Shown here: positions 1 through 64,000 of the stretch, piece by piece
How the letters are laid out: each line of letters opens with the position of its first letter
Numbering within the stretch: position 1 is the first letter of the stretch
Notes under the pieces: generated by a model
What the model saw: only the letters and a program-made list of their open reading frames with translations
Told to the model about the DNA's origin: nothing
The model's database searches: none
Position numbers and translations under genes: made by a program
NCBI RefSeq assembly: GCF_013167455.1
Contig: NZ_CP038328.1
Strand: one strand, 5' to 3'
Length of the DNA stretch: 64,000 nucleotides
Source of the DNA: Escherichia coli O157:H7
GTDB taxonomy: Bacteria; Pseudomonadota; Gammaproteobacteria; Enterobacterales; Enterobacteriaceae

Positions 1-687
1 ACCGCGCTTGATGCGGCCAATGCCGATAACGCCAACATAGCTGTTGTAATCGAGCTGAGAAATCTGCATCTGGAACGGACCGTCAAGGTCAACGTCCGGC
101 GCAGGAACGTGGTCAACAATCGCCTGGTACAGCGGGGTCATGTCTTCCGCCATATCTTCGTGGTCCAGACCCGCGATACCGTTCAGCGCAGAAGCGTAAA
201 CGATCGGGAAGTCCAGCTGCTCGTCGGTCGCGTCGAGGTTAACGAACAGATCGAATACCTGATCCACAACCCAATCAGGACGCGCGCCAGGGCGGTCAAC
301 TTTGTTGATAACAACAATCGGCTTCAGGCCGTAAGCAAACGCTTTTTTGGTTACGAAGCGCGTTTGCGGCATCGGGCCGTCAAATGCGTCAACCACCAGC
401 AGCACTGAGTCTACCATGGACATTACACGTTCAACTTCACCACCGAAGTCGGCGTGCCCCGGGGTATCAACGATGTTGATACGGTAATCATTCCATTTGA
501 TAGCGGTGTTTTTCGCGAGGATGGTAATCCCACGCTCTTTCTCCAAATCGTTGGAGTCCATCACGCGCTCTTGGGTTTCGGCACGAGAGTCGAACGTACC
601 GGATTGTTGGAGCAGCTTGTCTACCAGGGTGGTTTTACCATGGTCTACGTGCGCGATGATGGCGATATTACGCAATTTTTCGATCAC
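1..687 (-). CDS. typA: GTP-binding translational regulator TypA/BipA, N-terminal part; gene continues beyond window start
   Basis: Minus-strand translation from GTG at 687 reads [26 protein letters not shown]... through ...[20 protein letters not shown] at position 1; divergent from glnA as in E. coli. Confidence 0.9.
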
Positions 688-838
688 AACTTTGCCTCAG
701 GCATTAGAAATAGCGCGTTATTGTACACGGATTAATCGCACTACAAAACAGGATCACAAACATCCTCCGCAAACAAGTATTGCAGAGTCCCTTTGTGATC
801 GCTTTCACGGAGCATAAAAAGGGTTATCCAAAGGTCAT

Positions 839-887
839 TGCACCAATATGGTGCTTAATGTTTCCATTGAAGCACTATATTGGTGCA
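839..887 (+). promoter_or_regulatory. Two NtrC (NRI) enhancer sites upstream of glnA
   Basis: tgcaccaatatggtgct (839-855) and gcactatattggtgca (872-887) match the TGCACC-N5-GGTGCA NtrC dyad. Confidence 0.8.
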
Positions 888-960
888 ACATTCACATCAT
901 GGTGCAGCCCTTTTGCACGATGTTAAGCATGATAACGCCTTTTAGGGGCAATTTAAAAGT

Positions 961-976
961 TGGCACAGTTTTCGCT
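961..976 (+). promoter_or_regulatory. sigma54 promoter glnAp2
   Basis: TGGCAC-N5-TCGCT (-24 GG / -12 GC spacing) about 85 bp upstream of glnA start. Confidence 0.8.
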
Positions 977-1059
977 TTATCTTTTTTACGGCGACACGGC
1001 CAAAATAATTGCAGATTTCGTTACCACGACGACAATGACCAATCCAGGAGAGTTAAAGT

Positions 1060-2469
1060 ATGTCCGCTGAACACGTACTGACGATGCTGAACGAGCACGA
1101 AGTGAAGTTTGTTGATTTGCGCTTCACCGATACCAAAGGTAAAGAACAGCACGTCACTATCCCTGCTCATCAGGTGAATGCTGAATTCTTCGAAGAAGGC
1201 AAAATGTTTGACGGCTCCTCGATTGGCGGCTGGAAAGGCATTAACGAATCCGACATGGTGCTGATGCCAGACGCATCCACCGCAGTGATTGACCCGTTCT
1301 TCGCCGACTCCACCCTGATTATCCGTTGCGACATCCTTGAACCTGGCACCCTGCAAGGCTATGACCGTGACCCGCGCTCTATTGCGAAGCGCGCCGAAGA
1401 TTACCTGCGTTCCACTGGCATTGCCGACACCGTACTGTTCGGGCCAGAACCTGAATTCTTCCTGTTCGATGACATCCGTTTCGGATCATCTATCTCCGGT
1501 TCCCACGTTGCTATCGACGATATCGAAGGCGCATGGAACTCCTCCACCCAATACGAAGGTGGTAACAAAGGTCACCGTCCGGCAGTGAAAGGCGGTTACT
1601 TCCCGGTTCCGCCGGTAGACTCTGCTCAGGATATTCGTTCTGAAATGTGTCTGGTGATGGAACAGATGGGTCTGGTGGTTGAAGCCCATCACCACGAAGT
1701 AGCGACTGCTGGTCAGAACGAAGTGGCTACCCGCTTCAATACCATGACCAAAAAAGCTGACGAAATTCAGATCTACAAATATGTTGTGCACAACGTAGCG
1801 CACCGCTTCGGTAAAACCGCGACCTTTATGCCAAAACCGATGTTCGGTGATAACGGCTCCGGTATGCACTGCCACATGTCGCTGTCTAAAAACGGCGTTA
1901 ACCTGTTCGCAGGCGACAAATACGCAGGTCTGTCTGAGCAGGCGCTGTACTACATTGGCGGCGTAATCAAACACGCTAAAGCGATTAACGCCCTGGCAAA
2001 CCCGACCACCAACTCTTATAAGCGTCTGGTCCCGGGCTACGAAGCTCCGGTAATGCTGGCTTACTCTGCACGCAACCGTTCTGCGTCTATCCGTATTCCG
2101 GTGGTTTCTTCTCCGAAAGCACGTCGTATCGAAGTACGTTTCCCGGATCCGGCGGCTAACCCGTACCTGTGCTTTGCTGCCCTGCTGATGGCCGGTCTTG
2201 ATGGCATCAAGAACAAGATCCATCCGGGCGAAGCCATGGACAAAAACCTGTATGACCTGCCGCCGGAAGAAGCGAAAGAGATCCCACAGGTTGCAGGCTC
2301 TCTGGAAGAAGCACTGAACGAGCTGGATCTGGACCGCGAGTTCCTGAAAGCCGGTGGCGTGTTCACGGATGAAGCGATCGATGCGTACATCGCTCTGCGT
2401 CGCGAAGAAGATGACCGCGTGCGTATGACTCCGCATCCGGTAGAGTTTGAGCTGTACTACAGCGTCTAA
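1060..2469 (+). CDS. glnA: Glutamine synthetase
   Basis: 469-aa [35 protein letters not shown]... recognised as GlnA. Confidence 0.97.
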
Positions 2470-2530
2470 TAGTTGAAGTTGTACTACCCGGCGCAACAAC
2501 GCCGGGATTTAGTTGCCGTGGAAACTTTCA

Positions 2531-2556
2531 GCCCATCTCTGCATGGGCTTTTTTCT
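2531..2556 (+). terminator. Rho-independent terminator after glnA
   Basis: gcccat-ctctgc-atgggc stem-loop followed by TTTTTT. Confidence 0.7.
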
Positions 2557-2599
2557 CCGTCAATTCTCTGATGCTTCGCGCTTTTTATCCGTAAAAAGC

Positions 2600-2621
2600 T
2601 ATAATGCACTAAAATGGTGCA
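2600..2621 (+). promoter_or_regulatory. glnL promoter -10 (TATAAT 2600-2605) overlapped by NtrC operator
   Basis: tataatgcactaaaatggtgca: TATAAT hexamer overlapping a TGCAC-N7-GGTGCA dyad immediately upstream of glnL. Confidence 0.7.
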
Positions 2622-2642
2622 ACCTGTTCAGGAGACTGCTTT

Positions 2643-3692
2643 ATGGCAACAGGCACGCAGCCCGATGCTGGGCAGATCCTCAACTCGCTGATTAACAGTA
2701 TTTTGTTAATCGATGACAACCTGGCGATCCATTACGCCAACCCCGCCGCGCAACAACTGCTCGCCCAAAGCTCCCGCAAATTGTTTGGTACGCCGTTACC
2801 GGAACTGTTGAGCTACTTCTCATTAAATATTGAGCTGATGCAAGAAAGTCTGGAGGCGGGGCAAGGTTTTACCGATAACGAAGTGACGCTGGTCATCGAC
2901 GGTCGCTCGCATATCCTTTCTGTGACGGCCCAGCGTATGCCGGACGGCATGATCCTGCTGGAGATGGCGCCGATGGATAACCAGCGCCGCTTAAGCCAGG
3001 AACAGCTACAACATGCTCAACAAGTTGCTGCCCGTGATTTAGTGCGTGGCCTGGCACATGAGATTAAAAATCCGCTTGGCGGTTTACGTGGCGCGGCGCA
3101 GCTACTCAGCAAAGCATTACCTGACCCGTCACTGCTGGAATATACCAAAGTGATTATCGAACAGGCGGACCGGCTGCGAAATCTGGTCGACCGTCTGTTG
3201 GGGCCGCAGCTGCCCGGTACGCGCGTTACCGAAAGTATTCACAAAGTAGCTGAACGCGTGGTAACGCTGGTGTCGATGGAACTGCCGGACAACGTGCGGT
3301 TGATTCGTGATTACGATCCCAGCCTGCCGGAACTGGCGCACGACCCGGATCAAATTGAACAGGTCTTGCTGAATATTGTGCGCAATGCGCTACAGGCGCT
3401 GGGGCCGGAAGGCGGTGAAATCATTCTGCGTACCCGCACCGCGTTTCAACTGACCTTACACGGCGAACGCTATCGGCTGGCGGCGCGGATTGATGTGGAA
3501 GATAACGGGCCAGGCATTCCGCCTCATTTGCAGGATACGCTGTTTTACCCGATGGTCAGCGGCCGCGAAGGTGGCACCGGGCTTGGCTTATCCATCGCTC
3601 GTAATTTGATTGATCAGCATTCAGGCAAAATTGAATTTACCAGTTGGCCAGGGCATACCGAGTTCTCGGTTTACCTGCCTATCAGGAAATAA
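2643..3692 (+). CDS. glnL: Nitrogen regulation sensor histidine kinase NtrB (NRII)
   Basis: 349-aa ORF with H-box ([11 protein letters not shown]) and ATP-binding G-box motifs. Confidence 0.96.
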
Positions 3693-3703
3693 AGGTGACG
3701 TTT

Positions 3704-5113
3704 ATGCAACGAGGGATAGTCTGGGTAGTCGATGACGATAGTTCCATCCGTTGGGTGCTTGAACGTGCGCTCGCTGGAGCGGGTTTAACCTGTACAACAT
3801 TTGAGAACGGCGCGGAGGTACTGGAGGCGCTGGCGAGCAAAACGCCGGATGTGCTGCTTTCAGATATCCGTATGCCGGGAATGGACGGGCTGGCACTGCT
3901 CAAGCAGATTAAACAGCGCCATCCGATGCTTCCGGTCATCATTATGACCGCACATTCCGATCTGGATGCTGCCGTCAGCGCCTATCAACAAGGGGCGTTT
4001 GATTATCTGCCCAAACCGTTTGATATCGACGAAGCCGTGGCGCTGGTTGAGCGCGCCATCAGTCATTACCAGGAACAGCAGCAGCCGCGTAATGTTCAGC
4101 TTAACGGCCCAACGACCGATATCATCGGCGAAGCGCCAGCCATGCAGGACGTGTTCCGTATTATCGGTCGGCTTTCGCGTTCTTCTATTAGCGTGCTGAT
4201 TAACGGCGAATCCGGCACCGGTAAAGAACTGGTCGCTCATGCCCTGCATCGCCACAGTCCGCGAGCCAAAGCGCCATTTATCGCTCTGAATATGGCGGCT
4301 ATCCCGAAGGATTTGATCGAATCAGAACTGTTTGGTCACGAGAAAGGCGCGTTTACCGGCGCGAATACCATTCGTCAGGGGCGTTTTGAACAGGCTGATG
4401 GCGGTACATTATTTCTCGATGAAATTGGCGATATGCCGCTGGATGTGCAGACGCGTTTGCTGCGCGTGCTGGCAGACGGTCAGTTTTACCGCGTTGGCGG
4501 CTATGCGCCGGTGAAAGTGGATGTGCGGATTATCGCTGCCACTCACCAGAATCTCGAACAGCGGGTGCAGGAAGGTAAGTTCCGTGAGGATCTGTTCCAC
4601 CGCCTGAACGTTATCCGCGTTCATCTGCCGCCGCTGCGTGAGCGTCGGGAAGATATTCCCCGCCTGGCGCGCCATTTTTTACAGGTTGCCGCGCGAGAAC
4701 TGGGCGTAGAAGCGAAGTTGCTGCATCCGGAAACCGAAGCCGCGTTGACGCGTCTGGCGTGGCCAGGCAACGTGCGCCAGCTGGAAAACACCTGCCGCTG
4801 GCTAACGGTAATGGCTGCCGGACAGGAAGTGTTGATTCAGGATTTGCCTGGCGAACTGTTTGAATCAACGGTTGCGGAGAGTACTTCGCAAATGCAACCG
4901 GACAGTTGGGCGACGCTTCTTGCGCAGTGGGCAGACAGAGCGCTACGTTCCGGTCATCAAAATCTGCTTTCCGAAGCGCAGCCAGAGCTGGAGCGGACGT
5001 TACTGACGACCGCGTTGCGACATACGCAGGGGCATAAACAGGAGGCGGCGCGGCTACTCGGCTGGGGCCGCAACACCCTGACGCGTAAGTTAAAAGAGCT
5101 GGGGATGGAGTGA
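3704..5113 (+). CDS. glnG: Nitrogen regulation response regulator NtrC (NRI), sigma54 activator
   Basis: Start placed at internal ATG ([23 protein letters not shown]...) giving 469 aa; receiver domain, AAA+ GESGTGKE motif, C-terminal HTH. Confidence 0.95.
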
Positions 5114-5224
5114 TTCACGGCTTGTGTGTAAAGATTGATTATTGAGCGCAAATTGCTGGTATTTTGCGCTTTACTGTTCCGATAAGTTCAGTATGATCTT
5201 GCCCGGAAAACGGGGAGAGTCATT

Positions 5225-5335
5225 ATGCTGGAATCAATAATTAATCTGGTATCGAGTGGCGCAGTTGACAGCCACACACCGCAAACTGCTGTTGCTGCCG
5301 TGCTGTGTGCCGCGATGATTGGGCTGTTTAGTTGA
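5225..5335 (+). CDS. yshB: Small protein YshB (36 aa)
   Basis: ggagag SD then ATG; MLESIINLVSSGAVDSHTPQTAVAAVLCAAMIGLFS, matches my recollection of the small protein between glnG and hemN. Confidence 0.6.
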   Translation: MLESIINLVSSGAVDSHTPQTAVAAVLCAAMIGLFS

Positions 5336-5369
5336 GTTTCAGATTGCTGATGAAGTGCTCTTTGTTCAT

Positions 5370-5457
5370 GCCAGATGCTGCGTGAACGCCTTATCCGGCC
5401 TACAAAAGCAATATTTTCAACAGGTTTTGTAGGCCTGATAAGCGTAGCGCATCAGGC
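5370..5457. repeat. REP/BIME palindromic elements
   Basis: gccagatgctgcgtgaacgccttatccggcctac and gtaggcctgataagcgtagcgcatcaggc, classic REP consensus. Confidence 0.75.
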
Positions 5458-5524
5458 AATCTTGTTCTCAGCACATTGATGGCGCTTTCGTTTTCTACTT
5501 TGTAAACGAAGCGCCATTCACTAT

Positions 5525-6898
5525 TTAAATCACCCGAGAGAACTGCTGCATCCGCGCTTTCTGGCGCAGATAGGTATCAAAGCACATGCAAATGTTGCGG
5601 ATCAGCAAGCGACCTTTCGCCGTCACCTGTATTCCCTTCTCATCCACATCCACCAGCCCATCTTTTGCTAACGGGGCGAGCAGCTTGAGATCTTCCGCAA
5701 AGTAATCAGCGAAGTGCAAATCCCACTGTTTCTCAATAGGGGCGTAATCCAGACGGAAGTTGCAGATGAGCGACTTAATCACATCGCGGCGAATACAGTC
5801 ATCACGCGTTAGCGCAATACCACGCCACAGCGCATTGCCTTGTTCATCCACTTGCTGATAGTACTGCTTCAACTCTTTCTGGTTCTGCGCGTAGCAGTCG
5901 CCAATCATGCTGATGGCGGAAACGCCCATCCCCAGCAGATCGGTATCGCCCTGAGTGGTGTAGCCCTGGAAATTACGATGCAGCACGCCTTCACGCTGGG
6001 CCACCGCCAGCTCGTCATCCGGACGGGCAAAGTGATCCATACCGATAAACTGATAGCCCGATTGCGTCAGGAAGGCGATGGTTTCCTGCAGGATATCGAG
6101 TTTTTGCTGCGGACTCGGCAGGTCAGCATCTTTGATTTTGCGCTGAGCAGCAAAAATGGTCGGCAGATGCGCATAGTTAAAGACGCTCAGACGGTCAGGG
6201 TTTAGCTCCGCCACGCGTTTCAGGGTAAAGGCGAAACTTTCCGGCGTCTGTTTCGGCAGGCCGTAAATCAGGTCGATGTTGGTGGAGGTAAAGCCAATCT
6301 CACGCGCATGGTTAAGCAGCGCAAAGATAAACTCTTCATCCTGCTCGCGGTTAACCAGACGTTGCACTTCTTTGTTGAAGTCCTGCACGCCCATACTCAG
6401 GCGATTAAAGCCCTCGGCGCGTAAATGATCGAGTACATCCAGTTCGATTTCCCGCGGATCGACTTCGATCGAAATCTCCGCATCGGCATTGAACTGGAAG
6501 TTTTCGCGCAGCAGCTTCATCAGGCGGCTGATTTGCGCTTTATTAAGATACGTCGGCGTTCCGCCGCCCCAGTGCAGCTGGCTGACGTGACGCCCGGCGA
6601 ACAGCGGTGCACGATGGACGATTTCTTGCTCCAGCGCGTCCAGATACTGATCGGCCTTGTGCTGCTGGCGAGTAACAATCTTATTGCAGCCGCAGAAGTA
6701 ACAAAGCTTATGGCAGAACGGGATATGTACGTAGAGAGATAATGGACGCTCAGGATAGCGCGCCACGGCTTGTAAAAACGCCTGTTCGCCGAAGTCTTCT
6801 GAAAACTCCAGCGCGGTCGGGTACGAGGTGTATCGTGGCCCGGAATAGTTATATTTCTGGATCAGGGCCAGATCCCAGTCGATTTGCTGTACAGACAT
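5525..6898 (-). CDS. hemN: Oxygen-independent coproporphyrinogen III oxidase (radical SAM)
   Basis: ORF MSVQQIDWDLALIQKYNYSGPRYTSYPTALEF... with CxxxCxxC radical-SAM motif (CHKLCYFCGC); 457 aa from the ATG at 6898. Confidence 0.95.
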   Translation of the reverse strand: MSVQQIDWDLALIQKYNYSGPRYTSYPTALEFSEDFGEQAFLQAVARYPERPLSLYVHIPFCHKLCYFCGCNKIVTRQQHKADQYLDALEQEIVHRAPLFAGRHVSQLHWGGGTPTYLNKAQISRLMKLLRENFQFNADAEISIEVDPREIELDVLDHLRAEGFNRLSMGVQDFNKEVQRLVNREQDEEFIFALLNHAREIGFTSTNIDLIYGLPKQTPESFAFTLKRVAELNPDRLSVFNYAHLPTIFAAQRKIKDADLPSPQQKLDILQETIAFLTQSGYQFIGMDHFARPDDELAVAQREGVLHRNFQGYTTQGDTDLLGMGVSAISMIGDCYAQNQKELKQYYQQVDEQGNALWRGIALTRDDCIRRDVIKSLICNFRLDYAPIEKQWDLHFADYFAEDLKLLAPLAKDGLVDVDEKGIQVTAKGRLLIRNICMCFDTYLRQKARMQQFSRVI

Positions 6899-7086
6899 GC
6901 TCACTCCTTCCGATGGCGTCTCTGGCGGCTACGGCGTACCGGCGGATGCCCGTTTCGGGTCATCAGCCGGTTGCGCAGCCACTTTTGTCGCCGCGACAAC
7001 CGCTGTAGTTTAACGAATAACCACACCAGATAACATATAACCGGAAGGGTTATCAGCAGAACGGGAAGGCCCACGGCGGCAATCCG

Positions 7087-7593
7087 TTAGTTGCCCCGCA
7101 GCAGACGCATCATGTCTTCTTGCTTCTCGTCTTCTTCCTCTTCTTCGTCATCGTCATAAGAGAGGCCGAGTTTCTGCATCAACTCATCAATACGATCCAG
7201 TTTAGCATCCACCCAGGATTGCTCTTCGGCACTCAGGGTTTCGCCTGCTTCCAGACGTTCCAGCAGCGCATCCAGACGCTCATCCGTTTCTAGTAATTCC
7301 AACTCCGCCTGCGGTGAAAGCATAGGTTTCTCACTCTTCGGTTTGTGCTGTTTGGTGACTTTTTCAGTCACGCCCAATGGAATAGGGGTTTTACTGCCAA
7401 TACGTGGATCTTTCGGTGCGTTCTGGCCTTTGCTGCCTGACGTGTTGTTTCCGCCCGCTGCGCGGCTGCCCGGCGCATGACCACGACGTTTTTTCTGACG
7501 CTTGCGGTCACGAGCTTCCTGATTCAGCTCTTCGCGCGTTTTGCGACGCGCTTTTGCATGACCTTTGCTGCGTGATGGTGAAGATGGTTTCAT
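7087..7593 (-). CDS. yihI: Der GTPase-activating protein YihI
   Basis: [32 protein letters not shown]... basic N-terminus, acidic C-terminal tail. Confidence 0.9.
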
Positions 7594-7660
7594 AATGGTT
7601 CGTCTTTTAGCCGTTTTATTCAGTATAGATTTGCGGCGGAATCTAACAGAAAGCAAGCAA

Positions 7661-7904
7661 AGAAAAAAGGCGACAGATTACTCTGTCGCCTTTTTTCCTG
7701 ACTCATAACCCTTAACGGGTCTTACAATCCTTGCAGGCCGCCAACACACCCTGTTTTTCCATTAGCCGGAACAATCCGTGTTGATTCCATTTCCGTTTAA
7801 TTACGTCTCCGGACGTTTGTCTTCCTGACAATCCTCTGTCTTCGCCTCCTGGCGCTCCTGACCCTCATCCTGAGTCATTGTTCCTGTTAGCGTCCTCGCT
7901 CTAT
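7661..7904 (-). ncRNA. csrC: CsrC small RNA (CsrA-sequestering)
   Basis: Minus-strand sequence atagagcgaggacgctaacaggaacaatgactcaggatgagggtcaggagcg... with many GGA motifs, ending in ggcgacag/ctgtcgcc hairpin plus T-run; lies between yihI and engB. Confidence 0.85.
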
Positions 7905-8174
7905 GGGTGCTACTTTACGCCTTTGCTTTAAACAAACAATCAACCGCCATCAGTATTTGCACATTTTCAGAGTTTTATATAAAAGCAATTAACTGATTTA
8001 TATAGCTTATTTGACATGCATCGCAGAATTTTCTCTGCTATTTCGCATAAAGACTATCGGCAATGTCTCACAAAGCGTATGGCTTTTACTTACAACGCTC
8101 ACGCCGAAAAATCCGCCTTTTATTATGGTTCAGGTATAATCGCCGCAAAGCTTTGACTGACGGAGACGACCGCT

Positions 8175-8807
8175 TTGACTAATTTGAATTATCAACAGAC
8201 GCATTTTGTGATGAGTGCGCCTGATATTCGCCACCTACCTTCCGATACCGGAATTGAAGTGGCTTTTGCAGGCCGTTCCAACGCAGGTAAATCCAGCGCG
8301 CTGAACACGCTGACTAACCAGAAAAGCCTGGCTCGTACCTCAAAAACCCCTGGACGCACCCAGCTTATCAACCTGTTTGAAGTGGCTGACGGCAAGCGTC
8401 TGGTTGACTTGCCTGGGTACGGTTATGCGGAAGTCCCGGAAGAGATGAAGCGCAAATGGCAGCGCGCGCTCGGCGAGTACCTCGAAAAACGTCAGAGCCT
8501 ACAAGGTCTGGTAGTGCTAATGGATATTCGCCATCCGCTGAAAGATTTGGATCAGCAGATGATTGAGTGGGCGGTAGACAGCAATATCGCCGTGCTGGTA
8601 CTGCTGACCAAAGCGGACAAACTGGCAAGCGGCGCACGTAAAGCGCAATTGAATATGGTGCGTGAAGCGGTGCTGGCGTTTAACGGTGATGTGCAGGTTG
8701 AAACGTTTTCTTCGCTGAAGAAACAAGGCGTGGACAAGCTGCGGCAGAAACTGGATACCTGGTTTAACGAGATGCAGCCTGTAGAAGAAACGCAGGACGG
8801 CGAATAA
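8175..8807 (+). CDS. engB: Ribosome biogenesis GTPase EngB/YihA
   Basis: 210-aa [25 protein letters not shown]...[13 protein letters not shown]1 motif; apparent TTG start. Confidence 0.92.
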
Positions 8808-8825
8808 TTTTCTTACCTTAATGCT

Positions 8826-8910
8826 TATGCCGGATGTGGCGTATCCGGCCCATAAATTCAATAGATTACAATTCTACCGTTGGCCTGATAAACATGGTGC
8901 ATCAGGCATT
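8826..8910. repeat. REP-like palindromic elements
   Basis: gccggatgtggcgtatccggcc and ggcctgataaacatggtgcatcaggca imperfect REP units. Confidence 0.5.
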
Positions 8911-8932
8911 ACGGATCTTTCCTTTCGCCCAA

Positions 8933-9041
8933 TAAAAAACGCCCCAGTCATTACTGACTGGGGCGGCTAAAATATTCAGCCAAATCCGATTACGTGAAGT
9001 AAAAGGTCTGAAAGATAGAACATCTTACCTCTGTACCCTAC
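8933..9041 (-). ncRNA. spf: Spot 42 small RNA
   Basis: Minus strand reads GTAGGGTACAGAGGTAAGATGTTCTATCTTTCAGACCTTTTACTTCACGTAATCGGATTTGGCTGAATATTTTAGCCGCCCCAGTCAGTAATGACTGGGGCGTTTTTTA. Confidence 0.9.
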
Positions 9042-9188
9042 GCGACTAACTTTACTCTTTTTTGTTCAGTTCAGAAAGCACTTTTTGTAATTTTTTTTCA
9101 GTTGTTGCATAGGAATTTCTAATAGCCATCACAAAACGTGACAGCTTATGTTGCTTACTTACGAAAAAAGGGCATGTTCAGGCGAATC

Positions 9189-11975
9189 TTAGTGCGCCTG
9201 ATCCCAGTTTTCGCCACTCCCCACTTCCACCAGCAACGGCACATCCAGACGGGTACAGTTTTCCATCAGTTGATGAATCTGCTTCGCAACGGCATCGACA
9301 TCATCTCTATGAACTTCAAATACCAGTTCATCGTGTACCTGCATGATCATACGTACACGCGGTTGCTCAGCCTGTAACCACGCATCAACGGCAATCATCG
9401 CCCGTTTGATAATGTCGGCGGCGGTTCCCTGCATTGGCGCGTTAATGGCTGCACGTTCAGCCGCTGCACGACGAGCACCATTGCTGGATTTGATATCCGG
9501 CAGATACAGACGGCGTCCGTCCAGCGTTTCAACGTAGCCCTGCTCTTTCGCCTGAGCACGGGTGCGTTCCATATACTCCAGCACGCCAGGGTAGCGTTCG
9601 AAGTAAAGGTCCATGTACTTCTGCGCTTCTTTACGTGGAATGTTCAATTGCCGCGCCAGACCGAAAGCACTCATGCCATAAATCAGACCAAAGTTGATCG
9701 CTTTCGCGCTACGGCGTTGCTCGCTGGTGACGGTTTCCAGTGGCAAACCAAACACTTCTGCCGCCGTTGCCCGGTGGATATCTTTTCCTTCCGCGAATGC
9801 GGTCAGCAAGCCTTTGTCACGCGAGAGATGCGCCATAATGCGCAGTTCAATCTGCGAGTAGTCCGCTGAGACAATCACATAATCCTCTGGCGCAATAAAC
9901 GCCTGGCGGATACGACGACCTTCTTCGTTACGCACCGGAATGTTTTGCAGGTTAGGATCGGTTGACGATAAACGTCCCGTTGCAGTTACAGCCTGGTGAT
10001 AAGAGGTATGCACACGCCCGGTTTTCGGGTTGATCATCAGCGGCAGCTTGTCGGTGTAAGTCGATTTCAGCTTCGCCAGACCACGATACTCCAGAATCAC
10101 TTTTGGCAACGGATAGTCCAGCGCCAGTTCTTCCAGTACCTCTTCCGACGTTGACGGCGCGCCACCCGGCGTTTTCTTCAGCGGTTTAATGCCCTGTTTT
10201 TCAAACAGAATGGTTTGTAACTGCTTGGTGGAAGAAAGGTTAAATTCCTCACCTGCAATTTCATGCGCTTTCTTTTCCAGCTCAGCCAGACGAAGGGTGA
10301 GCTCTTCAGAATGATTGTGCAGCACTTTCGGATCGATCTTCACACCGTTACGTTCAATGCGTGAAAGTACTGGCACCAGCGGCATTTCGATATTCTCGAA
10401 GACGTTCAACGGCCCTTTGTGTTTTTGCAGATCCGGCCACATTTTCAGATGCAACTGCAAGGTGACATCAGCATCTTCGGCGGCGTAACGTCCGGCCTCT
10501 TCGAGGGCAATCTGGTTAAAAGTCAGTTGATTTTTGCCTTTACCCGCAATCTCTTCAAAAGTGATGGTTTTGTGCTTCAACCAACGTTCCGCGAGGCTGT
10601 CCATATCGTGACGCCCGGCAACGCTATTGAGAATGTAGGACTCCAGCATGGTATCAAACGCAATCCCACGCAGCTCAATGCCGTAATTCGCCAGAATACC
10701 GCGATCGTATTTCAGGTTTTGCCCGACCTTCAGCGCCTTTTCATCTTCCAGCAGCGGTTTTAGCAACTCGAGTGCACGCTCGCGAGAGATTTGATCGGGC
10801 GCATCAAGATAATCATGAGCAACCGGAATATATGCCGCTACGCCTGGCTCGATAGCAAAAGAAAGCCCGACCAGGTTAGCTGAGATGTTATCAAGGCTGT
10901 CGGTTTCGGTATCAAATGCAAATACCGGCGCTTTTTCCAGCTTCGCAATCCACGCTTTCAGTGTTTCTTCATCAAGGATGGTGACGTAGTTGTCATAAGA
11001 AATCACCGTTGCCGTCACTTCTGGTGCTTCGTCTGCAACACTGGTTTCCTGTGGCTTCGCGGCTGGTTTTGCCCCTTTGGCCTGTAACCATTTGCCCGCT
11101 TCGACATCAGCAGTCCAGCGTTTGAACTCATACTTTTTGAACAGCCCCAACAACTCTTCCGCTGCCGGTTGCTGCACTTCCAGTTGTTCACAGGTCAGCT
11201 CCAGTTCAACGTCGGTTTTAATCGTCGCCAGCTGGTATGAGAGATAAGCAACTTCTTTGTTTTGCTCGAGCTTCGCTGCCATTGTTTTCGCGCCACGGAA
11301 GCTCAACCCAGCAATTTTTTCTGGCTCGGCATACAGCGTATCCAGCCCGCCAAGACCTTGCAGCAATGCCTGCGCGGTTTTTTCACCGACGCCCGGTACG
11401 CCAGGAATGTTATCAGAGGAGTCACCCATCAGCGCCAGGAAATCGATGATCAGTTCTGGCGGCACGCCGTACTTATTCACCACCTCTTCCGGTCCGAGGA
11501 TGGTATTCGTCATGGTGTTGATAAGCGTAATATTTGGCGTCACCAGCTGCGCCATATCTTTATCGCCAGTGCTGATCAGCACCGGACGCCCGGCTTTTTC
11601 GGCTTCGCGCGCCAGAGTACCGATAACGTCGTCCGCTTCTACGCCAGAAACCGCCAGCAGCGGCAGTCCCATCGCTTTAACCATCGCGTGCAAGGGTTCG
11701 ATTTGTGCTCGCAGATCGTCCGGCATTGGCGGGCGATGTGATTTGTAATGTTCAAACAGTTCATCACGAAAGGTTTTTCCCTTGGCGTCAAAGACCACCG
11801 CTGCATGCGTCGGTTTATATTGCATGATCAGACTGCGCAGCATGTTGAGGACACCATACATCGCACCGGTCGGCTCGCCTGCGCTGTTAGTCAGCGGGGG
11901 AAACGCGTGATATGCGCGATAAAGATAAGATGAACCATCTACAAGGATAAGTGGATTTTGGGGGATCTGAACCAT
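9189..11975 (-). CDS. polA: DNA polymerase I
   Basis: 928-aa [45 protein letters not shown]... Confidence 0.97.
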
Positions 11976-12338
11976 AATGTCCGTGCCTGTTTATCAGATT
12001 ATGGGTAAAGGATGCCACAGACAGGATAAAAACATGAGTTTTTCACCGCTTTTCGTGAAAATCTTTTGTAGATCTTCTGGATCGCTCGCAAATCGTCATG
12101 TGGATAACTTTGTGCATAAATTATTTACATCGCTTTTAATTTATTATCATGCTTTTTACAGCATGATGTTTGTCTTTGTTTTTCATGCAGTTAAAAATAA
12201 ATCCATCCCTAATAATTGAGATAATGGGATTTTTTCTAATGTGGATAGATATGAATTATTTTTCTCCTTAAGGATCATCCGTTATTTGGGTCGTTTTCTG
12301 CTAAAATCTGCGCCTTGCGCTTCTTTAGCGCACTGTCT

Positions 12339-13271
12339 ATGGCTAACCTTTTGAATAAATTCATTATGACGAGAATACTCGCTGCGATAACCCTTTTGCT
12401 GAGTATCGTATTGACCATTTTGGTCACTATTTTTTGTTCCGTCCCGATCATCATTGCCGGGATTGTAAAACTATTGCTACCTGTGCCAGTCATTTGGCGA
12501 AAGGTTTCGCGTTTTTGTGATTTTATGATGTATTGCTGGTGTGAAGGTCTGGCGGTATTACTGCATCTGAACCCACACCTGCAATGGGAAGTTCACGGGC
12601 TGGAAGGGTTAAGTAAGAAGAACTGGTATCTGCTTATTTGTAACCACCGTAGTTGGGCAGATATTGTCGTACTGTGCGTGCTGTTTCGTAAGCACATTCC
12701 GATGAATAAATATTTCCTCAAGCAACAGCTGGCCTGGGTGCCATTTCTTGGCCTGGCGTGCTGGGCGCTGGATATGCCGTTTATGAAGCGTTATTCCCGC
12801 GCTTATTTATTACGTCATCCGGAGCGACGTGGTAAAGATGTTGAAACCACTCGGCGTTCTTGTGAAAAGTTTCGCCTGCATCCCACCACCATTGTCAATT
12901 TCGTTGAAGGCTCCCGTTTCACGCAAGAAAAACATCAGCAAACCCACTCCACTTTCCAAAACTTGTTGCCACCAAAGGCGGCAGGCATTGCGATGGCGCT
13001 AAATGTACTGGGTAAACAATTCGATAAACTGCTTAATGTTACGTTGTGTTATCCGGACAATAACCGTCAGCCGTTCTTCGATATGTTAAGCGGTAAACTG
13101 ACGCGGATTGTCGTACATGTGGATTTACAGCCTATTGCCGATGAGTTACATGGCGACTACATCAATGACAAAAGCTTTAAGCGCCATTTTCAGCAATGGC
13201 TGAACTCATTGTGGCAGGAAAAAGACCGACTTCTGACGTCGTTGATGTCATCACAGCGGCAGGACAAGTAA
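12339..13271 (+). CDS. yihG: Putative acyltransferase YihG (PlsC family)
   Basis: [24 protein letters not shown]... ; HxxxxD-type acyltransferase region ([10 protein letters not shown]). Confidence 0.88.
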
Positions 13272-13276
13272 ATTTT

Positions 13277-13304
13277 GCTCGCCTCTGAATGAGCAGAGGC
13301 GAGT
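13277..13304. terminator. Bidirectional stem-loop between convergent yihG and yihF
   Basis: gctcgcctctg-aatgag-cagaggcgag perfect inverted repeat. Confidence 0.6.
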
Positions 13305-13311
13305 GAGTATT

Positions 13312-14742
13312 TTAATGAACAAAACGTCCGGCACGAGACATAAATTCTTCTTCGCTCATCTCCTGTCCGTTAAAAACAACTTTACCCGGTGTATAACGCA
13401 GCTGCAGCGAGGCGGTATTGTTGTCAATCGTGATTAACTGAAACATCTGACCTAATGTCATCATCCCGCTGATTTGTTTATCAGCCTGCTTTTGCGCTTT
13501 TTCCGCATCCATTCCTTCAGATAAATTAAGCTGTTTTGCGGTTTCTGTGACGACATTAAGCGGTAACTTCACATCAAAATTGAGCGATTTGATATCTTTG
13601 TTTGTGGATGATGAAGATTTGGCTGGGTCGGCAATACTGATATCCAGATTGGCATTTAGTTCGCCGAGTGCGTTCTTCCATCTTACCGGTTGTTTAATGG
13701 TCGGCTCACTTTGTTGTAATAACGGTAAATACTCTTTGAACAATGCAGCATTCACTTCTTGCAGAGCAACTTCATCGTTTGCTAATTCAGGGTGTGCAGC
13801 AAGCTGCTTCTGCATCGCAATGTTATACTGGATGATAAATTGGCGCACCGCTGAGGGATCAATAGATTCAGCAATCAATGACCACTCACCACTACCGAGT
13901 TGCTGATTCCCTTTTGTTAACTTATCAAGTTCGTAGGTCAGATTGACATTGATATAATCTTTGTCTTTAACGCGATCCAGCCTGGTTTTTGCAACGAAAG
14001 CATCGATTTGGGCAACGTCTTCCCCGTGATTGATAATGTTAATCTGATTAAATTTCGACTCGCTTTCACCAACCGGAAATTTCTTTTCTTCTAATCGCGC
14101 CAGAGAATCAATGGTAAAACTTTTTGCCGTTACTTTGTTCATTGGTGATAATTGCAGAACAATATCTTCGACTTTGCCTTCAATATCCAGGTTAGACAAT
14201 GAACTACTATCACCATTAAAAGTAAACTGGCCCTCACCAAAAGAAAACTTTCCATACTCTGCAGGGGCAACATCTAATGTCGTAGAGAATGAGCCACCAA
14301 ACGCGAATCGCAATGTCGCTTCCACGGGCGATTTATTTTTCGCGGCGATAAATAGCGGTTGTGTCAGTTCATTATTCACTAAGTTCACTTTTGCCGCTGC
14401 CAGTGCTGGGATGACATTACCATGCATTAACATTGTGATGGGCAACGGACCGTGCTCAACATCCACATCAAATACAACTTTCTGGCCTGGCTTGATATTG
14501 AGATCGGGTGCACCGTTATCGAATGTCATTTGCATTTGAAAACGGGAATTAAAAAAGCCTTTGTCAAAATTTTGATAACTTAACGTCATATCGTAGGCAT
14601 GTTCACCTTTCTTTTTAGCATCGTTAAAATCTTTAATAAATTTTTCGACACCAGGCTGAATTTGCGTACCTGTGTACCATGTGCCACCACCCCAGATTAC
14701 GGCTAACGCAACAATAACACCTGTAGCTGACTTACGTATCAT
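13312..14742 (-). CDS. yihF: DUF945-type protein YihF
   Basis: MIRKSATGVIVALAVIWGGGTWYTG... N-terminal signal anchor; 476 aa from internal ATG. Confidence 0.85.
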   Translation of the reverse strand: MIRKSATGVIVALAVIWGGGTWYTGTQIQPGVEKFIKDFNDAKKKGEHAYDMTLSYQNFDKGFFNSRFQMQMTFDNGAPDLNIKPGQKVVFDVDVEHGPLPITMLMHGNVIPALAAAKVNLVNNELTQPLFIAAKNKSPVEATLRFAFGGSFSTTLDVAPAEYGKFSFGEGQFTFNGDSSSLSNLDIEGKVEDIVLQLSPMNKVTAKSFTIDSLARLEEKKFPVGESESKFNQINIINHGEDVAQIDAFVAKTRLDRVKDKDYINVNLTYELDKLTKGNQQLGSGEWSLIAESIDPSAVRQFIIQYNIAMQKQLAAHPELANDEVALQEVNAALFKEYLPLLQQSEPTIKQPVRWKNALGELNANLDISIADPAKSSSSTNKDIKSLNFDVKLPLNVVTETAKQLNLSEGMDAEKAQKQADKQISGMMTLGQMFQLITIDNNTASLQLRYTPGKVVFNGQEMSEEEFMSRAGRFVH

Positions 14743-14855
14743 ATAAATATTCCCTGATAAAACAGCAAAACTTTGAATATCCACTTATGCTGAAATAATG
14801 TCCAGCGGCAGGATGCATTATCAGAATGTATTTATATTTATTAAATAATAAAAAA

Positions 14856-14878
14856 AGCCCGTGAATATTCACGGGCTT
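14856..14878 (-). terminator. Rho-independent terminator downstream of dsbA
   Basis: gcccgtgaa-tat-tcacgggc hairpin flanked by A/T runs. Confidence 0.7.
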
Positions 14879-14896
14879 TATGTAATTTACATTGAA

Positions 14897-15523
14897 TTAT
14901 TTTTTCTCGGACAGATATTTCACTGTATCAGCATACTGCTGAACAAAAACATCCATATTGCTGGTATCCATACCCTGCGGATTCAGCTGATATTTACCGT
15001 TAACAAACATCGCCGGAACACCACGCAATTGCACGTCAGCTGCAGCTTTTTCCTGCTGAGCGACCAGAGATTTCACCACGAAGCTGTTCCACGCCGCGTC
15101 GTACTCTTCACCTTTAATACCTGCGTTGATAAATACATCGCGGATATCAGATGCTGAACGAATGGTCTGGGTTTTCTGTACGCCTTCAAACAGCGGAACA
15201 GTCACTTTGTCTTCCACGCCCAGCGCCATCGCCACAGCCCATGCCTGAGTCAGATCTTTGCCCAGGTCACCACCCATGAAGTTGACGTGGTATTTAGTCA
15301 TCTTCACGCCTTCCGGCAGTTTTTTCTTCACATTATCAGAAATATGCAGAACTTCTTCAAACTGATAGCAGTGCGGGCAGAAGAAAGAGAAAAACTCCAG
15401 CACTTGCGGCGCGCCAGCTACCGGTTTTTCCAGGGTAGTGTACTGTTTACCATCTTCATACTGCGCCGCCGATGCGCTAAACGCTAAAACTAAACCAGCC
15501 AGCGCCAGCCAAATCTTTTTCAT
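14897..15523 (-). CDS. dsbA: Periplasmic thiol:disulfide oxidoreductase DsbA
   Basis: 208 aa, signal peptide, CPHC active site ([16 protein letters not shown]). Confidence 0.97.
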
Positions 15524-15539
15524 GATCTACTCTCTCCGA

Positions 15540-16526
15540 TTAATACATAGGTGTTAATTGCAAAGGGGGTTCTTGTAGAACTTTTGCCTGTTCTATAAAA
15601 GTCGCCGTCTGTCGTAGCCAGTAATCTTCCCCGGTTAACCACGGGAAATTTTTCGGGAACGCGGGATCAGCCCAACGCCGCATTAGCCAGGCAAGATAAT
15701 AAACCAAACGCATGGCGCGTAAAGGTTCAATCAGTCCGATTTCAGCGGTGTCGAACTCGCTAAATTCTTCATAAGCTTCAATAATAGTTTCCAGTTGCAT
15801 CCGCTGCTCGGCTTTATCGCCATTGAGCAACATCCACAAATCCTGAATAGCTGGACCATTACGTGCATCATCCAGATCAACAAACATTGGACCATCGCGC
15901 CAGAGAATATTCCCGGCGTGGCAGTCTCCATGTAGCCGCAGAACGGTGAAATCTTCCCGCCAGTGTGCTGTAACGGCGGCGATCAGCTCATCTGTCGCTT
16001 TCAGGAATGCCGCTTTCAACCCGGAAGGTATCAGTGTAGCGTCCTCAAACAGCTTGCGTGGCTCAATGAGATATTCATTCAGACCGATGGTCGGGCGATG
16101 GATAAAAAGCTGTTTGCGCCCCGTCTGGTGCATACGCCCTAAATAACGCCCAACCGCTTCCATCTGATCGATATTATCAGCTTCGAACTGGCGACCACCG
16201 ACGCTTGGAAAAACAGCGAAATAAAATCCCTGATGATTCAATAAAGTCTGACCGTTAAAAGCCACAGGTGCTGCAACCGGAACTTCATCATTTACCAGCT
16301 GCAACGCAAATTGATGTTCTTCGAGGATTTGATCGGCTGTCCAACGTTCAGGACGATAAAATTTGACGACAAAACGTCGACGATCTTCGTCCTGAAATTG
16401 ATAGACACGGTTTTCATAGCTGTTAAGCGGGGTAAGACCGGAATCCACCCGGATCCCTTGCTCAAACAGAGCGTCCATGATGGTATCCGGGTGTAGTGTC
16501 TGGAAAGTAAAAGCGCTGTTGTTCAT
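15540..16526 (-). CDS. srkA: Stress response kinase A (YihE)
   Basis: 328-aa ORF MNNSAFTFQTLHPDTIMDALFEQGIRVDSG... Confidence 0.92.
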   Translation of the reverse strand: MNNSAFTFQTLHPDTIMDALFEQGIRVDSGLTPLNSYENRVYQFQDEDRRRFVVKFYRPERWTADQILEEHQFALQLVNDEVPVAAPVAFNGQTLLNHQGFYFAVFPSVGGRQFEADNIDQMEAVGRYLGRMHQTGRKQLFIHRPTIGLNEYLIEPRKLFEDATLIPSGLKAAFLKATDELIAAVTAHWREDFTVLRLHGDCHAGNILWRDGPMFVDLDDARNGPAIQDLWMLLNGDKAEQRMQLETIIEAYEEFSEFDTAEIGLIEPLRAMRLVYYLAWLMRRWADPAFPKNFPWLTGEDYWLRQTATFIEQAKVLQEPPLQLTPMY

Positions 16527-16602
16527 CCCATCATCCGGAAAACATTACGAATGATGAAGGATATCATTTCACGATGATTTTGGTGGCGCCGCTTACAAGC
16601 TT

Positions 16603-16872
16603 TTACTCTTTAATTACGCCGCGAGCGCGTAACAGCGCCGTTTTGAAGTCTTCTTCATAATCTTTCTGCAAACCCGGGATCACCGCATCTTTCGCGGAAT
16701 CACGCATTTTCAGGTGATAGATCAGAATGTCATCCGTCAAATCCGCCAGTTCGCCGTCAAAACCTGACTCTTTCGCCAGTTTCTGCAAAAATTGCAACAG
16801 GTTAAGGTCTGGCTCTTTTTGCCAGGCTGGCTGGAGGAGTTCAATAACTTCATTCAGACGTTTACATTTCAT
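16603..16872 (-). CDS. yihD: DUF1040 protein YihD
   Basis: [33 protein letters not shown]..., 89 aa. Confidence 0.85.
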
Positions 16873-16941
16873 AGTAATGCTCCTTACTCTTGAGACAGAC
16901 ACGTTAGCAGGGTCAATCCCACAATAAAAGAGGCGATATCG

Positions 16942-17526
16942 GTGAATCTGATGACGACGATAACAGGCGTTGTGCTGGCAGGCGGTAAAGCCAGACGAAT
17001 GGGCGGCGTAGATAAAGGATTGCTGGACTTAAATGGCAAACCGCTGTGGCAACATGTCGCTGACGCGCTTATGACGCAGCTCTCTCACGTCGTGGTTAAT
17101 GCTAATCGTCATCAGGAAATCTATCAGGCAGGCGGTCTGAAAGTGATTGAAGATTCACTGGCGGATTACCCAGGCCCTCTGGCAGGGATGCTTTCAGTAA
17201 TGCAGCAGGAAGCTGGTGAGTGGTTTTTGTTTTGTCCGTGCGATACGCCTTACATTCCCCATGATTTAGCCGCCCGGCTTAATCATCAGCGCAAAGATGC
17301 GCCTGTCGTGTGGGTCCATGACGGTGAACGCGATCACCCGACTATTGCTATGGTAAACCGCGCTATTGAGCCTTTATTACTAGAATATCTGCAAGCAGGA
17401 GAACGCCGGGTAATGGCATTTATGCGTCTGGCTGGCGGTCATGCGGTTGATTTCAGCGATCATAAAGATGCATTTGTTAACGTGAATACGCCAGAGGAGC
17501 TTGCCCGATGGCAGGAAAAACGATGA
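16942..17526 (+). CDS. mobA: Molybdenum cofactor guanylyltransferase
   Basis: 194 aa [22 protein letters not shown]..., LAGGxxxRMG motif. Confidence 0.93.
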
Positions 17527-18035
17527 TACCGTTACTCGCCTTTGCCGCGTGGAGTGGTACCGGAAAAACTACGCTTTTGAAAAAACTGATCCCGGCATTA
17601 TGCGCCAGAGGGATCCGTCCAGGGCTGATTAAGCATACGCACCATGATATGGATGTTGATAAGCCAGGCAAAGATAGCTATGAGCTGCGCAAGGCTGGCG
17701 CGGCACAAACCATCGTTGCCAGCCAGCAACGATGGGCCTTGATGACGGAAACACCAGACGAAGAAGAGCTGGATCTACAGTTTCTCGCAAGTCGAATGGA
17801 TACCTCAAAGCTGGATTTGATTCTGGTCGAAGGGTTTAAGCATGAAGAGATCGCAAAGATTGTGCTGTTTCGCGATGGAGCCGGACATCGACCTGAAGAA
17901 TTAGTGATAGACAGGCATGTTATTGCTGTAGCCAGTGATGTGCCGCTTAATCTTGATGTCGCATTACTGGATATTAATGATGTTGAGGGGCTGGCTGATT
18001 TTGTGGTGGAGTGGATGCAAAATCAGGACGGATAA
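17508..18035 (+). CDS. mobB: Molybdopterin-guanine dinucleotide biosynthesis adapter MobB
   Basis: 175 aa with Walker A GTGKTT; overlaps mobA 3' end by 19 nt. Confidence 0.92.
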
Positions 18036-18095
18036 GCAAGAGTAGGCTGGAGCAGACGCGCCAGCGTCGCATCCGGCATTTTTTTGCACCAACGC

Positions 18096-18123
18096 AAAAA
18101 GGCCATCCGTCAGGATGGCCTTT
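18096..18123 (-). terminator. rrn operon terminator (T1-type)
   Basis: ggccatcc-gtca-ggatggcc hairpin followed by T-run on minus strand, just 3' of 5S rRNA. Confidence 0.75.
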
Positions 18124-18134
18124 CGCTTTATTTG

Positions 18135-18254
18135 ATGCCTGGCAGTTCCCTACTCTCGCATGGGGAGACCCCACACTACCATCGGCGCTACGGCGTTTCA
18201 CTTCTGAGTTCGGCATGGGGTCAGGTGGGACCACCGCGCTAAGGCCGCCAGGCA
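18135..18254 (-). rRNA. rrfA: 5S ribosomal RNA
   Basis: 120-nt match to E. coli 5S (TGCCTGGCGGC...GGAACTGCCAGGCAT) on minus strand. Confidence 0.95.
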
Positions 18255-18346
18255 AATTCTGTTTTATCAGACCGCTTCTGCGTTCTGATTTAATCTGTAT
18301 CAGGCCGAAAATCTTCTCTCATCCGCCAAAACACCTTCGGCGTTGT

Positions 18347-21251
<2,905 letters not shown>

Positions 21252-21434
21252 TCACAACCCGAAGATGTTTCTTTCGATTCATCATCGTGTTGCGAAAATT
21301 TGAGAGACTCACGAACAACTCTCGTTGTTCAGTGTTTCAATTTTCAGCTTGATCCAGATTTTTAAAGAGCAAAACTTCGCAGTGAACCTTTGCAGGTACA
21401 CTCTGAAGTATTTTTTATTTAATCACTACAGAGA

Positions 21435-21510
21435 TGGTGGAGCTATGCGGGATCGAACCGCAGACCTCCTGCGTGCAAAGCAGGCGCTCTCCCAGCTGAG
21501 CTATAGCCCC
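21435..21510 (-). tRNA. alaT: tRNA-Ala (UGC)
   Basis: Reverse complement equals GGGGCTATAGCTCAGCTGGGAGAGCGCCTGCTTTGCACGCAGGAGGTCTGCGGTTCGATCCCGCATAGCTCCACCA. Confidence 0.97.
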
Positions 21511-21552
21511 ATAACATGTAGTTAAAACCTCTTCAAATTTGCCGTGCAAATT

Positions 21553-21629
<77 letters not shown>

Positions 21630-21697
21630 GTAGAGGTTTTACTGCTCATTTTCATCAGACAATCTGTGTGAGCACTGCAAAGTACAGTTCTTTAAGG

Positions 21698-23239
<1,542 letters not shown>

Positions 23240-23362
23240 AAAAGTTTGATGCTCAAAGAATTAAACTTCGTAATGAATTACGTGTTCACTCTTGAGACTT
23301 GGTATTCATTTTTCGTCTTGCGACGTTAAGAATCCGTATCTTCGAGTGCCCACACAGATTGT

Positions 23363-23382
23363 CTGATAAATTGTTAAAGAGC
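23363..23382 (-). promoter_or_regulatory. rrn leader boxA antitermination element
   Basis: Minus strand TGCTCTTTAACAATTTATCA. Confidence 0.8.
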
Positions 23383-23423
23383 AGTTGCGACGCGGCTTTC
23401 AGCTCACTGTCGCGAGGTGGCGT

Positions 23424-23452
23424 ATATTACGCTTTCCCACTACAGAGTCAAG
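23424..23452 (-). promoter_or_regulatory. rrn P2 promoter
   Basis: Minus strand TTGACT-N17-TAATAT. Confidence 0.75.
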
Positions 23453-23543
23453 CATTTATTTTTGCTTTCTCTGCCGGAATTCTCAGGAGAATCCCGCTGA
23501 CCCGGCGGCGTGTTTGCCGTTGTTCCGTGTCAGTGGTGGCGCA

Positions 23544-23570
23544 TTATAGGGAGTTATTCCGGCCTGACAA
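23544..23570 (-). promoter_or_regulatory. rrn P1 promoter
   Basis: Minus strand TTGTCA-N16-TATAAT followed by GC-rich discriminator; AT-rich UP-element-like stretch immediately upstream. Confidence 0.8.
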
Positions 23571-23619
23571 GGGGAAATTTAAAATAATTTTCTGACCGCG
23601 CATTTTTTATTCTTTATGC

Positions 23620-24165
23620 TTATTTCAGCGTCGGTTTGTCGGTTAAATGGGCGATTTCTCGGGCGAAATTCGCCACCTGCTCCCAATCGGTATAGACAAC
23701 TTCTTTGCGCGTATCCGTTTCACCGCCTGACATCTTCATAATCAGCTTGATCATAAAACGGTCGTACCAGCGATAACGTGGGTAACGCAGCGCCCCGGCA
23801 ATGACCGCGCAGCGATCGGGACGCCATTGCGAGTTCATCAGAAACTTCCGCGCGTAGCTGTTGGTCTGTGGAGTGCGCTTCTCCGGTTTACGCGCCACCA
23901 GGTTTACGGAGTAAAACGCGCTCGGCATCGAATTCAGCCGCGTCGCATGCTTTTTGACAAATTCCTGGAACGCAGAGTGGTAGTGACCATAGCGAATAGA
24001 AGCACCAATGACCACACGGTCGTAGTTTTCCCACTGTGGTTCTTCAATGCGGTGCACATTGGCGACATCCGCCTGGATCCCCAGTTCTTTCAGTTCCGAA
24101 GCCAAGTAGGAGGCAATCTCGCGCGTTTGTCCGTCCCTTGTTGAGAAAAGAATTAATGTTTTCAC
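23620..24165 (-). CDS. hemG: Protoporphyrinogen IX dehydrogenase (flavodoxin-like)
   Basis: 181 aa [25 protein letters not shown]... Confidence 0.95.
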
Positions 24166-24176
24166 GTATTACTCCA

Positions 24177-25628
24177 TCATTCACGCCAGAAAGTCGGGGT
24201 AAAGAGCACCAGCAATGTAAAGACCTCGAGACGACCAAACAGCATGTTGGCAATCAGGATCCATTTAGCCACCGGGTTCATACTGGTAAAGTTATCAGCA
24301 ACCACGCCAAGCCCTGGCCCCAGGTTATTCAATGTCGCAACAACCGAGGCAAAGGCAGAAAAGTCATCCACGCCCGTGGCGATAATCGCCAGCATACTGA
24401 CAATAAACACCAATGCATAGGCGGAGAAAAATCCCCAAACGGCTTCGAGGATACGTTCCGGCAGTGCGCGATTCCCCAGCTTAATGCTATAGACGGCGTT
24501 CGGATGCACCAGTCGTTTCAGTTCACGGTTCCCCTGCTTAAACAGCAGCAGGATGCGGATCACTTTCAGGCCACCGCCCGTTGACCCGGCACAACCGCCG
24601 ATAAAAGCTGAACATAAAAGCAGTACCGGCAAAAAGAGCGGCCAGCGGGCAATGCTGTCAGTCGTAAACCCGGCGGTTGTCGCCATCGACACCACCTGGA
24701 AAAACGCCTGGTTAATTGTCATCAGCGCCGAACTGTAGACATTATGAAACCACAGTACGAGGGTACAAATAACCACCAGCGTAAACTGTACGCCGATAAA
24801 CATGCGAAATTCCGGATCGCGCCAATAAACCTTCAGACTACGCCCACTTAACAGTGAAAAGTGCAGACCGTAGTTACAGCCGGAGATCAGCAGGAAGATA
24901 GCAATGATAGTGTTAATAGTCGGGCTATCGAAATAACCGATACTGGCATCATGTGTCGAGAAGCCGCCAATAGCGATAGTCGCAAAGCTATGGCCGATGG
25001 CATCAAAGGCATCCATTCCGGCAAACCACAACGCCAGCGCACAGGCGACGGTCAGCAAGACATAAATCAACCACAGGGTTTTCGCCGTTTCCGCAATTCG
25101 CGGGCGCATTTTGTTATCTTTCAGCGGGCCGGGCATTTCTGCGCGATAGAGCTGCATCCCACCCACGCCGAGGATAGGCAGTATCGCAACCGCTAACACG
25201 ATGATCCCCATCCCGCCAAACCATTGCAGCATCTGGCGATAAAAGAGGATGGCATGAGGGAGCGAATCCAGCCCCACCAGCGTAGTGGCCCCGGTGGTGG
25301 TCAGGCCAGAGAAAGATTCAAAAAACGCATCGGTAATCGTGAGGTTCGGGCTTTCCGAGAAGATAAAAGGGAGCGCACCGACACTACCCAGCACGGTCCA
25401 GAACAGCACCACTATCAGAAACCCCTCACGGGATTTCAGTTCGCCCTTCTCTTTGCGGTTCGGCCACCACAGCATAGAGCCAATGGCGAGGGCGACAAAA
25501 AAGGTCTGGGTAAAAGCGCGGCCCGCTCCATCCCGGTAGATGAGTGCTACCAGCCCAGGGATAATCATGGTCCCTGAAAATAAGATGACCAGTAGTCCAA
25601 CGATTCGGGTAATGGCGCGAAAATGCAT
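24177..25628 (-). CDS. trkH: Trk system potassium uptake protein
   Basis: 483 aa polytopic membrane protein MHFRAITRIVGLLVILFSG... Confidence 0.95.
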   Translation of the reverse strand: MHFRAITRIVGLLVILFSGTMIIPGLVALIYRDGAGRAFTQTFFVALAIGSMLWWPNRKEKGELKSREGFLIVVLFWTVLGSVGALPFIFSESPNLTITDAFFESFSGLTTTGATTLVGLDSLPHAILFYRQMLQWFGGMGIIVLAVAILPILGVGGMQLYRAEMPGPLKDNKMRPRIAETAKTLWLIYVLLTVACALALWFAGMDAFDAIGHSFATIAIGGFSTHDASIGYFDSPTINTIIAIFLLISGCNYGLHFSLLSGRSLKVYWRDPEFRMFIGVQFTLVVICTLVLWFHNVYSSALMTINQAFFQVVSMATTAGFTTDSIARWPLFLPVLLLCSAFIGGCAGSTGGGLKVIRILLLFKQGNRELKRLVHPNAVYSIKLGNRALPERILEAVWGFFSAYALVFIVSMLAIIATGVDDFSAFASVVATLNNLGPGLGVVADNFTSMNPVAKWILIANMLFGRLEVFTLLVLFTPTFWRE

Positions 25629-25666
25629 CTCTGCCGCTTCCTTAGTTCTGCAAAACGAAGTGGGGA

Positions 25667-26281
25667 TTATTCTTCAATCGCTAACAATTGCAATGAACCA
25701 CGGCTAAAATCCGCCAGCTTCGCGGAAAATTCAGCCACTTTCGCCGCCGGAAGCGCCACCCGCAGCAGAACGAATGCCTGATAATCACTGTTGATAATTT
25801 TGCCGTCACACTGCCCCAGCAACGCTTCAATGCCGGTTAACTGACTATATTCACATTGCAAAGTATATTCGGTTAATGGCGTCTTGCGTTGGGTCGTTAG
25901 CTGGCGCAGCGCCTGATTCACGCCGCCGCCATACGCTTTCACTAACCCACCGGTGCCAAGCAATATGCCGCCGTAGTAGCGCACCACCACAGCGGTAATT
26001 TCCCCAACGCCGCTGCCCATTAGCTGGGCGAGCATCGGTTTACCTGCCGTTCCCGCCGGCTCCCCGTCGTCAGAGAAACCCAGCTGTTGAGAATCATCCG
26101 GCGCACCCGCCACCCACGCCACGCAATGGTGGCGGGCATCGGGGTGTTCTGCCCGCACCGATTCAACAAACGCTTTCGCCGCCTCAACGCCATCGGTATG
26201 CGCCAACAGCGTAATGAAGCGGCTTTTTTTGATCTCTTCAACGACCGTGACCGGTGCCGCAGGAATTAACCAGCTTTCCAT
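25667..26281 (-). CDS. yigZ: IMPACT-family protein YigZ
   Basis: [31 protein letters not shown]...; start ATG overlaps pepQ stop (ATGATG context). Confidence 0.88.
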   Translation of the reverse strand: MESWLIPAAPVTVVEEIKKSRFITLLAHTDGVEAAKAFVESVRAEHPDARHHCVAWVAGAPDDSQQLGFSDDGEPAGTAGKPMLAQLMGSGVGEITAVVVRYYGGILLGTGGLVKAYGGGVNQALRQLTTQRKTPLTEYTLQCEYSQLTGIEALLGQCDGKIINSDYQAFVLLRVALPAAKVAEFSAKLADFSRGSLQLLAIEE

Positions 26282-27612
26282 CACGCCAGTTTCAGATCCC
26301 GGGTCATGTTTTCCACGTTATTTTCGTGGATCACCACGTTGTCTTCGATACGAATGCCGCCGAACGGTTTCAGTGCTTCAATTTTCTGCCAGTTGAAGTG
26401 CTTGCTGAACTGCCCTTCACGCCACGGTGCCAGCAGCGATTCAATGAAGTAGATACCCGGTTCGATGGTTAACACCATGCCCGGCTGGAGAATACGGGTG
26501 CAGCGCAGGTACGGATATTTTGCCGGTGCCGCGAGGTGCGTACCGCTATCATCCTGCATAAAACCGGCGACGTCATGCACCTGCAGGCCCAGCGGATGGC
26601 CGATACCATGCGGCATAAACGGCCCGGTAAGATCGTTTTCGACCATCGCCTCTTCACTCATATCGGTGATGATTTGATGTTTACGCAGCAATTTGGCGAT
26701 GCGCTGATGGAACTGGATGTGGTAATCCACATAGCTAACGCCAGCTTTCATGGTCGCGATCAGCGCCAGTTGTTCATCATTTACGTCTTTCACCAGCTGT
26801 GCGTAATCGTTGTCACTTTTTGCCGACCAGGTACGGGTCAGGTCAGCGGCATAGCCGTTATATTCGGCCCCGGCATCCAGCAGGAAGCTGCGCATCTCTT
26901 CCGACGCCTGATGATCCAGTTTGGTGTAATGCAGCACCGCAGCGTGTTCGTTGAGTGCCACAATGTTGCTGTAAGGTACGTCGGTATCACGATGACCGGT
27001 CGCAGTCAGATAGGCAATATTGATATCGAACTCGCTCATGCCAGAACGGAACGCTTCTTCTGCCGCGCGATGACCGTTGACCGCCATTTTCTGCGCTTCA
27101 CGCATACAGGCCAGCTCGTACTCGGTTTTGAAGGAGCGGTAGTAATGCAGGTAGTCGATAACCCCTTTCGGGTTGATATTGCTGGCCTCAATACCCAGTT
27201 GCAGCGCACGTTCCGGCACCGGACCGATATAACCGATATTGCCGCGCGCAGCAGGCAACAGACTACCAATGCCATCGGCTTTCGGCAGCGCGATCACTTC
27301 TACATCTTCAGTCCAGAAGGAGGTCGGCAGCGGTTCGACGTTGTGCCAGTAATCAACCGGCAGATAGAACCACAGTTTCGGCTTATTCACGCCATCCACC
27401 AGCAGCCAGCAGTTTGGCACCTGAGTTACCGGCACCCACGCTTTGAATTGCGGGTTCACTTTAAACGGATAGGGATGATCGTCGAGAAAAACGTTGAACA
27501 GTTCGCCGGAGTGAATAAGTAACGCATCCAGCTTGAAGCGCGTCAGCGCATCGCGAGTTCGTTCCTGCAATGTAGCTATATGATTTTTATAGAGCGAGGC
27601 CAGTGATTCCAT
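26281..27612 (-). CDS. pepQ: Xaa-Pro dipeptidase (prolidase)
   Basis: 443 aa [37 protein letters not shown]... Confidence 0.95.
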
Positions 27613-27759
27613 TTTTTACCCTTCTGTTTTTTTGACCTTAAGTCTCCGCATCTTAGCACATCGTTCATCCAGAGCGTGATTTCTGCCGAGCGTGATCAGA
27701 TCGGCATTTCTTTAATCTTTTATTTGCATATTTTTAACACAAAATACACACTTCGATGC

Positions 27760-27776
27760 ATCTGGTACGACCAGAT
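27760..27776 (+). promoter_or_regulatory. FadR operator of fadBA
   Basis: ATCTGGTACGACCAGAT palindrome about 25 bp upstream of the fadB start. Confidence 0.8.
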
Positions 27777-27801
27777 CACCTTGCGGATTCAGGAGACTGA
27801 C

Positions 27802-29991
27802 ATGCTTTACAAAGGCGACACCCTGTACCTTGACTGGCTGGAAGATGGCATTGCCGAACTGGTATTTGATGCCCCAGGTTCAGTTAATAAACTCGACACT
27901 GCGACCGTCGCCAGCCTCGGCGAGGCCATCGGCGTGCTGGAACAGCAATCAGATCTAAAAGGGCTGCTGCTGCGTTCGAACAAAGCAGCCTTTATCGTCG
28001 GTGCTGATATCACCGAATTTTTGTCCCTGTTCCTCGTTCCTGAAGAACAGTTAAGTCAGTGGCTGCACTTTGCCAATAGCGTGTTTAATCGCCTGGAAGA
28101 TCTGCCGGTGCCGACCATTGCTGCCGTCAATGGCTATGCGCTGGGCGGTGGCTGCGAATGCGTGCTGGCGACCGATTACCGTCTGGCGACGCCGGATCTG
28201 CGCATCGGTCTGCCGGAAACCAAACTGGGCATCATGCCGGGCTTTGGCGGTTCTGTACGTATGCCACGTATGCTGGGCGCTGACAGTGCGCTGGAAATCA
28301 TTGCCGCCGGTAAAGATGTCGGCGCGGATCAGGCGCTGAAAATCGGTCTGGTGGATGGCGTAGTCAAAGCAGAAAAACTGATTGAAGGGGCGATGGCGAT
28401 TTTACGCCAGGCCATTAACGGCGACCTCGACTGGAAAGCGAAACGTCAGCCGAAGCTGGAACCGCTAAAACTGAGCAAGATTGAAGCCACCATGAGCTTC
28501 ACCATCGCTAAAGGGATGGTCGCACAAACGGCAGGAAAACATTACCCGGCCCCCATCACCGCAGTAAAAACCATTGAAGCTGCGGCTCGTTTTGGTCGTG
28601 AAGAAGCCTTAAACCTAGAAAACAAAAGCTTTGTCCCGCTGGCGCATACCAACGAAGCTCGCGCACTGGTCGGCATTTTCCTTAACGATCAATATGTAAA
28701 AGGCAAAGCGAAGAAACTCACCAAAGACGTTGAAACCCCGAAACAGGCCGCCGTGCTGGGCGCAGGCATTATGGGTGGCGGCATCGCTTACCAGTCTGCG
28801 TGGAAAGGCGTGCCGGTGATTATGAAAGATATTAACGACAAGTCGTTAGCCCTCGGCATGACTGAAGCCGCGAAACTACTGAACAAGCAGCTTGAGCGCG
28901 GCAAGATCGATGGTCTGAAACTGGCTGGCGTGATCTCCACGATCCACCCAACGCTCGACTACGCCGGATTTGAGCGCGTGGATGTTGTGGTAGAAGCGAT
29001 TGTTGAAAACCCGAAAGTGAAAAAAGCCGTGCTGGCAGAAACCGAGCAGAAAGTACGCCCGGATACCGTGCTGGCGTCTAACACTTCAACCATTCCTATC
29101 AGCGAACTGGCCAACGCGCTGGAACGTCCGGAAAACTTCTGCGGGATGCACTTCTTTAACCCGGTCCACCGAATGCCGTTGGTGGAAATTATTCGCGGCG
29201 AGAAAAGCTCCGACGAAACTATTGCGAAAGTCGTCGCCTGGGCGAGCAAGATGGGTAAAACGCCGATTGTGGTTAACGATTGCCCCGGCTTCTTCGTCAA
29301 CCGCGTGCTGTTCCCGTATTTCGCCGGTTTCAGCCAGTTGCTGCGCGACGGCGCGGATTTCCGCAAGATCGACAAAGTGATGGAAAAACAGTTTGGCTGG
29401 CCTATGGGTCCGGCATATCTGCTGGACGTTGTGGGCATTGACACCGCGCATCACGCCCAGGCAGTCATGGCAGCGGGCTTCCCACAGCGGATGCAGAAAG
29501 ATTATCGCGATGCCATCGACGCGCTGTTTGATGCCAACCGCTTTGGTCAGAAGAACGGCCTCGGTTTCTGGCATTATAAAGAAGACAGCAAAGGTAAGCC
29601 GAAGAAAGAAGAAGACGCCGCTGTTGACGACCTGCTGGCAGAAGTGAGCCAGCCGAAGCGCGATTTCAGCGAAGAAGAGATTATCGCCCGCATGATGATC
29701 CCGATGGTCAACGAAGTGGTGCGCTGTCTGGAAGAAGGCATTATCGCCACTCCGGCAGAAGCGGATATGGCGCTGGTCTACGGCCTGGGCTTCCCTCCGT
29801 TCCACGGCGGCGCGTTCCGCTGGCTGGACACCCTCGGCAGCGCAAAATACCTCGATATGGCACAGCAATATCAGCACCTCGGCCCGCTGTACGAAGTGCC
29901 GGAAGGTCTGCGTAATAAAGCGCGTCATAACGAACCGTACTATCCCCCGGTTGAGCCAGCCCGTCCGGTTGGCGACCTGAAAACGGCTTAA
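27802..29991 (+). CDS. fadB: Fatty acid oxidation complex alpha subunit (enoyl-CoA hydratase / 3-hydroxyacyl-CoA dehydrogenase)
   Basis: [32 protein letters not shown]..., 729 aa from the annotated-type ATG. Confidence 0.96.
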
Positions 29992-31164
<1,173 letters not shown>

Positions 31165-31165
31165 C

Positions 31166-31290
31166 CACTTGCCGGATGCGGCGTGAACGCCTTATCCGGT
31201 CTACCGATCCGGCACCAATGTAGGCCTGATAAGACGCGCCAGCGTCGCATCAGGCATCGTGTGCCGAATGCCGGATGCGACATAGATCTA
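31166..31290. repeat. REP/BIME cluster
   Basis: gccggatgcggcgtgaacgccttatccggtctac, gtaggcctgataagacgcgccagcgtcgcatcaggc, gccggatgcgac repeats. Confidence 0.8.
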
Positions 31291-31324
31291 AATGCCACTG
31301 AATAAAGTTTTAGTTGCCGTTCTT

Positions 31325-31350
31325 CCCGCCTGTCAGGGGCGGGTTTTTTT
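31325..31350 (+). terminator. Rho-independent terminator of fadBA
   Basis: cccgcc-tgtcagg-ggcggg hairpin plus TTTTTTT. Confidence 0.75.
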
Positions 31351-31355
31351 ATATC

Positions 31356-32057
31356 TCAGATAAATGCAAACGCATCGCCAAACAGGCGATCTTCCCGCGC
31401 ATTACGCTCACTGCAAAACAGGTCACGGGCAATTTTCGCCATCTCAAAACGTCCGGCAATATAGATATCATGCTCTGCCAGCGTACCGTGATCCTGCAAT
31501 ACCGCCGTTAACACGGTGCCAGTACGCCCACGCCAGCCCGCTTCCGGTTGTTCAACCACCGGCACCACTTGCAGACCAGGATGCTTCAACGAAAGCGCCT
31601 CAAGCTCGCAGAGATCATACAGATGCTGCTCTTCACGCCCGCCCCAGTAAATGGTGATATCACGGTTTGGGTTACGCGCCAACGCTGTCAGCAAAATCGA
31701 GCGGGCATAAGAGAACCCGGTGCCGCCCGCAATCAAAATCATCGGACGCTCTTCATCATCGCGCAGCCACGCTTCTCCGTGGGGAATATCGACCACGATT
31801 TGATGATCTTTGAGGATGCGGTCCATGACTGCTTTCGCGTAAAGGTTGATTTCAGAAGCGCCAATATGCAGCTCGATAAACCCTTTTTCATCCGGCGTCG
31901 AGGCCATTGAGAACGGACGTTTGTCGCGCTCATCCATCACTACCATCAAATACTGACCAGCACGAAAAGAAAAGGCCGCGTCTGGCACGATGCGGACACG
32001 ATATACGGTATCCGTGATAGCTTCTACCGAGGTCACTTTACAGCTTAAGGTTGTCAT
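31356..32057 (-). CDS. fre: NAD(P)H-flavin reductase
   Basis: [40 protein letters not shown]..., 233 aa. Confidence 0.93.
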
Positions 32058-32102
32058 GCGCTTTCTCTGTCGGATCGATAAATAGGGCAAAACAAACGCG
32101 CA

Positions 32103-33596
32103 TCAGGCGCTTTTACCGTTGTTAAAAATAGCCAGTTCATCCCAGATGGCGTCAATATGTGCGACAACATCTGGATCTTTTTTGATGGGACGTCCCCATT
32201 CACGCTGGGTTTCCCCCGGCCATTTATTCGTGGCATCCAGCCCCATTTTTGAACCCAGCCCGGAGACAGGCGAGGCAAAATCCAGATAATCAATAGGCGT
32301 ATTTTCTACCAGAACAGTATCCCGCGCTGGGTCCATACGGGTGGTAATCGCCCAAATCACATCGTTCCAGTCGCGTGCGTTAACGTCATCATCGCAAACG
32401 ATCACAAATTTAGTGTACATAAACTGGCGTAAGAACGACCAGACGCCCATCATGACGCGCTTCGCGTGTCCGGCGTACTGTTTTTTGATTGTCACTACCG
32501 CCAGGCGATAAGAGCAGCCTTCCGGCGGCAGGTAAAAATCGACAATTTCCGGGAACTGCTTTTGCAGAATGGGAACAAATACTTCGTTCAACGCCACTCC
32601 CAGTACCGCGGGTTCATCTGGCGGACGCCCGGTATAGGTGGAATGGTAAATCGCATCTTCACGCTGGGTAATATGCGTCACGGTAAATACCGGGAAACTA
32701 TCGACTTCGTTATAGTAACCAGTGTGGTCACCATACGGTCCTTCTGGCGCCATTTCGCCTTGTTCGATATACCCTTCCAGCACAATCTCCGCACTGGCGG
32801 GCACTTCGAGATCATTGGAAATACACTTCACTACTTCGGTTTTGGTGCCACGTAGCAATCCGGCAAAGGCGTATTCCGACAAAGTATCTGGTACTGGTGT
32901 GACTGCACCGAGAATGGTTGCCGGATCAGCGCCCAACGCCACAGAGATCGGGAAACGTTCACCTGGATGCGCCGCACACCACTCCTGATAATCCAGCGCG
33001 CCGCCGCGATGCGACAGCCAACGCATAATCAGCTTGTTTTTACCAATCAGTTGCTGGCGATAAATGCCCAGATTCTGTCGCTCTTTATGAGGGCCACGTG
33101 TAACGGTTAGCCCCCATGTAATCAGCGGCGCGGCATCTTCCGGCCAACAGGTCATAATGGGAATACGGTTGAGATCGACGTCATCGCCAGAGACGATTTT
33201 TTGTTGGCAGGGTGCACCGCGCAGTCGCTTTGTCGGCATGTTTAACACCTGCTTAAACTGCGGCAGCTTATCAAACAGATCGCGAAAACCTTTTGGCGGC
33301 TCTGGTTCTTTCAGAAATGCTAATAATTTACCGACTTCACGCAGTGCTGAAACATCTTCCTGGCCCATACCCATCGCTACGCGCTTTGGCGTACCGAACA
33401 AGTTGCACAGCACCGGCATTGAGTACCCTTTAGGGTTTTCAAACAACAGCGCAGGCCCACCAGCACGCAGCGTGCGGTCAGCAATTTCAGTGATTTCCAG
33501 ATGCGGGTCCACCGGGAGCGTGATACGTTTTAGCTCACCCTGCTGTTCAAGCAACGTCAAGAAGTCGCGTAAATCGTTATATTTCATGGCGTCCAT
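32103..33596 (-). CDS. ubiD: 3-octaprenyl-4-hydroxybenzoate decarboxylase
   Basis: 497 aa [31 protein letters not shown]... Confidence 0.95.
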
Positions 33597-33717
33597 TGTA
33601 GCCTCTTAATCTGCGCCCATTATACGGCGTTCATCTTTGCGATGCTGTAAATTTGTTAAATTAGCGTGAACTCTGACGGTATAACGCAAACCGGGGAATA
33701 TAATTAACTTAGCGTAA

Positions 33718-35030
<1,313 letters not shown>

Positions 35031-35071
35031 CCTGTACTCCATATGACAACCGCCCTGACGGGCGGTTGAAT

Positions 35072-35848
35072 TTATTCTTCAGTTTTTTCGCTTTCTGCTT
35101 CAGCGTCGTTTTCCTCTTCCCGATTTCGCCCTTTACCAACGTAAAAGCGTGAGAAGAAGACACCGATTTCAAACAGACAGTACATCGGGATCGCCAACAG
35201 CGTTTGCGAGAAGACATCCGGCGGCGTCAGCAACATCCCGACAACGAATGCACCAACCAGCACATACGGGCGTTTTTTGCGTAAGTCTTCTGGCGAGGTA
35301 ATCCCCATCCAGCACAGCAGCACAATTGCCACCGGCACTTCAAAGGAGACACCAAACGCCATAAACAGCGCCATAACGAAGCTTAAATAGCTGGCGATGT
35401 CGGTGGATACCTGCACCCCTTCCGGCGCGGTATTGGCAAGGAAGCCAAATGCCAGCGGAAAGACCACAAAGTAGGCGAACGCCATGCCGATATAAAATAG
35501 CAGAGAGCTGGAAACCAGCAGCGGCACCACCAGGCGACGTTCATGCTTATACAGCGCTGGGGCGATAAATGCCCACACCTGATAGAGAATCACCGGCGCT
35601 GACAGAATCAGCGACACCATAAAGGTCAGCTTGATCGGCGTAAAGAACGGCGAGGCCACGTCGGTGGCGATCATCGTTGAACCTTGCGGCAACTGCTTGA
35701 TCAATGGCGCGGATACCAGGTGATAGATGTCATTGGCGAAATAGACCAGACACAGGAATATCACGATCACCGCGATAATGCAGTTCAGCAGACGCTTACG
35801 CAGCTCAATCAGATGCGTGATAAGCGGTTGAGTATCTTCTACAGACAT
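35072..35848 (-). CDS. tatC: Twin-arginine translocase subunit TatC
   Basis: 258 aa [29 protein letters not shown]... Confidence 0.96.
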
Positions 35849-35850
35849 GT

Positions 35851-36366
35851 TTACGGTTTATCACTCGACGAAGGGGAAGGTGCAGCGGTTTTCGGTTCAG
35901 CGTCCGCAGCAGGTTTTACCACCGGCTCTGGCGTGGTTTCTGGCTTCTGTTCCGGCGAACTGGCCTGCGTTTGTGCAGCGGCAGGCGTTACACCCTCATG
36001 CGCAGCTTCATTATCTTTCACCACCGGGTTATGGATGGTGTGCGCTTCATCGCTCGCCTTTTCAGGATCGTTTGCAACGTAGGAACGCTTCATCGACTCC
36101 GCGGCCTGGCGTAGTTCATCCATCGACGCTTTCAGTTCGGGCGTCAGGTTAGTGAGGCTCGCCTTTTCAACCTTTTTCAGACTGTCCTGAAACTCCTGGA
36201 GTTTTAACTCCTGGGTCAGTTCGTTCTGCACCGTTGTCGCCAGTGAACGCAACGCGCGAATCCAGCCCGCTACCGTTTTTACCGCCACAGGCAGTCGTTG
36301 CGGCCCCAGAACGACGAGGCCGATGATGAACACCAATAGCAGTTCGCTAAAACCGATATCAAACAC
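35851..36366 (-). CDS. tatB: Twin-arginine translocase subunit TatB
   Basis: 171 aa [26 protein letters not shown]... Confidence 0.95.
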
Positions 36367-36369
36367 GGA

Positions 36370-36639
36370 TTACACCTGCTCTTTATCGTGGCGCTTCGCG
36401 TCTTCTGTTTTAGCCTGTTCCTGATTCGTATCCGCCTGCTTATCGGCGATAGTTTTCGCAGTAAAATCAGCATCCTGACTGGTTTTATCCTGCTTTGGTT
36501 CATCATCGCTCATTGCTTTTTTAAAGCCTTTGATCGACGCACCAAGATCGGAACCGATGGAGCCGAGCTTTTTGGTGCCAAAAAGCAGTACAACGATGAC
36601 GGCAATAATCAATAACTGCCAAATACTGATACCACCCAT
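36370..36639 (-). CDS. tatA: Twin-arginine translocase subunit TatA
   Basis: [33 protein letters not shown]..., 89 aa from internal ATG. Confidence 0.94.
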
Positions 36640-36717
36640 ACATGTTCCTCTGTGGTAGATGATGATTAAACAAAGCCGCATTATACGTTACACGGCCCGC
36701 CTTGAGCGATGAAAAAA

Positions 36718-38960
<2,243 letters not shown>

Positions 38961-38973
38961 TTCCGGTCTCCTG

Positions 38974-39729
38974 TCAGAACTTATAACCACGATGCAGCGC
39001 CACAACCCCTGCCGTCAGATTGTAGTAGTCGACACTTTCGAATCCGGCATCCTGCATCATGGCTTTCAGGGTATCCTGATCGGGATGCATACGGATGGAT
39101 TCTGCCAGATAACGGTAGCTGTCGGCGTCGTTCGCGACCAGTGAGCCAATACGCGGCAGCACATGGAAGGAGTATGCATCATAGGCTTTGCTCAGCGGCT
39201 CGATAATTGGCTTCGAGAACTCAAGCACCAGCAGGCGGCCGCCGGGTTTCAGCACGCGATACATTGAACGCAGTGCTTTATCTTTGTCGGTGACGTTACG
39301 CAGACCAAACGAAATGGTGATGCAATCAAAGGTGTTATCCGGGAACGGCAGCGCCTCAGCGTTCGCCTGAACATACTCAACGTTGCCAATCACACCGATA
39401 TTACGCAGCTTCTCGCGGCCCATTTTGAGCATGGATTCATTGATATCAGCAAGGACCACTTTGCCAGTTTCTCCGACCAGGCGGGAGAATTTCGCTGTCA
39501 GGTCGCCGGTGCCACCAGCCAGATCCAGCACGGTCTGCCCACGGCGTACGCCGCTGCAATCAATCGTGAATCGCTTCCACAAACGATGAATACCAAATGA
39601 CATCAAATCATTCATGACATCGTATTTTGATGCCACGGAATGGAAAACGTGGGCGACCATATCCGCTTTTTGTTCCTTCGCGACGGTCTGAAAACCAAAG
39701 TGCGTCGTTTCTTGTGACTTATCCACCAT
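38974..39729 (-). CDS. ubiE: Ubiquinone/menaquinone C-methyltransferase
   Basis: 251 aa [37 protein letters not shown]...; SAM-binding LDLAGGTGD. Confidence 0.96.
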
Positions 39730-39823
39730 CTCAATGCCTGCTCATCAAAAAATTGTTCCAGAAGTGTAACAGATTGGGCGTCGATGCCCTAGATTTCTAC
39801 CCGGCTTAACTACTCCCAATGGG

Positions 39824-41251
39824 CTAGCGCGACTGCTGATTATATTCATCATCGCGTTGATAAGCTTCATCATTCGGCTGCTCCGGAACCGACCGAAGTC
39901 GATACTCTTCATCCTGGCTCACCGCCTGTTCAGCCAAATCCGGATTAATCTCGCGTTTAATTTCTACTCCTAAACCGCGAAACGCTTCTGCCTGCGCCAG
40001 CACATTTCCGCGCCCTGAAGAGAGTTTTTTCATTGCCTGCCGATAGTTATCCTGCGCTTTGTCGAGACTTTGACCAATCGCGGACATGTCATCGATGAAC
40101 AAACGCATCTTGTCGTACAGCTTGCTGGCACGATCGGCGATTTGCTGGGCGTTGCGGCTTTGATGCTCATAACGCCACAGGTTGGCGATAGTGCGCAGCG
40201 CCACCAGCAGCGTAGTCGGGCTAACCAGCATGATATTGTTTTTCAACGCTTCGGTGATCAGCTCCGGCTGGCGGTCAAGCGCCAGTAAAAAAGCGGGTTC
40301 AACGGGAATAAACATCAGCACGTAATCCAGAGTTCGCAGCCCCGGCAGCTGTTGATAATCTTTGCGTCCCAGCAAACGGATATGGTTACGCACCGACGCG
40401 ATATGTTCCTGTAGCGCGCTTTCGCGGGTGTAGTCGTCTTCGGCGTTAAAATAGCGTTCATAGGCGACCAGCGTCATTTTGGCGTCGATCACCACATCTT
40501 TTCCCTGCGGCAGCCGCACGATGACATCCGGCTGCATCCGCGAGCGGGCGTCATTTTCGATGCTGACCTGGGTTTCATATTCATACCCTTCACGCAGACC
40601 GGAAGCCTCCAGCACCCGCGTCAATACTACCTCGCCCCAGTTGCCCTGGGTTTTATTGTCGCCTTTCAGCGCGCGCGTCAGGTTGATCGCTTCCTGGGCC
40701 ATTTGCGCGTTGAGTTGCTGGAGATTGCGAATTTCGTGGGTCAGGGTATGGCGTTCTTGTGCTTCTTTACCGAAGCTGTCCTGAACCTGACGGCGGAAAC
40801 CGTCCAGTTGTTCACGTAGCGGCGACAACAGGCTGTTCAGACTCTGACGGTTTTGCTCATCAACCCGGCGATTGCTGTGCTCAAAAATACGGTTGGCGAG
40901 GTTTTCAAACTGCTCACTGAGGCGCTGCTCGCTGTTAATCATCTGGCGAATTTTATCGTCAGCATGTTGCTGTGCGGCTTCCATCCGCGTGGTTACTTCA
41001 CGCAGATCGGCCTCCAGAGAGGTGTTAATACTTTGCAGGCTGCGCACTTCGTTATTGAGTAACTCGCACTCTGCACGCCAGTGCTCGCTTTGGGTAATTT
41101 GTTGTTTTACCGCGCTTAACTCCGCGACCATCTCTTCACGTTCAGCTAATTGCTCGGCTTTTTGCTGCGCATGTTGATAACTGGCAAACAGCCAGCCAAT
41201 TGCCACACCCACCAACGCAATAACTGCGTAAACCATGATTGAGAAATCCAC
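39824..41251 (-). CDS. rmuC: DNA recombination protein RmuC
   Basis: 475 aa MDFSIMVYAVIALVGVAIGWLFASYQHAQQKAEQ... Confidence 0.93.
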   Translation of the reverse strand: MDFSIMVYAVIALVGVAIGWLFASYQHAQQKAEQLAEREEMVAELSAVKQQITQSEHWRAECELLNNEVRSLQSINTSLEADLREVTTRMEAAQQHADDKIRQMINSEQRLSEQFENLANRIFEHSNRRVDEQNRQSLNSLLSPLREQLDGFRRQVQDSFGKEAQERHTLTHEIRNLQQLNAQMAQEAINLTRALKGDNKTQGNWGEVVLTRVLEASGLREGYEYETQVSIENDARSRMQPDVIVRLPQGKDVVIDAKMTLVAYERYFNAEDDYTRESALQEHIASVRNHIRLLGRKDYQQLPGLRTLDYVLMFIPVEPAFLLALDRQPELITEALKNNIMLVSPTTLLVALRTIANLWRYEHQSRNAQQIADRASKLYDKMRLFIDDMSAIGQSLDKAQDNYRQAMKKLSSGRGNVLAQAEAFRGLGVEIKREINPDLAEQAVSQDEEYRLRSVPEQPNDEAYQRDDEYNQQSR

Positions 41252-41353
41252 AACGCCTCCTGACGCAACAACTTACCCGCACAAAATAGAATTGTGCTGT
41301 ACAAACGTCCAGTTGGAAAGGCATTTCCTGCGAGGCGCTACGCAAAAATACAA

Positions 41354-41374
41354 AAGGCCGAACGCGTCGGCCTT
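41354..41374 (-). terminator. Rho-independent terminator of udp
   Basis: aaggccgacgcgttcggcctt hairpin followed by T-run on minus strand. Confidence 0.7.
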
Positions 41375-41391
41375 CAGACAGGAGAAGAGAA

Positions 41392-42153
41392 TTACAGCAG
41401 ACGACGCGCCGCTTCCACCACGATTTTCACCGCTTGGCTTTCAGTTTGTTTCATCGTCTCAGCATTCGGGATCTCTTGCTGGGTGCGGTTAACGATAACA
41501 CCCGCTACCATACCGGCACGCAGGCCCTGACTTGCACACATGGTCAGCAGGGTTGCAGATTCCATTTCATAGTTCATTACGCCCATCGCCTGCCACTCTT
41601 CCATAGAACCTTTAAAGTGACGAACTACGCGACCAGAGTAAGTATCGTAACGTTCCTGACCTGGGTAGAAGGTATCAGAAGAAGCTGTCACGCCAACGTG
41701 AGTTGTCGCGCCAATGGATTTCGCAGCTTCAACCAGCGCAGTCGTACATTCGAAATCAGCGACAGCCGGGAATTCCAGCGGTGCGAAGTGCAGGCTCGCG
41801 CCATCCAGACGGACAGACGCCGTGGTAACCAGGACATCACCCACATTAATATGCGGCTGAATAGCGCCCGTTGTACCGATACGCAGGAAGGTGCGAATGC
41901 CCAGCTGTGCCAGCTCTTCAACAGCAATAGAGGTAGACGGGCCGCCGATACCGGTAGAGCAGACGATAACAGGTTTACCATCCAGCTCTGCACGCCAGGT
42001 AGTGAATTCGCGGTGAGATGCCAGCTTAACCGGCTTATCCATCAGCGCGGCGATCTTTTCCACACGATCCGGGTCGCCAGGGACGATGGCAAGCGTAGCC
42101 CCTTGTAAATCGTTTTTAGTGAGGCCGAGATGAAAAACATCAGACTTGGACAT
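41392..42153 (-). CDS. udp: Uridine phosphorylase
   Basis: [35 protein letters not shown]..., 253 aa. Confidence 0.96.
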
Positions 42154-42226
42154 ATACAACTCCTCTGTGAATCGGTTTAGTCAGAAGAAGCAAAAAGACA
42201 CTTTACCGAAGGGTTTAACATTTTTT

Positions 42227-42294
42227 CGTGATACTCATCACCATGACGCAAATGCGTTGCATAAATTTACCCACCAAAGGTGATGCAAATCACA
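42227..42294 (-). promoter_or_regulatory. udp promoter: tandem CRP sites about 52 bp apart (CytR/CRP architecture)
   Basis: GTGATACTCATCAC (42228-42241) and GTGATGCAAATCAC (42280-42293), both GTGA-N6-TCAC. Confidence 0.7.
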
Positions 42295-42414
42295 TAAATC
42301 ACTCTTCATTCTGCAGGACTGCATAAAAGATGAGCCGATTCAGGCAATGTGATTTGTTGCATGCTGACTATAGTTAACATTGCGCAACATTTTTATAAGG
42401 GTACGGAGAATACC

Positions 42415-43230
42415 ATGGCAACAACACAACAATCTGGATTTGCACCTGCTGCATCGCCTCTCGCTTCGACCATCGTTCAGACCCCGGACGACGCGATTGT
42501 GGCGGGCTTCACCTCTATCCCTTCACAAGGGGATAACATGCCTGCTTACCATGCCAGACCAAAGCAAAGCGATGGCCCACTGCCAGTGGTCATTGTAGTG
42601 CAGGAAATTTTTGGCGTGCATGAACATATCCGCGACATTTGTCGCCGTCTGGCGCTGGAGGGGTATCTGGCTATCGCACCTGAACTTTACTTCCGCGAAG
42701 GCGATCCGAATGATTTTGCCGATATCCCCACGTTGCTTAGCGGTCTGGTAGCAAAAGTGCCTGACTCGCAGGTGCTGGCCGATCTCGATCATGTCGCCAG
42801 TTGGGCTTCCCGCAACGGCGGCGATGTTCATCGTTTAATGATCACCGGATTCTGCTGGGGTGGACGTATCACTTGGCTGTATGCCGCGCATAATCCACAG
42901 CTAAAAGCCGCAGTGGCGTGGTACGGCAAACTGACGGGCGATAAGTCGCTGAATTCACCGAAACAACCTGTTGATATCGCAACCGATCTTAACGCGCCGG
43001 TTCTCGGCTTATATGGCGGTCTGGATAACAGTATTCCGCAGGAGAGCGTTGAAACCATGCGCCAGGCGCTGCGGGCTGCTAATGCGAAAGCAGAGATTAT
43101 CGTGTACCCGGACGCCGGGCATGCATTCAACGCTGATTATCGCCCGAGCTATCATGCCGCATCTGCAGAAGATGGCTGGCAGCGTATGCTGGAATGGTTT
43201 AAGCAGTATGGTGGGAAGAAGTCGCTGTAA
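42415..43230 (+). CDS. ysgA: Putative dienelactone hydrolase / carboxymethylenebutenolidase
   Basis: [32 protein letters not shown]...; 271 aa from internal ATG. Confidence 0.85.
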
Positions 43231-43235
43231 TGAGA

Positions 43236-43265
43236 AAAGACCGGGTGGTATTACCACCCGGTTTG
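43236..43265. terminator. Bidirectional terminator between convergent ysgA and metE
   Basis: ccgggtggt-att-accacccgg hairpin flanked by A-run and T-run. Confidence 0.7.
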
Positions 43266-43269
43266 GATT

Positions 43270-45531
43270 TTACCCCCGACGCAAGTTCTGCGCCGCCTGC
43301 ACCATGTTCGCCAGTGCCGCGCGGGTTTCTGGCCAGCCGCGCGTTTTCAGGCCACAGTCCGGGTTGACCCACAGGCGCTCTGCCGGAATGCGTTTTGCCG
43401 CTTTCTTCAGCAAGGCTTCAATCCATTCCACGCTCGGTACGTTTGGCGAGTGAATGTCATAGACGCCTGGACCGATTTCATTCGGATAATCAAACTCTTC
43501 GAACGACTCCAGCAACTCCATGTCAGAACGCGAGGTTTCGATGGTGATGACGTCTGCGTCCAGTGCCGCAATCGAATCCATGATGTCGTTGAACTCGCAA
43601 TAACACATGTGAGTGTGGATTTGTGTGTCATCTTTCGCCACGGCGGCGTTGATACGGAAGGCCTCCACGCCCCACTGGAGATATGCATCCCAGTCGCTAC
43701 GACGCAGCGGTAAACCTTCGCGCAGCGCCGGTTCATCAATCTGGATGATGCCAATTCCTGCGGCTTCCAGGTCCGCCACTTCATCACGCAGCGCCAGCGC
43801 AATTTGTTTGGCGATGGTTTCACGGCTGACATCTTCACGCGGGAACGACCAGCAGAGAATGGTCACCGGGCCAGTCAGCATCCCTTTCACCGGTTTATCA
43901 GTCATAGATTGCGCATACTTCGCCCACTCCACGGTAATCGGTGCCGGGCGACTAACGTCACCAATAACAATCGGTGGCTTCACGCAGCGGGAACCGTAGC
44001 TCTGTACCCAACCGTTTTGCGTAAAGACAAACCCGTCGAGGTGCTCGCCAAAGTATTCCACCATGTCATTACGCTCGGCCTCGCCATGTACCAGCACATC
44101 CAGTCCCAAACGTTCCTGTTCAACAATGGCCTGCCTGATATGTTCCGCAATGCCCGTGCGGTAGTTATTGGCGTCGAGATTGCCCTTTTTGAAATCCAGA
44201 CGCAGGGTACGAATTTCCGTGGTTTGCGGGAAGGAACCAATCGTGGTGGTCGGCCACGCTGGCAGTTTAAAACGCGCACGCTGGGCTTCAGCACGCACTT
44301 CATAGACATTCGCACGCTGGCTGTCCTGGGCGGTGATCGCCGCCAGACGCTTTTCTACCGCCGGATTATGTACACGAGTAGAGTGACGACGCGCCTGAAT
44401 TGGGGCGCTCCACTCTGCCAGAGCTGCCGTGTCACCACTGTTCAGCGCATCGCGCAGCAGTGCCAGTTCATGGCATTTTTGTAGGGCGAAGGCAAACCAG
44501 CTTTTCACTTCTGCATCAAGACGCGTTTCCACGCTCAGGTCGATGGGGCTGTGCAGCAACGAGCAGGAAGATGCCACCCACAAATCACGTTTGCCGACAA
44601 TGTCCTTAATTTGCACATATTTCTCAGTAAGATCGGCGCGCCAGACGTTACGACCATTGATCAGACCCGCAGACAGCAGCCAGTCAGAAGGCAGGCGCTT
44701 GTGCAGTTCAACAACGTCATCTTTACCATGTACAAGGTCCACATGCAGCCCCTGAACAGGCAGCGCAGTAATCGTGTCGAGATTTGGCGTTACGCCTTCA
44801 AAATAGGTGGTCAGCAGCAGTTTCACCTGTCCCTGGAGCGCGTCGTAAGCGGGTTTGTATGCGTCCAGCCACGCCTGTGGTAGTTCCAGTACCAGCGCGG
44901 GTTCATCAATCTGTACCCACTCGATGCCACGTTTCGCCAGTTCTGCCAGCACTTGCTGATAAACCGGCAGAATGTCGTTCAGCAGGCTCAGGCGGTCAAA
45001 CTGTTCACCTTTCACTTTCCCCAGCCACAGCCAGGTAATCGGCCCCAGCAGCACAGGTTTCACCTTGTGGCCCAGCGCCAGCGCCTCGTCCACTTCGTCC
45101 AGCAGCTGCGTCCAGGTCAGTTTGAACTGTTGGCCTTTAACGAACTCCGGCACCATGTAGTGATAGTTGGTGTTAAACCATTTGGTCATTTCCGCTGCCG
45201 CCGCAGGTTCGCCAGTCGGCGCACGTCCACGACCAATACGGAACAGGGTGTCGATATCTACCGAACCATCTTTGTTCTGATGACGCGCCGGAACGTTACC
45301 CAGCAGCAGACTGGTGGTCAGTACATGATCGTACCAGGCAAAATCGCCCACCGGCAGCAGGTCGATACCCGCTTGCTTTTGTTGATCCCAGTGACGAGCA
45401 CGCAATTCACGCCCTACCGCCAGCAGTTCTTCACGCGTGGAGTTCCCCGCCCAATAACTCTCTTGCGCTTTTTTCAGCTCGCGACGCAGGCCAACGCGAG
45501 GGAAACCGAGGGTGTGATTCAATATTGTCAT
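43270..45531 (-). CDS. metE: Cobalamin-independent methionine synthase
   Basis: 753 aa [37 protein letters not shown]... Confidence 0.97.
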
Positions 45532-45665
45532 TTTTCTTCCTCTAATTATATGTAAATCCTATGGATTTTGAATTTAGGGAAGGCGGCAAGTTTATTCATC
45601 CCCGGGAGCTTACTGAAGTAAGTGACCGGGGTGGAGAAACGCAGCCAACGCACCATAAATTTAAA

Positions 45666-45705
45666 AGACGAAGGATTTTAGCCGTCCAGATGTTTACACA
45701 TCCAT
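45666..45705. promoter_or_regulatory. Putative tandem MetJ met-box array in metE-metR divergent control region
   Basis: agacgaag gattttag ccgtccag atgtttac acatccat: degenerate 8-bp repeats resembling AGACGTCT; weak match. Confidence 0.35.
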
Positions 45706-45766
45706 AATTGGCGGTTACTGTATATTCCTCAAGCGCAAATTATTCATGCCGAAGTGAAGGACTTTC

Positions 45767-46720
45767 ATGATCGAAGTAAAACACCTGAAAACGCTACAAG
45801 CGTTGCGGAACTGCGGCTCTCTCGCAGCCGCTGCGGCGACGTTGCATCAAACGCAATCCGCCCTGTCTCACCAGTTTAGCGATCTGGAACAACGCCTTGG
45901 CTTCCGGCTATTTGTGCGTAAGAGCCAGCCGCTACGCTTTACTCCACAGGGGGAAATCCTGTTGCAACTGGCAAACCAGGTGCTGCCGCAAATTAGCCAG
46001 GCGCTGCAAGCCTGCAATGAACCGCAACAGACGCGCCTGCGCATTGCCATTGAGTGCCATAGCTGTATTCAGTGGCTGACGCCCGCATTAGAAAATTTCC
46101 ATAAGAACTGGCCGCAGGTGGAGATGGATTTTAAATCGGGCGTAACGTTTGACCCGCAGCCTGCGTTGCAGCAGGGCGAGCTGGATCTGGTGATGACCTC
46201 CGATATTCTGCCGCGTAGTGGCCTGCATTATTCGCCGATGTTCGACTATGAAGTGCGTCTGGTGTTAGCACCTGACCATCCACTGGCGGCGAAAACGCGA
46301 ATCACGCCGGAAGATCTCGCCAGCGAAACGCTGTTGATTTATCCGGTGCAGCGTAGCCGACTGGATGTCTGGCGGCATTTTCTCCAGCCCGCAGGCGTTA
46401 GCCCGTCGCTGAAAAGCGTCGATAACACCTTATTGTTGATTCAGATGGTTGCCGCGCGGATGGGTATTGCCGCGCTACCACATTGGGTAGTAGAGAGTTT
46501 TGAGCGCCAGGGTCTGGTGGTGACCAAAACCCTGGGCGAAGGCTTGTGGAGCCGACTGTACGCCGCCGTGCGCGATGGCGAGCAGCGTCAGCCAGTTACG
46601 GAAGCGTTTATTCGCTCAGCGCGCAATCACGCCTGCGATCATCTGCCGTTTGTGAAGAGCGCGGAGCGACCCACTTACGATGCACCCACAGTGAGGCCAG
46701 GATCACCAGCGCGCCTGTAA
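45767..46720 (+). CDS. metR: LysR-family regulator MetR
   Basis: 317 aa [45 protein letters not shown]... Confidence 0.95.
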
Positions 46721-47507
46721 TAAACGTTGGCCAGTGCGGCTGTTGGTGCCAGATAGCCAGGTTAACCAGCAGCCCTGCCGGAACGTGCATATTATTCATA
46801 ATGCCCAGCGTTCCGGCGTCTACTTGGGTTGCGCCGTAGTTCCACATAAAGTAGCCAATCCCGGAAGCCACCACGCCAAGAAACACCAGAATGCCCCATT
46901 GCAACGTGGTTTGCGGCATTTTCTGCGCATTTCCCAGCAAGAACCATGCAATTACCGCCACCAGGAACGCGCCAAGATAGAACCACGCAAAGGCGTTATG
47001 CTGCGGCATCGGGCGAGTTTCCATCAGGCGTTTGTAACCCACCATGCCGATGGCAAAAGTGATATTGGAGAGTTGCACCAGCAACAAGCCAGTCCAGAAA
47101 TGGTCGGTGACCTGATCATAGCGAATAATCCCGGCACCAATCACCGCCAACAAGGCACTAAAAGCATATCCCCAGCGCAGACGGCGCTTACTCATGATGT
47201 CATAAATCAGCGTGATGTAGAGCGGCGTCAGTACGGTGAACAGCAGCAGTTCGGAAACCGTCAGGTAGAGATAAGCGCGGAAACTCAGCATATACATCAC
47301 GCCGAGCTGCATCGCGCCCACCAGCATATACAGGCCGACTGTTTTCAGGCTATTGCCACGGGTACGCAGAAACGGCAGAAAAACGAGTGCCGCCAGGCCA
47401 ACGCGCACCAGCACCGCAAAATAGCTATCGACGTGCCCCGCAAGGTACTCGCCATAAAAGCTAAAGGAGAAGGCCCACAGAATCGTGGTGATGATAAGTA
47501 GCGCCAC
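46608..47507 (-). CDS. yigM: EamA-family transporter YigM (biotin transporter BioP)
   Basis: 299 aa polytopic membrane protein [24 protein letters not shown]...; 3' end overlaps metR 3' end by 113 nt. Confidence 0.85.
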
Positions 47508-47582
47508 AATGGAAAACTCTTTGATTAACGAGTATCCATTGTAGCGAAGTATCAGGTTGACAACTGACCAAATAAAGAACGA

Positions 47583-48383
47583 TTACGATAAATAGAGTTT
47601 ACGCAGATAATGCGGCACCGCGTCGTCGGCATTAGTACCAATCACTTCCAGCTCGGGATGAAGGTCTTTCAGACGCTGGTGCGCACTGCCCATAATGCAG
47701 CCTTTCCCCGCCATCGACAGCATTTCGGCATCGTTCATCCCGTCACCAAACGCAATACAATCCTTCAGGCTGTAGCCCAGTTTCTTCGCCACCGCTTCCA
47801 GCGCATGGCCTTTTGAAACGCCGCCCGCCATCACTTCCAGACAGGTTAAGGTAGAGAAACTGACGTTGACGCGATCGCCCCAACGAGCGTTAATCGCCTG
47901 CTCCAGCGGCAGCAGTTGTTCATGGGAATCGCAGGTGAAGAACACTTTGCTGACGCCTTCCGGCTCCAGTAATCCAGGCTCATACAGCGCATATTTGAAC
48001 ACCGCTTCTTTAAAAAAGCGCATCTCTTCCGGGCGATGGCGATTCATAAACCATTCGTCGTCGCGATAAACGTTAGTAATGATGTCCGGATTGTCGTTGA
48101 CTACGCCAAACAGATCGCTGGCAATGTCGCGATCCAGGTTATGAGCAAAAATCAGATTACCATCCAGATCGTGAACGCGCGCACCATTGGAGGTAATCAT
48201 GTAAGACTTAATCTCCAGATTATCGCGAATTTGCCCCACATCAACGTGGTGACGACCGGTCGCAAACACAAAGTTGATGCCGCGCGCGGTGAGCAGCTTC
48301 AGGGGTTCTTTGGCGTAAGGGGATAATGTATGGTCGGGAGAAAGTAACGTGCCATCTAAATCAGACGCAACAACCTGGTACAT
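47583..48383 (-). CDS. yigL: HAD-family sugar phosphatase YigL (Cof-like)
   Basis: MYQVVASDLDGTLLSPDHTLSPYAKEPL..., 266 aa from internal ATG. Confidence 0.9.
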   Translation of the reverse strand: MYQVVASDLDGTLLSPDHTLSPYAKEPLKLLTARGINFVFATGRHHVDVGQIRDNLEIKSYMITSNGARVHDLDGNLIFAHNLDRDIASDLFGVVNDNPDIITNVYRDDEWFMNRHRPEEMRFFKEAVFKYALYEPGLLEPEGVSKVFFTCDSHEQLLPLEQAINARWGDRVNVSFSTLTCLEVMAGGVSKGHALEAVAKKLGYSLKDCIAFGDGMNDAEMLSMAGKGCIMGSAHQRLKDLHPELEVIGTNADDAVPHYLRKLYLS

Positions 48384-48390
48384 AAGAAAT

Positions 48391-49413
48391 TTAAACCTCT
48401 GTAGAGCGGTTTCCGCTGGGTGAGTTATGCCTGTTGAAAAAATCAACGATGGCGTGGAGCGCAACTGAGCGCATTGCGTCCTTTTCAAAAAGGATCTCAT
48501 GGTACGCACCTTTAATTACCAGCGGTCGTCCCCCTTCGACAGGATGGCCCGCGGCGGTGCGGAGTTCACAAAAACGGTCATGAATGCGGTTATCCACCAC
48601 GCGTTCCTCTTCAGCCTGCAAGAGAAGCGTTGGCGTGGCGTCATCACCCGCACCGGCTAACACCTGTTCGCCAGCCAGAATACTTTCGCGTACCCAATGG
48701 TAGGTCGGCCCACCGACGCGAATCGTTGGGTCATCAGCATAGAAGCGTAAGTTACGTCGATATCGCTGTCTGCTGTGGGTCAGTACGTTGATAGCAAACG
48801 GCAACGCGCGCCAGCGCCCGGTGCCTATTGCATAGCCATCACGGAAACGTGGATGCGCTTCGGCCCAGTTGAGGATCTGCCGTGCCATAAATGACGGCAT
48901 ACGAATCACGATCCCAAACATTGGCGCAGTTAGCGCAATGGCGTCACATACACCTGGATGGCGTTGCAGAAATAATGTGGAGATCGCACCGCCCATCGAA
49001 TGTGCCAGTATATAGCGTTTACGCCACGGACCGGGCTGGACCTCCTGTTGCCAGAATGCCGCCAGATCATCAACATAATCATTAAAGCGATTAACATGCC
49101 CGAGATGCGGATCGGCTAACAGGCGACCGGAACGTCCCTGCCCGCGATGGTCGATGATTAAGACATCAAACCCCAAATGGAACAAATCGTAGGCCAGTTC
49201 CGCATATTTTACGTAACTCTCAATACGCCCCGGGCAGATGACTACCACCCGGTCATGGTGCTGTGCGCGAAAACGGACAAAGCGCACCGGAATGTCATCC
49301 ACACCAGTAAACTCTGCTTCATCACGCTGACGCCAGAAATCAGTCAGCGGTCCCATGGTAAAAGCAGCAAACGCGTTTTCTCTTGTTTCCCAGTCTTTTT
49401 GCTGCTGAAACAT
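48391..49413 (-). CDS. pldB: Lysophospholipase L2
   Basis: 340 aa MFQQQKDWETRENAFAAFTMGPLTDFWRQRDEAEF...; GHSMGG lipase motif. Confidence 0.94.
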   Translation of the reverse strand: MFQQQKDWETRENAFAAFTMGPLTDFWRQRDEAEFTGVDDIPVRFVRFRAQHHDRVVVICPGRIESYVKYAELAYDLFHLGFDVLIIDHRGQGRSGRLLADPHLGHVNRFNDYVDDLAAFWQQEVQPGPWRKRYILAHSMGGAISTLFLQRHPGVCDAIALTAPMFGIVIRMPSFMARQILNWAEAHPRFRDGYAIGTGRWRALPFAINVLTHSRQRYRRNLRFYADDPTIRVGGPTYHWVRESILAGEQVLAGAGDDATPTLLLQAEEERVVDNRIHDRFCELRTAAGHPVEGGRPLVIKGAYHEILFEKDAMRSVALHAIVDFFNRHNSPSGNRSTEV

Positions 49414-49523
49414 CGGGTAATCTGCCTCTTAAACCACGTAAAATCGTTTTTTTTAGCGTGCCTGACACAACGCTGCGACAGTAGCGTATTGTGGCACAAA
49501 AATAGACACACCGGGAGTTCATC

Positions 49524-50144
49524 ATGACCTTAGAATGGTGGTTTGCCTACCTACTGACATCAATCATTTTAAGCCTGTCGCCAGGCTCTGGTGCAATCAA
49601 CACTATGACCACCTCGCTCAACCACGGTTATCGCGGCGCGGTGGCGTCTATTGCCGGGCTTCAGACCGGACTGGCGATTCATATTGTGCTGGTTGGCGTG
49701 GGGTTGGGGACGCTATTTTCCCGCTCAGTGATTGCGTTTGAAGTGTTGAAGTGGGCAGGCGCGGCTTACTTGATTTGGCTGGGAATACAGCAATGGCGCG
49801 CCGCTGGCGCAATTGATCTTAAATCGCTGGCCTCTACTCAATCGCGTCGACATTTGTTCCAGCGCGCAGTTTTTGTGAATCTCACCAATCCCAAAAGTAT
49901 TGTGTTTCTGGCGGCGCTATTTCCGCAATTCATCATGCCGCAACAGCCGCAACTGATGCAGTATATCGTGCTCGGTGTCACCACTATTGTGGTCGATATT
50001 ATTGTGATGATCGGTTACGCCACCCTTGCTCAACGGATTGCTCTATGGATTAAAGGACCAAAGCAGATGAAGGCGCTGAATAAGATTTTCGGCTCGTTGT
50101 TTATGCTGGTGGGAGCGCTGTTAGCATCGGCGAGGCATGCGTGA
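49524..50144 (+). CDS. rhtB: LysE-family homoserine/homoserine-lactone exporter
   Basis: 206 aa [32 protein letters not shown]...; position next to pldB. Confidence 0.9.
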
Positions 50145-50149
50145 AAAAT

Positions 50150-50200
50150 AATGTCGGATGCGGCGTAAACGCCTTATCCGACTTACTCTGAAGACGCGTC
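50150..50200. repeat. REP element
   Basis: gtcggatgcggcgtaaacgccttatccgac. Confidence 0.7.
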
Positions 50201-50205
50201 TGGCA

Positions 50206-50826
50206 TTACCGCGAAATAATCAAATGAATGCCAAATCCGGCAAATAACGCCCCGGCAAAACCATCAATCCACTTCGCCAGACGTTGATAACCACGGCGCA
50301 TTTGCGGCAGGGCAAACAGGCTGGCCACCACAGTAAACCACGCCAGCGTTTCGACAATAATCAACGCGAAAATGCCCCAGCGCGCGGTAGTGCCAACGTT
50401 ATCACCGACAAACAATGAGAACACCGAGCCAAAGTAGATAATCGCTTTCGGATTAGCGAGATTGGTCAGTAAACCTTTCAGGAAACTGCGCCCACTTTTC
50501 GCCAGCTCGACCTGTGGCGCAGGTGCAGAAACCGCCTCTTTTTTCAGCGCGCCGCGCAGCATCTGGTAACCCATCCAGCAGAGATACAGGCCACCGCCAA
50601 CCATAATCAGCGTATGCAGCCAGGCCATTTTTTCGATAATCAAATGCAGGCCAAGCAACGCAATCCCTGCCCAAACCATAACGCCGCAGGTAATACCCAG
50701 CACGCCCATCATCGCTTCTTTACGGGAACGACTGACAGCGGTCTGAGAGACAAAAAAGAAATCGGGACCGGGACTCATAAGCGCCACAATGTGCACCATG
50801 GCGACGGTGAGAAATAACATCAACAT
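50206..50826 (-). CDS. rhtC: LysE-family threonine exporter
   Basis: 206 aa MLMLFLTVAMVHIVALMSPGPDFFFVSQTAVSRSRKE...; position next to recQ. Confidence 0.9.
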   Translation of the reverse strand: MLMLFLTVAMVHIVALMSPGPDFFFVSQTAVSRSRKEAMMGVLGITCGVMVWAGIALLGLHLIIEKMAWLHTLIMVGGGLYLCWMGYQMLRGALKKEAVSAPAPQVELAKSGRSFLKGLLTNLANPKAIIYFGSVFSLFVGDNVGTTARWGIFALIIVETLAWFTVVASLFALPQMRRGYQRLAKWIDGFAGALFAGFGIHLIISR

Positions 50827-50889
50827 ACATTTGACTCGCGGGGGAAACGTTTACGGAGTCTTCATCCTGGCACTTTTTTATGCTGCTGA

Positions 50890-52719
50890 CTACTCTTCGT
50901 CGTCGCCATCGACATGCGCACGAATCAGCGCCATAAACGGTTTACCAAAGCGTTCCAGCTTGCGCATCCCAACGCCGTTAACGCTGAGCATTTCGCTGGC
51001 GGTGATCGGCATCTGTTCAGCCATCTCAATCAAGGTTGCGTCGTTAAACACCACGTACGGCGGGACATTACTTTCATCGGCAATCGATTTACGCAGTTTG
51101 CGTAATTTGGCGAACAGTTTGCGATCATAGTTGCCGCCGAACGATTTCTGCATCGCTTTCGGTTTGAGCGCCACGATACGCGGCACGGCAAGTTGTAAAG
51201 AGGATTCGCCGCGCAGCACCGGGCGCGCGGCCTCTGTCAGTTGTAGGGCAGAATGCTGGGCAATATTTTGCGTCACCAGGCCGAGGTGAATCAGCTGGCG
51301 GATCACGCTCACCCAATGTTCATGGCTTTTATCACGGCCCATGCCATAGACTTTCAGTTTGTCATGACCATAGTCGCGGATACGCTGGTTATTAGCACCA
51401 CGAATCACTTCCACCACATAACCCATCCCAAACCGCTGATTCACACGACCAATGGTGGAAAGGGCAATCTGAGCATCGGTTGAACCGTCGTACTGTTTCG
51501 GCGGATCGAGGCAGATATCGCAGTTCCCGCACGGCTCCTGACGCCCTTCGCCAAAATAGTTCAGCAATACCAGACGACGGCAAGTTTGCGCTTCGGCAAA
51601 CGCGCCCATCGCATTGAGTTTGTGGCGCTCGATATCCTGCAACTGCCCCTGCGGCTTCTCTTCCAGACAACGGCGCAGCCACGCCATATCAGCTGGATCG
51701 TAAAACAACATCGCTTCCGCAGGCAGGCCATCACGCCCGGCGCGACCGGTTTCCTGATAATAGGATTCGATATTGCGCGGAATATCAAAGTGGACCACGA
51801 AGCGAACGTTTGGTTTATTGATGCCCATGCCGAACGCCACCGTCGCCACCACAATTTGCAGGTCATCGCGCTGGAATTTCTCCTGCACGTCGGCGCGGAC
51901 ATTATTTTCCAGCCCGGCATGATAGGCCGCCGCGCTAATACCCTTGCTTTGCAGGCGCGCAGCGGTGTCTTCTACTTTCGCCCGGCTGTTGCAGTAGATA
52001 ATGCCGGACTTACCGCGCTGTTCCTGCACGTAGCGCATCAACTGATCGAGCGGTTTGAATTTCTCCATCAGCATGTAGCGAATATTCGGACGGTCAAAAC
52101 TGCTGATTTGAATCAGCGGATCGTTCAGCCCCAGCAGGCGCACGATATCCTGGCGCGTGGTGTCGTCGGCTGTGGCGGTCAGCGCCATAAACGGCAGCGT
52201 CGGGAACCGCTGGCGCAACTGACCGAGCGCGGCATATTCCGGGCGGAAATCGTGGCCCCATTGGGAGATACAGTGCGCTTCATCAACGGCTAATAACACC
52301 GGATTCCAGTGCGCCAGATGCTCAAGAAAGTTATCCAGCATCAGGCGTTCCGGGGCGATATAAAGCAGACGAATTTGCCCGGTGCGGCAGCCTGTCATCA
52401 CTTCAAGTTGCTGTTCGCGGGTTTGCGTCGAGTTAAGGCACGCCGCCGCCACGCCGTTGGCTTGCAGTTGATCCACCTGATCTTTCATCAACGAAATCAG
52501 CGGTGAAACAACCACGGTAAGGCCGTTTAGCAATAAGGCAGGAATTTGATAGCAAAGGGATTTTCCGCCACCGGTGGGCATGACGACCAGGCAATCGCGA
52601 CCGGAAAGCACAGTGTCGATAATTTCTTCCTGGCCGGGGCGAAACTGTTGGTAGCCAAAGGTTTCTTGTAAAACCTGTTTAGCTCCGGACTCCAGATTCA
52701 ACACTTCCGCCTGCGCCAC
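50890..52719 (-). CDS. recQ: ATP-dependent DNA helicase RecQ
   Basis: (M)[33 protein letters not shown]... DEAH box, RQC zinc motif, HRDC tail; GTG start assumed (alternative GTG 6 nt upstream). Confidence 0.95.
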
Positions 52720-52741
52720 ATTCACCCCGATTGCCTGAAAT

Positions 52742-52768
52742 AAAAACAGGCGCTATTTTCAGCGCCTG
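52742..52768 (-). terminator. Rho-independent terminator of pldA
   Basis: caggcgct-gaaaata-agcgcctg hairpin followed by TTTTT on minus strand. Confidence 0.7.
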
Positions 52769-52851
52769 CGCGAGAAACTGCAATGCTTTTAGTCTCTGAG
52801 AGGGTAATCCTGGATGCTGGATTCCAGATTTGCCAACCACTCAACCGTTCA

Positions 52852-53721
52852 TCAAAACAAATCGTTTAGCATAACCCCCACACCGACACGGGTCTGGTTG
52901 AAGTTATAGTCGATGAGCGATTCGCCATAGCCGCTGTAAACCTGAGTATAAAGGCGCACATGTTTGGTGATCGGGTAACTTAAGCCTAACTCCGCGCCGC
53001 CGTAGCCGGTGTTCCAGTTGTACTGTCCTTTCGCACTGAGCACCGCATCACCGAGGTGATAGCCGATTTTAAGCTGGTAGTAACCCATATATTTGGTGAT
53101 ATCCGGGTTATCGTCAGTATTACCCACCACATACCACGGCTTCACTTCTACCAGCCAGTTACCGTTTTCTGCCATCAGGCGAGTATAAAGGCGGTTCCAG
53201 CTGCGGGAGGTCGGGTCTGAACGCCCGTTAGAGTCGTGGTTATACCCCATCTCCACATCGCGCAGCGTCCAACCTGCAAAACGGTAATCGGTGGCAAAAC
53301 CGAGGAACAATTGCGGTTCGTAGTTGGTTTCACGAAACGGTGAAGACTCTTCGCTATTGGACAGTTGCCACCAGGATTTTTGCGTATAAGACGCACCCAA
53401 CACCGAGTTCGGGCCTAAAATCCCACGCCACAGCGGAAATGCCAGGCTCAACTGAAACTTTACTTCATCCTTACGCGCATTTTCCGCCCAGTCGTAACTG
53501 GCAATCGCTTCTTTGTTCAGATCGCTGGTTTGGGTGTAGATGAGGTAGTTGGTGTCATAAGGATAGAGCGTGAACGGATTGTCATGCTCCTGCAGCATAT
53601 TGGCGATAATACTGCCACGCACCGCTGGCGCGTCATGCACCTCTTTCACCGTTGCCTCTTGTGCATATACTGCCATAGGCAACATAAACACCGGCAACAA
53701 CCAGCCCTGCAGAGTCCGCAT
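52852..53721 (-). CDS. pldA: Outer membrane phospholipase A
   Basis: 289 aa MRTLQGWLLPVFMLPMAVYAQEATVKEVHDAP... with signal peptide. Confidence 0.96.
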   Translation of the reverse strand: MRTLQGWLLPVFMLPMAVYAQEATVKEVHDAPAVRGSIIANMLQEHDNPFTLYPYDTNYLIYTQTSDLNKEAIASYDWAENARKDEVKFQLSLAFPLWRGILGPNSVLGASYTQKSWWQLSNSEESSPFRETNYEPQLFLGFATDYRFAGWTLRDVEMGYNHDSNGRSDPTSRSWNRLYTRLMAENGNWLVEVKPWYVVGNTDDNPDITKYMGYYQLKIGYHLGDAVLSAKGQYNWNTGYGGAELGLSYPITKHVRLYTQVYSGYGESLIDYNFNQTRVGVGVMLNDLF

Positions 53722-53885
53722 CGGTCGTGTTCTCCGTAACGAATTATTGATAAGGTGAATGTTTTTCTGCGGGGTATTTTACATACTTAACTCCATTGCC
53801 GTTAGTTATCCCTTCCTAAAGTAGAAACCAACAACAAAGAATCATAAAATCAACATTTCATTAACCAATGAAGTGTAAGGATGAT

Positions 53886-54353
53886 ATGTCTGCCGTACTG
53901 ACCGCTGAACAAGCCCTGAAATTAGTGGGTGAGATGTTTGTTTATCACATGCCATTTAACCGCGCATTGGGGATGGAACTGGAGCGTTACGAAAAAGAGT
54001 TCGCACAGCTGGCCTTTAAAAATCAGCCAATGATGGTGGGCAACTGGGCGCAAAGCATTTTGCACGGCGGGGTCATTGCGTCGGCGCTGGATGTCGCCGC
54101 CGGTCTGGTGTGCGTAGGAAGTACCTTAACCCGCCACGAAACCATCAGTGAAGATGAACTACGCCAGCGGCTATCGCGGATGGGGACCATTGATCTTCGC
54201 GTCGATTATCTGCGCCCAGGCAGAGGCGAGCGTTTTACTGCTACCAGTAGCCTGTTGCGTGCAGGCAATAAAGTCGCCGTCGCCCGCGTTGAATTACACA
54301 ATGAAGAACAGCTTTATATTGCCAGTGCCACCGCCACCTATATGGTAGGTTGA
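53886..54353 (+). CDS. yigI: Hotdog-fold thioesterase YigI
   Basis: [38 protein letters not shown]..., 155 aa. Confidence 0.9.
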
Positions 54354-54404
54354 AGACATAAAAGCAGGTAAACTGCTGTTACCAATTAAAAATGAGTATT
54401 CCCG

Positions 54405-55292
54405 ATGGATGCAAAACAAACGCGGCAGGGCGTATTACTCGCTCTTGCCGCTTATTTTATTTGGGGTATAGCCCCAGCGTACTTCAAGTTGATTTACTAC
54501 GTGCCCGCCGATGAGATCCTGACGCATCGCGTGATCTGGTCGTTTTTCTTTATGGTGGTGCTGATGAGCATTTGCCGCCAGTGGTCCTATTTAAAAACGC
54601 TGATTCAGACGCCACAGAAAATTTTTATGCTGGCAGTCTCTGCCGTGCTGATTGGTGGCAACTGGCTACTGTTTATCTGGGCGGTGAACAATCACCATAT
54701 GCTGGAAGCGAGCCTTGGTTACTTTATTAACCCGCTGGTGAACATTGTGCTGGGGATGATTTTCCTCGGCGAGCGATTCCGCCGGATGCAATGGCTGGCG
54801 GTGATTCTGGCGATATGTGGCGTGTTAGTCCAGCTGTGGACTTTTGGTTCGCTACCTATTATCGCGCTGGGGCTGGCATTTAGTTTTGCCTTCTACGGCC
54901 TGGTGCGCAAGAAGATTGCGGTAGAAGCACAAACCGGCATGTTAATTGAAACCATGTGGCTGCTGCCCGTGGCGGCGATTTACCTGTTTGCTATTGCCGA
55001 CAGCTCAACCAGCCATATGGGGCAAAACCCGATGTCGCTGAATTTACTGCTGATCGCCGCCGGTATTGTCACTACCGTACCGCTGTTGTGTTTTACCGCC
55101 GCTGCCACGCGCCTTCGTCTCTCAACGTTAGGCTTTTTCCAGTACATTGGCCCGACGCTGATGTTCCTGCTGGCTGTGACGTTTTATGGTGAAAAACCGG
55201 GTGCCGATAAGATGGTGACTTTCACCTTTATTTGGGTGGCGCTGGCAATTTTTGTGATGGATGCGATTTATACGCAGCGTAGAAAAAGTTAA
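54405..55292 (+). CDS. rarD: EamA/DMT-family transporter RarD
   Basis: 295 aa MDAKQTRQGVLLALAAYFIWGIAPAYFKLIYYVPADEILTHRV... Confidence 0.95.
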   Translation: MDAKQTRQGVLLALAAYFIWGIAPAYFKLIYYVPADEILTHRVIWSFFFMVVLMSICRQWSYLKTLIQTPQKIFMLAVSAVLIGGNWLLFIWAVNNHHMLEASLGYFINPLVNIVLGMIFLGERFRRMQWLAVILAICGVLVQLWTFGSLPIIALGLAFSFAFYGLVRKKIAVEAQTGMLIETMWLLPVAAIYLFAIADSSTSHMGQNPMSLNLLLIAAGIVTTVPLLCFTAAATRLRLSTLGFFQYIGPTLMFLLAVTFYGEKPGADKMVTFTFIWVALAIFVMDAIYTQRRKS

Positions 55293-55338
55293 GAATTAAC
55301 ATGGGTAGGCCGTTTAAAGAGCCTACCCACTGACTTAT

Positions 55339-55653
55339 TTATCTTTTTTTGAAAAAAATTAAGATAAGAAAAAGAACAATATTTGTTACAGGAAATCCCC
55401 CCAAAACTCCCCAGTACTTACTCCATCCTAGAGACATCGTATATCTACCAAGGATTTGACAAAACCCAAAACTTAACCCTATACCTATACTTCTTAAATT
55501 TAATGTCGTAGTCAGGCTTAAAATAAATAGAACAAGGATGGTAATAGCCCACCACAATAACCATGCCTTAACAAAATCAGATTTTTTGCTGTAAGGTTCT
55601 TTACCCAAGAACAACTGCCAAAAGTTACCATTTCCCATATAGAATCCATTCAC
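55339..55653 (-). CDS. Hypothetical small membrane protein (104 aa, about 3 predicted TM helices)
   Basis: Open frame in very AT-rich DNA where stops are frequent by chance; hydrophobic segments AWLLWWAITILVLFILSL, IGIGLSFGFCQILG, VTNIVLFLILIFF; no family assigned. Confidence 0.55.
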   Translation of the reverse strand: MNGFYMGNGNFWQLFLGKEPYSKKSDFVKAWLLWWAITILVLFILSLTTTLNLRSIGIGLSFGFCQILGRYTMSLGWSKYWGVLGGFPVTNIVLFLILIFFKKR

Positions 55654-55776
55654 CCAAGATATTGTTTATAGAATAAAAATACATTCCAATTATATTTAAT
55701 TAAAATATACCCCATCAATAAAAACTTACACACTCTAAATTACTACTGTATAGTTATCAATGCAAAGACTGCTATA

Positions 55777-55794
55777 TTGCATATATATATGCAA
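55777..55794. promoter_or_regulatory. Perfect 18-bp palindrome in divergent promoter region
   Basis: TTGCATATATATATGCAA is its own reverse complement; lies between the divergent 104-aa and 128-aa ORFs. Confidence 0.4.
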
Positions 55795-55853
55795 ACCACA
55801 TAATTCAGGTAATATATATTCAAAACAATTATATATATAAAACAATGTAAAAA

Positions 55854-56240
55854 ATGTTCAAATCATCCATCAGAAATATATTCTACCCATCCAAGCTTGA
55901 GCGTTTATCACGCTTTCAGTTCATAATCTATACATTAACATCATGGTCAATATTAATAACTTTGAATGATATCAACCTGGCTTTGAGTTTTATTCTGGTT
56001 ATTAATAATACCTATGTAAATATCAATATTGGAGCAAAAAGAATAAGAGATACTGGATGTAAGGCAATCTACTTTGTATTGATTTCATTGGGTTTGACAC
56101 TTTTTTCTATTATCTCTGCAGCAATTGAAGGGGTGAGATGTGAGTCATTAAGCGTCCAACTCAACGTGGCATGGATATTATTCACAACAATTATGTTATC
56201 TGCGATTCCCTCTGCTAAAATGTCGCTGTCAGCACACTAA
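55854..56240 (+). CDS. Hypothetical inner-membrane protein, DUF805(YhaH)-like (128 aa)
   Basis: ORF in AT-rich DNA; motifs LERLSRFQF and KRIRDTGCKA resemble the DUF805 signature (GRxxRKEYW ... RRLHDxxxSG) from memory; several TM segments. Confidence 0.6.
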   Translation: MFKSSIRNIFYPSKLERLSRFQFIIYTLTSWSILITLNDINLALSFILVINNTYVNINIGAKRIRDTGCKAIYFVLISLGLTLFSIISAAIEGVRCESLSVQLNVAWILFTTIMLSAIPSAKMSLSAH

Positions 56241-56264
56241 CTTACTCACAGCGACATCGTATAG

Positions 56265-56409
56265 TTACAGCCAGTTCTTGCGCTTAAAGTACAGATACGG
56301 TGCCAGGCCCGCGAGGATCATAAAGATAATCGCGCCTGGGTAGCCGAAACTCCACTTCAGTTCTGGCATAAACTCAAAGTTCATGCCATAGCTGGAGGCA
56401 ATCGGCGTA
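56265..56409 (-). repeat. Duplicated 3' end of corA (gene fragment; direct repeat of 57976-58120)
   Basis: About 145 bp nearly identical to the genuine corA 3' end; encodes ...[44 protein letters not shown] in frame; identity decays toward the inner edge. Confidence 0.9.
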
Positions 56410-56597
56410 GGAAAAAGTTTCCTAATCGGTAAATTCAATATTTTGTTATTAACAATGAGCAAGACCAATCATTAACGACGTTCTCTTCAGAGATGTAATG
56501 AAAAAATGTGAAGTGTACTTCTTTTTTAAATATTTTTTTACCCTAGCATTTGTTCTCAAATTGATATTGAGCTTAAATATAACCAAGGAAAATGTAA

Positions 56598-57446
56598 ATG
56601 AATAACACATTACTTCCATCAATTAATATTCCCTGTACACTTTTCGAAACTATTAGTTTATTTGATAATTATTCTGCTGATGATATGCAATATGGTGATA
56701 TGGTAGAACAAGATTTTCTCTCACTCGGCCTAAGCGATATCTCAGCAAAAGTTGATCCTTACAGACTTATTAAATACCATTTCCCTGGCCCAGGTTCTAT
56801 TAATGTTGCTTTTAGTGCCTCAAGTTCCGGAACAAAAATATCACAACGTGAATGCACTGATATTTTATTTGCAGAAATGAAAGAACTAGCAAAAATGTTT
56901 TCCTTTTTTGGACAATATAAAACACTTATCGAAGATCTGATTGAACATTTTAGATATGGAAATGGCAGCAATTTTCATAGCCAACAATTAAATTTATCTT
57001 TTCATGAAAAAATAAATAAATATGGTTATAATAGTCCAATACGAATAATCAAAGAATGTATCGAAAATGGCATTAATTCAACTCCCTCGACAGGATACCA
57101 ACCTCTTATCCTGCAAAGCATTAAAACCAAATTACTTTCATCAAGACTAAATAAATTTAATGACTTCGAGGACAGTTTTAATGGCTTAGGAATCAGTGTT
57201 CATGATATTTCAGCTCAAAAAATATCTCTTTTAAGTTTTCAAAAATACGCTATAGGATGGAGTGCAACAATTCATTTTGTAGCACAGGACCACTTCGGTC
57301 TTGATGTAACTGATATCAAAAACAAGACTTACAGCAAATATAGATTTTTTCGCATATGGTTCTTTTTACAACGGCATAAAGACTTTGCTTTCAAACCTTT
57401 TTTCACCAATTTTAACACTATCGAAAGAATCGAAAATTATCTATGA
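56598..57446 (+). CDS. Hypothetical protein, 282 aa, no signal peptide, no recognised family
   Basis: 849-nt ORF in about 30% GC DNA (estimated by eye), which is improbable by chance; AAGGA SD 9 nt upstream of ATG; stop overlaps next ORF start (ATGA). Confidence 0.8.
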   Translation: MNNTLLPSINIPCTLFETISLFDNYSADDMQYGDMVEQDFLSLGLSDISAKVDPYRLIKYHFPGPGSINVAFSASSSGTKISQRECTDILFAEMKELAKMFSFFGQYKTLIEDLIEHFRYGNGSNFHSQQLNLSFHEKINKYGYNSPIRIIKECIENGINSTPSTGYQPLILQSIKTKLLSSRLNKFNDFEDSFNGLGISVHDISAQKISLLSFQKYAIGWSATIHFVAQDHFGLDVTDIKNKTYSKYRFFRIWFFLQRHKDFAFKPFFTNFNTIERIENYL

Positions 57447-57934
57447 AAAGCAAACTCCAAAAAATTATATTATGTTTATTTCTTCTATGCTGCATCTATA
57501 ATTTATGGACATTGCGTCCTGTACAGATTTTGTATACATACTCTGATGCTGGCAATTCAGTCTTTCTGGTCGTTGATCATCTGCCATGGACTGACAGCGA
57601 TAAAATAAATTGGTATCTGAAGCATCAGAATGAAATTAAAAATCAACATCCCCTACCAGAAGGTAGTTGGCATACCTGGTATGTCATTGATATCGGTAAT
57701 GGCTTCACTGACTATAAAAAATATATCGAAGGGCCGTATGAAGATCTCTACTGTTTCCCGACAATTAAGAGCAATGATAATTGCATCACGAAAAATTACT
57801 TAATGGTTATTAATGAATACCCTTATCGTAACACTCATATTGGTATTAACGATTTTACTGAGTATCAATTAACACAAGAAAATAAAATAGAGCAAGTTTT
57901 CAATCCGCATAACTTTAAAAAAGACAATTTTTAG
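57443..57934 (+). CDS. Hypothetical membrane-anchored or secreted protein, 163 aa
   Basis: N-terminal K-rich then hydrophobic stretch (MKSKLQKIILCLFLLCCIYNLWTL) typical of signal peptide/anchor; translationally coupled to upstream ORF; ends 41 nt before convergent corA stop. Confidence 0.75.
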   Translation: MKSKLQKIILCLFLLCCIYNLWTLRPVQILYTYSDAGNSVFLVVDHLPWTDSDKINWYLKHQNEIKNQHPLPEGSWHTWYVIDIGNGFTDYKKYIEGPYEDLYCFPTIKSNDNCITKNYLMVINEYPYRNTHIGINDFTEYQLTQENKIEQVFNPHNFKKDNF

Positions 57935-57975
57935 AAATAAGCCGGATAAAAAAATAGCTTTATCCGGCACTCATA

Positions 57976-58926
57976 TTACAACCAGTTCTTCCGCTTAAAG
58001 TACAGATACGGTGCCAGGCCCGCGAGGATCATAAAGATAATCGCGCCTGGGTAGCCGAAACTCCACTTCAGTTCTGGCATAAACTCAAAGTTCATCCCGT
58101 AGCTGGAAGCAACCAGCGTTGGCGGCAGGAACACGACGGATACCACCGAGAAAATTTTGATGATGCGGTTCTGCTCGATGTTGATAAAACCCATTGCCGC
58201 CTGCATCAGGAAGTTCACCTTCTGGAACAGGGATTCGTTATGCGGCAGCAGGGATTCGATATCTCGCAGGATTTCACGCGCCTGCTCCAGTTGCCCACCC
58301 GGTAAGCGTGCTTTACGTACCAGGAAGTTGAGCGCGCGCTGGGTATCCATCAGACACAGGCGCACTTTCCAGCCGATATCTTCCAGTTCCGCCAGAGTGG
58401 AGAGCGCCTCGTCGTACTCATCGCCCTGATGCCCTTCCATAATCACCCGGCTCAATTGCTCCAGGTCGCTATAGATATTTTCAATTTCATCTGCCAACTG
58501 TTCGATTTTGGTTTCGAACAGATCCAGCAGCAACTCGTAGGCGTTACCGTCTACCATCGACTGGCTACGGGCACGCATACGATACAGACGAAAAGCGGGC
58601 AGTTCACGCTCACGCAGAGTAAACAGACGACCATCACGGATGGTAAATGCCACAGTGGAGTTACCGGCGTGATCTTCCGCATCTTCAAAGAAGAAGAAGG
58701 AGTGAATATGCAGGCCGTCATCGTCTTCAAAGAAACGTGCCGATGCTTCGATGTCTTCCAGTTCCGGGCGGGTTGCCAGGCTCTGGCCAAGTTCAGATTG
58801 TACGCGCAGTCGCTCGTCGTCGTCCGGTTCGACAAGATCAATCCATACTGCATTTACAAGGGGTTGTGACTCTTCGACTTCCAGCCGGGTCAGTCGGTTA
58901 TTTTCCAGTTGAAATGCGCTCAGCAT
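57976..58926 (-). CDS. corA: Magnesium/cobalt transporter CorA
   Basis: [43 protein letters not shown]... with [10 protein letters not shown] signature near C-terminus; 316 aa. Confidence 0.96.
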
Positions 58927-59295
58927 GACCGGGACTCCCAATGCTTAAAATATCGGACAGTTCGGTGGGCACACAGAAACAAATTGGGTTTCAGACCATT
59001 AAACAGCCTGACTCAGCGCGACGGGAAAAATTGAGGTCGCTGACAACCGCTAAGGCTATCAGCAAAAAGGGATAGCCTTAGGAGTTGATCCTGGATGACA
59101 GGATAGTGAGCCAGTATCTACTGGGTGTGTCCAAGGCGAATGTCCTCTTAGAGTGATCGTGCGCGCATGTTACGCCAGCAAAATTTTGCCGTCAACACGC
59201 AACAGAACACCACAGAACAATAGTTGAACTTCGCGCTTTTTGGTACTCGTCAAGGTCGCTAACAGGATAAAAAAATCCCACATCCAGGACCTATA

Positions 59296-60060
59296 ATGGC
59301 GCATCGGCTACTCATTGGTAAAGGAATGATCACCTTGAATCTCAAACGGATTTTTCTCGCCCTCACCTTACTTCCCTTGTTTGCTGTTGCCGCTGATGAT
59401 TGCGCACTCTCAGATCCAACGCTGACCGTACAGGCGTATACCGTTAATCCTCAAACAGAGCGGGTGAAAATGTACTGGCAAAAAGCCAATGGCGAAGCGT
59501 GGGGAACTTTACATGCTCTGCTGGCGGATATGAATAGTCAGGGTCAGGTGCAGATGGCGATGAACGGCGGCATCTATGATGAAAGCTATGCGCCGCTCGG
59601 TTTGTACATCGAAAACGGTCAGCAGAAGGTGGCGTTAAATCTCGCTTCAGGTGAAGGGAATTTCTTTATCCGTCCTGGCGGCGTGTTTTATGTCGCGGGA
59701 GATAAAGTCGGCATCGTTCGTCTGGATGCCTTCAAAACCAGTAAAGAGATTCAGTTTGCGGTGCAGTCAGGGCCAATGTTGATGGAAAACAGTGTAATTA
59801 ATCCGCGTATTCATCCCAACGTCGCCTCACGTAAAATTCGTAACGGTGTTGGAATTAATAAACATGGGAATGCCGTGTTTTTGTTGAGCCAGCAGGCGAC
59901 AAATTTTTATGATTTTGCCTGTTATGCCAAAGCGAAACTGAACGTTGAGCAGCTGCTTTATCTTGATGGCACGATTTCACATATGTATATGAAAGGCGGG
60001 GCAATCCCGTGGCAACGCTATCCTTTTGTCACCATGATTTCCGTCGAGCGGAAAGGTTAA
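59296..60060 (+). CDS. yigE: DUF2233-type periplasmic protein YigE
   Basis: 254 aa MAHRLLIGKGMITLNLKRIFLALTLLPLFAVAADDCALSDP... with signal peptide. Confidence 0.85.
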   Translation: MAHRLLIGKGMITLNLKRIFLALTLLPLFAVAADDCALSDPTLTVQAYTVNPQTERVKMYWQKANGEAWGTLHALLADMNSQGQVQMAMNGGIYDESYAPLGLYIENGQQKVALNLASGEGNFFIRPGGVFYVAGDKVGIVRLDAFKTSKEIQFAVQSGPMLMENSVINPRIHPNVASRKIRNGVGINKHGNAVFLLSQQATNFYDFACYAKAKLNVEQLLYLDGTISHMYMKGGAIPWQRYPFVTMISVERKG

Positions 60061-60142
60061 GCATTGTACACTCGAGGAGGCCAGACAAACTGGGGCTGGC
60101 TACACAGCTGGAAAATCATCAGATAAATGAAGGGAAACAAAA

Positions 60143-61045
60143 ATGAAAAAAACGCTCGCAACGTTATTTTTATTAACGTGTCTGGGATCATCATCCGCTT
60201 ATGCGGATAACGCTTTGATTTTACAAACTGATTTTAGCCTGAAAGATGGTGCCGTCTCGGCGATGAAAGGGGTCGCATTCGGTGTTGACCATAATCTTAA
60301 AATATTTGATTTAACACACGAAATTCCACCGTATAACATCTGGGAAGGCGCTTACCGCCTGTATCAGACCGCCAGTTACTGGCCGCAAGGTTCGGTATTT
60401 GTCAGTGTGGTCGATCCGGGCGTAGGCACTGACCGTAAATCGATAGTGCTGAAAACCAAAAACGGTCAATACTTCGTTTCACCGGATAACGGTACGCTCA
60501 CTTTGGTGGCGGAATCGCTGGGTATTGAGAGCGTCCGGGAAATCGACGAAAAAGCTAACCGCCTGAAAGGTTCTGAAAAGTCATATACCTTCCACGGTCG
60601 TGACGTGTATGCCTACACCGGTGCACGTCTGGCTTCCGGGGCGATCACGTTCGAGCAGGTGGGGCCTGAGCTTCCTGCAAAGGTTGTCGAACTTTCTTAT
60701 CAGAAAGCAAAAGCAACAAAAGGTGAAGTGAAGGGCAATATCCCGATTCTCGATATTCAGTACGGCAACGTCTGGAGCAATATCAGCGACGAGTTGCTGA
60801 ATCAGGCGGGGATCAAACTCAACGACACGTTGTGTGTGACCATTTCCGAAGGTTCCCGGCAAAAATACGCAGGGAAAATGCCGTATGTCGCAAGCTTCGG
60901 CGATGTGCCGGAAGGACAGCCGATGGTGTATCTGAACAGCTTATTGAATGTTTCCGTGGCGCTGAATATGGATAATTTCGCGCAGAAACATCAGGTTGCG
61001 TCTGGTGCTGACTGGAATATTGATGTGAAGAAATGTGATAAGTAA
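60143..61045 (+). CDS. SAM hydroxide adenosyltransferase-like (DUF62 / chlorinase-fluorinase fold) protein with N-terminal signal peptide
   Basis: 300 aa; signal peptide MKKTLATLFLLTCLGSSSAYA then family motifs QTDFSLKDGAVSAMKGV, VVDPGVGTDRKS, FVSPDNGTLTLV, YGNVWSNISDELLNQAGI (recalled from fluorinase/SalL-type enzymes). Confidence 0.75.
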   Translation: MKKTLATLFLLTCLGSSSAYADNALILQTDFSLKDGAVSAMKGVAFGVDHNLKIFDLTHEIPPYNIWEGAYRLYQTASYWPQGSVFVSVVDPGVGTDRKSIVLKTKNGQYFVSPDNGTLTLVAESLGIESVREIDEKANRLKGSEKSYTFHGRDVYAYTGARLASGAITFEQVGPELPAKVVELSYQKAKATKGEVKGNIPILDIQYGNVWSNISDELLNQAGIKLNDTLCVTISEGSRQKYAGKMPYVASFGDVPEGQPMVYLNSLLNVSVALNMDNFAQKHQVASGADWNIDVKKCDK

Positions 61046-61057
61046 GGTGCTGATGCC

Positions 61058-61082
61058 GGATGCGGTGTGGCGCACCGCATCC
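61058..61082. terminator. Stem-loop between convergent DUF62-like gene and uvrD
   Basis: ggatgcggtg-tggcg-caccgcatcc perfect 10-bp inverted repeat; no clear T-run, may be REP-like. Confidence 0.5.
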
Positions 61083-61089
61083 CGCAACG

Positions 61090-63252
61090 TTATACCGTCT
61101 CCAGCCGGGCGTATGCCGCCACCAGCCATTTAATACCCTGGCCCTGGAATGCCACCTGCAAACGGCTATGCTCGCCGCTGCCTTCCATATTGACGATAGT
61201 GCCTTCACCAAACTTAGCGTGGCGTACACGCTGGCCGAGCTTGTAGCCGCTGTCGTTCTCGACCATCGGCGTACCCATACGCTGATGGCTGACCGGGCGG
61301 CTTACCGTGGCGCGCAGGCGCACCTCTTCCACACACTCTTCCGGCAACTCACCGATAAAGCGCGACGGGCGATGGTAAACCTCTTTGCCATACAGACGGC
61401 GAGTTTCCGCGTAGGTCAGCGTCAGTTTCTGCATCGCGCGGGTTACACCAACGTAGGCCAGACGGCGTTCTTCTTCCAGACGTCCGCCTTCATCCAGCGA
61501 CATCTGGCTTGGGAACATGCCCTCTTCCATACCGACGATAAACACCTGCGGGAACTCCAGGCCTTTCGCCGAGTGCAGCGTCATCAACTGCACTGCATCC
61601 TGCCAGGTATCCGCCTGCCCCTCGCCCGCTTCCAGCGCCGCATGGGAGAGGAACGCCTGCAGCGGCATTAAATCTTCGTCTTCTTCGTTGTAGCTGAATT
61701 GGCGCGTTGCCGTCACTAGTTCCTCTAAGTTTTCGATACGCGTCTGACCTTTTTCGCCCTTCTCCTGCTCGTACATGGTACGCAGGCCGGAGTCTTTAAT
61801 TACCCGGTCAGTCTGTACATGCAGCGGCATATCGGCAGTTTCCTGCGCTAAGGCGTCGATCAGTTCCATAAACCGCTGTAAGGCGCTGGCAGCACGTCCG
61901 GCGAGGGCTTTTTCCTGCAACAGTTCACGACATGCCTGCCAGAGTGTTAACTGGCGATCGCGCGATGTCTGACGTACCACGTCCAGCGTCCGGTCACCAA
62001 TACCCCGCGTTGGCGTATTCACCACACGCTCAAAGGCCGCGTCGTCGTTGCGGTTGGCAATCAGGCGCAGATACGAGAGCGCATCTTTGATTTCCTGGCG
62101 TTCGAAGAAGCGCATCCCGCCGTAAATACGGTACGGCATACTGGCCTGCAATAACGCCTCTTCGAGCACCCGCGACTGGGCGTTGCTGCGGTAGAGAATG
62201 GCGCACTCGGCGAGCGCCCCACCGTTGTCCTGCCAGGTTTTGATGCGGTTAACGACAAAACGCGCTTCATCGAGTTCGTTAAAAGCGCAATAGAGGGAAA
62301 TAGGCTCACCGTCCGCGCCATCGGTCCACAGTTTTTTACCCAGACGCCCGTTGTTGTTTTCAATCAGGGCGTTCGCGGCGCTCAGAATGTTACTGGTAGA
62401 ACGATAGTTCTGCTCCAGACGGATAGTTTCGGCACCGGGGAAATCATTGAGGAAACGCTGAATATTCTCCACCTGCGCCCCGCGCCAGCCGTAGATTGAC
62501 TGGTCGTCATCACCGACGATCATCACTTTGCCGGTGTCGCCCGCCAGCAGGCGGATCCACGCGTACTGAATGTTGTTGGTATCCTGGAATTCGTCCACCA
62601 GGATGTTGGTAAAACGTTCGCGGTAGTGTTGCAGGATATGCGGCTTGTTAAGCCACAACTCGTGAGCGCGCAGCAGCAGCTCGGCGAAGTCCACCAGGCC
62701 TGCACGATCGCACGCTTCCTGATACGCCTGATACACCTTCTGCCAGGTCTGCTCCACCGGATTACCGTAGCTTTGAATATGATGCGGACGCAGGCCTTCA
62801 TCTTTCTGGCTGTTGATGTACCACATTGCCTGGCGCGGCGGCCACTGCTTCTCGTCGAGGTTCATGGCTTTGATCAGACGCTTAAGCAGGCGTAGCTGGT
62901 CTTCGCTATCGAGGATCTGGAAATCCTGCGGCAGATTGGCGTCCATATGGTGCGCACGCAGCAAACGGTGCGCCAGCCCGTGGAAGGTGCCGACCCACAT
63001 GCCGCCCTGGCTGGTGCCCATCAGTTGCCCGATACGATGACGCATCTCCGCCGCCGCTTTGTTGGTAAACGTCACAGCCATAATCGAGTATGGCGAGCAG
63101 TTTTCCACGCTCATCAGCCAGGCGATACGATGCACCAGTACGCGCGTCTTACCACTGCCCGCGCCCGCCAGCACCAGAAGGTTGCTGCGCGGCGCGGCCA
63201 CCGCTTCGCGCTGTTTGTCATTAAGGCTGTCGAGCAGGTAAGAAACGTCCAT
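61090..63252 (-). CDS. uvrD: DNA helicase II
   Basis: MDVSYLLDSLNDKQREAVAAPRSNLLVLAGAGSGKTRVLVHRIAWL..., 720 aa from internal ATG. Confidence 0.97.
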   Translation of the reverse strand: MDVSYLLDSLNDKQREAVAAPRSNLLVLAGAGSGKTRVLVHRIAWLMSVENCSPYSIMAVTFTNKAAAEMRHRIGQLMGTSQGGMWVGTFHGLAHRLLRAHHMDANLPQDFQILDSEDQLRLLKRLIKAMNLDEKQWPPRQAMWYINSQKDEGLRPHHIQSYGNPVEQTWQKVYQAYQEACDRAGLVDFAELLLRAHELWLNKPHILQHYRERFTNILVDEFQDTNNIQYAWIRLLAGDTGKVMIVGDDDQSIYGWRGAQVENIQRFLNDFPGAETIRLEQNYRSTSNILSAANALIENNNGRLGKKLWTDGADGEPISLYCAFNELDEARFVVNRIKTWQDNGGALAECAILYRSNAQSRVLEEALLQASMPYRIYGGMRFFERQEIKDALSYLRLIANRNDDAAFERVVNTPTRGIGDRTLDVVRQTSRDRQLTLWQACRELLQEKALAGRAASALQRFMELIDALAQETADMPLHVQTDRVIKDSGLRTMYEQEKGEKGQTRIENLEELVTATRQFSYNEEDEDLMPLQAFLSHAALEAGEGQADTWQDAVQLMTLHSAKGLEFPQVFIVGMEEGMFPSQMSLDEGGRLEEERRLAYVGVTRAMQKLTLTYAETRRLYGKEVYHRPSRFIGELPEECVEEVRLRATVSRPVSHQRMGTPMVENDSGYKLGQRVRHAKFGEGTIVNMEGSGEHSRLQVAFQGQGIKWLVAAYARLETV

Positions 63253-63308
63253 TGGCACCGCCGCGTAAAAATAGGTTGGGCGGAGAAGCGCAACGCCCTC
63301 CGCCAAAA

Positions 63309-63328
63309 AGCTGGGTATATATACAGAT
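63309..63328 (-). promoter_or_regulatory. LexA (SOS) box of uvrD
   Basis: Minus strand ATCTGTATATATACCCAGCT, CTG-N10-CAG, 57 bp upstream of uvrD start. Confidence 0.85.
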
Positions 63329-63335
63329 TTGCTGA

Positions 63336-64000
63336 TTATATCAGCGAGGTCAGAGATGCCAACCGGGAAATTTCCAGATGCGGGAGTAAACGGCTATCCC
63401 AGGTTTGCATCAGATCGCCATTTTCCGGTCTGATCCAACAGGCCTGCATTCCGCTGCGAATTGCCCCACCCACGTCAGTGGTGAGATCGTCACCTACATG
63501 TAAGATCTCGCCGATCGGCACGTTGAGTTTTTCCGCCGCCAGGAAGTACATATCGCTGAACGGTTTCGAGCGCCCGTGCGGGCCAGCGCGCAGCACAAAC
63601 TCAAAATAATCCCCCAAACCAAACAGTTCCGGCTGAGCGTTACCGTTGGTGATCGCCACCAGCGGCCATTTCTTCGCCAGCTGTTTTAAGGTGTCGTGGG
63701 TTTGCTGCGGGACGTCGATCCTGCTGCGCCATTTAGCAAAGTTGATCATTGCCGCGTGTGCGCCTGCACTGGCTTCTTCCGCGCTCAATCCGGCGTCAAG
63801 CATCGCTTGTTCTATTGAGCGAAAACGCCAGCGCGTCACGTCGTGATAAATCTCGGGTTCCGCTTCCCGTACCGCCTGGCGCAGGCGTTGCAGATCTTCA
63901 TTCTGGAAGCTGCGCAGCGCCGGATGGTAATTTTGCACAAAGGTAAGCGCCTCCTGCTCGGTGCGCAAAATCACCGGACGGTTATCGTAAAGGGTATCAT
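63336..64000 (-). CDS. yigB: HAD-family phosphatase YigB (C-terminal part; start lies beyond window end)
   Basis: In-frame translation ...[34 protein letters not shown]...; open to the window edge. Confidence 0.85.

What the first reader, a model, noticed from the sequence alone, without database searches (positions are those of the whole stretch)
60143..61045. Exported SAM hydroxide adenosyltransferase-like (DUF62) protein inserted between yigE and uvrD
The ORF carries the conserved motifs of the SAM hydroxide adenosyltransferase / halogenase fold but begins with a cleavable signal peptide (AYA-D site), implying a periplasmic location where SAM is not expected, so the substrate may be a different adenosyl compound or an imported nucleoside. 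From memory, K-12 has only about 110 bp between the uvrD and yigE stops, so this appears to be an extra gene of about 0.9 kb relative to K-12, though unlike the corA cassette its composition looks host-like.
Basis: partly seen in the sequence, partly recalled or inferred. Interest (0 to 1): 0.6.

Follow-up and report, generated by a model that had tools for sequence, protein, structure and literature searches.

The report
Exported SAM hydrolase shared with Helicobacter
This is a real, intact gene for a secreted (periplasmic) member of the SAM-hydrolase (DUF62) enzyme family that about 44% of E. coli strains carry and K-12 has lost; it most likely frees methionine and adenosine from S-adenosylmethionine (SAM) taken from outside the cell, and Helicobacter pylori carries an 89%-identical copy that it evidently acquired from the Escherichia lineage.

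Summary
Window 60143-61045 (+) is a 300-aa ORF with both DUF62 domains (PF01887 2.6e-53, PF20257 3.8e-18), the family's Asp-Arg-His triad and a typical Sec signal peptide (MKK / hydrophobic core / AYA|D). The window is E. coli O157:H7 and the gene is ECs_4744. K-12 lacks it and has 146 bp of REP sequence there.

It is not a private insertion. Of 5,426 complete E. coli genomes, 2,412 carry it and 3,007 have the K-12-type junction. Two other enterobacterial contigs carry it in the same corA-uvrD interval, so K-12 most likely lost it.

- H. pylori and H. acinonychis carry an ortholog (HP0709) that is 89% aa and 83.6% nt identical, nested inside a gammaproteobacterial clade. This points to transfer from Escherichia to Helicobacter.
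- In the nearest relatives (50-60% identity), forms without a signal peptide sit in operons with an ECF importer under methionine-specific T-boxes. Exported forms sit next to a TonB-dependent receptor.

Best reading, inferred and not shown: periplasmic hydrolysis of exogenous SAM to methionine plus adenosine for uptake. It is a new variant of a known enzyme kind, of moderate to good interest.

The parts
60143..61045 (+). CDS of the exported DUF62 / SAM-hydrolase-family protein (300 aa; ECs_4744 in O157 Sakai; WP_000751612.1)
60143..60205 (+). Signal peptide, residues 1-21 (MKKTLATLFLLTCLGSSSAYA); predicted SPase I cleavage between A21 and D22. It is not a lipobox: position -1 is Thr, and the Cys is not conserved in H. 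acinonychis.
   Evidence: cleavage itself is inferred
60206..61042 (+). Mature enzyme, 279 aa, about 30.5 kDa, pI 5.65; N-terminal and C-terminal DUF62 domains
60413..60436 (+). DPGVGTDR motif holding Asp91 (60413-60415) and Arg98 (60434-60436), two of the three residues of the family's water-activating triad
   Evidence: D91 and R98 are invariant in 78 relatives. The match to PH0463 D68/R75 rests on my own knowledge of Deng et al. 2009.
60590..60604 (+). FHGRD motif with His151 (60593-60595), the third triad residue
   Evidence: H in 71 of 78 relatives
60833..60835 (+). Cys231, paired in conservation with Cys298 (61034-61036). This Cys pair occurs only in the E. coli / Helicobacter / Aeromonas / Rodentibacter exported clade and may form a periplasmic disulfide.
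   Evidence: the disulfide is inferred and no distance was measured
60061..60142 (+). 82-bp spacer between the yigE stop and the start codon. It contains the SD-like AAGGGA at 60130-60135. The last ~26 nt (60117-60142) are the only flanking sequence still alignable with H. pylori.
   Evidence: no convincing promoter or terminator lies in the spacer
60061..61045 (.). The 985-bp segment that differs from K-12, where 30 unrelated nt stand in its place
61046..61089 (.). REP-like inverted repeat between the convergent DUF62 and uvrD genes. K-12 has the same two ends with an extra REP copy between them.
59296..60060 (+). yigE (exported phosphodiester glycosidase family, DUF2233), the upstream gene on the same strand. 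It is possibly co-transcribed but is not part of the unit shared with Helicobacter or with the enterobacterial contig L087.
61090..63252 (-). uvrD, the convergent downstream neighbour and locus anchor

Best explanation
The gene encodes a Sec-exported, periplasmic member of the DUF62 (SAM hydroxide adenosyltransferase / SAM hydrolase) family. After the 21-residue signal peptide is removed, the ~30.5-kDa enzyme would use its Asp91-Arg98-His151 triad to activate water for attack on C5' of an adenosyl-sulfonium substrate. That substrate is most likely S-adenosyl-L-methionine that reaches the periplasm from outside, including the biologically inactive (R)-sulfonium epimer that builds up in aged SAM. 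The products would be L-methionine and adenosine, which the cell can import with its ordinary methionine and nucleoside transporters. E. coli cannot import SAM itself. On this reading the enzyme is a nutrient-scavenging periplasmic hydrolase, comparable in logic to UshA or gamma-glutamyl transpeptidase. It is ancestral at the corA-uvrD locus in Escherichia, lost in K-12-like lineages, and was passed from the Escherichia lineage to the ancestor of H. pylori and H. acinonychis, which need external methionine and purines. Shown here: family membership, fold, conserved triad, signal-peptide anatomy and its phylogenetic pattern, population distribution, the horizontal transfer, and the link of relatives to the methionine regulon and to transporters. 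Inferred: actual export and cleavage, SAM as the substrate of this particular protein, and the physiological benefit.
For: Family and chemistry. Both Pfam DUF62 domains match. PDB sequence and fold matches are to SAM hydrolases and halogenases only. D30, D91, R98, R153 and D154 are invariant and H151 is present in 71 of 78 relatives. The E. coli protein keeps 65 of the 66 positions that are at least 90% conserved in both exported and cytoplasmic relatives, and only 5 conservative positions separate the two groups. This argues for the same substrate in both compartments.

Export. The signal-peptide anatomy is canonical. About 44 of 80 species-level relatives have such an N-terminus, all from diderm phyla, while the ~35 without one are nearly all Bacillota or Actinomycetota. 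All solved, cytoplasmic homologs begin where the mature protein would begin. A Cys pair is restricted to the exported gammaproteobacterial/Helicobacter clade. HP0709 is listed in H. pylori outer-membrane-vesicle proteomes (PMC8756444; weak, because ribosomal proteins are listed there too).

Substrate comes from outside and yields methionine.
- In 17 of 35 cytoplasmic relatives the gene is immediately followed by an ECF importer: S component, fused double ATPase, T component. None of the 45 exported relatives has this.
- Nine Bacilli loci have a T-box leader directly upstream, and all nine have an AUG (Met) specifier. In four of these the T-box controls the DUF62 gene alone.
- In Desemzia the operon is T-box(Met)-metA-metY-DUF62-ECF. 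In Streptococcus the gene follows metN-metI.
- In 11 of 45 exported relatives (Bacteroidota, Oxalobacteraceae) the gene is adjacent to one orthologous TonB-dependent receptor. None of the 35 cytoplasmic relatives has this.
- Two of those loci add an APC amino-acid permease. One lies next to a SAM-riboswitch-controlled metH.
- No cobalamin or FMN riboswitch was found in the 52 loci scanned.

Known chemistry of the family: SAM is hydrolysed to adenosine plus Met, with a preference for (R)-SAM (bioRxiv 10.1101/2025.08.29.672840; PMC12120602).

Fit to hosts. H. pylori depends wholly on purine salvage and has a NupC nucleoside transporter and an adenosine deaminase (PMC13328217). Its methionine auxotrophy is from my own knowledge.

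Selection. dN/dS is 0.04-0.06.
Against: - There is no biochemical or localisation data for this protein or for any exported family member.
- The regulatory and transporter evidence comes from relatives that are only 50-60% identical.
- The E. coli, Helicobacter, Aeromonas and Rodentibacter copies are orphans, with no linked transporter, riboswitch or MetJ box.
- The protein scores far below NCBIfam's curated cut-offs for the two (R)-SAM hydrolase equivalogs: 131.9 against 350 and 116.9 against 470.
- Characterised DUF62 enzymes are slow, and one study doubts that (R)-SAM hydrolysis is even their physiological role (PMC12120602).
- How much free SAM is available in gut or stomach is unknown.
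- 55% of E. coli do without the gene.
- For cytoplasmic relatives whose Met T-box controls the gene alone, mobilising the cell's own SAM is an equally good reading. That reading cannot be transferred to a periplasmic enzyme.
Confidence: 0.5

Rival explanations
1. The enzyme is periplasmic but works on a different 5'-substituted adenosine. Candidates are adenosylcobalamin (displacing cob(I)alamin from C5'), a 5'-halo- or 5'-deoxy-adenosine, or a SAM-like antimetabolite or natural product. Its role would be cofactor processing or detoxification rather than methionine supply.
For: The family's chemistry is nucleophilic displacement at C5', which in principle accepts other leaving groups. TonB-dependent receptors and ECF transporters typically carry vitamins and cofactors. 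One exported relative lies beside the B12-dependent metH. NCBIfam equivalog cut-offs for (R)-SAM hydrolase are not reached. Exported relatives occur fused to unrelated hydrolase or phosphatase domains.
Against: All nine T-boxes are methionine-specific, and co-operonic genes are metA, metY, metN and metI. No cobalamin or other cofactor riboswitch was found in 52 scanned loci. Streptococci and others with the ECF operon do not depend on B12 for methionine (own knowledge). The conserved core is essentially identical to that of relatives tied to methionine.
Confidence: 0.2
2. The N-terminus is not a working export signal. The protein stays in the cytoplasm and does the housekeeping job proposed for other DUF62 enzymes, which is removing the inactive (R)-epimer of the cell's own SAM.
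For: That is the only experimentally supported role in the family. No export experiment exists. The signal peptide was judged by rules and conservation only, because no SignalP tool was available.
Against: The tripartite signal with AXA is conserved, despite sequence drift, in E. coli, H. pylori, H. acinonychis, Aeromonas and Rodentibacter, and in about 44 relatives from ten diderm phyla. Monoderm relatives lack it. The N-terminal 21 residues have no counterpart in any solved structure. The Cys pair is clade-restricted. HP0709 appears in OMV proteomes.
Confidence: 0.07
3. It is a periplasmic SAM-dependent halogenase (SalL-like chlorinase or fluorinase) that makes 5'-chloro-5'-deoxyadenosine, possibly using the high chloride of the stomach or gut.
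For: SalL and soil chlorinases are among the best PDB matches (E about 1e-36, TM 0.76-0.87). RefSeq's name keeps the option open with 'SAM hydrolase/SAM-dependent halogenase family'. One GWAS paper calls HP0709 'adenosyl-chloride synthase'.
Against: The fluorinase equivalog scores 84 bits against a cut-off of 400. The Asp-Arg-His triad that marks the hydrolases is intact and conserved; that it is absent from the fluorinase and chlorinase is my own knowledge of Deng et al. 2009. No downstream halometabolite pathway genes are nearby. The methionine-regulon context of relatives fits release of methionine, not halogenation.
Confidence: 0.05
4. It is a decaying or functionless accessory gene, tolerated hitch-hiking DNA at a REP-rich recombination spot.
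For: It is absent from 55% of E. coli. At least one strain (HS-02) has a frameshifted copy. No phenotype is known.
Against: It is full length in 2,412 genomes. dN/dS is about 0.04 between O157 and strain 536 at dS 0.19, and about 0.06 against H. pylori at dS 0.94. It is retained in thousands of H. pylori sequences.
Confidence: 0.03

Closest known systems
Cytoplasmic DUF62 SAM hydrolases (Pyrococcus horikoshii PH0463, Methanocaldococcus MJ1651, Thermus TTHA0338, Salinispora StDUF62, Sulfolobus and Haloferax SAMH)
   Same: It has the same two-domain fold (TM up to 0.87) and the same Pfam domains. The motifs TDF(G/S), DPGVGT.R and FHGRD and the Asp-Arg-His triad are the same. The expected reaction is SAM + H2O to adenosine + L-methionine.
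   Different: Identity is only 30-36%, and scores fall below the curated equivalog cut-offs. This protein carries a signal peptide and a clade-specific Cys pair, so it would act outside the cytoplasm on foreign SAM, not on the cell's own (R)-SAM. Its nearest relatives are wired into methionine-starvation control and importers, which has not been reported for the characterised enzymes.
H. pylori HP0709 / jhp0648 (uncharacterised; variously called 'acetolactate synthase' or 'adenosyl-chloride synthase'; a gastric-cancer GWAS hit)
   Same: It is the ortholog: 300 aa, 89% aa and 83.6% nt identity without gaps, with the same signal-peptide layout, the same mature N-terminus DNALILQTDF and the same Cys pair.
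   Different: Its genomic setting differs (uvrA-omp-rsmH-HP0708-[HP0709]-hom OMP gene) with no yigE. Its GC has drifted down to 42.9%. It appears near-universal in H. pylori but is optional in E. coli.
SAM-dependent halogenases SalL (chlorinase) and FlA (fluorinase)
   Same: They share the same superfamily and fold, and SN2 attack at C5' of SAM with release of L-methionine.
   Different: In the halogenases a halide is the nucleophile, not water. They are cytoplasmic and sit in natural-product pathways. The fluorinase model scores 84 bits against a cut-off of 400. The protein here has the hydrolase-type triad.
Periplasmic nutrient-liberating hydrolases (E. coli UshA, CpdB, AphA; gamma-glutamyl transpeptidase and asparaginase of H. 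pylori)
   Same: The logic proposed here is the same: split a compound that cannot be transported in the periplasm, then import the pieces (own knowledge).
   Different: The folds and chemistry are unrelated, and none of them acts on SAM.
Phage T3 SAMase (SAM lyase)
   Same: It also destroys SAM.
   Different: The fold and the products (MTA plus homoserine lactone) are unrelated. It acts intracellularly as an anti-restriction and metabolic weapon (own knowledge). No PHROG or phage context applies here.

Membership tests
DUF62 / SAM hydroxide adenosyltransferase superfamily (Pfam PF01887 + PF20257) | Significant match to the N-terminal domain model PF01887 | tested here: met
   i-E 2.6e-53, residues 26-174, covering model positions 2-145 of 145
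DUF62 / SAM hydroxide adenosyltransferase superfamily (Pfam PF01887 + PF20257) | Significant match to the C-terminal domain model PF20257 | tested here: met
   i-E 3.8e-18, residues 198-291
DUF62 / SAM hydroxide adenosyltransferase superfamily (Pfam PF01887 + PF20257) | Two-domain fold superposable on solved members | tested here: met
   AF2 model with pLDDT 88. Foldseek against 2zbu gives E 1e-29 and TM 0.77/0.87. SalL, PH0463, MJ1651 and FlA are all at probability 1.00.
DUF62 hydrolase branch (as opposed to halogenases) | Conserved Asp-Arg-His triad (PH0463 D68/R75/H127) for water activation | tested here: met
   D91, R98 and H151 are present. D and R are invariant and H is in 71 of 78 relatives. 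The residue mapping comes from my own knowledge of the PH0463 sequence and Deng et al. 2009.
DUF62 hydrolase branch (as opposed to halogenases) | Catalyses SAM + H2O to adenosine + L-methionine | not testable with these tools
   Needs an enzyme assay
DUF62 hydrolase branch (as opposed to halogenases) | Homotrimer with active sites at subunit interfaces | not tested
   Only a monomer was modelled
NCBIfam equivalogs '(R)-S-adenosyl-L-methionine hydrolase' NF058624 / NF053629 | Whole-protein score at or above the curated cut-off | tested here: not met
   131.9 bits against 350, and 116.9 bits against 470. It should not be filed as an equivalog of the characterised (R)-SAM hydrolases.
Fluorinase TIGR04507 / SalL-type halogenase | Score at or above the curated cut-off | tested here: not met
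   84 bits against 400
Sec/SPase I-exported periplasmic protein | Positively charged n-region, hydrophobic h-region of 10-15 residues, small residues at -3 and -1 | tested here: met
   MKK; residues 5-14 have KD 2.47, the maximum of the whole protein; A19 and A21 precede D22. This was judged by rule-based inspection, not SignalP.
Sec/SPase I-exported periplasmic protein | The signal is conserved among orthologs and follows cell-envelope type | tested here: met
   It is present in H. pylori, H. acinonychis, Aeromonas, Rodentibacter and about 44 of 80 relatives, all diderm, and absent in monoderm relatives.
Sec/SPase I-exported periplasmic protein | Demonstrated export and cleavage | not testable with these tools
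   The only indirect hint is HP0709 in OMV proteomes.
Bacterial lipoprotein | Lipobox [LVI][ASTVI][GAS]C at the end of the h-region, conserved in orthologs | tested here: not met
   The sequence is L-L-T-C13, with Thr at -1. The Cys is replaced by His in H. acinonychis.
Horizontally transferred gene (Escherichia lineage to gastric Helicobacter) | Identity far above that expected between the phyla, and nesting inside the donor clade | tested here: met
   Identity is 89% aa and 83.6% nt, while the next relatives are Aeromonas at 72-76% and Rodentibacter at 72%. The Aeromonas + Rodentibacter + E. coli + Helicobacter clade has 99% bootstrap support.
Horizontally transferred gene (Escherichia lineage to gastric Helicobacter) | Compositional anomaly and lack of synteny in the recipient; vertical signal in the donor group | tested here: met
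   The H. pylori gene has GC 42.9% against 38.0% for its locus and 25-30% for its flanks. Homology ends 26 nt upstream and 6 nt downstream. Enterobacterial contigs L087 and L088 hold the gene at the corA-uvrD locus. Ec-Hp dS is 0.94, lower than Ec-L087 at 1.33 and Ec-L088 at 2.14.

The most novel reading that the evidence does not exclude
One DUF62 subfamily is the catalytic heart of an undescribed route for scavenging methionine and adenosine from environmental S-adenosylmethionine. The enzyme sits in a different compartment according to the cell envelope. Monoderms import the substrate with a dedicated, Met-T-box-controlled ECF transporter and cleave it in the cytoplasm. Diderms take it across the outer membrane, in some lineages with a dedicated TonB-dependent receptor, and cleave it in the periplasm. 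The ancestor of H. pylori, a methionine and purine auxotroph, captured this periplasmic enzyme from the Escherichia lineage and fixed it, which would explain why HP0709 is conserved and shows up in disease-association scans.
Probability: 0.35. Interest if true: 0.75.

Novelty: new variant of a known kind. Interest (0 to 1): 0.6.

Why it matters
The physiological role of DUF62 SAM hydrolases is openly debated. Hydrolysing an expensive cofactor looks wasteful, and a 2025 study questions the '(R)-SAM clean-up' idea (PMC12120602). The comparative evidence gathered here gives this subfamily a concrete role that can be tested directly. That evidence is methionine-specific T-boxes, co-operonic met genes, a dedicated ECF importer in Gram-positives, and signal peptides plus a TonB-dependent receptor in Gram-negatives. 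The proposed role is to turn foreign SAM into methionine and adenosine.

If correct, this would:
- add SAM to the list of nutrients exchanged in gut communities;
- explain a strain-variable E. coli gene that is present in O157, B2 pathogens, BL21 and Shigella but absent from K-12, so it has been missed by K-12-centred functional genomics;
- give a function to HP0709, a conserved H. pylori gene flagged in a gastric-cancer GWAS.

The Escherichia-to-Helicobacter transfer is also a clean single-gene example of cross-phylum exchange between two human gastrointestinal bacteria. If the hypothesis is wrong, the gene remains an ordinary, already annotated accessory family member.

Tried and rejected
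- MetJ boxes: (AGACGTCT)x2 with up to 3 mismatches gave no match anywhere in the window, so there is no regulatory link to the E. coli Met regulon.
- Promoter and terminator scan of 59100-61300: nothing above the shuffle expectation, and none in the yigE-DUF62 spacer.
- Remnant of the gene in K-12's spacer: the 30 nt after the yigE stop align no better than shuffles, so the sequence alone does not tell insertion from deletion.
- Plasmid vehicle: the only close 'plasmid' hits are mislabelled 4.9-Mb chromosomes. Genuine plasmid copies (Enterococcus) are 47%-identical cytoplasmic forms.
- Conserved neighbours in the closest non-Escherichia relatives (Aeromonas, Rodentibacter): only variable genes such as RNase T2-like, PhoX-like, brnQ and mutM. 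Cluster 4 of the neighbour analysis was an artefact of antisense ORFs in high-GC DNA.
- SAM riboswitch in front of the TonB-dependent receptor: not found. The single SAM-I riboswitch (L023) controls metH, not the receptor.
- Specificity of the ECF S component and of the receptor from solved structures: only a marginal hit to S. aureus RibU (E 0.055) and plug-domain hits to siderophore and B12 receptors, which is uninformative.
- Domain fusions as Rosetta-stone clues: phosphatase, alpha/beta-hydrolase and D-Ala-D-Ala dipeptidase, with no consistent message.
- Literature: nothing for ECs4744 or its Z-numbers, and nothing linking SAM hydrolase to ECF or TonB transport in the held library. Rodionov et al. 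2004 and 2009 could not be read. They may already describe a Met-regulated ECF transporter ('MtsTUV', from memory).
Full report
**1. What is at the coordinates**

The ORF at 60143-61045 (+) is real: ATG start, 300 codons, an AAGGGA ribosome-binding site 7 nt upstream, and a TAA stop. The window is E. coli O157:H7, since the gene is 100% identical to several O157:H7 chromosomes. In strain Sakai it is ECs_4744, there misnamed 'acetolactate synthase'. RefSeq now calls it 'SAM hydrolase/SAM-dependent halogenase family protein', WP_000751612.1.

- Pfam finds both DUF62 domains: PF01887 at 2.6e-53 and PF20257 at 3.8e-18.
- All sequence matches in the PDB are DUF62 hydrolases, chlorinases or fluorinases. 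The best is Thermotoga 2zbu at 1.3e-44.
- An AlphaFold2 model (pLDDT 88) superposes on them with TM 0.72-0.87.
- The motifs TDFS, DPGVGTDR and FHGRD are present. D91, R98 and H151 correspond to the Asp68-Arg75-His127 water-activating triad of PH0463. This mapping comes from my own knowledge of that sequence and of Deng et al. 2009. D and R are invariant and H is in 71 of 78 relatives.
- The protein does not reach NCBIfam's curated cut-offs for the characterised (R)-SAM hydrolases (131.9 against 350; 116.9 against 470) or for fluorinase (84 against 400). It is therefore a family member, not an equivalog of any studied enzyme.

**2. The signal peptide**

- Residues 1-21 (MKK-TLATLFLLTCLG-SSSAYA) have the canonical n/h/c layout.
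- Residues 5-14 are the most hydrophobic 10-residue window of the whole protein (KD 2.47 against 1.75 elsewhere).
- A19 and A21 precede D22.
- Every solved, cytoplasmic homolog starts aligning at residue 23-29.
- In the model, residues 1-20 form a detached low-confidence helix before the first core strand at 25-29.
- It is not a lipobox: position -1 is Thr, and the Cys is not conserved in H. acinonychis.
- The comparative test is stronger than the rule-based one. Among 80 species-level relatives fetched from GTDB genomes, about 44 have such an N-terminus. All of these come from diderm phyla: Proteobacteria, Bacteroidota, Verrucomicrobiota, Planctomycetota, Spirochaetota, Thermotogota, Synergistota and others. 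About 35 lack it, nearly all Bacillota or Actinomycetota.
- A Cys231/Cys298 pair is conserved only in the E. coli, Helicobacter, Aeromonas and Rodentibacter exported clade, which is what one would expect of a periplasmic disulfide. This is inferred; no distance was measured.
- Export itself remains unproven.

**3. Relation to K-12 and to the species**

K-12 MG1655 has uvrD and yigE stops 146 bp apart with no gene between them. Identity between the two strains is perfect up to the yigE stop codon. The 985 bp at 60061-61045 are then replaced in K-12 by 30 unrelated nt. The REP-like hairpin at 61046-61089 is shared, with an extra REP copy inside it in K-12.

Across 5,426 complete E. coli genomes the locus is cleanly biallelic. 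2,412 carry the full gene at 95-100% nt identity, including O157, O55:H7, 536, E2348/69, ATCC 25922 and BL21. 3,007 carry the K-12-type junction. Shigella has the gene too. One strain has a frameshifted copy.

Two short contigs from public sequencing runs (L087, L088) encode 89%-identical proteins. They are clearly from other Enterobacteriaceae. L088 has the uvrD 3' end just downstream, at 80.7% nt identity to E. coli, about the same divergence as the DUF62 gene itself. L087 has the conserved ysgD-yigE intergenic element just upstream. The gene is therefore old at this locus, and the K-12 state is best read as a loss. O157 and strain 536 alleles differ by dS 0.19 and dN 0.007, which indicates strong purifying selection. 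The synonymous divergence is about four times that of neighbouring yigE.

**4. The Helicobacter ortholog**

The unexpected result of the protein search was that H. pylori and H. acinonychis proteins are 88-89% identical over all 300 residues. One 90% cluster alone holds 2,579 sequences.

- The H. pylori gene is HP0709/jhp0648. It is embedded in genuine H. pylori chromosomes between rsmH/HP0708 and a hom outer-membrane-protein gene.
- At DNA level it is 83.6% identical to the window without a single gap. By codon position the identities are 0.90, 0.96 and 0.65. dS is 0.94 and dN 0.060.
- Homology stops 26 nt upstream of the ATG and 6 nt after the stop.
- Its GC is 42.9%, in a 38% locus with 25-30% flanks.
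- The next-nearest proteins are from Aeromonas (72-76%) and Rodentibacter (72%). Everything else is at most 61%.
- In a neighbour-joining tree, E. coli/Shigella (98% bootstrap) and H. pylori + H. acinonychis (99%) group with the two enterobacterial contigs. This group lies inside a clade with Aeromonas and Rodentibacter (99%).
- Synonymous divergence and third-position transversions are lower between E. coli and H. pylori (0.94; 8.6%) than between E. coli and the other enterics (1.33-2.14; 16-22%).

Together this indicates a single-gene transfer from the Escherichia lineage into the common ancestor of H. pylori and H. acinonychis. I put transfer at about 0.9 and this direction at about 0.75. 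I found no mention of this in the held literature. HP0709 appears there only as a gastric-cancer GWAS hit, in OMV proteome lists and as a primer site.

**5. What it most likely does**

Characterised DUF62 enzymes hydrolyse SAM to adenosine and methionine, preferring the inactive (R)-sulfonium epimer. Why cells would do this is disputed. The genomic context of the subfamily nearest to the E. coli protein is informative.

(a) Relatives without a signal peptide.
- In 17 of 35 loci the gene is followed at once by an ECF importer: a PF07155-type S component, a fused double EcfA and an EcfT. None of the 45 exported relatives has this.
- Nine Bacilli loci have a T-box leader directly upstream, and in all nine the specifier codon is AUG, methionine. 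In four of them the T-box governs the DUF62 gene alone.
- In Desemzia the operon reads T-box(Met)-metA-metY-DUF62-ECF. In streptococci the gene follows metN-metI.

(b) Exported relatives.
- In 11 of 45 loci, spread over Bacteroidota and Oxalobacteraceae, the gene is adjacent to one orthologous TonB-dependent receptor. None of the 35 cytoplasmic relatives has this.
- Two loci add an APC amino-acid permease. One lies beside a SAM-riboswitch-controlled metH.

(c) No cobalamin, FMN or other cofactor riboswitch was found in 52 loci scanned.

(d) The two groups share 66 positions conserved at 90% or more, of which the E. coli protein keeps 65. They differ consistently at only five conservative positions. 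The same substrate in both compartments is therefore the economical assumption.

The simplest model is that the substrate is a methionine-bearing adenosyl compound from outside, that is, SAM. Monoderms import it and cleave it inside. Diderms cleave it in the periplasm and import the products. For E. coli, which has no SAM transporter, and for H. pylori this would be a scavenging function. H. pylori relies entirely on purine salvage and requires methionine (own knowledge).

The steps from 'relatives' to 'this protein', and from 'signal peptide' to 'periplasmic', are inferences. The E. coli and Helicobacter copies have no linked transporter or Met-regulatory site. I put the full model at about 0.5.

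**6. Rivals**

- A different adenosyl substrate such as adenosylcobalamin or an antimetabolite (about 0.2) is not excluded. It fits the methionine-specific regulation poorly.
- A non-exported housekeeping (R)-SAM hydrolase (about 0.07) conflicts with the way the signal follows envelope type across phyla.
- A halogenase (about 0.05) conflicts with the triad and the model scores.
- A decaying gene (about 0.03) conflicts with dN/dS of 0.04-0.06.

**7. Comparison with the known, and novelty**

The gene is annotated at family level in thousands of genomes, so its existence is not new. It is an accessory gene, not a strain-specific insertion. I could not find the following described in the held library:
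- the exported form of DUF62 as a class;
- the link of this subfamily to methionine-starvation control and to ECF and TonB-dependent uptake;
- the Escherichia-to-Helicobacter transfer of HP0709.

From memory, Rodionov and colleagues predicted Met-regulated ECF transporters in Firmicutes. I could not read those papers to see whether the DUF62 partner was noted.

I classify the finding as a new variant of a known kind, with interest 0.6. It is ordinary as an 'extra gene', but it offers a direct experimental handle on the open question of what DUF62 enzymes are for.

Noticed in passing
L003 6001-6903 (H. pylori chromosome CP079344.1), compared with window 60117-61051: H. pylori HP0709 is 83.6% nt and 89% aa identical to the E. 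coli gene. Homology is confined to the ORF plus 26 nt upstream and 6 nt downstream, and the gene's GC is 42.9% between flanks of 25-30%. This looks like a single-gene transfer from Escherichia to Helicobacter.
   Followed up: yes
L042 4378-4654, L048 2114-2387, L049 4677-4949, L050 4626-4895, L051 4660-4934, L057 4552-4840, L058 4709-4978, L074 4610-4867, L078 2364-2633: Nine T-box leaders lie upstream of cytoplasmic DUF62 genes in Bacilli, all with an AUG (Met) specifier. Several control a DUF62-ECF importer operon. In Desemzia (L078) the operon also contains metA and metY.
   Followed up: yes
L015, L017, L021, L023, L026, L031-L033, L039, L043, L045 (around 2000-8700 in each): One orthologous TonB-dependent receptor of about 830-960 aa lies next to exported DUF62 genes in Bacteroidota and Oxalobacteraceae. 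In L023 the order is receptor, APC amino-acid permease, DUF62, SAM-I riboswitch (6098-6210), metH.
   Followed up: partly
window 56267-57934: Two low-GC ORFs (DUF3289 at 56598-57446, 31.4% GC; DUF943 at 57443-57934, 32.9% GC) and a partial corA pseudogene sit between corA and rarD, where K-12 has yigF and yigG.
   Followed up: no
window 61046-61089 and K-12 L002 6147-6292: O157 has a REP-like hairpin between the convergent genes. K-12 has the same ends with an additional REP copy inside. REP-rich DNA marks the indel boundary.
   Followed up: partly
L089 23976-24878 (Sakai ECs_4744) and many entries: The wrong product name 'acetolactate synthase' is propagated for this gene in O157 Sakai, Shigella and H. 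pylori records. One GWAS paper calls HP0709 'adenosyl-chloride synthase'.
   Followed up: no
window 60143-61045 compared with L090 1501-2403 (E. coli 536): Synonymous divergence between O157 and B2 alleles of this gene (dS 0.187) is about four times that of the adjacent yigE (0.048). This suggests old allelic lineages or import from another Escherichia.
   Followed up: no
L091 2026-2883 (E. coli HS-02): This strain has a frameshifted, internal-stop copy of the gene. It is an independent decay route, different from the clean K-12-type replacement.
   Followed up: no
window 60833-60835 and 61034-61036: Cys231 and Cys298 are conserved together only in the E. coli, Helicobacter, Aeromonas and Rodentibacter exported clade. 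They may form a disulfide.
   Followed up: partly
L025 4971-6890 (Fervidobacterium); P0204; P0156: Exported DUF62 proteins occur fused to other domains: an extra SAM_HAT_C domain plus a Y_phosphatase3 domain, a D-Ala-D-Ala dipeptidase, or an alpha/beta hydrolase.
   Followed up: partly
L087 3-50 compared with window 59153-59200; L088 1187-1399: In one unnamed enterobacterium the DUF62 gene follows the ysgD-side intergenic element directly, with no yigE. In another, a 70-aa membrane ORF lies between it and uvrD. The interval is a small hotspot of gene turnover.
   Followed up: partly
window 59078-59134 (-): The small ORF ysgD (YsgD/CorL family) is annotated upstream of corA, as in K-12.
   Followed up: no

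What the first reader, a model, noticed from the sequence alone, without database searches (positions are those of the whole stretch)
63309..63328. Canonical LexA box upstream of uvrD
Minus strand ATCTGTATATATACCCAGCT (CTG-N10-CAG) lies in the yigB-uvrD spacer, consistent with SOS regulation of uvrD. A GC-rich hairpin between the yigB stop and the box (about 63265-63300) may attenuate read-through from yigB.
Basis: established knowledge. Interest (0 to 1): 0.2.

Follow-up and report, generated by a model that had tools for sequence, protein, structure and literature searches.

The report
Known LexA operator of E. coli uvrD
This is the long-known binding site for the DNA-damage repressor LexA at the start of the E. 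coli uvrD helicase transcript, followed (not preceded) by a GC-rich leader hairpin; it is real, well conserved and ordinary.

Summary
The 20-mer ATCTGTATATATACCCAGCT is on the minus strand at 63328..63309, in the 83-nt yigB-uvrD spacer, 56 nt before the uvrD ATG. The regulatory region (63250..63365) is base-for-base identical to E. coli K-12 MG1655.

A LexA matrix built from 16 other verified E. coli boxes ranks this site first among all window positions (16.5 bits; about 0.07 such hits expected per 64 kb). Its heterology index falls in the weaker half of real sites, so "canonical" overstates it.

A near-consensus promoter (TTGGCA-16-TGnTATAAT) lies inside the end of yigB. It puts the box at about +1 to +20, where it would block initiation.

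A LexA-like box precedes uvrD in 75 of 80 gammaproteobacterial species sampled.

It spans 63304..63279, between the box and the uvrD ATG, in the uvrD leader. It folds stably (-17 kcal/mol), is single-copy, and is identical in about 99% of E. coli genomes. It is a poor intrinsic terminator, because the U-run starts 8 nt after the stem. Hairpin-plus-T-tract leaders recur in relatives, which fits the 1983 report of LexA control plus attenuation.

Verdict: already known, low interest.

The parts
63336..64000 (-). 3' part of yigB (HAD phosphatase), the last gene of the dapF-yigA-xerC-yigB cluster. Stop codon TAA is at 63338..63336. The gene runs off the window end.
   Evidence: ORF list; RefSeq annotation of identical sequence.
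63357..63362 (-). Predicted -35 hexamer TTGGCA of the uvrD promoter, inside the yigB coding sequence.
   Evidence: Promoter scan: 11/12 match with a 16-nt spacer. Conserved in Enterobacterales.
63335..63343 (-). Predicted extended -10, TGaTATAAT. The hexamer at 63340..63335 contains the yigB stop codon.
   Evidence: Promoter scan with TG motif. A promoter of at least 9/12 lies just before the box in 39 of 44 Enterobacterales loci that have a box.
63327..63330 (-). Inferred transcription start, 5-8 nt after the -10. Not mapped here.
   Evidence: Inference from the -10 position. No TSS table could be read.
63309..63328 (-). LexA operator (SOS box) ATCTGTATATATACCCAGCT, at about +1..+20 of the uvrD transcript.
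   Evidence: Sequence. Best PWM hit in the window at 16.5 bits, HI 7.15. Chance expectation 0.07 per window. Equals MG1655 3997907..3997926. Orthologous boxes in 75/80 species.
63279..63304 (-). Leader hairpin GGCGGAGGGCG-UUG-CGCUUCUCCGCC: 11 pairs, one bulge, -17.1 kcal/mol. Preceded by T5 (63309..63305).
   Evidence: Folding. Single copy per genome and identical in 5375/5425 E. coli genomes. Homologous hairpin in 6 further genomes from 5 other species plus the E. coli representative, with 87.8% of cells paired and 3 pairs changed on both sides.
63266..63278 (-). Tail CAACCTATTTTTA. The U5 run starts 8 nt after the stem. A weak or atypical terminator tail.
   Evidence: 2 U in the first 8 nt. 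Not called by the terminator scan.
63256..63262 (-). Shine-Dalgarno-like GGCGGTG, 3 nt before the ATG.
   Evidence: Sequence. ggcggtgcc(a/t)ATG is conserved across Enterobacterales leaders. Its role as an RBS is inferred.
61090..63252 (-). uvrD (DNA helicase II) coding sequence, ATG at 63252..63250.
   Evidence: ORF; annotation.

Best explanation
This is the LexA operator of the E. coli uvrD promoter.

How it works: a strong sigma-70 promoter (TTGGCA, 16 nt, TGaTATAAT) is embedded in the last codons of yigB. It starts transcription at about 63329-63327. The 20-bp LexA site begins at or within one or two bases of that start. A LexA dimer bound there sterically hinders RNA polymerase binding or escape (inferred from position). 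After DNA damage, RecA-stimulated LexA self-cleavage frees the promoter and uvrD rises modestly.

The box is a mid-to-weak-affinity site next to a near-consensus promoter. uvrD therefore keeps substantial basal expression and has a small induction ratio.

Downstream, the 76-nt leader carries a stable GC-rich hairpin followed at a distance by a U-run. The most likely role of this element is a leaky terminator/attenuator. It would damp both read-through from the dapF-yigB operon and transcripts from the uvrD promoter itself.

Shown here: sequence, score, promoter match, hairpin stability, conservation. Inferred, or taken from the literature: LexA binding, the TSS, termination.
For: Box sequence and position:
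- Sequence and coordinates confirmed.
- All 16 training boxes were verified as exact 20-mers in MG1655 promoter regions.
- The uvrD box is the top-scoring position in the window (16.5 bits). Its HI of 7.15 lies inside the leave-one-out range of 0.68-12.77 for real sites.
- The second-best hit (16.2 bits) is the known rmuC box, then there is a 4-bit gap. This serves as an internal positive control.
- Expected hits at 16.5 bits or more: 0.07 per window.

Promoter:
- 11/12 match with an extended -10, ending 6 nt before the box.
- The same -35/-10/box arrangement occurs in 39/44 Enterobacterales loci.

Conservation:
- A LexA-like box of at least 10 bits lies upstream of uvrD in 75/80 species of Enterobacterales, Vibrionales and Alteromonadales.
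- The regulatory region is identical to MG1655 and to 5359/5425 E. coli genomes over 91 nt.

Literature on this sequence:
- uvrD is listed as a classical SOS gene with HI 8.5, 2.1-fold AZT induction and 1.7-fold lexA dependence (PMC11228462).
- UV-inducible promoter reporter (PMC5999292).
- Salmonella uvrD is induced 13.9-fold and has a box (PMC8072944).
- V. cholerae uvrD is induced 9.1-fold (PMC5963079).

Hairpin:
- -17.1 kcal/mol, with pairing probability about 0.97-0.99.
- Hairpin plus T-tract occurs in 11/50 orthologous leaders under strict criteria, against 1.8 +/- 1.3 in shuffles. Under relaxed criteria it is 16/50 against 3.1 +/- 1.6.
Against: - No LexA binding or TSS data could be read directly. 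The primary 1983 paper is not held, so only its title is cited.
- One single-cell study saw no detectable uvrD induction at sub-inhibitory ciprofloxacin.
- For the attenuator part: the terminator scan does not call this hairpin, and only 2 of the first 8 nt after the stem are U.
- The whole-leader MFE is no better than shuffles, z = -0.11.
- The Term-seq supplements that are held list no uvrD 3' end.
- Several close relatives have leaders too short for any hairpin.
- Covariation support rests on only 7 sequences.
Confidence: 0.92

Rival explanations
1. The hairpin is chiefly the terminator of the upstream dapF-yigA-xerC-yigB operon, which is the first reader's idea with the geometry corrected. 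The uvrD promoter sits inside yigB, so the operon's terminator can only lie after that promoter. Any effect on uvrD transcripts would then be a by-product, not a regulatory device.
For: - The hairpin starts 32 nt after the yigB stop, and the four upstream genes overlap or abut as one unit.
- Hairpin plus T-tract recurs at this position with unrelated sequences in other species. That is what a generic terminator would show.
- No alternative antiterminator structure was evident.
Against: - The tail is weak for a terminator.
- Many relatives have no hairpin at all, so termination of the operon is not obligatory.
- The published title ascribes attenuation to uvrD transcription.
- The two roles are not mutually exclusive.
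Confidence: 0.3
2. The hairpin does not terminate transcription at all. It is an mRNA stability or translation element, for example by keeping the anti-SD-like CUCCGCC arm away from the GGCGGUG ribosome-binding region. Or it has no function.
For: - The U-run is displaced 8 nt from the stem.
- The held Term-seq supplements list no uvrD 3' end.
- Leader MFE is no better than shuffles.
- The 5' arm GGCGGAG nearly duplicates the SD-region GGCGGUG. Without the 5' arm, the 3' arm pairs toward that region.
Against: - The 1983 title reports attenuation.
- T-rich tails after leader hairpins are enriched in orthologous leaders.
- The hairpin is invariant in about 99% of E. coli genomes, which argues against no function. 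Clonal relatedness weakens that argument.
Confidence: 0.2
3. The CTG-N10-CAG palindrome is a chance AT-rich palindrome with no LexA role.
For: The bare CTG-N10-CAG motif is common in the window: 25 hits, and even more than the shuffle expectation.
Against: - Top PWM score in the window, with 0.07 expected.
- Its position is exactly at the predicted promoter start.
- The box is conserved across 75/80 species while the surrounding leader turns over.
- Published lexA-dependent induction.
Confidence: 0.02

Closest known systems
E. coli K-12 uvrD SOS box / uvrD promoter (Easton & Kushner 1983; listed in the SOS-box compilations that PMC11228462 cites)
   Same: Identical sequence. Window 63250..63365 equals MG1655 3997870..3997985, and the box equals 3997907..3997926. 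Same flanking genes.
   Different: Nothing in the regulatory region. The window comes from an O157:H7-like strain. It differs from K-12 only at four coding positions within the 301 nt compared.
Other gammaproteobacterial LexA operators (recA, lexA, sulA, umuDC, uvrA, uvrB, rmuC ...), consensus TACTG(TA)5CAGTA
   Same: CTG-N10-CAG with a (TA)n core, a 20-bp imperfect palindrome, and a promoter-proximal position.
   Different: - It is weaker than most: 6 mismatches to the consensus. The outer positions read AT..CT instead of TA..TA, and the right arm reads ACCCAG instead of ATACAG.
- It lies downstream of the -10 at about +1..+20. The recA box, by contrast, lies between -35 and -10 (recA position from PMC5999292).
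Intrinsic (Rho-independent) terminators / leader attenuators such as pyrBI and pyrE
   Same: A GC-rich stem-loop in a 5' leader, between the promoter and the start codon, with a U-run downstream.
   Different: - The U-run is separated from the stem by 7 non-U-rich nucleotides.
- No leader peptide and no alternative antiterminator was found.
- No Rfam family matches.
- Efficiency and any regulation are unknown.

Membership tests
LexA operator (SOS box), Gammaproteobacteria type | Invariant CTG and CAG triplets exactly 10 bp apart | tested here: met
   CTGTATATATACCCAG at 63326..63311.
LexA operator (SOS box), Gammaproteobacteria type | Overall match to the 20-bp consensus within the range of proven sites (PWM / heterology index) | tested here: met
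   16.5 bits. HI 7.15 (9.44 with the symmetrised matrix), against a leave-one-out range of 0.68-12.77 for 16 verified boxes. Best hit in the window. Literature HI 8.5.
LexA operator (SOS box), Gammaproteobacteria type | Overlaps or abuts the promoter or transcription start of the regulated gene | tested here: inconclusive
   The predicted promoter ends 6 nt before the box, and the arrangement is conserved. No mapped TSS could be read.
LexA operator (SOS box), Gammaproteobacteria type | Bound by LexA protein (footprint, EMSA, ChIP) | not testable with these tools
   Only indirect support: the title of Easton & Kushner 1983. PMC5999292 measured LexA binding to 28 native operators, but its table is not held.
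LexA operator (SOS box), Gammaproteobacteria type | Downstream gene is DNA-damage inducible in a lexA-dependent way | not testable with these tools
   Literature on the identical sequence: 2.1-fold AZT induction and 1.7-fold lexA3 dependence; UV-induced reporter. No induction at mild ciprofloxacin.
LexA operator (SOS box), Gammaproteobacteria type | Site conserved upstream of orthologous genes | tested here: met
   A box of at least 10 bits within 500 nt upstream of uvrD in 75/80 species. 40 of 44 such boxes in Enterobacterales have strict CTG-N10-CAG.
Intrinsic terminator / transcription attenuator | Stable GC-rich stem-loop in the nascent RNA | tested here: met
   11 pairs, -17.1 kcal/mol, arms paired with probability 0.97-0.99.
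Intrinsic terminator / transcription attenuator | U-rich tract immediately (0-2 nt) after the stem | tested here: not met
   The tail is CAACCUAUUUUUA, with 2 U in the first 8 nt. The terminator scan did not report it.
Intrinsic terminator / transcription attenuator | Transcripts actually end there | not testable with these tools
   The 1983 title claims attenuation. The held Term-seq supplements of PMC7815308 contain no uvrD entry.
Intrinsic terminator / transcription attenuator | Structure conserved or recurring in orthologous leaders | tested here: inconclusive
   A homologous hairpin occurs in only 7 sequences: 87.8% of cells paired, 3 pairs changed on both sides, and 18/500 shuffles reach the covariation score. 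Non-homologous hairpin plus T-tract is enriched, 11/50 against 1.8 expected. Many leaders lack any hairpin.
REP/BIME dispersed palindromic repeats | Many copies per genome | tested here: not met
   A sensitive blastn of the 40-nt hairpin segment finds a median of 1 place per genome, at most 2.
Any curated RNA family (Rfam 15) | Covariance-model match | tested here: not met
   No match up to E = 10 in 63000..63600.

The most novel reading that the evidence does not exclude
The uvrD promoter is locked inside the end of yigB, so the upstream operon's terminator has to sit in the uvrD leader. The hairpin plus T-tract that recurs there with unrelated sequences across Enterobacterales may be a selectively maintained 'shared terminator-attenuator'. 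It would set the low basal level and small SOS induction ratio of uvrD, and it would be replaced repeatedly by sequence turnover (including REP insertion in some lineages). I did not find this comparative pattern described in the papers I could read.
Probability: 0.3. Interest if true: 0.25.

Novelty: already known. Interest (0 to 1): 0.08.

Why it matters
It matters little beyond correct annotation. The site links uvrD (nucleotide-excision and mismatch repair helicase, RecA-filament remover) to the SOS response, which has been textbook knowledge since 1983.

The useful outcomes here are four:
- A corrected map: promoter inside yigB, box at +1..+20, hairpin in the leader.
- The box is a mid-to-weak operator, which fits the roughly 2-fold induction reported.
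- The same window holds a second genuine SOS box, upstream of rmuC.
- The leader hairpin is a doubtful terminator by sequence. Its reported attenuator role would merit re-examination with modern 3'-end mapping.

Tried and rejected
Papers and supplements that could not be read:
- Primary and compilation papers are not held: Easton & Kushner 1983, Courcelle 2001, Wade 2005, Thomason 2015, Turnbough 2019.
- Supplements of PMC5999292 and PMC4161252 are not held.
- The held supplements of the Term-seq paper PMC7815308 have no uvrD entry.

Consequently no mapped TSS, no measured LexA off-rate and no mapped leader 3' end could be cited.

Computations that led nowhere, or ideas that were rejected:
- Rfam search of the region found nothing.
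- Whole-leader folding against shuffles was uninformative, z = -0.11.
- The bare CTG-N10-CAG count is not discriminating: 25 observed against 13.8 expected.
- The REP/dispersed-repeat idea for the hairpin was rejected, because the hairpin is single-copy.
- A broadly conserved hairpin sequence was rejected. Leaders vary from 6 to 127 nt, and only 7 sequences share the E. coli-type hairpin.

Full report
**What is at the coordinates.** All genes in this corner of the window run on the minus strand. Read 5'->3' on that strand, the sequence is:

...cggTTGGCAtctctgacctcgcTGaTATAATcagcaa ATCTGTATATATACCCAGCT ttttGGCGGAGGGCGttgCGCtTCTCCGCCcaacctatttttacgcGGCGGTGccaATG.

- The yigB stop codon (TAA) is at 63338..63336.
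- The quoted 20-mer occupies 63328..63309.
- The uvrD ATG is at 63252..63250.
- Gene identities come from RefSeq annotation of identical sequence in E. coli O157:H7 and K-12.
- The stretch 63250..63365 is identical to MG1655 3997870..3997985, and the box corresponds to MG1655 3997907..3997926. Everything published for K-12 uvrD regulation therefore applies to this sequence.

**Is it more than chance?**
- The bare CTG-N10-CAG motif is not informative. The window has 25 matches, against 13.8 +/- 3.2 in shuffles.
- The 16-bp consensus core CTGTATATATATACAG with up to 3 mismatches matches only here, with 0.09 expected.
- For a proper score I recalled 16 classical E. coli LexA boxes: recA, lexA x2, uvrA/ssb, uvrB, sulA, umuDC, recN x3, ruvAB, dinB, dinD, dinI, polB and yebG. 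I then verified each as an exact 20-mer in the expected MG1655 promoter region.
- With a matrix from these sites (uvrD excluded), the uvrD box is the best of all 63,981 positions on both strands, at 16.5 bits.
- Its heterology index is 7.15 with the oriented matrix and 9.44 with the symmetrised matrix. The leave-one-out range for the training sites is 0.68-12.77.
- About 0.07 hits of this strength are expected per 64 kb, and 7e-5 within the 83-nt spacer. Seven of 100 Markov simulations gave any hit of 16 bits or more.
- The second-best hit (16.2 bits, 41295..41314) lies 42 nt upstream of rmuC. rmuC is a listed SOS gene. The third hit is 4 bits lower. The matrix therefore recovers exactly the two known SOS operators in this window.

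The site is genuine, but "canonical" is generous. It has six mismatches to TACTGTATATATATACAGTA and falls in the weaker half of real boxes. The published HI is 8.5.

**Promoter context.**
- The promoter scan finds a single site in 62900..64000. It is on the minus strand: TTGGCA (63362..63357), a 16-nt spacer, then TATAAT (63340..63335) preceded by TG. That is 11 of 12 consensus positions plus an extended -10.
- Both hexamers lie inside the end of yigB, and the -10 contains the yigB stop codon.
- Transcription should therefore start around 63330-63327. This places the LexA site at about +1..+20, not upstream of the promoter. That is an inference, because I could not obtain a mapped start site.

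**Conservation.**
- A scan of species-representative genomes with the UvrD N-terminus returned 80 loci from Enterobacterales, Vibrionales and Alteromonadales.
- In 75 of them the best LexA-matrix hit within 500 nt upstream of uvrD scores at least 10 bits. It lies 6-127 nt from the start codon.
- The exceptions are three Shewanella, one Xenorhabdus and one MAG.
- In Enterobacterales, 44 of 46 loci have a box, and 40 of these have strict CTG-N10-CAG. In 39 a promoter of at least 9/12 ends just before the box.
- Within E. coli, the 91 nt from the -10 to the ATG are identical in 5359 of 5425 complete genomes. Over 301 nt that include coding flanks, 2928 genomes fall below 99% identity. This is consistent with constraint on the regulatory region. 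The genomes are not independent samples, so the argument is only rough.

**Published behaviour.**
- uvrD is listed among the classical SOS genes, with 2.1-fold induction by AZT and 1.7-fold dependence on LexA cleavage (PMC11228462).
- A uvrD promoter reporter peaks 35-38 min after UV regardless of dose (PMC5999292).
- No induction was detectable at sub-inhibitory ciprofloxacin (bioRxiv 2024.11.28.625836).
- Salmonella uvrD has a box 105 bp from the ATG (HI 11.48) and is induced 13.9-fold by nalidixic acid (PMC8072944).
- V. cholerae uvrD is induced 9.1-fold by mitomycin C (PMC5963079).
- The primary paper is not held. [quoted passage not shown]
- A weak-to-middling operator next to a near-consensus promoter explains high basal expression with a small induction ratio. 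That link is my inference.

**The hairpin.**
The hairpin (63304..63279) lies after the box in the direction of transcription, inside the uvrD leader. It is not between the yigB stop and the box.
- It is stable: 11 pairs, one bulge, -17.1 kcal/mol, pairing probability about 0.97-0.99.
- It is single-copy, so it is not a REP element, and it is identical in 5375/5425 genomes.
- It matches no Rfam family.
- As an intrinsic terminator it is atypical. The tail is CAACCUAUUUUUA, with only 2 U in the first 8 nt, and the terminator scan does not report it.
- The whole leader folds no better than shuffles.
- The held Term-seq supplements contain no uvrD entry.

**The hairpin in relatives.**
- A homologous hairpin occurs in only six further genomes: the E. 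coli species representative (with a stem-breaking G>A), E. albertii, E. cloacae, and three Enterobacter/Pluralibacter-like genomes. On these seven sequences, 87.8% of cells are paired and 3 pairs changed on both sides. 18/500 shuffles reach the covariation score, and the slid controls are clearly lower.
- Elsewhere the leader sequence is replaced, and its length varies from 6 to 127 nt.
- Even so, hairpins followed by T-rich tracts recur with unrelated sequences. Some are textbook terminators, for example L021, L052, L033 and L082. The count is 11 of 50 leaders of at least 25 nt under strict criteria, against 1.8 +/- 1.3 in dinucleotide shuffles (maximum 6). Under relaxed criteria it is 16 against 3.1 +/- 1.6.
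- Several close relatives have no room for any hairpin.

My reading of the hairpin follows from the layout. The promoter sits inside yigB, so any terminator of the dapF-yigA-xerC-yigB unit must lie in the uvrD leader, where it necessarily also attenuates uvrD transcripts. In E. coli the element is probably leaky. This part is inference, at roughly 50% confidence. The rivals are a pure operon terminator, a stability or translation element, or no function.

**Verdict.** The hairpin exists but was placed on the wrong side of the box, and its terminator character is weak by sequence. Nothing here departs from established knowledge. Interest is low.

Noticed in passing
window 41295..41314: Second strong LexA-matrix hit (16.2 bits): TGCTGTACAAACGTCCAGTT, reverse complement AACTGGACGTTTGTACAGCA. 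It lies in the udp-rmuC spacer, 42 nt before the rmuC ATG. It corresponds to the known rmuC/yigN SOS box (HI 8.8, 4.5-fold AZT induction in PMC11228462).
   Followed up: partly
window 45716..45735: TACTGTATATTCCTCAAGCG has a perfect left LexA half-site but no CAG in the right arm (12 bits). By coordinate transfer it lies about 180 nt upstream of metE. Probably chance.
   Followed up: no
window 60143..61045 (+): A 300-aa gene annotated as a SAM hydrolase/SAM-dependent halogenase family protein sits between uvrD and yigE in the O157 record. Its distribution among E. coli strains was not checked.
   Followed up: no
L016, L027, L031, about 1090..1200 (uvrD leaders): These 107-108-nt leaders keep the E. 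coli-type first hairpin. They then carry a REP-like palindrome (...ctacg..agcgtaggcccggtaagcgaagcgcca.cgggc...). This matches the 105-bp box-to-ATG distance reported for Salmonella.
   Followed up: partly
L058-L091 (Vibrionales, Photobacterium), about 1170..1195: The uvrD boxes there have ATG or TTG instead of CTG in the left arm (e.g. CATTGTATAAATAACCAGTA) and lie only 7-20 nt from the ATG. The TGTATAAAT inside the box looks like an extended -10, so operator and -10 may coincide.
   Followed up: no
window 63298..63304 and 63256..63262 (-): The hairpin's 5' arm GGCGGAG nearly repeats the Shine-Dalgarno-region GGCGGTG. When the 5' arm is removed in silico, the 3' arm CUCCGCC pairs toward that region. 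This hints at a possible translation-related role for the hairpin.
   Followed up: partly
L014 about 1165 (E. coli species representative): A G>A change in the 3' arm of the hairpin (CTCCACC instead of CTCCGCC) breaks one stem pair, taking the fold from -17.9 to -12.5 kcal/mol. Only about 1% of complete E. coli genomes differ from the window in this segment.
   Followed up: partly
window 63335..63362 (-): The uvrD promoter hexamers are encoded within the last codons of yigB (TTG GCA = Leu-Ala), and the -10 contains the Ile codon and the stop. The C-terminus of YigB and the uvrD promoter therefore constrain each other.
   Followed up: no
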